The notes beneath the pieces are model-generated. The model searched no databases, was not told where the DNA came from, and worked only from the letters and a program-made list of their open reading frames with translations. Positions 1 through 64,000 of a DNA stretch of 64,000 nt are shown here, piece by piece. This DNA comes from Adineta vaga. Lineage: Eukaryota; Animalia; Rotifera. The stretch lies in assembly GCA_021613535.1 (NCBI GenBank), contig CP075496.1, positions 12,152,001-12,216,000 of the forward strand. Direction: 5' to 3'. Numbering within the stretch: position 1 is the first letter of the stretch; each line of letters opens with the position of its first letter. Both the position numbers and the translations under genes were made by a program.

Positions 1-240
1 GTTTGTTTCTTCGCGATGTGCATACGAACATATATATGCATGTACAATAAATATTCGATGATTCATCGACTAGTCTTGCATAGGTCGATTTTATCAGTAT
101 ATAAATGAAAGTATCCAGTTTTTGGTTTTAGTTCAATGAACTAAATTAACGATTTAGATTAAGAAAATCAATTTTTTTTTCTTTTAGACAATATAAAAGA
201 GCACATTTTGTCTTAAGCGACAGAGTGACGGCGAAGTCTG

Positions 241-3200
241 ATGTTAACCACTCCGACGACGACGAGTATTCAATATTCTTTACCTACTGATGATGTTTTT
301 AAAATTGGTTCGTTTGTCATACAAATTGTTTGATTACATAATCAATCATTTGTCCATTTATTTCTATTTCCTTTCATTCTTTTTTTTTTGTGTTTAAATA
401 GTAGACATGACATCAAGCCAGTCGCCTTCTGATGGTTTCGTTGGATTACCGCCTCCTCCTCCTCCACCGCCTGCACCACCTGTATTCAATAACAATACAA
501 ATAACTTGTGTAAAATTTTACTTCCACATCAAGAAGTTAATCTTGTTATTAATCGTTCTAATGTTACGGAAATTCAAGCACGTTCTGTTCCAACAATGCT
601 CATGGCGGGCAATAATATTTGGACACGACGTGTATTACCAAATCTTCGAATACAACAAACTGTTTTTGATCAACATTATGGTGAATCAAAATCATCAATG
701 ACAGGTCATTATCGACGATCAAGTCTTACAACATCATTTATAGGAGGAGGAGGACTCGGCGGTATGAATGATGATGGACCACTATCATTTGTTTTACTTG
801 ATGCTACATCTAAAATGCTTTATGATGTACCAATGCGTCATCTACTTCAATTGGTGAAAAAAGATCATGATGATGATGCTAGTATTGATCATGTTATTCG
901 AGCTATTGATGAAACACACATGAATTCAGAATGGTAAGTGAAAATTACATATTTTTCTTTGTTAACAAAAAAAACAATATTTCATCATCAACATTGATAT
1001 AATATTATTTAATTTATGTTAACTTTCTTTCTAACAACGTCTACATTTCAAATGTTTCTATGTTGAGTTTGAAAAAGAAAGATCCTTGAACAAATGTTTG
1101 ATTGACTTTGAGGATTCTTAGTTAGTAGTATTCGAAAAACAAAAATGAAAATTTAAGGTTTCTTAGAAATCTGCATTATTATAAGAATAATAACAATTGT
1201 TCTTTTATCTTAGGCTTGATGCTGTTACTGCTTTGAATAAACAATTTGATAAACGACCTGAAGATAAAGCTCGAGTATTAGCACATAAAGGTTCTACACA
1301 TGGTTTGGTACTTATCGAACAATTTTTCGTTAAACTTGTTCGTGTGCCAGCTTATGAATTTAAATTGATTTATTTAAAATTTCGTGAAGAAGCACCAACA
1401 CAACTTGAACGTATGACTAAACATATTCATGATCTACTTGAAAGTGTTCAAGTTATTTTAAATAATGAACAATTACCAGGTATACTTCATTTACTCTGTT
1501 TACTTTATAATAGTATAACAGGTAAATCAATTCCTGGTCTTCATTTTGATTCACTTCTTTCTGTACTTGCAACGCGTACACCAAAACAAAATATAACAAT
1601 TGCACATGTTCTGTGTCATCTATTAGAAGAACAATATCCAACATTATTAAATATATTTGATAATCAAATATTATTAAAATTGAAAGATTTATCAGCAATT
1701 AAATATATACCAATTTACATTGATATACGTTTATTATATACACGTTATAAACAATTGAATAGTACATTAAGGGAATTACAACAACAATTAATACTTTTAC
1801 CTGAACATATCAAAATAACTTTAAATGATTTACAAGGTGTATTTACACGATTATTCGATGATGAAAATAAGATAAAGAAATGTGAAAAGGATTTAGCAAG
1901 TTATTTTTGTGTTTGGGATTTATCATTAGAAGTTTGTCTATCAACATTAGGACAATTTATTGATAAACTTCGTCTTGCTCATATGCAAAATGTTGAACAA
2001 CGTCGTCGAAATGATTTATTATTGAAACAGCAACTTCAACAGCAACGTGCTTATGAAAATCGAATTCTTCAAACACCAACAACATCACGTTTATTACGAA
2101 GTTCTCAAAATCAATATGGTTCAGATACAAATATCTTTCGTGATCATCTCAATGTACCATTAACACCAACAACAGCACGACAACGATTGAAAGTAAACAA
2201 AACATCCCGTGAACGAATTTGTGCTTCATCACGTGATGTTTCACATATCAATGATGATCGACAAGAACAAATGGAATCAACAGCAACCGCAACAACAGCA
2301 CCGGTAATAACAGCATCAATGCGTACACAGAATTTATTATCAAATACTGTACCACGTAAACGTGGTCATTCACCAACAGCTAAATCAGTATTTCCTAAAC
2401 GACCATTTAATGCTCTTCCAGTTTGTACACCAAGACAAGAACCAACATCTGATGATGTGTTCATTTCACCTGTAGGTAATAATGATAAAGAAATTGATCA
2501 AGATACACAAATGGATTGTTCAACAACAACAATGACAACTTCGGAAGAAATGAATTCAATTGATACAAATATGAATGATGATCATTCCTTACCATCGAAT
2601 GAAAAATCATCATCAACAGCTCGTGTTATATCAGTTTGTGAAATTCGACCATCATTTTATTTGACAACACCAATACGACGTTTATTTGATCCATCGAGTG
2701 ATCAATCAACACCCAATGATTCGATTTCATCGAATGAATATAAAATCAATTCATCAACAACACCGTCATTTACTGATTATCAACACTTTCAATATTCCGA
2801 TAATGATGATGAAAATAATAAAGAGAATTCAAATTATCTATCTACATTAACACCAATTACATCAACTGATACTCCAAATCAACCTGAGGTAAAGAAATCT
2901 AGTATATACAAGCTTATTCTTAACTATCCTACGCATTATTAGTCTGTAGTTTACTAACACTTTCTTTCATATTGTTCTTCTCTTTTTTCTTTCAAATTAA
3001 TTCTTTTGATTTTTCCTTTCTTTTGTTGACCGTTACATTTTCATTTCATTCTTCTTGTTGTGTGGTTTAGTTCAGTTTTTTTTCTGCTTATGCTACTTTT
3101 GTAGTTATCTCCTTGGTATACAAATTTATTTCATCAAATTTGGCATTCAACAATAATGACCGTTTCTTCAAGAAAATGGCATTGATTAAGAAAAAGAAAA

Positions 3201-5150
3201 GACATTATGTTTACCATCGTTTTTCCATTCATTTGTTAGAAACTATTTGTCGTCTGTTCCTTAGATCTAAGAAGATAGCAATTTTTCACGGCATATATCC
3301 GATAATATAGACATTGATATCATGGAATTGCGCGTGGATTAGACTGATCTTCTTCTTATTGAAAGATTATTGATTTGATTTGTTGTTTTTCTTTGCGAAA
3401 CAGTGATGTTTTTTTTTACGAAGCAAAAAAGATCTTTATCATTTAGTATCATTATAGTTCTATTTTTGCGTTTTGTTTTTCATCCGGTTTCAGTTTTCTT
3501 TTTGATTTATTGTTAACTTTATTCATGATTTGTTTCGTTCTTTGCATCTAGTTGATATAGTACTATGTTTTGTATGAATGATTGATATTCTGATGACAAC
3601 ATTAAAAAGGAAAACAACAACGTAGATTTATATAACATAAAACACTATCATGCATGTTTGATTTATTTCATAATCACTGATTAGCTCTGTAGTTATACTT
3701 TTTTTCAAATTAGAAATGCTTTGCTTTATATAGAAACTAACGAACAAGTAAGTACATGAAAATAAAATATAAAATCTGCTATTCATTAGAGTTTAGATAA
3801 GATTTTTTTCATTTAAAAATCGATTCATTTTAGTCATCAAATTCTACAGAAGATGATAATCCACAATCTTCCAGTTCATCAGTACCTGCTGATCATTCTA
3901 ATGATGAAAATCATAGTTTACCTATCATAGCATTGTTATTATCTGATTCCGAAACATTGGATGAAGGTTTTGAAACTCAATCTAATATAAGTGAAACTGT
4001 AGAATTAACACCACGATTATCCCCATTGGAACCAATTGTAAATGAAACGAAATCGATTCCATTAGAAGAAACACTTGCCAATGATCTAACTCGACGTTTA
4101 ACATTCAATTCAACTCGTCGATTAAGTCACGATAGTAATATTCGTCATAATACGTCTAAACGAACACCTGTCTTCAGTAGTCGACCAACAAGTTTACTAC
4201 GAACATCTGCTTCAGCCTATAGTTATCCAACATTTAATTCAAATGGACTTCAAAATCAAGCGAAAAATTTATTAGCAAAACGTACACCATCAGCAGAAAG
4301 TTTACGATCGATATCAACAAATAATAATAGTAATAATAATACGACAGCTATTACAATTCGATCAAGTCGACATATTCAACGTTGTGCTGTATCTCGACGA
4401 ATTTGGACTGAAAAAGATACTGAAGACACATCGAAAACTCCAGCAACATCTCCACCACCAACTTTGACCATAACAGAACCAGATGACATTTCTACAGCTT
4501 CTACTGTAACTACAACAACCGTATCAAAAACAGCAATACCAACTAGTTCAACAAGAAATAATCGTCGTTTGACTATTTCAAAACCTAAAAGTAAAATTCG
4601 TACGATTCAATCCGTTGTTACTCCATCATCCCGTTCCAATTCTCCCAAGATTCGTAAGACATCTTTACGTCTTAATCATGCAAGTTCTTGTCAAAATGTA
4701 TCATCAACAACGAATACTAACTCGAAATCTTCTCTCGTCACTAAAACACGTTCACCGCCAAACTTTTTCTTGAACAGTAGTCAACTTCTTCGTTCCACAT
4801 TTATTCGATCAAATGAAAAACCACTACGTGCTTTTCAAATGTCAACTACACTAAATCAGGATTCTTCGGCACTCAAGCGACCATCACCAAGAGCTCGACG
4901 ATTATTTAGTTCAAGTAGTGATATTGAGTCAAGTTCAATTTCTTCACCGAAAACTCTTCGAAAACCTCCATCCTCTTATCATCATCAAAAATCTTCACCA
5001 TCGTCAACAAAAACTTCAACAAATAACGTTCTTCCATCGACTAGTGTACCGGCAAATCGAAAGAAATCGACTAGTACAACTGATTTACGACGAACAACTC
5101 CAATAAATAACAGTGTTTTTCAACGTTTAACTCCCGCAAAACGATTGTAG
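241..5150 (+). CDS. Formin-like protein (short FH1 polyproline, divergent FH2, long S/T/R-rich tail); INF2/FHDC1-like
   Basis: Spliced model ~241-307, ~402-933, ~1214-2888, 3834-5150 with GT-AG sites in frame. Contains PPPPPPPPAPP, lasso-like NIWTRR, and FH2-like EQFFVKLVRVPAYEFKL and ILHLLCLLYN...PGLHFDSL...TIAHVL. Basic Ser/Thr-rich C-terminal tail. Confidence 0.75.
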
Positions 5151-5412
5151 TATCTGCAAACTTTCTTTTCTCTCTCTCTCTCTGTTCATTTGTTTCTCAT
5201 TACTTTTTTCAATGATTTAAATTTATTTTAGTGACAAACAAATAATGCCATACGTTTCTTTGATTTTCTTTATACATATATTTTTTCCTTTTTCTTTTAA
5301 ACGTATATAACATCGAACAAGAAAACTAAACTTTTAGTTTAAAACAAATAACAAACAACAATAACAAGCAAAGAAGAAGAAGAAGAAAAAAACAAACAAA
5401 ATCAAATTTAAT

Positions 5413-7024
5413 TTAAACACATGATAAAAACGATGTCGTTGTGTTTATTAACAATGATGTTGAACGTTTACGTTCATTTTCTTTTACGGAGGTTCTTCGT
5501 TGTTGTTCAATCGTATTTTCTGTATTTGCTAAACGAATTTTATCAACGAATTGACCAATCGTTGATAAATAAATATCAACTGATAGATCATTTGAACAGA
5601 AATATGCAGCTAAGTTTTGTTCACCTTGTTTTAAAATATGTTCTTGTTGAAATAAGTTTTCCAATTGATTTTTTGTTTCATAAAGCATTGATGAAATAAA
5701 TAATGGTAAATCATAATGATCTTTCAATAGACAATATTCATATTCAATTTGTTGATATTGATCATAGATTTCACGAATTTCATTGTAAAGTTTTTCATAT
5801 TTAATCGAATGAAGTTTTTTTAATTCAATCAATGTTTCATCATTAATCGTATGAAGTAAAGAATTTTGATAATACTTATCAAGAATTTCAACTAAAACAT
5901 GTGCAACTGTTTTATTCGATTGATTCGTTGGTGAATTCAATGCATCGACTAATGAAATAAAATCCAGACCAGGTACACATTTATTCGATACAACATTATA
6001 TAAAAGACATAAAATTTGTAAGATTCGAGGTAAATATTCATGATTAAGAACACATTCGATTCCGTGTAGTAAATGATCAATAGATTGTTGAAATAAAATT
6101 AATTGTGAATGTAATTCATCACGATATTGATAACATTTTAATTTAAAATTATAATTTGGTATACGAAGAAGTTTAAGAAAGAATTGTTCAACTAAATTCA
6201 GTTGATTTAAATGTTCAAAATTAAAAGTTTCAAATCGAAGTTTATCTTTAGGATGTTTTTGAAATTGTTTATTCAATCGTTGAACACATTGAAGCCTAGA
6301 AGCAAAATTGAATGTCTTTCTATTTATTAACAGAAAAATAACGAAATCTTACCATTCACTTTGAATATTTCCTGTATCAATACCATAAAGAACATCGTCA
6401 ATTGTTGCATTATCTTTCGTTAATAATTGAAGTAAATGTCGCATAGTTACATCATAAGTAATTTGAAATGATTTATCAATTATTTGAAATGGTCGAGTCA
6501 TTGATGTTGTCATTGATGACGTTCGTGAGCGTTGTTCATTTAAATGATGATTCGTTTTAGTTTCTTTGATAAAAAATTTATTAACAACATCCATATCGAA
6601 TGATAATGTATTCAATGAAGTATCTGTTGTTTCTATGGATGATTGTGTCCAAATACTTGCTTCATTGTATTTAAAATTATAAAGTGGTCGTGCACGAATT
6701 TTGGCATATTGATGATTTGTATGATCAAGTAAAGGTGATGGCGTTTGATGTGGAAGATAAAAACTACCATCACTACTGTTACTACTAATGCTTAAACTTG
6801 CATGCGTTCGTTTTTTTGTATTGGTAAGAGTAATAAAATCTTGAAATGGTGGTGGTGTTGGCGTTGATGGAACTTGTAAATTTTCTAAAAGATTTCGTTG
6901 TTTTACTGTGCGACAGCCTAAATATAAAGAATTGTATAAAAATGAAAAGAAAATCGATAGTTTTACCCTCATAACCCATCGCCCAATCGACCGTAGTGAC
7001 CGAAGAGCTAGAGTAGTTCGGCAT
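5413..7024 (-). CDS. Second formin-like paralog (divergent FH2, no long tail)
   Basis: Exons ~7024-6967, ~6917-6351, ~6296-5413. Colinear similarity to the + strand gene (YDVTMRHLLQL vs YDVPMRHLLQL; SEW|L at the same intron; EQFFLKLLRIPNY; LAAYFCSNDLSV..STIGQFVDKIRLA). Confidence 0.75.
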
Positions 7025-7643
7025 TGTTTATGTATCGAACGAATAAAATCTAAACGATCGTAAATAAAATAATTGACTGAATGACTTCACTAAATGTTGT
7101 CGTTTCTCTTATTTGAAAATAAAAGAAATAAAATAAACAAAAAAGAATAACGTGTGTGTGTGCGTGCGTGTGTATACTTCAATTCGAATGAAAAACATGT
7201 TCATGAATAGTGAATATAAACAATTGATGTTAGAACGAGAGAGAAAGATAGAAAAGAGAAGAAAGTATGTATTTTCTTTTGGCAATATATCAACTGCGTA
7301 ATAGAAAAAAGAAGAGATGGACTTTGACCTACGATTGTGAATGCATTGAATGTTGAGAAAATGTTGAAAACCGTTTTTCGAGGGAAATTGTCTTTCTGTG
7401 TAATAATGACTACCAATGACATCTATTTGAAAAAAAGATTGATTTAAATTTTAAAAAAATGAAATCTTAATTGAATTATGATATTATTTGTAATAGATTT
7501 ATCGAAATTTAGACGTATGATGTTCTCTCCGTCTATCATTTGATAAGAAATGAAATCCAATAAGAATTTGCAACGGATTCAACCAGATATTATTTTTTTG
7601 TCAAAAAAAAAGTTCAACAATTGCATTGAATTGAACTATTCAA
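7025..7643. promoter_or_regulatory. Probable bidirectional promoter region (formin paralog / MAGT1)
   Basis: Head-to-head start codons ~620 nt apart. Positional inference only. Confidence 0.35.
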
Positions 7644-9722
7644 ATGAGGCAACTTGTGTGGCTATATTTACTTTATACGTGTGCGTTTTTCAATGTTCTC
7701 AGTAATGAGGTTGGATAAGAATTAACTTCTGTAGATAATCAATTTCAATTTATATATTATTTGATTTTATTAGAATGTCTTATCCGATAAGGTTCATCAA
7801 TTAACTGAATGGTCATTGAAAAAATCGTTGATTCGCTTGAATAGTGAACGTTTTAAACATTTTGTTCAAACAGCACCTAAAAATTACTCAATGATCATTA
7901 TGTTAACAGCATTATCACCACCACGACAATGTGGTGTTTGCAAGTAAGATGTTCATCAAATGATTTCGTTTTTTTGTTTTTCTTAAATTTGATTTCTTTT
8001 CCAAATTAAGACATGCACATGATGAATTTCAAGTTGTTGCACAAAGTTATCGTTTTTCTAATGCATTTTCAAATAAACTTTTCTTTGCAATGGTTGATTT
8101 TGATGAAGGAGCAGAAGTTTTCCAACATGTATGTGATTCATATTATTTCCTTAGAGAGATAATTATTTCGTTTGTGTTAGTTAAAATTAAATTCAGCACC
8201 GGTTTTTATGCATTTTCCACCAAAGTCTAAACCGAAGAAAGGTGATCAGATGGATCTTAATCGGTAAGTTAATTCTATTGGAGAGAAAAAATTGATTGAA
8301 TTGAAACAAAACACTAGTCGTGGATTTTCTGCTGATCAATTGGTAAAATGGGTTAAAGATCGTACAGAGATTCAAGTAAATTTTTGAAAAAAAAAGAAAG
8401 TCAACCATTACATAGATTTCTTTATCAACATCGTCTAGATTCAAATATATCGTCCACCAGATTACACTGGATTTTTAATATTCGGTTTTGCTGTAACAAT
8501 GATTGGTGCTTTACTTTATTTAAAACGAGATAATTTATCGTTTTTATATAATAATCTCGTTTGGGGAGTATTTATTATCGTAAGCATATGAAATTTTCAA
8601 TGAAAAGAGTTTTATTGTAGAGAATAAGTCATGAGAAGAATTGCGATACTATACTTTTAGCTTGCTATTTTAACTTGTATTTCGGGACAAATGTGGAATA
8701 GTATTCGTGGTACAACTCTTTCTCATCGTGATCAAAAAACAGGACACACTGTAAGTTTAATTTATTTTTCTATTTAGGGTGTTGTGTGTTATTTCATCTC
8801 TGGACAAACTTGGAATCTTATAAATAGTCCGCCATTTATGAATGCACGAAAAGATGCAACGGTAGAGTAATTACATGCGTGTATGAATCTTTACTAGTCG
8901 AAAAATTATTCTTTTCAGGAACTTTTTGCGAATGATTCACAAATGCAATATGTTGCTGAAACATACATAGTTTGTAGCTAAAGAAATGCATACTAACATT
9001 AACAATAGTTATTATATTGAATATTATAATAGGCAATTCATATACATACACGCATGTAATTCTTTTCCTGGAGACATTTTTTCGAATAGATTTTCTTAGA
9101 AAACTTGACTATGATTGTTTATTATTTATAGGAATATATTAGTCGAACATCAGGTCATCAATATATAATCGAGACATATATCGTAAGCCATGTATAATAT
9201 ATTTGGTCAACTTTCGAATTGCCTATTTCTTGATTCTTTTGATAACTATTGCTTTTGTTATGATTATCTTCTTAAATATTTGTTGATTGAACTAAATTAT
9301 TTTTCTTTTATTCTAGGTCTTCTTACTCTATATCCTTTTTCTATTAATATGAATGATTTTAAATTTAAGAAAACAGAAAAAATATTGCTTATTTTCCTTA
9401 ACTTTTTCTTTTTTACATTTTGGAGTTTGTGTTGGCATGATTTTACTGAATGAAGCACCAAAAATTCGATCGAAACGAGGAAAACGTCGATGTAATTTCG
9501 AAATCTTTTCAAATCAATAGAATCCTATCTTGCTATTCATTTTAGCAATCATGGCTATTGTTGGTATCATTATTGTTATCTCCTTGTTCAGTTTTATCCT
9601 TTCTGTATTTCGATCAAAATATCAAGGCTATCCATATAGGTTTGTTTTTTTTTCTTTTATACAACAGATCTCTTCCATTGACTATGAATACATTTGCATT
9701 TTTTAGTTTCTTGCTCAAATGA
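7644..9722 (+). CDS. MAGT1: OST3/OST6-family oligosaccharyltransferase subunit (MAGT1/TUSC3 ortholog)
   Basis: Many short exons absent from the ORF track. Signal peptide [10 protein letters not shown]..., thioredoxin-like [23 protein letters not shown] (CxxC), [29 protein letters not shown], and C-terminal [18 protein letters not shown]-stop. Confidence 0.93.
8661..9182 (+). other. Two pairs of duplicated alternative exons in MAGT1/TUSC3 (A1 8661-8750, A2 8778-8861, B1 8919-8969, B2 9132-9182)
   Basis: All four are AG/GT flanked and phase 0-0. A1 [30 protein letters not shown] matches A2 [29 protein letters not shown]1 [17 protein letters not shown] matches B2 [17 protein letters not shown] (both 51 nt). 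Confidence 0.85.
9330..9416 (+). other. U12-type (minor spliceosome) AT-AC intron
   Basis: 5' end ATATCCTTTT, branch site TTCCTTAAC at 9394-9402, terminal AC at 9415-9416. Removal restores the frame [19 protein letters not shown]. Confidence 0.9.
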
Positions 9723-12700
9723 TACATTTACTGTGATAAATATCATTAGCAATACATTCCAATTATGTTCAGCAAACAACCTACTATACTAACATTTATT
9801 TTTCATATCATCTTAGAATTCTTTTAACTGTTATCTCTATCTTACTAGTTAATCAAGTGTAAACGATAAATCTTTTGTGTTGTTGCTTTGCAAACAAGCT
9901 AATACAATAGGGAGAAAAGGTGATCATAATCTTCGCTTATTATTGCATATATTGTTTCTTTATTTCTTCTTCTGAATAAACCATAGTCCATTCCTTATCA
10001 ATAAATTACATGAATAAACTTGATTATTGAAGTTATACATCAGTCAGGATGATAATGGCAATAGTATCAATATAAATCCTTGATTTGCTACTTTGAACTC
10101 TGACATAACAGATAGAGAATTAATTTACAGATTGAAAACGATAAAAGCATCAAAAGACTTGATCTTTTTAGAAGAAAACTATATGGTAAAGTATCATAGA
10201 ACAAAACACATTTTTTTTTATCACGTTTCACTTTTGTCATAAACCTAACCGCCATTTGTACCGGAAAGATTTTTTATATTTGTCTATTCTCTTATCTTTC
10301 CAGCGCTCGTTTTTATTTGTCAGTGCTCTCTATGTAGATCTAATAAAATATTGATAAAATTATCTATGATGGATTTTCGACGATTTTCTATTCTCCGAGC
10401 AAAAGAACTCTCATCAGAGAAATCATTTTTATCCACAATAACATTTGAGTTCGATGTATGCTCAACAATTTTCCGTCAATTAACTATGTTGAATTGTCTC
10501 ACTTAGTTTTACCTGCCTCCTGTTATGTATTTATTTACTAAGAAAGGTCGTCTAAACAAAAAAATAGTATTTATTCGTTATATTTTCGTGCTTTCTTTCT
10601 TTCTTTCTTTTTTCATGTGATTACTATGTATGATTATTTACTCAAGAAAGAATTCATTGTATAATACTTTTCGTTTGAAGTAATATCTGTCTAGGGATCA
10701 TTGATATTTCTTTCTATTTCCAATTAATCGATTGTAATTAAATGATCTGATGACTTTGACGCAAGCAGAAACAAACGACATACAATTGATTGTTTATAAA
10801 GACGAAGTACCCATACTTGCTTTCTTTCATCTTCAGATTGTGTGTTAGCATTTATTTTTCCATTAGCTTCAACCCTCTCGTTCTCTTCATTGGAGAATAC
10901 GACAAAAAAAATACACATATATACGCATGCAGTTTTTTGTTTCTGTGGAAAAAAGACCTCATTTTGATATCTTTGTCAAGTGGGTGGTAGTAGTTTTGCT
11001 TACTTTTGTCTTTTCTTGTTACTTGTGTACATCATCATCATCATTTCAGCATAGGATTTCTCCTATGAGAGATAAAGAGATACAATGAAACGCGATTGTG
11101 TACAAAAAAAGAGTTTACAATTAGTAAATAGTAAACGGTGAGAAAGAGAAAAGAGGAATATCGAAAGAAAATAAAGGATTTCATTTGGTAACATAATACA
11201 ATACTATTTAGGTAAGTTGATCGATCATTTTTCTCTCTGAATCTTTCGATTAGCATATATGTGCATATAAAACCGAGTGAAAATGACTATATAAATCGAA
11301 CTAAATGAAGCGTATATAAGACCGTATCTTTCTAATGTACCATCCAATTGAACTAATAGATAAAAACTAGGAAGACAAGATTTGTTTATATACTCTTTGT
11401 GACTAGCGAACATTGACAAGGTTATTTTTATTTCAAGTACAGTTCTGTCATGTCTTTGCTTGTATACAAGGCTTCTTCTTTATACTTAATAGTAGCAACG
11501 AAAGAAAAGGACTATTCTTTTCTTTGACGACATATAACATTGACATAGTTCAGACATATAAGATCAGTTCATAGAAATGATTAATCGAAAATAATACTGT
11601 CAAAATTTCACGTAAGTTCGATTTTTATTTATTAGTGAAATTATATAGAACAGTTTGAAATAGAATAAATAAAACATGACAGGAGATGCTTATTCCTACT
11701 TCTCTTTCATTACAAATTAACGTTCGTCATATTGAAAAGAGAAGAAAAAATCGCCTCGAACCAACGAATTTCATATTTTTCACAGTTCGCAAAATACTCT
11801 ATGACGTACGCATGCATCGTAGAATTTTATGATAGAATGAAGAAAAAAAAGGAGACATTCTTTCTTTTTTTTTCAAGGTCAGATAGTAAGGACAAGACAT
11901 AAAAAGTGGTATTACTTCAATCATTTATACCAGAAGTCAGTTATGAATGGTATCACTGTCAAGGCTACAAATTCGCAGAGTTAGACGAACAGATTGATTG
12001 ATGTTTAGGGAATAGATTAACTTTGTTTTTTTCCTTTGAGTTGATTTTTTTTATAAGGAAATTAATGTTATTCTAGTAGGATCAAACCGACCAAATGATC
12101 TCATTTTACATTAATGTCCTTCATCACGTGGATAACATAACAGTTGTTTTCGGTACGGAAACATAAAATATTACTCTGACGTTGACAGCAAGCCATTATC
12201 ATTCCATTACGATTTGTTAACTGTGCTCAACCACTTTCTTGTTAGAAAACGATTAAACGATTGATTAAAAGACGTTTGTTCTGTATTTTCTCATGAGTAC
12301 TAACTTATATGTGCAAACATACATACATACTTACATACATATACGATGTAATGTAGTTCTATTTCAATTTCATTTATGAGATAATTCACAATAGGGCATG
12401 ACGTAATGTCGCTTAACAAAGAGAGAAAAAAACGTTGATCATCATAGTTCTTTATCATTCTGCTAAAACGATAACTGTATTATCCTTGTAAGACAAGGTT
12501 GTTTGACTCTTCCTGTTGATTATGCAATTCTCATTTTTTCTGCTTCTTTTCTTTATTCTATGTACTACATTTGACTAGATTTTCAGATCAATTCATCTCA
12601 GTAGATACATATATAAAGAGACGAAAAGAGAGAGAGAGGGAGAGAGAATAAACACGATCAGATGGCAACTGCTGGCATTTGAAGAAAAAAAATTTCTTTT

Positions 12701-13288
12701 TTTCATTTTACAGAGAAGAACAAGAATAATAGAAATTCAATGTTCGTTTATGTTTTATTGAGACAATCGTTTGTGTGTACACAGTAGAAATAGTGTGCGG
12801 CATTTCTTTCCTCCCTTCTTCTTCTTCTTCTTCATCAATGTACGATAGGACATTGCACTATTGTGTAGATTCTTATGTATATCCGTATTCGATTACAAAC
12901 CGAAGTGTGTTGATTACTATAGCCTATACGATGATTGATACCTAATCATAGCATTACATCGTATAATAAAAGTAAAAAATGATATCATCAAGACATCCAA
13001 ATATTTCACAGAGGGAAAGAGAGAGAGAGAGAATGCAGAATAGGAAGAGAGAAAAATAATTGAATGAAATATAAAAATACCACATAAATTTTTTTCTATC
13101 ATTTACTTTTTTTTCTTTTTTGCCTTGAAAACACGTAAGTAATATATATATTCGCAATATCTTGATAACACATCAAAACCTAATCATATCATCACGTCCA
13201 TATAAGACCACAGATATTCATCAATCATCTTCATCTGTTTTTCTCATATCTTTCAGACCAATCTTCGTCTAGTCACTCTTCATCGAAC

Positions 13289-15179
13289 ATGACTTCTCAT
13301 CTCTCGATATCTCTTATTATTATTCTATTCATTACATATGTGAAGGCAAAACCATGCGATATACTCGAGAATATGTCATGTGAATGTCATACATCTTTCC
13401 ATGGTGAAAGTGAACATTTAATATGTAATAATTTCAATCAAACAATAAATTCAACAATAAAATTAACAAATGAAACAATGCAAACAACTCGTTCTTTTGA
13501 TTCATTTCATTTAACATTTTATGATAAAAAGTTCATTGTTAATCCTATGTTTATCAACGATTTATCTTATCTTTTTCCTCGAATAACTTCTTCGATTGGA
13601 GGCAAACCTAAATCTACCTTAAAAGTGACTTTATCTTTTCATAATTTTCTTCAATTACACTTTGAAGATTATTCATTTTATCAATTATTTGGTGAAAAAT
13701 CGGATTATACAACGATATTCACCTTAGAATTAACATCCAATGGTCAAATAACATTTTCACCAATGGCATTTCATGAAATAACTGTTGATCAAATGTTTCT
13801 ACATAGTTCATCACTCGAACCATATTCATTTGAAGAAATATTTAACAATACAAATATTGGTGATTTAAATATTGAAGGTAAAAAGAAAAGAAAACAACTT
13901 GAAACGAAAGAAGACTTTTTTTACTTGTTATTCTTACAGGTTGTACACCTCGAAGTAATGTAACATCGAAAATTAATTTTAATGGTAAAATTCGCTTAGC
14001 GAAATTTACAAAAATGGTTGAAACAGTTTCCAAAGAAGAATTTCCTGATTATCCCGTTCGCTCAATGATTATTGAAGCACATGAAGCAAGAAAATTGAAT
14101 GCTTCATCATTTATAAACTATCGAAATTTATTTGGTCTTCATTTAATTCGACCAAAATTCTTCTTTGATAATCGTTCATTTGATGGTTTTCAATATTTAA
14201 CTAGCCTTGAAACAATCGAACTTGACGCTGAAACACTTAAAGGTAAATAAATAAACAATCAACATCTGTTTTAGTTTGTTTATTTGTTTTGTTTTGTTTT
14301 AGATCATACATTTCAACATGCATCACGTATTCAATATTTTACACTTGGTCCAAATACACGTCATTTAACAGAACATTCTCTTGATCATTTAGATGATTTA
14401 AAACGTTTTGATGCATCGAAAATAACTCTTGATCAATTATATCCATCATCAAAATGCGTTCTCGCACGATATATTGCTACGCAACAGAAAGCAAATCCAT
14501 TAATGACTATTTTACCACCACAAGCAGAATATTGTGATTGTATTTATGATTTTATTTTGTCAATCTTAGATAAACAACCTGATCAAACTTATACAGATCT
14601 ATGTTCAGATAATCAACAAGAACGTTGCCAATTGAGTGAATGTAATATAGTGAAAAATTTCCGTATACCAACAAGAGAGAAACCAACGGGTGACATTGTT
14701 ACTGACGAAGAATTATTCTCAACACATCGGATGCCATCTTACGTTCATCGACATCCCGCTATTTATCATTCATCTCATCCAAATAATGAACAAGATCAAA
14801 ATCAATTATCTCCTTCTGATAGACAAGTACTAATTAAATTTAATTCGGAAAATATATCTCTTCTTGTTCTTCTTTTCTTTTCAAGGACTCTCAGACATCA
14901 GCATTGAAAGCAAATAAACCAATTGATCCGAATGCAATACCAACAGACGATTATGATGATAATTCAAATCCATCATCCGTCGGAGGCAAATCTTATGAAG
15001 AACGTCGAATAATATTAAGAAATGAAACATTAAAATGGATAACATTATCGTTAGTATGTGTTACAATTCTTTGTCTTCTACTTGTTGGTACAACCATATG
15101 GTTTTTTCATTGTCGTCCAACACAACGATATAATAAAGCAGGATTCCAAGCAGTACAACCGAATAGTTCAAATGTTTAG
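13289..15179 (+). CDS. Single-pass type I membrane protein with degenerate LRR-like ectodomain
   Basis: Four exons joining ORFs 13289, 14014, 14284 and 14904. Signal peptide, N-cap CDILENMSCEC, LRR-like segments (FDGFQYLTSLETIEL, LDHLDDLKRFDAS), C-cap YCDCIYDF, TM WITLSLVCVTILCLLLVGTTIWFF, short tail ending SSNV. Confidence 0.7.
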
Positions 15180-15914
15180 ATTTTATTTCTTTGTAATCTT
15201 GCTACAAGTCTTTCAATGAAAAATTTACAAACAAACAAAGAAACTAAAAAAAATTCAATTTTTCTATTCATTTTCTCTTTCCCTCTGCCTTTCCCTTACA
15301 CCTCACGTTTTTAAAATTGATCCGGTGAAAAAAAACGAAAGGAACTTTCTCGTTTTCTTTTCTCTCTTTACATAATTGCATTATTGATGAACAGCTATGT
15401 TTACACAAATGGAATATACTCATTGCAATCTATTGATGAAGAACTATAACGGTAACTATCGATGACCTTCTATCGTATGGGAACAATTACGGATGGATGA
15501 CACGCGTATGTTCCTTTTACATTCTCGTCATTTAGTCAACTCAGGGATAATGTTCATTAAAACAAATATATATATATATGTATACATACATACATATAGA
15601 ACATATATTTAATATCCATCAACATTCCCATTAATTGCACAATTAACATAGAACGTTATATCCAGAAGACAATGTTTAAATGCAGAAAAAGTATGCAATG
15701 CTTTTTTAAATATCCGTGTCACATGTATTCAATTCCCTTTTTATATCCTTGTTCGATTTCTTTTTCTCGTATGAATTGTCGTCTCTTTTTTTCGTTTCTT
15801 TATTATTTTAATTTTAATAGGATAGATTACCGCACTCTTACTTATTCAAAAACAAAACAAAAAGAAGTTCGTTTTTTTTCTCATTTATTTATACACATAT
15901 CTTTGTTCGTTTTG

Positions 15915-16588
15915 TTATGTATTTGAATATCTTTGAAGATTATGAATTTCATTTGTTATCACTTGTGGCATGGTTGGTTTCTGTTTTGAACAAATAATTG
16001 TTCGAGGATCTCGCTGTTGATAATCGCTCAGGATATTTTCAAATTCGTAAAACATACATTTCGATGGTAATACACCATCGAGAGTAACAGATAATGAATT
16101 GGAATATGTTTTATCAAGTTCATTTCGATTAGAAACTGGTACAGGTACAGGTTGTTTTCCTGACTTAGTAGTAGGACGTACACTTTCAGACGGAGGAGTA
16201 TGTTTTGATGAACTTTGTGTAACTTCATTCCGATTTTGAGAGGCAGATGCCGGTAGTTGAGCAGGTGGTTTCGGATGATTAGTACCTGAATGAATAACTC
16301 GAGCTAAATTTACAATACTTGGAGAAAGCATTTCATGAGCGGCTTCGGATGATGCTGAGTCTGAATCAATTGTTGCTGATCTTGCATCCTCTAACAAAGA
16401 AGATAAATGCAGAGAACTTTATAAACTAAATATATACCAGATGGTCGACGTGAACCATTTGATTTTGAATGTTCCGATTCGGATAAATCTACCTTTGATT
16501 CACCGCGAATAACTGGTACTTTTGGTGAAGGTGATCCCATAATTACAGGCATTTCAGCAAACCTTTTTCTAATTTCTGCAACACTCAT
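15915..16588 (-). CDS. Hypothetical Ser/Pro-rich protein (~210 aa, 2 exons)
   Basis: ORFs 16391-16588 and 15915-16397 can be joined by a short GT-AG intron and have coding-like composition. No family recognised. Confidence 0.55.
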
Positions 16589-17335
16589 TACATCTATTTC
16601 TACTGATTAATACACTGTGTGATTCTACCAAACAAATACTTGCTAAAGAATATCTGGTCGCCTAAAAGAAAGAAAAAAAAGAGGAGAATATTGTTTTTTC
16701 TTCATTTTACATGTTTATATCTTTGTTATCAGAAAATTTTCACTCTATTACTCAGCAACAACAACAACCTAACGTATGATATCATCAAAATATTTGCACT
16801 TATCTTCATTTCTCAATAAACCACCAATTGCATTTAATTTATCTCTGAATATAAATGCATTAATCGAACTATGGAGAATCTGTTCACATACAAAAACGGA
16901 TGAAACAGAGATTTTTTTCTTTGCTTAACCTAATTCTACATGTTCACTTATTACTGTATAATTATACATACATAAAACGAACAAATTTTACTAATCCTTT
17001 AAATAAAAGTTTTATCTTTGATCTTCCCATCATTGAAATATATTACAATAATATATTGACTTATTCTCAAATTTGTTTCAACGAATTCATTTATTATTTT
17101 TCATGCTCGATCTAGATGTCATTACTGCACATGAACATTGATTCAAAAAAAAAAGTTTTCATTGGACAAAATTTTACTTCAATCATGACTCCTCTCATCC
17201 AGTTGAATAGCGTCGCGTGTCATGTCATATTATTGTGTTGTGTTGTGTGTCCTTACTTGGGAGAGAAGAAATAACACAAAAATAAATTATTTTCCTTGTG
17301 AACAATTAAAATCTTCGCAATAAAAAAGATTTCAA

Positions 17336-18078
17336 ATGCATTTCTCATACATTTTTCTCATTCTTTGTGTTTTACTCTATACATTAAATACTATTCATGC
17401 TAATGATGATGGATTTAAACGAGATAAAACACATTTAAAAAAAGATCCACGTGATTATACAGATCGTGATGTTGATAGTTTGTTTGAAGAATGGGAGGTA
17501 AGAATATTGTTTATTGATGTTAGTTAAATTAAGCAATGTTGATTGATTTAGGATAATGATGAAGATATTTTACCTGACGATGAACGACATGATTATTTTC
17601 TTCGAAGAAAAGATCGTCCAATGCTCCGCCCAGAAGATCTTGTTGGCAAAGAACCTGAACATGTGATGAAACTTTCGAAAAAAGGACAAACATTAATGAT
17701 GTTTGCCACAGTTTCAGGTTCACCAACACGACGTGAAACAGAAGAAATTACTCAAATATGGTGGTGGGGTTTGAAAAATGCTTTATACGATGTTACGCGG
17801 TGAGTTGATTTTCATCTTTTTTTTCACTTTTTAAACGAGATTTTTGTCTAGACATGTCATTGATAATAATCGTATACTACTTGTTTTAAATGATGGATCT
17901 CAAGCTTTTGAAATCAAAGATTTTCTTGTAAAACAAGAACGTTGTAAAGAAGTTACAATTGATAATCGACCTTATTATGGAAAAGGTGCTACGGTATGTA
18001 AAAATTATTATTTGAAATCATTTCATTTATTTTCTATTCTGATAGGACGAAGAAAAACTAAAAAAGAAAGAACTGTGA
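17336..18078 (+). CDS. MESD: LRP chaperone MESD/Boca
   Basis: Four exons. Signal peptide, KKDPRDYTDRDVDSLFEEWE, KLSKKGQTLMMFATVSG, TEEITQIW, DGSQAFEIKDFLVKQERC. Last exon 18046-18078 ends DEEKLKKKEL, a KDEL-like ER retention signal. Confidence 0.93.
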
Positions 18079-19451
18079 ACAATTTCTTGTTTGTTTTCTA
18101 TTGATTTCCAATCTCATACTGATTATCTCTCTTAACTCTAGTCTTGTCTCATAGTTAGTGATTCTTATCTGTTCGTTTTTTCTCTTCAAAACGCATATTG
18201 TCTGTAAACTGTGATTGTTTTTGCAATGGTCTTTCTTCTAATTTGATAATACGAACCATTTTTTTTGTGATTTATATGTATTTCAATATTGATTTTATTA
18301 GCAATAATAAATAAATTTATTTTATCTTTAGTAGAAAAAAATCGAACATATTTTTATTTATTTTCTATGAACATTAGATGAATATATATATATTCAATGA
18401 AAAAAAGATGTTTAATACAATGTGGAATACAGAAATGTAAGTTTATGTTCAAACTGTAGTAGATAAATATTAACTGTGGTAAAAGTTTGTTAACTCATCA
18501 TAGTGAATGTTTCTTTAATTATAGTTTACTATATGTTATTATTTTTGTAAAGAAATCGGAACAGCATGCAGTTTTATGACATCGAATATACTTCCCATGT
18601 TGACTACTATTCATATCAGAAAGAGAAGGAAAAGCTTAATATGGCATTAAGTTTCGTATGTCCTTTTATAAATTTGTGTTCTTCCTTTTCTATGACGAAT
18701 AATAGTGTAGACTTGCCTACTGTGCTTTTAAATGGTTTTACTGTATGTTTGTCTTAATTATTTTATAATAATACATCCATTTATTCAAGGGTATATTGAT
18801 AAATGTCAACTATTGAATAATTCTATTTTATATGACATAGAAAGTTTAAGACAACATTATTGATTTTTGTTGTAGAGAAATCGAATATCTTTGTAGGTAA
18901 GGAAATACTTTCGTTTATACTAATAAGAAATTTTTATTAAGATGAAAATCGACTGATTTTATTTTAATAATATGAAATAGAAAGTTTCATGCTTATTCAG
19001 TAAAATAGAAATAAGAAGAAAGAAAAACAACTTTAGCAAATCTCTTGTCTATTTGTCTAATGTTAAAAACATTTTCTTTTTCATATGTCTATTATTCTGC
19101 TTGAAATCGTTTCTATTAATACTTACCTGTCTTTCGTCTAATCAAATATATAGTTGTGCATGACTTCGTATAGAACGGTTATTATTCAATACGGCCTTCA
19201 GTGTGTATTATACTTTCATAATGTCTGAGAAAAGAAAATATGATTATTTCATAAAAGAGAAAACGAAGCAGAGAGAAAAAGAAAGAAATTTCTATCGAAG
19301 AGAAGTGTTTGCGATCTTGTTTATTGATCTAAAACAAATGTTACTTAACAGGAGTGTTCGCTCAAAAAACCGTGTATAAAATACTGAAATTATTTCTTCG
19401 ACAACACACACTCCACAAGTTCAATAAAAATAAATTCACGAGTGAAATTTC

Positions 19452-19764
19452 ATGGATCTTGAAAAGGTAAAATAGAGCTCGTTTTTATTCATAAAAATCA
19501 ATAATTGATATTGTTTTTTCTTCTTCTTTAATTTAGAATGATTCTCATGAAAAGACTTCATCGTCTTCCTTTGGAAATATTCTCATTCTCATGATCTATC
19601 ATCTACTTGTTAGTATCATTCTAATTGTATATATTGTCACAACATTCTGGTTTTTACAACAAATTTGGTCACTAGATGATCGTTTACATTATCAATTAAG
19701 GTTTCTAACAACAAAATTTACATTTTCTATTCGATCATTTTTATTGTTATCTTTTTTACAATAA
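19452..19764 (+). CDS. Possible small single-TM protein (~80 aa), not in the ORF track
   Basis: ATG GAT CTT GAA AAG|GTAAAA ... TTTAG|AAT GAT; exons 19452-19466 and 19537-19764 in frame. Hydrophobic stretch ILILMIYHLLVSIILIVYIVTTFWFL. Confidence 0.4.
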
Positions 19765-19874
19765 TAGAAAACTTTACTCGCTTTTCTTTCTTATTAATGT
19801 TGTACAATTTTATTTGTTAGTAGTTTTTGATAATTAAACATGAAAATTTTCAGATTGCTTTGTCTATCTTAAAA

Positions 19875-22229
19875 ATGACGACAAAAAAACGAACATCTTC
19901 GATGTTTTTGACTGATGATAATGAAGCAAAAAAACTTAAGACAGAAGATGTTCCAACAACATCTGCTTCTTCTTCTTCACCAACAATCATTAATGAAAAT
20001 CTTTCCAACAAAAAAATCTGTGAATATGGTGACGCATGTTATCGACAAAAAAATCCATTACATACAGCTGAATATGATCATCCGTGTAAATTTACTTTCA
20101 TATACCTATTACTTATTCGATTTTCTTTCCACGGAACTGATCAATATTATGAATTTTGAGAAGGGAGTACTTGTGTTTGACTTGATTAACATATCAAATT
20201 ACATTTGAAAAAAATGATTAGATGATCATGAATTTGAAATTTGTTTTTAGCTGTTCGTGAAAAATCATCAACAAATAAACGTTTATCACCTGTGGAAAAA
20301 CTTCAGCAAAGTGAACCATATCGATTTTTTCTTACGACTGTTCAAGGAATCTCGGATTCATCCAATCAATTGAATGCTATTAGTCTCAAAGGTAAACAAA
20401 GCTTTCCTTTTTCATTCAAAGAGAGAAATCTTTACCTTTTTTCGATCTAGAAATTCTCTCTGCACAACATGGTCAACTTATACGTTCAGTTCAATTTAAT
20501 TATATGTTTGATATTGAATTTATACTTGAACAATATCCATCAGAGTTTCGGTGAGTTTATTTTTTCTTTTGCCTTTATGAAATATTTCATGAAAAATTCA
20601 GACTTAAACCATTATTAATTGTTCATGGTGATTCACGAGATGATAATCATTCTTTAAAAGCTCAATGTTCACCTTATCCACAAATTGAATTATGTCCAGC
20701 TCGTCTTGATATACCGTATGGTACACATCATACAAAAATGATGTTCTTATTGTATGAAACTGGTTTACGTATCGTTATTCATACAGCAAATTTGATTCAA
20801 CAAGATTGGCGACAAAAAACTCAGGGGTACATTGAAAAGCTGTTTAAGCTAATGTTTTCTTTTTTTTTTGTCTCATTCTATGTAGTGTTTGGATTAGTCC
20901 GATTTGTCCGAAAATGAACGGAGACTCAGATGAACCGAAAACGAATTTTAAAAAAGATTTAATTCAATATGTTGAACGATATCGGGCTAAACAATTGCAG
21001 TTTTGGTTAAAAACAATCACTGAACATGATCTCAGTAGTATTAAGTACGTGAAAAAGAATTATATCACATACAAACAAAAATAAACTAAGAATATATTTA
21101 GTGTACATCTAATCAGTTCTACACCCGGTCGTCATACAGGTCCAGATATCAATAAATTTGGTCATTTAAAACTTCGACAAGTAAATTCTTGATGAAGTAA
21201 CCTATGTTACCATGTTATGATTTTCTTTAGACTTTAAAAACGTACATTGGCCTAGAAAACGATGCACAGTATTCTTCAGCACCCATTATCGGACAAGTAT
21301 GTTTTGATGTTTTCTCAAGATGAAAAATAAATCGAAGGAGAATTATGTCTTATTTCAGTTTTCAAGTATTGGATCCTTAGGTCCAAATGCAAATTCTTGG
21401 TTAACGAAAGAATTTCTTACTTCACTCAAACAACTGAATTCTTCGTCATTAGAATCTCCAGAATTAAAATTAATCTATCCATCGGTTGAGAATGTTCGTA
21501 CATCGTTAGAAGGTTATATGGCTGGCGGAAGTTTACCTTATGTATGTTAATAATAATCTTTTGTCTATGCGAATATTTAAAATCTTCAATTAGAATAATC
21601 AAAATGCAATGAAACAAGGCTGGCTTGTCAATTATCTTCAGTAAATTTGCATTTGATAATATTTTATTGAAATATTTCCTTTTCGTTTTTAGTCAATGGA
21701 AAGCAGATCATCGTCAACGTAGTCGAGCTTCTCCACATATAAAAACATATTTACGTGTTACCAATGATCAATATAAACAACTTCTATGGTTTTTAGTTAC
21801 AAGCGCAAATCTTTCGAAAGCTGGTAAGATTCTTGAATTGAATGAATAGATAATTTAACTTATATTGATCTAATCTAGCGTGGGGTGTATTTGAAAAAAA
21901 TAATACACAATTAATGATTCGATCGTAAGTATATTTTTTTATAAAAGTACATATGCTTATTTTAATGTGAATTTAAAGATATGAGATTGGTGTTTTATTT
22001 ATACCAAAACAATTTTCACAATCAATGTTTTCTATATCTGATGCACCAACATTTCCTATTCCTTTTGATTTACCGCCTATTAAATATCAATCAACAGGTA
22101 AATTCAAATGAAATTGACAATTTCGATTTTTTAAACTTTTCTATCTATTTAGATAAACCATGGATAGTCGATATTGCCTATAAAAATCAACCAGATTCAC
22201 ATGGAAATATGTGGGATCCAAGTGGTTGA
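19875..22229 (+). CDS. TDP1: Tyrosyl-DNA phosphodiesterase 1 with N-terminal PBZ zinc finger
   Basis: Multi-exon. QFNYMFD, both catalytic HxK motifs (YGTHHTKMM and RASPHIKTY), [44 protein letters not shown] motif [22 protein letters not shown]. Confidence 0.95.
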
Positions 22230-22406
22230 TCATACAAACTTTATAAACAAGCTTTATTGTAAAATTCTTCTTTTTTGTATTAAATTAAACAAGATTAAAC
22301 TCTATTAATAAATATTAAATCAGATATTAGGGTCAAATTATATTTTTTCTTCTTCTTTTATTTATTATCATAGAATTATAAATATATAAATAGAACAAAA
22401 CTTTAA

Positions 22407-29137
<6,731 letters not shown>

Positions 29138-32100
29138 TAATTATCACATGCATTTTTTTGTAATTTTCTTTTTTTTCTATATGATTCCATTGCCTTGATT
29201 TGATAAATGAATATTCTTGTTTTATAAAATGATTTTCTTTAATCGATATTCTCAATTTTATGTATAAAGAACAATTGAATTTGAAATTTGATTATATAAA
29301 ATTCATAAGAGAAAAGGATTGAAAAGGATTATTATTCAAGGAAAATGTGAAAGAATTAATAAAATATGACAAAACTGACTGACGCATATTTGATCGATGA
29401 AGAAAATCAGAACTGATGTATTGAAAGTGATTCTCTTGAACAATTAGATACTGTCGGTTAAGTGTCCTAAAGCTTTTTAAACATCAATCAAAAGAATAAC
29501 ATAGAGTAAAAAAGAACGCTCAAGGGCATAACCTATGACAGAAAAAAGACTTTTGTACTTTTTTAAATATTTATGAACATCCATTATTCAAATTGAATGA
29601 GAATTTCTCTCTCTCTCCTCTTTTTTTCAAGTTCAATAAAAAATAGTTCATATCAAACTTCTTAACAGCTTATTTGAATATCAAATAAATGATTATTCTT
29701 AAACTGTTGCTTTTTCCTATCGAATAAATCGAAGTTATTTCTCATGCAGAGAAACCAATCAAACCATTGCATTCCTTTCATATATATTTATCTTCTAATC
29801 TATTATATAATTGATTTGAAAAAAAATCTGACATGAGCTCTTTTTTCTTTCTCTCGCAATCGAGAAACAAATCATTCTTTTCGTTATCTTATATATCGAG
29901 ATGTAACTAAGCAAAAGACAATTTGGAATTTTTCCGAAGAAATAAACATAGAAATCGAAAAGTAATTTCTCGTACATGTACATCCCATGAGAAAAGACGA
30001 AGAAGAAAGTAAATGGATCTTGTTGTCCTTGTTAGAATCATCGATGTATAGATACTGATTGTTCGTACTCGTGGGAAAATGAATGAAGTAATTCTCACAT
30101 GTTCCTATATTTCTTTCATTCACAATATATTCGTACATCATCTGACGTAATGATTCAATCTAATATGACAGACTTTGCTCGTCTTATTCTCTGTTTTGAT
30201 CAATCTAATTTTGATTCTATTCTGTTTCAATAGTATGATGGTTTTATCTTTCATATTTTTCTCATATATCAGTCATACAGTTGTGCCTCTCTCCTTGTTG
30301 ACAATCACTCGAGAGTTGACTTGACAGTACAATGAGAACATTGACTACAATACTGACCAGTGAGAACTCTTTAGTGTCCGTTTGTTTCATTCTGTCTCTC
30401 TCCCTCTCTTCTCTTTTTTTTGTTCATATGAAAGGGTAAAAGAAAGATCGTTAACCATCTGTTCGCATGCAGTTTATTTGAGTACAGTAAAAGACAAAAA
30501 AAAATTCGGCTGTCTTTTTCCTTTCTCTTCTTCTTTCTTTTTCTTTCCATCGCTTTTTTTTTTACACATTCGGACAATGAACGCGTGCCATGACAAGAGA
30601 GTCATGTACAGTTCAGTTTTTGTATGTTCTGCTTCATCATCATTGTCAGTGCCACGAGAAATTAGGAAGAACGACAACGACCAAGACGACGACGACGACG
30701 ACGAGAAAAAGACGGTAGCAATGAGGTTAGTAAATGCATCTAGCAATAAAACAAACAGTCAATGGAACAGAATGAATATATGCACATATACAAATATAGC
30801 TGAACATGAGGTGGCTGACTGACTGGCTGAGTACATTAAAAATAGCCGCTACTTTTCTCTTATTCAATACGGATACCAAAGACGCGCCTGTATACCATTG
30901 CCATAATTATTCTTCGTCTTCTTTATCTCTTAGAAAAATAACAACGACGATCGCTCTGTGATTATTACCCTCGCTCATCATTATTTTCACTAGCTTTCAT
31001 CAATATTGTTTTTCCTCACTCCTCCCTGGTCATTTGTTCGATTCATTCGTCTATCAATACGCGTATCATTTTTTCTTCTCATAAACTTTGATGACGGTAA
31101 GACAATAAGACAGCGAAAGAAGAAGCCTTTTTTCTCAATCTTTTCATACGATTAATAGAGCAAATGTCTAAATTCGATCGATCGTATTACGTATGTTAAT
31201 AATCATAATAATAATCATAACGTCGAAGAATGCAATGAAGCAGCAATGATAACAGACTAAAGAGAACGACTATAGACAATTATTTATGTATATATTATAA
31301 TGTACGATTTCTTCTTGAAGCCACATAGATGTTTTTGATACTTTTCTCCTCTTACATGTTATCCTTATAAGACAAGTTAATTTCTTATTCTTGTAAGATC
31401 GTTATTCGTTCAAGGTTTATCCGTTGTTTACTTCTCCCTTCTGATTCATTTTCTTGATGATATTAAAACATATGTCGGTCTATCTGTCTGTCTGTCTGTC
31501 TTTCAGGAAAGAGTTCACTACTTAACTATTCAATGAAACGATGTCGGAAGAGAAGCGTCGGTATGGCTCATAATAATAGTCTTCAATAGATCATCTGTTA
31601 AATGCGGCATCAATATATGATATAGACATCTAAACCAAAGAGATGGGGAAAAAAACGACAGATGCAATCAAATCAAGTGAATAAATGAGTACTGCCAACG
31701 GGCGACACGCAAAATCTTCTCGATTCTTCTTTTGATAATCAATATGGTTGGTCGCGCTCGTTTTTTTTTACATACATATACTGTGATACAGTGTGTTATA
31801 GATGAGAAGTAGTATTCATTCCGCTTCGCAGACTAATTGTGCTCTGTCGATTTCAATTAAATCTGGACTCCTAACATTCAGTTACTTGTCTATCGCTTTC
31901 TCTCTCTCTCCCTCCTGAAGGCTATTCTGAGATTGTAACGAATGTGTCCCATGAGATGTCGACAAGCATAAGCCTATTCACAATCCAATTAACGTTGTCG
32001 TTTTCACTCTTTTCCTCTTTTATTCCATTTCGTCATAAGATCAACATATCCATTCTTAATTCGAACTTGACCTTGTGTTCAAACGAAACCGACATAGTCA

Positions 32101-32929
32101 GAATGACGCGACGGAAGTTAAAGAACTTTTGATTGAGATAAGTGCAATGCGAAGTGACCGTATGTCGATGATGATGTTCGTCTATAGACAATTGAATTAT
32201 ACGGATAGAATATAACATCGATGATTATGAAGTATTTCTCTTTATTAACGATTAAAAACGATTAGTTAGCTATTTAGTTGTAAAATGTCTGTTAGAATTG
32301 TCCTTGTATTTTGTAGTAGAAATGTTGTTCACTTAGTTGTATGTGTCTTTCTCTCTCTCTCTCTTTCTGTTTCTTTTTTACATGAGATCTTATTATATTT
32401 CAATTTTTTGTATGTTCGCTTGAATCTTGTGTCGTTAGTCGTATTTTTTTCTTTATCGGCAATGGTATCACGTTTTCCGTTATTGTAATCATCACTATGA
32501 CATCATTGACAATAGAAAAGAAGATAATAATAAATCGTTGCATTCTTCTTCTCTTTCATGTCATTTTCTCTCTTCTCCTCTCCTTCTTCTTTCTCTCACT
32601 CTCCTTCTCGTCTACTCAAATAACGGAAAGATAGCTGAACAATGAACATTTGTCATCAATGTCGATGTTTCTTAACTTTTTCTTACTACAACAACTAACT
32701 ACTGCTTCTTCTTCTTGTAAATTTCTTACCGTAGTTGGAGAGAAACATTCATATGGTTATGAACGACAAAGAATGACTTAAAGTGTGCCGTCAGTTCCTT
32801 CGTATCATAAACCGTTCATATTCTATTAAAAAAAAGGAATGCATACAAAATGTACCCACAGAAACAAATTAAAGAAAATCTTTTCTATTTTTTTTTCTCA
32901 TTGTAGAATGAAATAATTATGTTTTAATT

Positions 32930-35900
32930 ATGGAACAATATTTACGACAACGAATTGATTGTCCACCATTAGGTGGTACACGAACATTAATCGAAGAGAA
33001 AGATTGTATTATTAAAAGACAACAAGAAGAATTAAATAAATTACAAGCTCAATTTAAAACAATACAAGCTGAACGTGATTATTTACTTTCATTATTTTCT
33101 AATGAACAACAATCAAATATCAATAATAATAATAATAATAATCATGATCATATAATGTAAGCATTCTTTCCATCCAATTAGTTAATATAGCATGCTATGA
33201 AGTCATTTTTTTTCTTCTTCTTCTGATCAAGGTTAACTACGCATGTATTGACTTTGCGTAATCAGTCTTATTTAAGAAAGTGTATCTGTACATGAATGCT
33301 GTCATCAAGTAGACTTATAGATAAATGTGTAGAAATCCTATAAGATACATTTGTCGACTATCTGAACAAGTAGTGAGCTTGAGGGTGTATAGTGACAAGA
33401 TATTTTGATTCATCTCTTTTTCTGATACATATGTCATCATTCATCAATTTTGACAATAAAGTTAGCTCATAGCTACTAGCCTTGACATTTGTCCGTTTCA
33501 TAGCACATTTTCTTTTTCTGTATTTATGATCTAAAAAAATTAGAAGAAAGCTTTTCGTATAATTATTATATAAATATTTACTTGAAAAACTTATGAACAA
33601 TAATCAGAGGAAAATTATGGCTTTTCTGTCATGTATATCGGAGAAAATATAAAAAAGAATCTAACGTTAATCATTAATAATCTTCTTCTTTCTGTTTTAC
33701 TTTTCCTCGTCGAAAAAACATAATCAACTATGCTTGACATGTTAGCTATACGAACTATTGACTATAGAATCATGCGAAAGTCAATTAATAACGTTTTGTA
33801 CAATAACGTTTTCCCTATTGTCATAGAAGTACTTTCAATATCAAATTTTTCTCATCACATATTTCTTCTATTCTAACATCTTCAGAGGCATCTTGTTCAG
33901 TCTTATAAGTGTACATATGATAATGAATATTGACTCATATTTCTCTATGGAATGTAGATAGATTAGTTCAAGTATCAATTATATCTTTTTTATAGAAGAA
34001 AAAAAAAGAGAAGAAAACACCAACGCATCGATCGTACTTATAATAAATATAAAAACAATAATGAATTTTATTTTCTATTCTAGTCCTCAACAACCACTCC
34101 CAATAAAAATGACAAATCACACTGATAATCATTCATTATTGACAACAATCAATGGTCCAAATAATGCTTATGAACTTTCACAAGATCTTCATGATAAACA
34201 AATCGAAATGTTAGAACGAAAATATGGTGGAAATCTACGATGTCGTCGAGCAGCGACTACAATTCAACGTGCATATCGAAAATATAAATTAGAACAAAAT
34301 TTTCGTCATTTATGTGCAACGATAAAAACCAATAAACGTTTATCATGTACATTTCTTGATAATAGTAATAATACGACGATTCATAATCATCAAATTCAAA
34401 CGATAAAACCTCTAAAACCATGTTTAAGAACAAAGTCTTCGATTACAACGAATACAGATGATTTACTAAACGATTCGACTAGTTCATCATCATCATCAAA
34501 TACACCAACAAATTCAGATTCGATACCATTAAATTTTACTGATCGTCATCTTGATTTACCATCGATTAATTTCGAACATTTTATTGAAACTACTAAACAA
34601 CAACAGAATAAAAATCGTAAACGTGTTTGTATTGTAACTGATACTCCACCGAATCATCGAAAATTTCCTGAATCAATTGAAACTACTGTCAGTGATTTTG
34701 TTGATGGAAATTTAAATAAATCACTCGTACTGATCGAATCAAATAATAAAACTTCCATACATATAAATGGACATAATGGTCTACTTAAAACACAATCACC
34801 TTCACCAACGAATGAACAGAATTTTTATACAAATTTAACTGATTCACCTATTCATCTTCGAAAAATTTCGTCACAAAAACCAACTCCACCACTTCGAAGT
34901 TTATCGTTGAAACCTCGATCAACTTTAGTTTCAACTACGAATACTTTACCATCACCAATATGGAAAAGAAAACCGTCATTAACGATAGCAACCCATGACA
35001 ATGATCCAAATGATTTTTCTCTCGAAAGTCCAAGTCGTTCAAGTATACAACGTTTAAGTCCATCATCAACAACAAGTTCCGATCGTGATAATATGAGTTT
35101 ACAATCAACCAGTAGTGGTTCAAATTCATGTTCATTATCAAATAGTCTGGAATTAAATAATCATCATCATCATCATCAACAAACATTACTGATTCAACAT
35201 CAACCGGTTTTGCATGGACAGGAACGAACATCCAATATAAGAATGAATGAAACATATCGTCGACGTTGTTATCGAGCTGGACTGAATATTTTTAATAAGT
35301 AAATTTTTGAATATTTCAGATTATTTCATCATAAGTTTTTATTGTATAGAAAACCTGAACGTGGTATTCGTTATTTAATTGCACATCGTTTTCTTGAAGC
35401 TCATCCTCAAGCTGTTGCACGATTTTTACTTTCACGAAAAGGTTTAAGTCGACAAATGATTGGTGAATATCTTGGTAACTTACAAGATCCATTTGCTATG
35501 CAAGTCTTACAGTAAATTATGATAATAAAATGTTATTTTCTTTTCATAACATTTTGAGTTCTTTTCTTCTTCTTCTAGTGCTTTTGTTAATGAATTTAAT
35601 TTCCATGATATACCTATTGATGAAGCTTTGAGAAAATTCCAATCATCATTTCGACTACCAGTAAGAGAGACTAAAGCTAAATGAATTAAAATCTATTCTT
35701 TTCTTTTGTCTTTTTCATTAAAGGGTGAAGCACAAAAAATCGAACAATTGATGAAAGTAAGTCTAACATGAAGTATACTTGAATATATATTTTCAATGGA
35801 AAAAAAAGGAAAATGATTGACTCATCAAAAGAGATTTTATTTCTTTTTTTTATTAATTCTTTTATTCAGGTCTTTGGACAACGTTATTGTGCAACCAATC

Positions 35901-37447
35901 CTACATCATCACCTTCATCGAATGTTGATACAATATTTATATTAGCTTTTGCTATTATTATGTTAAATACAGATCTACATAGTCGAAATATCAAATCAGA
36001 GAAAAAAATGCGGTTAGAACAATTTATCAAAAATCTTCGAGGTAAGAAGAAATTCATTTGTATCTCTTTATATCGATATAAATCGAAAGGAAATTATGTA
36101 ATTTGATAGAACATTTCTTCGTTGCATGCTTGTGTGTATGTCTGACGATTGGTTATGTATTTAGTGGTTGTCAATTTTTTTCACAATGTAAATACGCATA
36201 GAATGTAATATAATGAATCTTTTACCATTACTGCAGGCTATTAGTTGCCGTAGCAGGAAAAACGAACGACACTGATTGCCAATTTGTCACTTTCTTTCTT
36301 TTTTTTCTTTTTTGCCCGTCGCGTTCGCCTGCTTGCAAACACGCTCATGATGAGAAGGATTACAACATAGGTAAAACTTTCCTATGAGCCCTTCTTCTTC
36401 GCTGTCTGATTTCTTTTTCCACTGATCAAACTAAAGAATGTACATAAACATTCTACTTTCCATAGGATTCATATATATATTCGATATATTAGTTGCGTGT
36501 CAGATTAATTTACCGTTATGTGAGGTAAAATAGATGGAAGAAGAGAATGTTGATTTGATAAATTGTGTGTGTGTGTGTGTGTGTTCATTCAATGTTGATA
36601 CTATTACTGATGATAGTTACAAAATAAATCTCGCTGATTTCTTCTTTTAATGAGCTACATAAAACTAACACATGCACACTAACCGGATGCGAATCGCATC
36701 GCTCGCATCGATAGTTAATCGAAAGGATAACATACACCATCACGCGTCTATACATTCTCAAGAAGCTAAACTTGTTTGCTCGTTTTCCAAATATATATAT
36801 ATAAAGATGGAGAAGAAGAAATAGCACAGCCAGACAAGAATCAATTAGGAAACGCTTTTTCAAGTAAACAGTACTACTATCAGACAAATTGACCAGCTGC
36901 ATGAAGCAAATAGGAAGAGACATTGAGAGAGAGAAAAAGAGATGATGTTGAGGCATAATTCCGATGAAGATTCATTTTCTTTTTCTTATTTATTGATGTT
37001 TCTCGTATTACAAGGTTTATATCATTCCTATTGATAAATATCTCTTCTAAAATCTCATAATCATTGGTAAGTTTCTTTTGGTACATATATAAGCAATAAA
37101 TAATAGTGTAAGTTATCCGAAAAGATCTGACTTGATTTTCTACTATAATATGACTATGAATCAAGATAAGAAAATAAAATCATCGGCTTAGTTTTCTGCT
37201 GTTATGCGATTGCCATTTCTCGTTCTATGTCTTTTAAATTAAATAAGATTTGTATGTTGCATTCACTAGAAAAGCATCTTTGTATGTTGTCATCAATGAT
37301 GATGGACATATCGTTGACGGAGCGAAGCGAAAGAGAACAAAAAAGATGAAACAGATTAGACAACATTGAACTGATGTGAATATAAAACGAAGTCTTTGTT
37401 AGAAGATAAGTTCATTATTCCGATGCGCTCTCGTTAAAACGACATGA

Positions 37448-37483
<36 letters not shown>

Positions 37484-40310
37484 AAGAGAAATGACAGTAG
37501 ATTATAGGAGGAAAAAAGAAAAAAAATGATGCATGAATGAGATGATCGTTACGTTGCATTTTTTTGTCTTTTTTTTCCTATATAGACAAATATAGGGTTT
37601 CAATATACTCGCAAACGCGCATACACATTTGTAAGATTGACATGATTAGTGAAATCCAAGGGTGACAAGCGAAATTCGATTTAGCTGAGCTATTTTTTTC
37701 TCTCTTCTTGCTTACTTGTCTTTTTTCATCAATCCGATCTAATGTCTAGAGAATTTGAGCTATTGGCATTTCACTTTGGATTAGTGTAATAATTTCTTTT
37801 TCTCTCGTAGCATTAGAATAATTTTTTAATTAAGATCTTAATGTTCCATTGGATAAGCATGGACTGATTTATATTTTTCTTCGTAATTTTCTTCTTCGTC
37901 TTCTTCCTGAGTATAGAATGCCTATGAGACCAAGAAAAAGAAAAACTAGAATAGGCAATACGAACAAAGATAGCTAAAGGCTTATTTTAATCGAGATTGA
38001 TGCAGGCTATATTTTACAACTAAGTACGATAGATTTTTGTTGTAGTAGACATATTCTCTAAGTAAATCAAAGTGTTCAATCTCCTTTTTGTTGAGTAAAG
38101 AAAAACGTTTATATAGAAATGTGTATGCAAGCGGAAGAGAAAAGGAAAGTAGAAGAAAATCGAATCAAACAGTTTTTTTTTCAAATGAAGAAAAAACTGC
38201 TTACTTGCTATTACCGTTACTTAAGCAGTATCCTTCGCTCTTTCTTCTTCTTCTTCTTCTTCTCCTTTTTTGTAGATTCATCATCCGCTTAGTTGTTCGA
38301 GAGTAGTATAGAGAGAAAGATGATTTCCGCTTGCTGCACAATCCGACACTCATTCGTTATAGACAAGTGGAAGAAAACGCTTTTTCAAGAACGACCATTC
38401 ATTCACTTATTCACTCATTCATCTACTTGTTCTCATTATCAATCATATCAAGGTCTTTTCGCTTGCAAAGTCCTAGTCAAAATTGAATTTTGTTCTCATT
38501 TGTATCGACTTTGACGAACAGTTCTTATTCTCTATCACTAATAATATTAATGTTGAGACGACGACGACGACGACAATGAAGAGAGAGAAAACTATATATA
38601 AACAGAAATTATATTGACGAGAGAAAAACTAAAAAAAAGAGAGCGAAGAGAAAGAGAAGAAGAAGAAAAATCGATCATTTCAATTTTTACAATACTATAT
38701 ATTATAGATTGATTTTTTTTCACAAATCACAGTTGAGTTAGCGAATGGACGTCAACCAAATATGTCTCGTTCAACCGGAGAAAAACGAGAGTCAGAGAAA
38801 AAAAAAAGGAGAGAAAGAGAGAAGGAACGGCTTTTCCATAGCTTCCTCTCCAAATATATGTCAGAGACGAAGAAGAAGAAAAAACGCCAAGTAAGTTGCA
38901 AAAGAAGAAGAAGAAGAAAATCATCATCTATAAATCATCGACCATTCGCATGTAGTAGTGCCAGTCTTTCTCATCGTTCGCTTCTCGTTATTACGCTATA
39001 CTCTAACGAGAAAGAAAAAGAAAGAAAATTTTCTATGTCAACAAATATTTAATTTTATTCTACATATTCAGATTGCTTAATAATTATTATATTTTAGCAA
39101 TTGATGATGGTGAAGATCTTGATATTAATTATTTAACTGGAATTTATGAACGTATACGTACACAAGAATTCCGTCCTGATAGTGATCATGTTACGCAAGT
39201 GGCGAAATTTGAACAAACACTTGTGGGCAAAAAGCCCATCTTGATTGCACCGCACCGACGACTTGTATGTTACTGTCGTCTATATGAAATTTATGATTTA
39301 TCAAAACGAGAACGACTTACTGCACATCAACGTGAAGTTTTTCTTTTCAATGATTTACTTGTGGTAAGTAGAGACATGATAATAAAGTGCTCAATTAGTT
39401 AGGATGCCATTTTTAGATTACAAAGATTTCGGGCAAGAAACGTCAACAATTGCAGTATCAATTTCGGCAAGCATTTCGTCTATCAGGAATGAATTTATAT
39501 CTATTTGAAACAACATGTAAGTTCAATTGAAATATTTTATTTAGTTTTATCGATGAAATATATAGATTATCAATACGGAATACGTCTTGTACGTAAACCA
39601 GATATCAATCAAACCAATTTGATCACATTCAATGCACGAAATGAACATGATCGAACAAAATTTTGTGAAGATTTAAAAGAAGCAATCATGGAAATGGATG
39701 AAATGGAAGGATTACGTATCCAATCTGAACTAGATAAATTACGTGGTTCGTGGAGTTCACTCGCTGATGTTCCAACAACAAATGGAGTTGTTTCTTCATT
39801 AATTGATTATCCAACAAATAAACGTGATCGACCATTATCAAGAACATTATCAAATTCTCTACTCGATATGACATTAACAATGAATACACCACCAACATGT
39901 ATGTTTATTTCTCATAATTAAAAACAAAGAGCTCTTTCTTTTCTTTTCTTTTCATATTAGTCAATCATCATCCAACAATAAACAATACTGCAGACGTTTT
40001 ACCATATAGAAATTCTCAATGTTCAGTGGATAGTGGAATGGTAATGAAAGAAAATCTAAATAGTATTCTTTTAGTTAATCGTGATCATATCCTTTTCACA
40101 ACCAAAAAGTGTCCATTCGAGATGATTTTATGGTTACTTTTTCGGGTTGTGGATAGAACGGATCGCCTATTCTTCTTCTTCTCATAAATAGAACTTTTTT
40201 CAAATCATATTCTATTGTCTTCTTCGTTTTTCTTACAGGTATCCTTAACCAATGATTTCTCGCCAAATAATGGATATCCTCTTCGTTCAATTGGTATAAA
40301 ACTAACTTGA
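32930..40310 (+). CDS. IQSEC: IQ motif and Sec7 domain Arf-GEF (IQSEC/BRAG/Schizo family)
   Basis: N-terminal coiled coil, [23 protein letters not shown] motif [12 protein letters not shown], Sec7 [13 protein letters not shown] and FRLP|GEAQKIE (catalytic Glu), [16 protein letters not shown] domain [10 protein letters not shown]...[12 protein letters not shown]. Last exon 40239-40310. Confidence 0.95.
36564..36584. repeat. (TG)n microsatellite in IQSEC intron
   Basis: About 10 perfect TG units. Confidence 0.85.
37448..37489. repeat. Interrupted (AG)n microsatellite in IQSEC intron
   Basis: Purine-only run of AG units. Confidence 0.85.
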
Positions 40311-40500
40311 ATTAGGAATACATTCTCTAGATAAAATTGATGAAGCTAGTCAGTCAATTGTAAACAGTTTTCTGTTTTCTTTTTCTACGTGCGAAATGAA
40401 GAACATTGTCGTTTTTTTTTGTACTTGTATCAATTCCTTTTTTTCTCTTTGTGAAATAATGAAAAAACCACACGTATTGAAAGAATATACTTGTTTCTAT

Positions 40501-41403
40501 CTAAAAATGATTGAATTTCGAAACTTTCTCGAGATTTTCCTTGGCTTTCAATGTTAAATGATGGTTTTCTTGACGAAGTTGTTCATATTCACGAGAGAGT
40601 TTAGTTAATTCAATGCATTGTCGATTATGTTCATTGATTATGGATATTGAATTTACTTGTTTAAGGATTCTATCATGTTCAATAATAAATTGAGCAATTT
40701 GATTTGTTAATTTTATTAATAAATCATGTCGTTGTTCAACTTTAGAAGCATATTCATTGATTTGATATTTTTTATATCGATATTCATTTTTTAAATGATC
40801 AATTAAAGTTGTCTTTTGATTTATATTCAATTGTATTGCAGTTAAAAATTCGTCATAGTCAATATTAAATCTTGATTGAAGAATCGATGGTGAAATCTGA
40901 ATTAGAAGAAGAAATTTCGAATGTGAGTTTTTGTTAATAACACAAACTTGTTGTATGAGAGTTTTGAGAGAAGATTGATTAAGTAAATGATCGATTTGAT
41001 TTCGTTTAGCACGCATTTGTAGAAGACGTGTTTCAATAGGTTCGATTACATGAAGAATGTTCGAATCTTTTCGAAGATATTCAAGAATAATCGATAATGC
41101 TTTGAAATGTTCATGTAATGTATTAAGATATGTTTGAATTGTATGAAAATTTTTTGTATATTGATGAAGTTTTTGTAATAATACTTGATTAAGTTCGTTC
41201 GAAGTAGAATGATCCTTAATTAAAACAAAATCTGGTGATTTTTTTGATATATCGGAATAGGTTTGATGAATTTCAGCTGAAGTTTCAGTTATTGGACTTA
41301 ATAAACGATTAGGTAATGTACCATTTGAACAAGAATCTTCTTGAACGCATTGATCACATTCCTGCATAAAATTTAATTTGAAATGATTTTTTTCTGACGT
41401 CAT
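40501..41403 (-). CDS. Hypothetical helical/coiled-coil protein
   Basis: 300-codon ORF rich in Q/L/E/H heptads. Probably contains an in-frame short intron (~40899-40948). True 5' end is uncertain because there is an acceptor-like site near 41364. Confidence 0.55.
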   Translation of the reverse strand: MTSEKNHFKLNFMQECDQCVQEDSCSNGTLPNRLLSPITETSAEIHQTYSDISKKSPDFVLIKDHSTSNELNQVLLQKLHQYTKNFHTIQTYLNTLHEHFKALSIILEYLRKDSNILHVIEPIETRLLQMRAKRNQIDHLLNQSSLKTLIQQVCVINKNSHSKFLLLIQISPSILQSRFNIDYDEFLTAIQLNINQKTTLIDHLKNEYRYKKYQINEYASKVEQRHDLLIKLTNQIAQFIIEHDRILKQVNSISIINEHNRQCIELTKLSREYEQLRQENHHLTLKAKENLEKVSKFNHF

Positions 41404-43056
41404 TTAATCACATTACAAGTTTACTGTTTAAAATAAATGGAATGAAAAGGAGATGGAAAAAGACAGAAAATCGACGTATGGAAAAAAGTTACATAGATGA
41501 CAGTATGTGTTTGAAATGCATTACCGAAGATGTGATATATGATTGTAGTTTTTCTATCTTAATATTCTATCGAAAAGAAAATTTAGATGATATTTCACTG
41601 AAATAATTATTATAAGTGAAAGAGTAATTGATACGATTGAGATATTACAACATAGAACAAATCATTATCTTTCATTCTATATAGTTTATTTATCCAAAGT
41701 ATTTATAGTAAATCTCATATTTCTTTTGCTGATATGAAAACAAAGCTTCGTGCATATCAAATAACTTACTGATCGAATGTATCATTTGTGAATAGTTCAT
41801 ATATTGTATCCAATAGGCATCCTACTGGATTCTATCAACGATGCTTTTGTCATATATTGTTAAACTCATGTAGTGCACTGAATTGGATTTTAGAATACTA
41901 GTGAGTGCCATTGACAAATGACTGATCATATACTTATAATCTGATCCTAAGAAATCTTAAAAACATCTTTGTGTCAATAGTAATGAATCGAATTTTAATC
42001 GTTAATCATTTGTTGCGTAACTAATATATTTATCATCATCTGTTGTTCTTTCAAATAGTCTCATCGAAATACATGTTACTTTCTCATGAGGTTCAATGAC
42101 CTCTTTTATTTAATATACTAAGTTTCAATACCACTGTACAAGGATTTTTCTCTCACATTGTTGATATACTCGAGCAATATGTTTCATCATTGTGAGAAAA
42201 TGAGATGCTTTGATGAAATAAATCTTGAGCATGTACGTAGTTCGAGTATTCTTTTATTTAAAGAGTATCTCGGTAATTGAGTACATATCTGTTTCTACAT
42301 ACATTAAAGTACTGTCTCGTGATAGGTCATGGCTATATCTGGACTGTAGTGAGATAATGTACTAACTATAAACTGTGCTGTACTATTTTTCTTAACCTTC
42401 ACAAAATATTAAAATTGATCCATGTTAAATTCAAACACTTGCCATATTTGTTGATTTTATCTTTATAATTTTATTACGATGAAAATGTCTTTTCTTATGA
42501 ATAAATGGAGTCGTTGATAGATGTCTGATTCGAACGGTATTTATTGCTTTTGAAGAAAAAAACAAACAATATTACGTCTATTTCCATCCACCTCTCAGTG
42601 TCCTTGACGATATTTCTTCTCTTCTTCCTCCGCAGTCTATTTCCAATCTTTTCTCGCTAGATATGCACAGATGTCAGAAGCAAAAGCTTTTTTATCTTGT
42701 GGGTTTCGTTCTATATGTATCGGAAATAAACAACGACAAAAAATATTGTCTGAATTATCGCGAGGAAGAATTTTCTTTTTTTTTAAAAGATAATGAATAT
42801 ATTTCTCCATGTATAATCCCTATTTGTAATCTTTGATATGTTTCAAGAGTCTTTTAAGAAAAAGAAATTAAATATGTGCTTTGATATTCTATAAAGATAG
42901 ATATAAGTATGTGTATATGTGCGTTACAAAAAGAAAAGAAGAAGAAGAAGAAGAGGTGATATTTTGAGTAGAAAAGAGAAGGTGTTAAGGTCTTGTGAAT
43001 AGAATAATAATTATTATTGTTGTTGTTGTTGTCGTTAACATGTTTTATAATAATTT

Positions 43057-45039
43057 CTATCGTGTAGATGAAAGTGAGATGATTTCCACTGGTTGTTGAT
43101 ACATTGTTTTGGATGAATAATTACGTGATGAATCTGCATATGTTGATGATGCATCATCATCAAGATCTCGATCATTGAAACTAACATGTTTGGATGTTGA
43201 TACTGATGATGATGAACGTGACTTTTTTGATAGATCATTCGGTGAATCCGCTACATTTTGTAAAATTTTTTTACTTGTTTCAGTTGAAAAACGTGTTATA
43301 GCATTTAAATCATCATTTAAACTACGAAGATGAATACTGTTTGATAATGGTTGACTAGAATGAATATATGAAAAATCACGTGGTGTATTCGCGACTGTTG
43401 TATAATCATATAATGATGATGCTGTTGGTGATACTAAACTAGTTGTACGTCGTGGTGGACTATAATCTAATTTGGATGTTAACGTCGAACGATATTTCGT
43501 ATAATAATCATCCTCAATAGGATTTGATCGATGTTTTGATGGATAATCTTCATCAACTGAATTAAAACGATATTTTCGATGATGATCATCGTCAAGAGGA
43601 TTTGAACGAAATTTTGGATAATAATCATTAATATTTGAACGATGTTTTGTATAATGATCATCATCAGTGAGAAAATTTGATCGATGAAAATGTTCATCTA
43701 CATTATCATCATCATAATAACTATAATCATTTGCTTGTTCTTTTAACGGTACACGTACATCACGATTTGAATAAGATTTTAAACGTGTTTCATAATCAGG
43801 ACTTGGTGCATGTTGTGATTGATGTAAATGTGAAGCAATACCATAATGATATTGATTGTATTTACTTGTTGGCTGTGTATCAGGTACAGAAAGTAATGAT
43901 GCATACGTTTCACTAAATAATGGCATAACTGTTGGTGGTATTGCTGTTCGATATGGACTATATGCACGCATTATTTCATGATCGGGTTGTAATTTTAGAT
44001 TAATTTTTTCTAATTTATTACTCATATTTGATTCAAATTGCCGATAACGTCCAAGAGCTGTTTTCATATCCGATGATTTTTCTTGTTCTTGTCGAAGACG
44101 TCGTTTCAGTGAATGTGGCGGTGTAGGTAAATCATATTCAAGAATTTCAGCAGGTGTTGCTAACGACATTGCACGTGCAATTGTAGCACTTGTATTTTCA
44201 TCATTGATACCTGTTGCACCGCGATCTAATAGAACAGCACTTTCCATCTCACTTTCATGTCGTTGACGCATTAGATTTAAACATAAATCATGATTGCGTT
44301 GTCGATCTTGTATTTGCTCCCATTTCTGGTCACGCAGTGATTGAGCTTGTGAAGCTTTTAATTCTTCTTCCCGATCCCATAAACTTAATTCTTCTAATTT
44401 ATTCATTAGACGTTTTGTACGATGTTCACGCCAATTAGGATTTAAACGTGTACGATTCGTTTTAGGTACATATTTTTTTTCTTCTTTATTTGGCGAAGGA
44501 TTTGATGTTTCAAGTTTATAACTTTCCACAAGTGCATCAATAAAATCGACTGGTCGTCGTGACGATTTTGATGATGATGATGATGATGATGAATAATTTG
44601 ATCGATTTACATTTGAATTTGTTGACTGAGATCTAGGTATTTCTATATCTTCAACATTTGAAGCAAAATTAACTGAGCGAGATTTTGTTGTTGTTGTTGT
44701 TGATTCTTGTTCACGAGCTTTATTATCAATATTTTCTTTATTGATCTCTTCTGATGATATAGATGTTAAGTTTTCTTGTTCTTGTACATCAAATGTCGTA
44801 GATTGTTGATTATTGGATTGAGATACTGCTGCTGCTGCTAGTTCTTCGTCTTCCGGTTTGATTGTTGTCGAATCTGAGGTTGGAGTTGGTTCTTCTTTTT
44901 CTTCATCTACTGTTGTTGATTGTGGTGAAGGAATCTTTGCTGATTCTTCAAGTTTTACGGCAGGTTCGTTTTCAGATGTCGATGGTGCTTCAACTTCATC
45001 ATTTTTCGTCGAAGGTACCTCGTCTGCAACCGATGCCAT
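43057..45039 (-). CDS. Hypothetical 660-aa low-complexity protein with internal ~13-aa repeats
   Basis: Uninterrupted 660-codon ORF in AT-rich DNA. Acidic N-terminus, central coiled coil, and Y/H/D/S-rich C-terminal half. Confidence 0.8.
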   Translation of the reverse strand: MASVADEVPSTKNDEVEAPSTSENEPAVKLEESAKIPSPQSTTVDEEKEEPTPTSDSTTIKPEDEELAAAAVSQSNNQQSTTFDVQEQENLTSISSEEINKENIDNKAREQESTTTTTKSRSVNFASNVEDIEIPRSQSTNSNVNRSNYSSSSSSSSKSSRRPVDFIDALVESYKLETSNPSPNKEEKKYVPKTNRTRLNPNWREHRTKRLMNKLEELSLWDREEELKASQAQSLRDQKWEQIQDRQRNHDLCLNLMRQRHESEMESAVLLDRGATGINDENTSATIARAMSLATPAEILEYDLPTPPHSLKRRLRQEQEKSSDMKTALGRYRQFESNMSNKLEKINLKLQPDHEIMRAYSPYRTAIPPTVMPLFSETYASLLSVPDTQPTSKYNQYHYGIASHLHQSQHAPSPDYETRLKSYSNRDVRVPLKEQANDYSYYDDDNVDEHFHRSNFLTDDDHYTKHRSNINDYYPKFRSNPLDDDHHRKYRFNSVDEDYPSKHRSNPIEDDYYTKYRSTLTSKLDYSPPRRTTSLVSPTASSLYDYTTVANTPRDFSYIHSSQPLSNSIHLRSLNDDLNAITRFSTETSKKILQNVADSPNDLSKKSRSSSSVSTSKHVSFNDRDLDDDASSTYADSSRNYSSKTMYQQPVEIISLSSTR

Positions 45040-47748
45040 GAGATAGGTAACCTACGAGTTAATACTAGAAAAATAAAATAAATAAAATCAAACAAAATTC
45101 TATTGAATTAGTTACTCAAGATGAGAATATTGTCTTTTTGGGTCGTCTACACAGATACAATCGTTTGACGACAACGATGCCGCTATGCGAACTTCGCTAG
45201 AAAAGATAATAGGAGTTGTGTATCGCAAGGATGTTTTTTCCTTCTCGTTGGCTTTCCCTTTCTCTCTTTCTCTCTGTCTCTCTTGCGCTCTTATTTCCTT
45301 TAGTGTACACTCGTCTGACAGAACAATGATAAACAAACTCGTCGTATTCGTAATTGTTTTGAGACATTTGTCCTGTGCTTCGTCGCAGAAGAGCACCAGG
45401 GATCCTTAAGTATCTGTACATAATCAAAGAGTATACCACGCTCAAAGGAAAGAAACAAAAAAGCAAAAAGGAAAGAACGCGATGTCGATGGGAAATCAGA
45501 AATACCTATTCTTGCTCTTTTCTTCTTTTTCTTGTTCTCTTTTTGTTGTTATGTCGATAAGGATAGCTGTGTTTATATGTATAGTACAAGAAAGAGGATG
45601 AATATTCTCGTTTCATTCTACTATGCCTAAAAACATAGGAAATATAAAAAAAGAAGGTTATTTGTCGCTCCATAAACATACTTGGATCTACAGCAAAAGG
45701 AAGAAGAAAGGAAGAAAGAAAGGAAATATTCCTTATCCATCAACCACAAAAAAGAAGCGCATCTTTCTATATGGTAGATAAAGATCGATACCAGCAGTAC
45801 ACAACGACCACGCTTTATAATATGTATATATATTGGAAAGAAACAGTGATGCATTTTTCTGCTGTACTAACAGGAAAAAGGTTTCTGTCTGTATTTGACG
45901 TCACAACTCCGTATCCATCAAGGTCCGCATTGACTCAAAGCGTTTGACATCAGTTCGATATAGACACAACCGAGGTCTTTATATAATCATAGGATAATCT
46001 GTAAAAATATAAAATAAATAAAACTATATTTGTATATGTCGAATATTGAATTATTATTGATAGCAAATCGAAAATCTAATGCATATGTACATCATGTAGA
46101 TTATATGAATATTTTCAAGTCATACTCGATATCAATCAATAGTTTTGTTCGATCTTTTTTCTCTCTATTGATGTTATGTAAATGATTAAAATTGATAGAC
46201 AACCTTTCTCATAATTGACCAGATGCTTATTTCAAATAAGGGAAGTTTTTACACAATTATCTATCTAAACTATATTTATATAATAACTATTGCTTGTTCA
46301 TCTATAACAATTCATCACTATGCGCAATGATAATACAAACTATTCAGACATTTCACCGCATGATTAAGTCAATCGATGACATATATTATACACATTTGTA
46401 TGATTTACATCACCAACCGTTCATCATCTTTGGTCAGCAACTGAACAGAATATTCATTGAAGAGTATATTCACAAATTGCATTTCGTATTCTAATAGTTT
46501 ATATGTATATATTGTCGTTGGCAGATGAAAAAATACTTCGAATTCTGTGATTTTGTTTGTTATTTCTCTTATGAATGATAAAACTATTGATAATAACTTA
46601 ACTTTTCTTCTAATAGGTCTATAGTTCATGACAATACATTATTGAATTATCTACTTAGAATTGAAGAAGAGATTCTTGAGTAAAGATATCCTTCGAATTC
46701 TATTGTATTTATATGAAGATATAACGAAGGCAAACACTGTGCTCTACGAAGATGTTCTTGATCAATATTCGACAATAAACAACATGGTGCTTCAAGCATG
46801 TTTTCAAACAATTATTTATGTGTTGTTATTGTTATTTTACGTTATAGAAAATTATATTGTAAGATTTCTTTTCAGATATTACTCCGTTATGTATTATTGG
46901 ACTATAGACATGCAAATGTCGATAGCATTGTATTTGTCTGGTTGCTTGATGATAAATAAATAATTGGTTTTGAGATATTTGTGGACGTATAGTCTATATT
47001 AGAAATCGATAAAACGTTAGGTCATGATGATCAGAAATGTTTGAGAATACACGTTTGACTTAGATTGATTAACTATATCAGTATACGTAGCTCTCGATTC
47101 TTAAGTCAGGTGATTTTGAATAAATTACTCGCGAATATACAAAATTTAATTAAATATCCATCTGAAGATTTACTAACGATTGATTATTTTCAAAGTTTAG
47201 TATCAATTAAATCGAACTGATAATCAATCATTACAATACTTTCAATCTTATTTCTTCGACTAACAGTTTGTTCAGTATTTGTGCTCTGCATTGGATAATA
47301 ACAGACTTATTATTCTGAATTCATATCTCTATTAGTTTCCCTTTAAATTCTGTGCATATTTTGTTTTACAAAAGAAGTGTTTTTGCATTCATAGACATGA
47401 AGAAAATTTGTTACAAAAGCAATCCACTCTATAATTTTTTTATCGTCAATATGTCTAAATAAAATGGCAGAAAGAAAAGGTGTCCGATGAGTCAGTTTAC
47501 TCAAAAATAGAAAGAAAAAATAAATAGAAAAAAAAACACCAGCATTTGTTGCCATGTGCTTTTTCCCGCGTTCTTTTTCTTCATGTCTCAGTTTCTAATG
47601 TTGTCGCTCTTCTCGTGTGCGCATTTGTCATGTTGAAAAAAACCCAGTAGGGTTTATTCTCGCTCGTTATAACAGACGATCTTAAGTTTATCTATCTATA
47701 GTCTGAATAAAGTTTCTTTTCAAATATTAAGGCTCGATATTTTTGATC

Positions 47749-50700
47749 ATGTCTGATACTGGTGGTGGCCGTGGTACAGTAATCAAAAAAGGAAGTGTGA
47801 TACGAGCACGTCACGCTAGAGGAACATTTAATCCATCGGCAACATCAGTTTTACCTGATCCTATACCTACAATTGTTAATTTAAATGATGCTGTTGTTCA
47901 ACAACGTCCTAGCAATCGGCAAAATTCTGGCATTGCTAGGTAACGATACATTGTATCAAATTGTGACAAAAATTTCTATTTACTGTTTATTCTTATTTCT
48001 AAAAGGCATGGAGATAGAGGTCGTAGTCATAGAGGTCAAGGTGCCGACACTAGAGGTTTTGGAAGACGAACGTATTCAACTGATCATAATCGACATTCAA
48101 GTGTAAATAATAGCAATAACAATACTTATAGACGTCCATCGTTTCGACTTGATTCTGCAACGAGTACTTCGACAACTGAGACAACGTTTGTATTATTAAT
48201 CAATTAACAAGAATCCTCTGTTTTCTTTTTCAAATATGCTTTAGATTGAACAAAGCATCCCCTCTTCCACGTGTAACCTATTCTATGATGAAGAATCTAC
48301 TTGATGAACAACCTGATGATATTCTAACTGGAATGCTAGATCCTAAATTTCAATTGAAAGCATTACTTAAAGATCGTAACATGAAATCGAATTATGAATG
48401 GATATTAGCAATGACAACTTTACTTGAAAAGATTACGACTTGTAATGGAGCACGCGACCGTATAGCATTGATTTTAGAAAAAATACCTCAAACATCATAT
48501 ACTGAGGGTGTATATGAAGCAGTTCGTATACCTGATGTTATCACAGATCAATTACGTTTCGACTTCATTCAGTCATTTCTCAAAGTTTCCAATACGTTTC
48601 TTTCTATAATACCACATTTAGCAGATGATTTAACTAGAATATTCGAACGAATCGAATTGACATTTACTAAGATCAAAACACCATCGCCAGTAAGATATCG
48701 TGATTTATGATATTTTTTCTAGTTGATTTTTTTTTGTTTTCTTCAGGGATTGGAAGAGTCGAAAATTATATTAGAAGAAGTTGTTGAACGAGTTAATGAT
48801 CTTGAGTATCGAAAACGTGAAAAGGAACGATTGTTAAAAGAAAAAAGTACAACAACAACAACAAACCAACCTATTACATCTGATCTTGGTCCACCACCAA
48901 ATGATTATCGTCTTTTACCTATTATTCCGAATGTAATGGAAATTCTATCTGAAAAAGGAGCATATCTTCGACCAAATATTGTTGATGGTGTCTACGAAGA
49001 TGCTCAACAATATTTAGATGTAAATATTCATTCATTTGTTTTATATTCGTATTTCATAATTCTATTACATTTTTCATCATCTGTTCTAGATTCACTTTCG
49101 TCTACTTCGTGAAGATTTCGTTGGTCCATTACGCGATGGAATCGAACAATATCAATCGGGTGCTGGTGGAAAAAATTTTAATGTACGTATTTATGAAAAT
49201 GTTCGTTCATTAGGGCCACGATTAAGTCCACGCAATGGTATCGTTTATGATTTATATTTGGATTTTAATTTGATTAAAAAAATCACATGGACTAATAGTC
49301 GACGATTGATATTTGGTAATTTATTAGTATTAACTTTCGATGGTTTTCAAACATGTGCATTCGTCACTGTCGAAGATCGATCACATATCGAGAAAGATGG
49401 TATTATTTCGGTAAATTTCTTTTCTTTTAATTGTTTATTCAAAATCATTGTCTATTTAATTAGGTTAAAAAATTAGAAAAATTAAATAATTCTGAACAAA
49501 TTCAAGTTGATTTAGATGAAATTCATTCTTCTTATTCATTGACAATGGTTGAAACAATGACATATTTTGAAGCATATCGTCCAGTTCTGAATGCTTTACA
49601 ATTAATTGATATTGAACAACCATTTCCTCTTGAACCATTTCTTCTTAAATTAACAAATGAAAAAATTTCACCTGATTATGTAACAGCAACAACAACGTAT
49701 GATTTTACTCCTCTTCTTGTTGATCCAAAATCCGAAGTAAAAGCAAGTGTAATTTCTCATGAAATAGCTCCACAACGACGTGGTCCTAATCGAATACCAC
49801 TTCGACTAACTACTGTTAAAGAATTTCGAATTCGTTATCAACAAGCAAATCGAATTCCAACTAAACATAAATCTGTTTCATTACTTGATACAGATCAATG
49901 GCCGACAAGTGATGAATTACATCTTAATCCAAAACAACGAGAAGCACTCATTTTAGCTTTAACAAATAAAGTTGCACTTATTCAAGGACGTAAGTTAATC
50001 TTCAATTGATTAAATAAAATGATTTTATCTGCCGATTTATTTAGCACCTGGGACTGGTAAAACATATCTTGGTGTGCGAATAACTGAAATGCTTTTACAT
50101 AATCGATCTGTTTGGTGTCCACCGGATGAACAATCGACACCGATTTTAATGATATGTCATACAAATCATGCACTTGATCAATTTTTGGAACTAATTATCA
50201 AACGTTTAAATATAAATGAAGGTTAATATCAATGCATTTTTTTTAAATATCGTATTCAATACATAAAATATTATTTCATAGGTATTATCCGTGTTGGTAA
50301 TCGTTGTCAAAATTCAACTATTCAACCATTTTCATTATTGAATGCTCGCCGTTCTGCTCGTCAGAATCGTTCTATACCTGGTCACATCTATCATCAAAAA
50401 CATGTTATCTTAGATCAAAAATCTGAAGCTGAAGAAGCATTGAAAATACATGAACATAGAATGGAATATTCTCGAAAAAATATAATACTATTATCAGCAC
50501 TTATTCAGAGTTACATCATTGATGACAAACACCTTTCATCTCTATTAGCTCCTTATAGTGGAATTATTACAGAAACAGCATTGTCCGATTGGCTTGGTTT
50601 GGGTGATGGTTATGAAGAAATGTCCAATTTCATCGATCTGGATACATCAATGACTGAAATGAATTTAAATGATAGTATGGAAGAAGAACAAACAAAAGAT

Positions 50701-53700
50701 AATGATGAAACAACACAAACAACAGATCAAGAGAATAAAACCGAGGAAAATGACGAACAAAAGGACACAGTCGATGATAAAACTCAAGAAAAAGTGAAAG
50801 TAGAAATGAATGAAGAGGAAGAAGAAGAACAACGTCGACGTGATGAACTTGAGAATGAAGAAGAAGAAGAAGAAGAAGAATTTATTCGTACCGTTGTTTC
50901 AAAACCACAAAAAACTGTATCAAAATCAAAGAAAAAAACATCAACAAGGAATGATGACAACGATGAAGAAGAAAAATGGCAAGTTGTGAAAAAGAAATCG
51001 TTCAATCGTCGTCGATTAATTCAACATATTGTTCAACATCCAACGACATTAAATGATCAAACTATTGAACTGATCAACACGAATCTTTGGGAACTTACAT
51101 TTGCTCAACGTCACGATTTATATCGTTATTGGTTGTATAAATATCAATATTACTTAAATGACTCCGTTCGTGGTGCTCGACATGAATATAATCAAGCAGC
51201 CAGTGCTCTTGCAGTATATCATCAAGAAGAAGATTATTATATTTTAAAAGATAGTATTATTGTTGCAATGACAACAACATGTGCTGCCAAATATCATTCG
51301 GTTTTAGAAAAACTTCGTAAGCAACAACAAATTATTTATTTCCGAAACCTTTTAATGAATATGTATTTTTAGAAAATAAAATTGTTATTGTCGAAGAAGC
51401 AGCAGCCATATTTGAATCACATATTATTACAGCATTGAGTACAAAATGTGAACATCTAATTTTAATCGGTGATCATGTTCAATTAAGACCGAATCCAAGT
51501 GTATATCGTTTGGCAAAAAATTATAATATTGATATATCGTTATTTGAACGTTTAGCTAAGAATAATTTTCCAAATGTTCGATTAAATATTCAGGTAATTC
51601 ATCTATTTGATTTCTAGATTTCGTTATGTCGTTTTCCTTTATGAAATTTAGCATCGTATGCGTCCAGAAATTGCTCGTATTATGAAACATTTCTACGAAG
51701 ATTTAGCAGATCATGAAAGTGTTCGTACTGAACGAGCACCAGTTCGTGGTATTGATAATAATGTTTATTTTATCAATCATTCGAATGTTGAAACAACAGT
51801 CGTAGATGGAAGTTCGAAACGAAATGAATTTGAAGCAAAATATGTCATTGCATTAGCTCAATATTTGATTAAACAAGGTTATCGCGGAGAACAAATAACG
51901 ATTCTTGTGATGTATCTTGGTCAACGACAGTTAATTGCTAAACAATCGAAAAATATCAAACTTTTAGGTGGTGTTCGTATTATGGTAGTATCAATTGAAA
52001 TGTTAATGATTGAATGAAATAACAGTGTTTGTTTTCTATTTCTAGGTAACAGATAATTATCAAGGTGAAGAAAATGATATTATTATTTTGTCATTAGTAC
52101 GAAGTAATAAAGAGAAAAATATTGGTTTTCTTAAAACACATAATCGTATATGTGTGGCTTTGTCACGTGCACGTTGCGGATTATTTGTTATTGGAAATAT
52201 GACTATGTTAGCCGAAGTTGATGATATGTGGAAGAAAATTTGTAAATCATTAAGTGATAGTAATGAAATTGGCAAAGGTTAGTTTATTCGATTATATGGA
52301 TCTTTTTAAAGATGAATTTTGATCATTAGGTTTATGTCTTTCATGTCGTCGACATTCGAAAGAGAAATTCATTGCTGATAAAGCTGAATCATTTTCTCAA
52401 CGTCCAGAAGGTGGTTGTAATAAACCCTGTGATGTTCGATTAAAATGTGGACATCAATGTCAATTAATGTGTCATAATTATGATTTCGAGTAAATTTTAT
52501 ATGAAAAATAACAAAAAGATATCATTGTTTTTTCTTGTAGACATAGAGAAATTGTTTGTCGGAAAAAATGTGAGGAAATTCTATCATGTACTCATGCATG
52601 TACAAAACGATGTCATGCTACTAATCCAAATCAACATGATCCTTGTCGAGTTCTCGTCGATAAAACAATTGCACAATGCGGACATACAATACGTTTTCAA
52701 TGCGCTCGTATACCAACAATTGATGATTGTAGTCAACCAATTTTAAAACGTCTTCCTTGTGATCATGCTGTTAATGTTCCATGTCGTATTGTTTCTTCAC
52801 CATCAGAATTAAAACGATTTCCTTGTCCAACAGCTTGTGGTACTACGCTTGCTTGTAAACATCGATGTGCAGGAACTTGTGGACGATGTAGAACTGGTCA
52901 ACTACACGTTCCTTGTCAACAAAAATGTGAACGTCCACTGATCTGTTCACATGTAAGTATAATTTCAAATAGAAATTTAGATGCAAGTATGTAATTTGTC
53001 TTTTATTTAGGTTTGTAAATCACCGTGTGCGGTGAATTGTCCACCTTGTGTACAAGCATGTGAAACACGTTGTATTCATTCTCGATGTGAAAAGAAATGT
53101 GGTGACTTATGTACACCATGCAAGGAGGTTTGTCTATTCAAATTTCACAGTTTTTCTTGACAAGTTTTTGTCATAACTTGACAGAGATTCTGACGTACAA
53201 GCTGTTTATTGTTGAGATATTTTCATAATTTCCCAAAATTACAAAAATTTCGTCCTCCCATTTTCACAGAAATATCATCTACGAAATAACTTTCGAATAA
53301 ACATAAATCTTTTTCTGTCGTTCGTAGAAATCAAAATTCATTTCATTCTTATTTTGTTTTCATATTCTAGCCGTGTGCTTACAAATGCAAACATTTACAA
53401 TGTACTCGTTTATGTTCGGAACCATGTAATCGTGGTCCCTGTAATGAACCATGTGATAAAAAATTAAAATGTGGTCATGATTGTAAGAAGAAAAATTTCA
53501 TGATATCAAATCACATTTTTCAATTTAGGTATCGGTATTTGTGGTGAACCTTGCCCTGCACAATGTCGTATTTGTAATAAACTTGTTGTCCAAGAAATAT
53601 TCTTTGGCACAGAAGATGAACCTGATGCACGTTTTGTTTTCTTACCTGATTGCAAACATTTAAGTACGATGATCATATTTTCATTCTGGAAAATCTTTTG

Positions 53701-54845
53701 TTTTCTTTTATTTATTAGTCGAAGTAACAGGATTAGATCAATTCGTTGAACAAACAATCAATAATAAAATTAAAAATGTTGCTATTCGTTTTCCTGAATG
53801 TCCTCGTTGTAAACAACAAATTCGTCGTTGCACAAGATATATGCCGATTATTAATCATGTTAATAAATTAATCGCTCAAGTAAAAAAGAAAATCTTAGGT
53901 ATTCATTCCGAACAAGAATTAAATGAACGACGAAAACGTATCGTAAAAGACTTCGAACAAGTTCAAAACAAATTAAATGAAATTGATCTTGGGCAAATGC
54001 AAATGTTTTTTGAAACATTAAATGATGCAGATAGTCTTGTTTCAGATGATATTTTATCATTGATGCAGAATATTATTCTATTTCTTCAAGAAATCAATAC
54101 ACTTTTAAGTGATGGACGAAAAAAATTACAAAATGATACATTCGAAGATTTTGTAAGTATTTGTCGATAGAAACTTCTTTAATAATTTCTTTTACTTTCA
54201 CACAGGTCAATGCTCCATTGAACCATATTGTGAAATACTTATTTGCACATCGTCAATCTCGAAATTTTGCTGAACAACAAATCTATGATGTTCAAAATGA
54301 ATTAGCACGTATTCGTCGTTTAATTTACATCGAAGCTGTTGTTCAATCATTGAAAGGACAAATCGCAGCACGTACTTTAAAAGCAGAAGAAAAAGAAGGC
54401 CTCGATGCTATGCAATATCTTATAAAGAAAAAAGGTCCATTTACTGAACGTAACCAACAAGAATTCGATAAACTTGTAAAAAAATTTCAACATCTAAATA
54501 ATCTACCTGGTTTGAGTATAACTGAAATAGAGCGTGTAGCTATTGTTGGTGCATTAAATTTAACTCAAGGTCATTGGTATGTTTGTCCAAATGGGCATCC
54601 ATATGTAATTACTGAAGTAGGTTTCCATGGAATAATATTGATTTGATGAAAAGAATTCTTCTTTAATTTAGTGTGGAGGTGCTAATCAAGAAAGTAAGTG
54701 TCCCGAATGTGGAGAAAAAATCGGTGGTCAAAATCATCGATTAGAACCAAGAAATCGTCATTTTGGTTTAATGGATGGCTCGCAACATGCTGCTTGGTCC
54801 GATGAAGCAAATGTAAACATTGCTCTTGCTCAAAATCTAATATAG
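47749..54845 (+). CDS. ZNFX1: NFX1-type zinc finger-containing protein 1 (SF1 UPF1-like helicase, NFX1 fingers, C-terminal RZ finger)
   Basis: YLD|[27 protein letters not shown], Walker A QGPPGTGKT across an intron, [78 protein letters not shown], Cys/His-rich repeats, and [19 protein letters not shown]...[10 protein letters not shown]. Confidence 0.96.
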
Positions 54846-55287
54846 AATCTAATTTTTTTTTCTAACTTTTATACTGTTAAATTTCTCTTTACTCACCTGT
54901 AGCTTTATTAAACAAGGAATCAAGCCTAGAGAAGATTATTCCATAATCATAATCAGTCTATTTTTAAGTACATTTGTTTTTTTTTACGAGAAAATCTAAT
55001 ACAGTCGACAGCTATTTTTTGAAATATGTCTCTCATGAATCACCAAATAATAATACACATTCAACTGATTCCATACGATTTAAAGTCATTTTCTTGAACA
55101 AAATTTGAATATATCTTGGTTTTATTTTCATTTATTTTATAAAGAAAATAAACTATGTTCACACTGTAAAAAAGAAAGAAAGCGAACAACACTTGACTAT
55201 GAACAAAAGATTAGTTATTTGTCTTTCTTATCTACGGTACAAGAAAAAATAATAATATCTCAGATAAATATACATACGAATTCAAAA

Positions 55288-56718
55288 TTATCTTTCATTA
55301 GGTAAAGATAAATGTTTACCTGTTTGTGTATAGATAAGTTTTTGAATTCGTTCAAAACATGTATTATCACGAAACCAAGTATAACGAAATAATTGAGTCA
55401 TATCCAATCGAGCAAATGTATTCTTTTCTAAGGTTTTCATTAAAATTTCTTTTAAATCTCGTTTCGAATGTGATAATGAAGTCAATGCACGAATACCTCG
55501 CAAACGAAATGTAGTATCACCCACATAAGCATTGAGTAAAGTCATACCGAATGACCAAACCTAGCAGAAAACAAAATACAATCTTATCTCTACTATTCTC
55601 TTTATTGAATAAGTCTCATCTTACATCAGCATTTGTTGAATGTCCTGTTTGTAATAGTACTTCTGGCGCCATGAACTGTTGTGTACCGGCAATGGTTGTA
55701 TTTAAATATCTCGATGATGCATAGATATATTTTGCCACACCAAAATCACTTAATTTTGCAATTGTTTCTTTTTCATTTGACATCAGAAGAAGATTTGCTG
55801 GTTTGATATCTCGATGAACCTAAGAATGAGTGAAATCGTTCAACAAAAGTTTCATCTTTATCTTCAATTTACTATTTTAAGTCGATGTAGATAAGCTAAT
55901 GCACAGGCAATTTGATAAAAAATAAATTTACATTCATCTTCCATCATTGAATATGTCTGCTGTATTCGATCAAATAATGAACCGCCACCAGCAAATTCCA
56001 TTTCCACAAACAGATTAGATTTTTCATGAAAAACATCGAAACGTCGAAGTATACATGGATGATCAACACTACCATGAATTGATCTTAAAAATGAAATCAT
56101 TTCATAATCAAACAAGAAAATATACAGTCATTTACACTTCTCGATAGAGATATTTGGAAAATCCCGAACCAATCTGTCTTTCACATTGATCTTTATTAAT
56201 GATTTTAATAGCACGACGAACTTGTGTTACAGATGAAATCGCTTTATAGACATTAGCAAATGAACCTGAGCCAAGTAGATTGCCTTTCAAGTATCGTTCA
56301 TCAAGATGAATTACATTGAATAAACCAGACAAACGAATAAATCGATAAGCATGATTTTCTTTCAAAGCAAGTGATCTAAAGAGATATGTACGTATAAATA
56401 AACTATACTTTCAACTTACATTATATGTTCATGATTTTCTAAAGAGATTTTTGATTGATGAATAAGTTCACCATCGATATAACAACCATTTCTACTAATA
56501 TCATGAAAAATTATTGTTCGACCATTATTAATACATTCGATCATGAAATGTTTGGAACTTAAATGAATAAAATATTCATGTTGTCGAAGTTCAATCGAAT
56601 CAAAAACAATATCACAATCATATGGATGTCGACCAATTGTATATGAAGATTTGGTTAGAATTTGACGAGGATAAAGTGTATTAATTGGTTCTAAATAACC
56701 CCATGGAAGTGAACTCAT
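55288..56718 (-). CDS. CHK2-like FHA-domain Ser/Thr kinase
   Basis: Five exons. FHA (WGYL, IGRH, SSKHF, DISRNG). Kinase motifs LGSGSFANV, AIKII, HRDIKPANLL, SDFG, GTQQFMAPE, D|VWSFG. Confidence 0.85.
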
Positions 56719-57579
56719 TGAAAAATTCAATTTTTTTTCTCAATACAAATGAAATGAAAAGAATCAACGAATTCAATGACTTAACAGAAAAGAGAAAGAA
56801 AGAAAGAAAGACTGACAATGGGAATGATCGTCCACTGACTGAATGAATGACTGACCAGTGTTGTTGCTAGAAATTGACATAAACATTTGCCAACTTTTGT
56901 CGTTCTCTTCTTCTTCATCTTAACATATACGTGTCAAGTGCGTGATAAATAATTATTTGTATAAACAATACAATGATAAACATATTGGTTTTTAAAGTTG
57001 ATTTTCATTGTAAACTCCATTTACTCATGCACGGAAGTCGAAATTAAATTTATTAGACTAAACATGACTTTTTTCTCTTTGAAATAGTTATAATTTGAAA
57101 AGAAAATTGTTTCATAGTTTCACTATCTATTTCACAGTATTTTCACGCTTCATTTTCCTTATCTGAATAGTCGTCTATCAAAACTCAATTTATCAGTGAA
57201 CAATAAGAGAAAATAATTCAAACGCTAGTTACGTCCTTGTACTAGTATCTCAATCTCTTTTTTCGATGTTTTGAGTTAGATTGTACAGCTTGAAAGATAG
57301 CGTCACAAAAGTATAAAAGGTAAAAAAAGACATGATTATACTCAAAGAACGAAGTATATACTTTACGTTTTTCCTCTGCACTATTCTTTCCATAGAATAA
57401 GTGACGAATGTGCATAGAAAAGAAAATACTGCGTGATTCTCTTATACTTCTAAAAATAATTTGCTTATTTTTCTCACATATAGTTTATATAGGTATGTTT
57501 CATGTTATTGCCAATCATACAGTAATAAAAATAGCGAGTCATCTTGTGCGACATATCATACGATTTTTTGTGTGAAAAA

Positions 57580-59631
57580 ATGCCGTCTCTCTTATACTCA
57601 ACAACATGTTACGTTAAAAATGAACTTTATCATATGTCTATCTATGTTGATGATCCAGAATCAGATCCTACACAAACTCAAACAACAACAACAACAGAAT
57701 CAGCTGATTTCACATCTCCTGAAATTTCCATTGAGAATATCGATCCATCGTTAACACGAATAAAATTTGAATCAATAAATAGAAAAAAGAATATGAATGT
57801 ATCGAAAATAATTATTCTTAATCATTTACTCAACGTTCAACAAACAAAATTTAAAACAAGAAAAATTAAACGAAATTTTAATATTAGTACTGATCAAATA
57901 AATACTTTCGAAACAATATCAATTGCTGAACAATCAAAACAAACGAGTTGTACAACATTGAATAGGTCTACATCCGAAACTAACGTACCGCCTACTTCGA
58001 CCATATTACCTCGATCATTTAGTTTAAGTCGATTATTTTTTGGACAATTGAGTATAGATACCGAAGCTAATCTCGTATATAAATCAACAGTGAAAATAAG
58101 TTATATCGATGTATCAAACTCGATTCGATGGAGTGTAAAAAGATTAGAATTTGAAGTCGAATCAGAAGATGTAGCTAATGAATTATGTGTAAATTTACAA
58201 TTGTGTTTATCAACATTGACACAACGACCATCTCATTTGTTAGCATTTGTTAATCCGGTTGGTGGAAAAGGTAAGTAAATTGTTTATGAAAAGATTGAGA
58301 AGTATATGTGTAAAATCTTTGATTTAGGACGAGCACCAAATGTATTTGAGAAGAAAGTTTTACCGATATTCAAAGAAGCAAATATCATTGTTGATTCAAT
58401 TTGTACAGAACGAGCAAATCATGGACGAGATTATATATTAAATGAAGATTTAAGTGCTTATGATGGTCTCATTTGTGTAGGTGGTGATGGTATGTTTGCT
58501 GAATTGTGTCATGGTCTACTATTACGTACATCGCGCGAAGCAAATTTAAATATTGATGATCGACGAGTGAACATTATTCGACCAGATTTAAAAATAGGAA
58601 TTGTGCCAGCAGGCTCAACAGATGCTGTTGTTTATAGTACTACGGGTTTAAATGATCCAGTGACTAGTGCATTGCAGATTATTGTTGGTGAATCACTTCT
58701 AGTTGACATTGCAACAGTAAGTGAATAGTTTGTTGTTGATGAATTAATCATATGGGTAGTTTTAAGGTACATAACGAGAAAGGATTTGTACGTTTTCTAG
58801 CAACAATGTTAGCCTATGGATTCTTTGGTGATATTATTCATCAGTCAGATAAATGGCGTTTTTTAGGTCCATTAAGATATGATGTATCTGGTTTTTGTCA
58901 ATTCGTTCTTAATAGATCTTATCATACTGAATTAACAATTACATTACCATCTAATGATTCATCACAAATCAGTCAAGAGCAAACGTTGACATCATCTGTT
59001 GCATTGGATTCAACAACACATAACCACAATCAAGGAAATAATTCAACGGAAGTAATTCAAAATTTAATTGCTCCAGCATTAGCATTTTGTCATAAAAATT
59101 GTGTAACATGTGCTTCAATAGATAAAAACAATCCTAATAGAGTTCAATCATCATCACAAATGAAACTACAAGGAAGATATACAACAATTAATTGTCTTAA
59201 TATGCCTTGTCGATGTGCTAAAAGTAAATTTGGAATGTCCCCATTCGTACATTTAGGTACATTGAATTATGATTATTGAAATTCAAGATTGATTGACTAT
59301 TTTAGGTGATGGAACATTTGATTTAATTTTGGTTAAACGTTCTTGGCAAACAGGTTTTCTTCGTTTTCTTTGGCAAGTTGCGAATGATGGTCGATCTATT
59401 GAAGATTTACCTAATGTTGAACGCTATCGTGTTAGTGAAGTTCTTATTCATCCAATGCATACTGATCACATACGTCTTGGTAATTGGGCATGTGATGGAG
59501 AACTTATATCAGGTACTGAAATTCAAATTCGTATACATCGTCAAGCACTCCATCTCTTTGCTTCGGGTATACAATTCGACAATGTCGGAAGAAATAATCC
59601 AATTAGAAAAACTTCAACTAATATTGTTTAA
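57580..59631 (+). CDS. CERK: Ceramide kinase
   Basis: Four exons. FVNPVGGKG, VGGDGMFAE, GIVPAGSTD, YGFFGD, LGPLRYD, CERK-type CLNMPCRC, SPFVHLGDG, WACDGE. Confidence 0.92.
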
Positions 59632-60536
59632 CTTAAAATTATCCTATGCAAAGCAGTGAAATAGTTTCTTTTTTGATGATTGTATTTTCTTCTCCAAAAC
59701 GAAGTTGTCATAATAAAAATTAAAGTAAGTAACAAAGTTACACATTTCTTTAGAGAACATATTTGTATCATCCATCGTGACATAAAGACTTTCATAAAAC
59801 CAAGAAAGAAGAAAATATATAACAAGTGAAAGTCTTTTGCTGATGACATATTAACAGAGAATTGATCGAGAAGAAATGTAATGACTAATCAGAATAACAA
59901 TGCATAGATATAATTGACTCATTACATGTCTTATTATTGTCATCGGAGCAAAATTTCCAAGAAAATAAACAAATATATTGACGAATATTATGAGATATTT
60001 GTTTTTTTTTAGAGAGAGAAAAAATATCTATTTAGTTAATATCAATATCAACACGAATTTGTAGACCAGCAGCTAGTGTTCCAAACGAAAATAAATATGG
60101 AAAACTGAAAAAGGCGAAGAAAACAAAGTTCTTTTCAGATAAGAATATGTTTTGTTTTGTCTTACATAATAGCAGCTTTCCAAGCTAACGCAAAAAGAAA
60201 TCGAAAACACCGTGTCATTATTGATTGTACATGAGTATATGTTTGTGAATGTGAAGATGTCAAAAGTAATGTTTTCAAACTTAACATCATGTACATTGAT
60301 CTAAAAGAAAACAAAAATCATGTATCATCGATAGATCATACGGTAAAATCAATCTAACCTATCTGACTCAGACACCTACGTATCCTTGGCTAATATGACT
60401 GATAACGCTAAGAAGAACGGATGCTATTATCTGTTTTCTCAGATATTTCTCTGACATTATTAATCATCAGAATAAACAAGAGTATAAATACAAGATGTTG
60501 TCTATAGTACTGTAGCTATTCGAATACACTGAGATT

Positions 60537-61772
60537 ATGGGAAATCTACATCCAGCTCGTAATGAACGACCAGAATTAAATGAACGTGAATTATCTTATA
60601 TTATTCTTCATACTCATTTTACACGAAAACAAATAGATCAATTCTATATTCGTTTTCTTACTTATTATCCACGTGGTTATGTCAATTTCGAACAATTTTG
60701 TCAACTTTATTCAGATGAATTAGAACATTTACATAATTCTCGACCATTACTCAAACGATTATTTCATCATATCGATACAGATAAAGATGGTCAATTAAAT
60801 TTTAAAGAAATCTTATTTTTCAAAGCAATTAGTATGCCAGAAAGTGATATTGATGAAAAATTTCGATGGATTTTTTTTCTCTACGATACAAATCAAGATC
60901 ATCAAATAGATAAATATGAATTTCTTCATCTATGTCATTTCGCATACAATATTCATGGAAAATTCTTAACAAAAACTCGACTAAATGAATTCAATTCTTT
61001 CTTCAAAACATTCGATATCGATGGTGATCAACGTTTAAATTGTAAAGAATTTACTCAATTATGTAAAACATGTACTGATCTACTTGAATTAATAACACCT
61101 ATGTTTAACAGTACAAAATGGAATTCTAAAGTATGTAGAATTTCTTTTATGATGCTAACGATCTAATGTTTAATTCTATTTTAGAAAGATGATCATCTAC
61201 CAATATTTCTAACGTCAACAAATGAATTGACTTCGAATAGAATAGAATATCTAATGAAACGAACAAAATTTACTCGTGAACAAATTTTACATTATTATGA
61301 AATCTTTCAATCACGTTGTCATGCAGGTCGATTATCAAAACATGAATTTGTAAATTTTTATCAAAAATTACTACGATCGAATTCAGCAGAAACTTATTGT
61401 GAATTTCTATTTGGTGCTTTTGATAGTCTATTTCATGATGGTTTCATCCAATTTGATGAATATCTCATTGCTATTTACATTCATAGTAATTCGAGTACAG
61501 CACATGAAAAACTTGAATGGCTCTATAATGCTTATGATCGGAATGGAGATGGATTTATTACTTATCATGAAATGAATCAAATTGTTCATGCACTTTTTAT
61601 TTTCTATGATATTGATCGAGAAAAACGTAGTGTCGCTTATGTTGCCTATGAAATCATGTCAATATTAGATTTAAATGATGATGATAAAATATCCAAACAA
61701 GAATTTATGAATATGTTGAAAGATAAAGAACTTACTAGTTTTTTGGCACCATCATTTGTAAAACAAAATTAA
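60537..61772 (+). CDS. Tandem double neuronal-calcium-sensor (recoverin/NCS-like) EF-hand protein, ~393 aa
   Basis: Exons 60537-61130 and 61185-61772 joined in frame by a 54-nt GT-AG intron. Each half has the NCS pattern (THFTR/TKFTR, EKFRWIF/EKLEWLY) and EF-hand loops. Confidence 0.85.
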
Positions 61773-62286
61773 AATAATGTAATGTAATGTCAAATCAAAA
61801 GATAAGATGAGAAGAGAAGAAAAAAAAGCTATTTCAATATCGTTATTATGATTTGTTGAATATGTAAACGAATCAAATTTGATTCGATAGATGTCACTAT
61901 GAAAAGTCTGTTCTCAGCTTTGACACCTCGATAATTTTCCATTATTTATACAAATATTTTCTCGTTTTTTTCTGTATTTATTGTGATTCACGGTATTAAT
62001 AAATAACTTCATATAGTTTTACTTTTATTTTCATCATTCGAAATTTGTACACTGATACAAAAGATATACGAAGCATGACGACAAGAAAATGTAGAAATCG
62101 ATAGAAGGAAAAGAGAGAGAGAGAGAGGGAGCATCTTAGTATATTATTGTCGTTTTTCTCTTCGCTACACCAGTCGGTGTGGGCTTGCTTTAAATCAAGG
62201 TAAACTAAAAAAACTATATATGTTCTCTTTGTTATTTATTGGCATAAATCGAATTTCTGTTTGAACATATTGTGTATTCTTTAGAT

Positions 62287-64000
62287 ATGAAAGCTACACG
62301 TCTTTTTTATGCTCGAAATCTTCTTCATACTCGTACGCAATGTCGAGGTTTGTTAACGATGATAATAGAATGAAATTGAACGATTTATTTATTTAGGAAA
62401 CAGTATTCTTAGTCAAGAACCATCTGGACCAAAAATGAAAACACAGATTCCTGTAAGAAATTTCTAATATCTTCTTTTGTTTTCAGACAGATAAATTTCT
62501 ACTTTCTAGGGTCCAAAATCAAAACAATTCATCAATGACCTTGAGAAAACACAAGTATATTGATTAATTGAACAATCATCTTGAAATAATGTTTATTTGA
62601 TTTGTTAATACAGAATGCTTTAAGCACAATTTTTGTGCTTGACGTTGACAAATCAATTGGTAACTATGCGGTTGATATTGATGGTAATGTTATATTGGAT
62701 ATTTATGAACAAATTGCTTCTCTTGCGTTGGGTAATTTACACAACTTATTGAATTAATAATTATACCATCATCAATTCTACATCTAGGATACAATCATCC
62801 AGCTATTCAAAGAGTATTTCAAGATTCAAAAAATCTTGTATGTCATTTTTTCTGTTATGAATCCATCACACATATTTATTTTGATCTCGATTGATAGAGT
62901 CAACTTGTTAATCGACCAGCACTGGGTGTTCATCCAACACCTCAATTTATAAAACAAATTGATCATACACTTCTACCTGTAATTATTGTGACTTTCTTAA
63001 TGAAATTTTCTTTACTATTATCTAATATAGATTGCACCTAAAGGTTTAGAACATGTTCAACCAATGATGTGTGGTTCATGTTCGAATGAAAATGCATTCA
63101 AAGCTATTTTTATGTGGTATGCAAATAAATTGCGTAATGGAAAAGCATTTACGGATGAAGAAATGAAATCATCTATGCTTAATAAACCACCGGGTTCTCC
63201 AAAACTTTCATTGATGTCATTTGAAGGAGCTTTTCATGGACGAACATTTGGTAATAAATGATACATGTATGATTATCTTTAACGTATTGTGTTCTTTTTT
63301 CTTTCAGGAGCACTATCATGTACACATTCGAAACCAATTCATAAACTTGATATTCCAAGTTTTGATTGGCCTATAGCACCATTTCCACGATATAAATATC
63401 CTTTGAAAGAGAACGAACGTGAAAATAACAAAGAAGATGATAGATGTTTAGCACGTGTAAGTCTACTCTCAATCATTTTATGAACAGAATACATATAATT
63501 ATTGTGCGAGTAGATTGAAGAGTTATTTTATCAATATAAATCCAAACAAAGTCCAGTCGCTGGTGTCATTGTTGAACCAATTCAAAGTGAAGGTGGAGAT
63601 TATCATGGTAGCCCAACATTTTTTCAAAAATTACAAAAAATAACTAAACAAGTAATAAATTGACGAAAAATGAATAATTGAAAATACTGAATTGCTTTTC
63701 TAAAGAACGGTGCAGCATTATTATTTGACGAAGTTCAAACAGGTCTTGGAGCAACCGGAAAATTTTGGGCCTATGAACACTTTAATTTACCAGAAGCACC
63801 AGATGTAGTCACATTTTCGAAAAAATTTCAAACTGGTGGTTATTTTTCTAAAGCAGAATTTCAACCAAAACAGGTTTGTTTGGAAAAAAACCAACGATGA
63901 AAATCTATTTCCTAAGTTTAGCCTTATCGCATATTCAATACTTGGATGGGTGAACCATCTAAATTATTAGTGTTAGATGCTGTATTAAAAACAGTGAAAG
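62287..64000 (+). CDS. ABAT: 4-aminobutyrate aminotransferase, mitochondrial (5' part; runs off the window)
   Basis: [12 protein letters not shown]|[82 protein letters not shown] (PLP lysine), [10 protein letters not shown]. Confidence 0.96.

What the first reader, a model, noticed from the sequence alone, without database searches (positions are those of the whole stretch)
8661..9182. Double mutually exclusive exon cassette in MAGT1/TUSC3: one gene, up to four OST subunit variants
Seen: two consecutive coding exons are each present twice as diverged, stop-free, phase-0 copies with intact splice sites. A1 (90 nt, ..[11 protein letters not shown]..) pairs with A2 (84 nt, ..[13 protein letters not shown]..), and B1 (..QYVAETYI) pairs with B2 (..QYIIETYI), both 51 nt. 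A1 and A2 are only 27 nt apart (8751-8777), about half the local intron size, a known steric mechanism for enforcing mutual exclusion. Established: the family has one SGQMWN...QF/YxxET segment covering the end of TM2 and the lumenal loop. That region docks on STT3 and is the part homologous to DC2/OSTC. Yeast (Ost3/Ost6) and vertebrates (TUSC3/MAGT1) diversify this subunit by gene duplication. Inference: this lineage diversifies it by exon duplication and alternative splicing, either combinatorially (4 forms) or as nested A1+B2 versus A2+B1. That could tune the STT3 partner or substrate range. I know of no description of this, but could not search.
Basis: partly seen in the sequence, partly recalled or inferred. 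Interest (0 to 1): 0.85.

Follow-up and report, generated by a model that had tools for sequence, protein, structure and literature searches.

The report
Nested exon switch in rotifer MAGT1
A rotifer gene for a sugar-attaching enzyme subunit holds two pairs of swappable exons that are chosen together, outer pair or inner pair, giving two proteins rather than four; competing RNA helices conserved across bdelloid rotifers probably make the choice.

Summary
Observation confirmed, interpretation narrowed. The gene is one of two MAGT1/TUSC3 ohnologs of the bdelloid Adineta vaga. Contigs of four public runs show only two forms, nested: A1+B2 (outer) and A2+B1 (inner). No A1-A2, A1-B1, A2-B2 or B1-B2 joint appeared, but contigs cannot prove absence. 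All four exons are intact in six bdelloid species (pooled dN/dS 0.16-0.52). New here: a likely coupling device. The intron between B1 and B2 pairs either upstream over the A2 donor (masking it, looping out B1) or downstream (looping out B2). The upstream helix is -29 to -32 kcal/mol in all six species, and Didymodactylos keeps it with unrelated sequence. The monogonont Brachionus has only the B pair, apparently kept exclusive by U2/U12 incompatibility. The second ohnolog has single A1-type and B2-type exons. STT3A, STT3B, DC2 and KCP2 are all present, so a DC2-replacement role is unlikely. It works like Drosophila srp bidirectional pairing, but one switch couples two clusters; I found no paper describing it. 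The mechanism is inferred, not tested, and the functional difference is unknown. This scan noted exclusive exons in other genes of this genome, not this gene.

The parts
7644..8579 (+). Shared 5' coding exons E1-E6 (7644-7709, 7774-7943, 8011-8128, 8181-8263, 8318-8375, 8439-8579): signal peptide, thioredoxin-like CxxC domain, TM1, start of TM2
   Evidence: joints; homology to 6s7t_H and 4m90
8661..8750 (+). Exon A1 (outer pair; ancestral-like TM2 end and lumenal loop, human MAGT1 about 225-254)
   Evidence: joints 8579>8661 and 8750>9132; conserved
8751..8777 (+). 27-nt spacer, probably too short to splice; ends in an in-frame TAG if retained; 23-46 nt in relatives
   Evidence: no A1>A2 joint
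8778..8861 (+). Exon A2 (inner pair; bdelloid-specific duplicate, loop two residues shorter)
   Evidence: joints 8579>8778 and 8861>8919
8862..8885 (+). Upstream arm U: A2 donor plus a nearly invariant intron element; pairs with D2 and covers donor positions +3 to +6
8919..8969 (+). Exon B1 (inner pair), weak donor
9001..9039 (+). Elements D0 (9001-9012) and D1 (9028-9039): pair downstream with X0 and X1, looping out B2
9045..9065 (+). Element D2: pairs upstream with U, looping out B1; this helix crosses the D1:X1 helix
9132..9182 (+). Exon B2 (outer pair)
   Evidence: joints 8750>9132 and 9182>9317
9216..9253 (+). Downstream arms X1 (9216-9227) and X0 (9242-9253)
9317..9329 (+). Shared 13-nt microexon E9
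   Evidence: 11 of its letters lie between the B1 side and E10
9330..9416 (+). U12-type AT-AC intron with consensus donor and branch point (9395-9404)
   Evidence: skipped
9417..9722 (+). Shared 3' coding exons E10 9417-9491, E11 9546-9639, E12 9707-9722 (stop)

Best explanation
One MAGT1/TUSC3 gene makes two subunits, A1+B2 (324 aa) and A2+B1 (322 aa), by a single binary splicing choice. SHOWN: the exons, the joints of both forms, conservation, and the complementary intron elements. INFERRED mechanism: in state U, the B1-B2 intron pairs with the A2 donor region, masks that donor and loops out B1; A1 cannot reach A2 (27 nt) and joins B2, brought from 381 to about 179 nt. In state D, the B1-B2 intron pairs with the B2-E9 intron and loops out B2; the free A2 donor joins B1 across an ordinary 57-nt intron, B1's weak donor is brought from 347 to about 94 nt of E9, and E6 joins A2. 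The two helix sets cross and partly share bases, so they compete. INFERRED purpose: A and B together encode the end of TM2, the lumenal loop and the start of TM3, with a predicted beta-hairpin strand straddling the A/B joint, so only matched halves are made; both forms would sit in the STT3B complex and differ at the lipid-donor groove and lumenal loop.
For: Joints in four runs of four studies, including one 1047-nt contig carrying E2 to E12 through A2. P0183 (A1+B2) and P0184 (A2+B1) share identical flanks, i.e. one gene of another bdelloid; all four A2 proteins from short intron-free contigs carry B1. Exon lengths fixed in six species, pooled dN/dS 0.52, 0.34, 0.24, 0.16. U:D2 helix -29 to -32 kcal/mol in six species, 0/60 shuffles each, while A1 donors show nothing comparable. 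In Didymodactylos a different sequence forms the same helix, and the same docking stretch also pairs with the B2 donor (-24.6, 0/60). Downstream helices: 87% of cells paired against 26-50% when slid, 3 pairs with two-sided changes. State D is the free minimum and state U forms when the downstream intron is held open, in all five species folded. The elements are absent from single-exon ohnologs and Brachionus. Hairpin strands 233-235 and 242-244 in the AlphaFold model.
Against: Contigs drop rare variants, so unseen joints may exist at low level, and depth cannot give isoform ratios. In X1 and X14 the A1>B2 contigs keep both flanking introns, which carry stops; all three outer joints were seen only in X4. 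Gene predictions in relatives include A1+A2 and B1+B2 joins (P0182, P0286, P0288, P0289); whether RNA supports them is unknown. In Adineta and Rotaria the U:D2 helix is invariant, so it shows no covariation, and a protein-binding role cannot be excluded; the covariation count for the downstream helices is not beyond shuffles (166/500). The hairpin region has pLDDT only about 58-64. No mutagenesis or biochemistry.
Confidence: 0.72

Rival explanations
1. Two coupled isoforms as above, but coupling comes from splicing factors and splice-site strength; the conserved intron blocks are protein-binding sites or act only in part through pairing.
For: The elements are nearly invariant in Adineta and Rotaria; B1's donor is weak in all five of those species.
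Against: A 17-bp perfect duplex between two separately conserved blocks, and complete sequence turnover with pairing kept in Didymodactylos.
Confidence: 0.12
2. In A. vaga the outer form is mainly a regulated dead end: A1>B2 is spliced but flanking introns stay, lowering output of A2+B1, while the C1 ohnolog supplies the A1+B2-type protein.
For: Retained flanking introns with stops in X1 and X14; the C1 ohnolog encodes an A1+B2-type protein; A1 has the highest dN/dS, 0.52.
Against: X4 has all three outer joints; P0183 is a complete A1+B2 product of a cassette gene; A1 and B2 keep length, frame and motifs in six species; A1's ratio is raised by low synonymous divergence.
Confidence: 0.1
3. Independent clusters giving four combinations, with mixed forms merely rarer or tissue-limited.
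For: All combinations are in frame; monogononts join B1-type exons to an A1-type exon (P0190, P0196), so that combination can fold.
Against: No mixed joint in four runs and none among transcript-derived bdelloid proteins.
Confidence: 0.05
4. A2+B1 stands in for DC2/OSTC on STT3A.
For: B and TM3 are distantly homologous to DC2 (hhalign E 2.6e-4, probability 42%).
Against: A. vaga has a real DC2 (E 8e-26 to 6s7o_H), KCP2, STT3A and STT3B; human MAGT1 cannot bind STT3A (PMC7226087).
Confidence: 0.02

Closest known systems
Drosophila serpent (srp) exon 4 bidirectional RNA pairing (Yue et al. 2016, PMC4691838); also Dscam exons 4/9 and RIC-3
   Same: Four conserved intron elements, two of them between the alternative exons; two crossing helices, each looping out one exon; splice-site strength contributes.
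   Different: Here the 'upstream intron' starts at the donor of another alternative exon (A2), which the helix masks, so one switch also decides a second cluster and gives nested pairs. The srp model rests on mutagenesis; this case on comparison and RNA contigs only.
Drosophila PGRP-LC 3' variable region (PMC6191721)
   Same: Competing pairing masks a 5' splice site and governs multi-exon cassettes.
   Different: PGRP-LC has tandem terminal cassettes; here internal, nested cassettes are spliced back into shared exons.
Steric exclusion by a too-short intron, and U2/U12 spliceosome incompatibility (summarised in PMC6071210)
   Same: The A pair fits the first (23-46 nt). The Brachionus B pair fits the second: each exon has an AG acceptor and its own U12 donor, with a 54-nt AT..AG spacer lacking a U12 branch point.
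   Different: In bdelloids the U12 donor lies on a shared 13-nt microexon, so incompatibility cannot act on B1/B2, and RNA pairing appears to do that job.
Human MAGT1/TUSC3 and yeast Ost3/Ost6
   Same: Same domain plan and CxxC thioredoxin domain; human genes are also minor-intron genes (PMC7507305).
   Different: Those pairs are separate genes that differ throughout; here the thioredoxin domain is shared and only TM2-loop-TM3 is swapped. I found no report of such exons in this family.

Membership tests
OST3/OST6 (MAGT1/TUSC3) | Pfam PF04756 match along the gene | tested here: met
OST3/OST6 (MAGT1/TUSC3) | Lumenal thioredoxin-like domain with CxxC and four C-terminal membrane helices | tested here: met
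   E 5e-100 to 6s7t_H; rmsd 1.3 to 4m90
OST3/OST6 (MAGT1/TUSC3) | Assembly with STT3B and oxidoreductase activity | not testable with these tools
   STT3B exists in the genome; binding not tested
Mutually exclusive tandem-duplicated exons | Homologous, same-phase, similar-length neighbours | tested here: met
Mutually exclusive tandem-duplicated exons | Each exon spliced to flanks in RNA | tested here: met
Mutually exclusive tandem-duplicated exons | Never both, never neither | tested here: inconclusive
   no such joint in four contig sets, but contigs drop rare forms and some predicted models join both
Bidirectional competing RNA pairing (srp type) | Two conserved complementary pairs, each flanking one exon, crossing or overlapping | tested here: met
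Bidirectional competing RNA pairing (srp type) | Pairing kept through sequence change | tested here: met
   Didymodactylos turnover; column-wise covariation in the other five is weak
Bidirectional competing RNA pairing (srp type) | Disruptive and compensatory mutations shift and restore splicing | not testable with these tools
   needs minigenes
U2/U12 spliceosome incompatibility | Upstream alternative exon ends in a U12 donor, downstream one starts with a U2 acceptor | tested here: not met
   A. vaga B1 and B2 both have GT donors; met only in Brachionus
DC2/OSTC | Small three-helix protein without a thioredoxin domain | tested here: not met
   both isoforms keep the domain; true DC2 lies on contig C3

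The most novel reading that the evidence does not exclude
A single RNA switch couples two adjacent exclusive-exon clusters into nested pairs; it replaced an older U2/U12 lock on the same B exons after a microexon split off in bdelloids; and the two subunits give STT3B complexes with different donor-lipid or substrate handling, regulated by condition such as drying.
Probability: 0.2. Interest if true: 0.8.

Novelty: new variant of a known kind. Interest (0 to 1): 0.6.

Why it matters
It is a compact (under 700 nt) natural example of how two alternative-splicing clusters can be locked together, with a specific mechanism that four or five point mutations can test. Rotifers seem to solve exclusion of the same exons in two ways (U2/U12 in Brachionus, RNA pairing in bdelloids), a rare look at turnover of a splicing mechanism. 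For glycobiology, the two forms are natural loop swaps on an identical thioredoxin domain, isolating the role of TM2 and the lumenal loop; Ost3 TM2 lines the lipid-donor groove (PMC7226087).

Tried and rejected
Four free combinations: no mixed joints. Constitutive inclusion of all four: joints skip 198 and 381 nt. Decay: intact in six species. DC2 replacement: DC2 present. Single-sequence AlphaFold of the A2+B1 protein failed (pLDDT 43), so the two isoforms were not compared structurally. Foldseek returned only thioredoxin-type folds in the rows shown, not the membrane part. ESM Atlas was uninformative. A helix between exons A1 and A2, and helices from the E6-A1 intron, had no covariation or were not conserved. 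The metagenome scan added no complete cassette. Loci for B. calyciflorus and the R. magnacalcarata cassette copy were not on record. The E3 row was misframed and ignored. Paper searches found no prior description, but they cover open-access text only.

Full report
IDENTITY. The window is C4:12152001-12216000 of a 100.8-Mb, six-contig genome. A database protein annotated as Adineta vaga I4U23_021047 (P0287, 322 aa) has the A2+B1 sequence of this gene, so the organism is the bdelloid rotifer A. vaga. The gene runs 7644-9722 on the + strand and encodes a MAGT1/TUSC3-family subunit of the oligosaccharyltransferase (Pfam PF04756 exon by exon; P0287 against human MAGT1 6s7t_H, E 5e-100). Joined sequence was built only inside a script to check reading frames. 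Whole-protein searches and folds used database entries by id.

OBSERVATION. All four exons are at the stated coordinates with AG/GT ends, phase 0 and no stops. A1/A2 and B1/B2 are homologous pairs (2/5000 and 0/5000 shuffles), and every combination is in frame. By the alignment, A corresponds to human MAGT1 residues of about 225-254 and B to 255-271: the end of TM2, the lumenal loop and the start of TM3. The 27-nt A1-A2 gap compares with 52-67 nt for constitutive introns here and a published A. vaga median of 58 nt, most introns lying between 30 and 100 nt (PMC5916493).

RNA. Contigs of four runs from four studies were laid on 7600-9900. The runs are only guessed to be RNA, but their contigs skip the predicted introns. 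Joints seen: E6>A2 (three runs), A2>B1 (four), B1>microexon>E10 (two, loose ends in two more), E6>A1 (one), A1>B2 (three), B2>microexon (one). Not seen: A1>A2, A1>B1, A2>B2, B1>B2. One 1047-nt contig runs from E2 to E12 through A2. So two nested forms exist: inner A2+B1 and outer A1+B2. Contig depths are higher for the inner form in X1 and X4 (64 vs 11, 58 vs 18), which suggests but does not measure dominance. In X1 and X14 the A1>B2 contigs still hold both flanking introns; this fits 'inner decision first', but also a partly unproductive outer form. Independent support: P0183 and P0184, from short intron-free contigs of another bdelloid, are identical outside the cassette and are A1+B2 and A2+B1; P0178, P0293 and P0295 are A2+B1; no mixed form was found. 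Against: predicted models in relatives join A1+A2 or B1+B2; these are gene-finder outputs of unknown support.

CONSERVATION. A1, A2, B1, B2 occur in this order with lengths 90/84/51/51 in A. ricciae (two copies), A. steineri, Rotaria sordida, Rotaria sp. Silwood2 and Didymodactylos carnosus. Pooled dN/dS is 0.52, 0.34, 0.24, 0.16 and the A1-A2 gap stays 23-46 nt (short exons, non-independent pairs). A second ohnolog (A. vaga C1; also A. steineri and R. magnacalcarata) has single exons, of A1 type (111 vs 47) and B2 type (68 vs 51), which is what one deletion of the inner block would leave. The Didymodactylos cassette copy has the downstream neighbour of the single-exon ohnolog (RWD/Prp3_C) and is unresolved at the base of the bdelloid tree. 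I infer, without proof, that the cassette predates tetraploidy and was lost from one copy.

MECHANISM. The strongest inverted repeat joins 8869-8888 with 9042-9061, and a second set joins 9028-9039 with 9216-9227 and 8981-9012 with 9242-9273. These intron blocks are nearly invariant from Adineta to Rotaria while the rest of the introns diverge. The A2 donor region pairs with the B1-B2 intron at -29 to -32 kcal/mol in all six species (0/60 shuffles each), covering donor positions +3 onward; A1 donors show nothing similar. In Didymodactylos the sequence is unrelated yet the helix is kept, and the same docking stretch alternatively pairs with the B2 donor (-24.6, 0/60), the clearest sign that pairing is what is selected. 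The downstream helices have 87% of cells paired against 26-50% for slid controls, with three two-sided changes, though that count is not beyond shuffles. Folding the whole region gives the downstream state (B2 looped out) as the minimum in five species and the upstream helix (23-27 pairs) when the downstream intron is held open, as it would be during transcription. The elements are missing from single-exon copies. Model: the upstream helix masks A2's donor and hides B1, so A1 joins B2; the downstream helices hide B2, so A2 joins B1, B1 joins the microexon, and A1 is stranded by the 27-nt gap. The helices shorten A1>B2 from 381 to about 179 nt and B1>E9 from 347 to about 94 nt. Every causal step is inference.

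A SECOND LOCK IN MONOGONONTS. Brachionus plicatilis (L032) has one A exon and two B exons (4060-4123, 4178-4241), each including the microexon sequence and ending in its own U12 donor, separated by 54 nt with AT..AG ends and no U12 branch point. That is the layout of spliceosome incompatibility (PMC6071210). Monogonont-like proteins from short contigs carry either B type. The second exon resembles bdelloid B2 (59 vs 46); the first resembles B1 only weakly (34-47 vs 28-38), so common origin of the B duplication is plausible, not shown. I had no Brachionus reads.

FUNCTION. An AlphaFold model of the R. sordida A1+B2 protein (mean pLDDT 84.5) puts strands at 233-235 and 242-244, the second across the A/B joint, at pLDDT about 60. 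This gives a reason for matched pairs, tentatively. Yeast Ost3 TM2 lines the lipid-donor groove with Stt3, and human MAGT1 binds STT3B but not STT3A (PMC7226087); the DC2 lumenal loop is functionally needed (PMC5674889). A. vaga has STT3A, STT3B, DC2 and KCP2, so both forms most likely serve STT3B. What differs between them is untested.

COMPARISON AND NOVELTY. It works like srp bidirectional pairing (PMC4691838) with 5' splice-site masking as in PGRP-LC (PMC6191721), plus steric exclusion. The difference is that one switch spans two clusters and yields nested pairs. Ten searches of open-access text found no such exons in this family or in rotifers and no nested coupled clusters; this is limited evidence of novelty. 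Earlier notes of this scan report exclusive exons in several other genes of this genome, one with RNA pairing and one with U12/U2 locking; I did not check them, and they suggest the general phenomenon is common in bdelloids.

VERDICT. Real, expressed and conserved; two coupled isoforms, not four; new variant of a known kind; interest 0.6.

Noticed in passing
window 9317-9416: 13-nt microexon followed by a U12 AT-AC intron, conserved in all bdelloid copies and in Brachionus (without the split); human MAGT1 and TUSC3 are listed as minor-intron genes (PMC7507305). Several gene models of relatives break at this intron.
   Followed up: yes
window 9260, 9346, 9368, 9371, 9384: A>G differences in contigs of retained introns; four of them lie on one of two contig versions of the U12 intron. 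Allele or RNA editing; needs DNA of the same strain.
   Followed up: partly
window 8661-8750: A1 has low synonymous divergence to A. steineri and Rotaria (0.05-0.12 vs 0.27-0.73 for other exons); a G-U-rich A1:A2 helix is predicted without covariation.
   Followed up: partly
P0196 (no locus): A monogonont-like protein with a third B-exon type, so some monogononts may have three B exons or a diverged B1.
   Followed up: no
G000 C1:7.31 Mb, C2:9.22 Mb, C3:4.493 Mb, C2:2.087 Mb, C5:15.098 Mb: STT3B, STT3A and DC2 were each found once, KCP2 and MAGT1 twice: uneven ohnolog retention among OST subunits (counts are lower bounds).
   Followed up: partly
L037 2001-7321: The Didymodactylos gene model fuses MAGT1 to the downstream RWD/Prp3_C gene, probably an annotation error at the U12 intron.
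   Followed up: partly
L025 and L036 upstream flanks; window about 6100-7450: An FH2 (formin) gene lies upstream of both ohnologs, on opposite strands relative to MAGT1 in the two copies.
   Followed up: no
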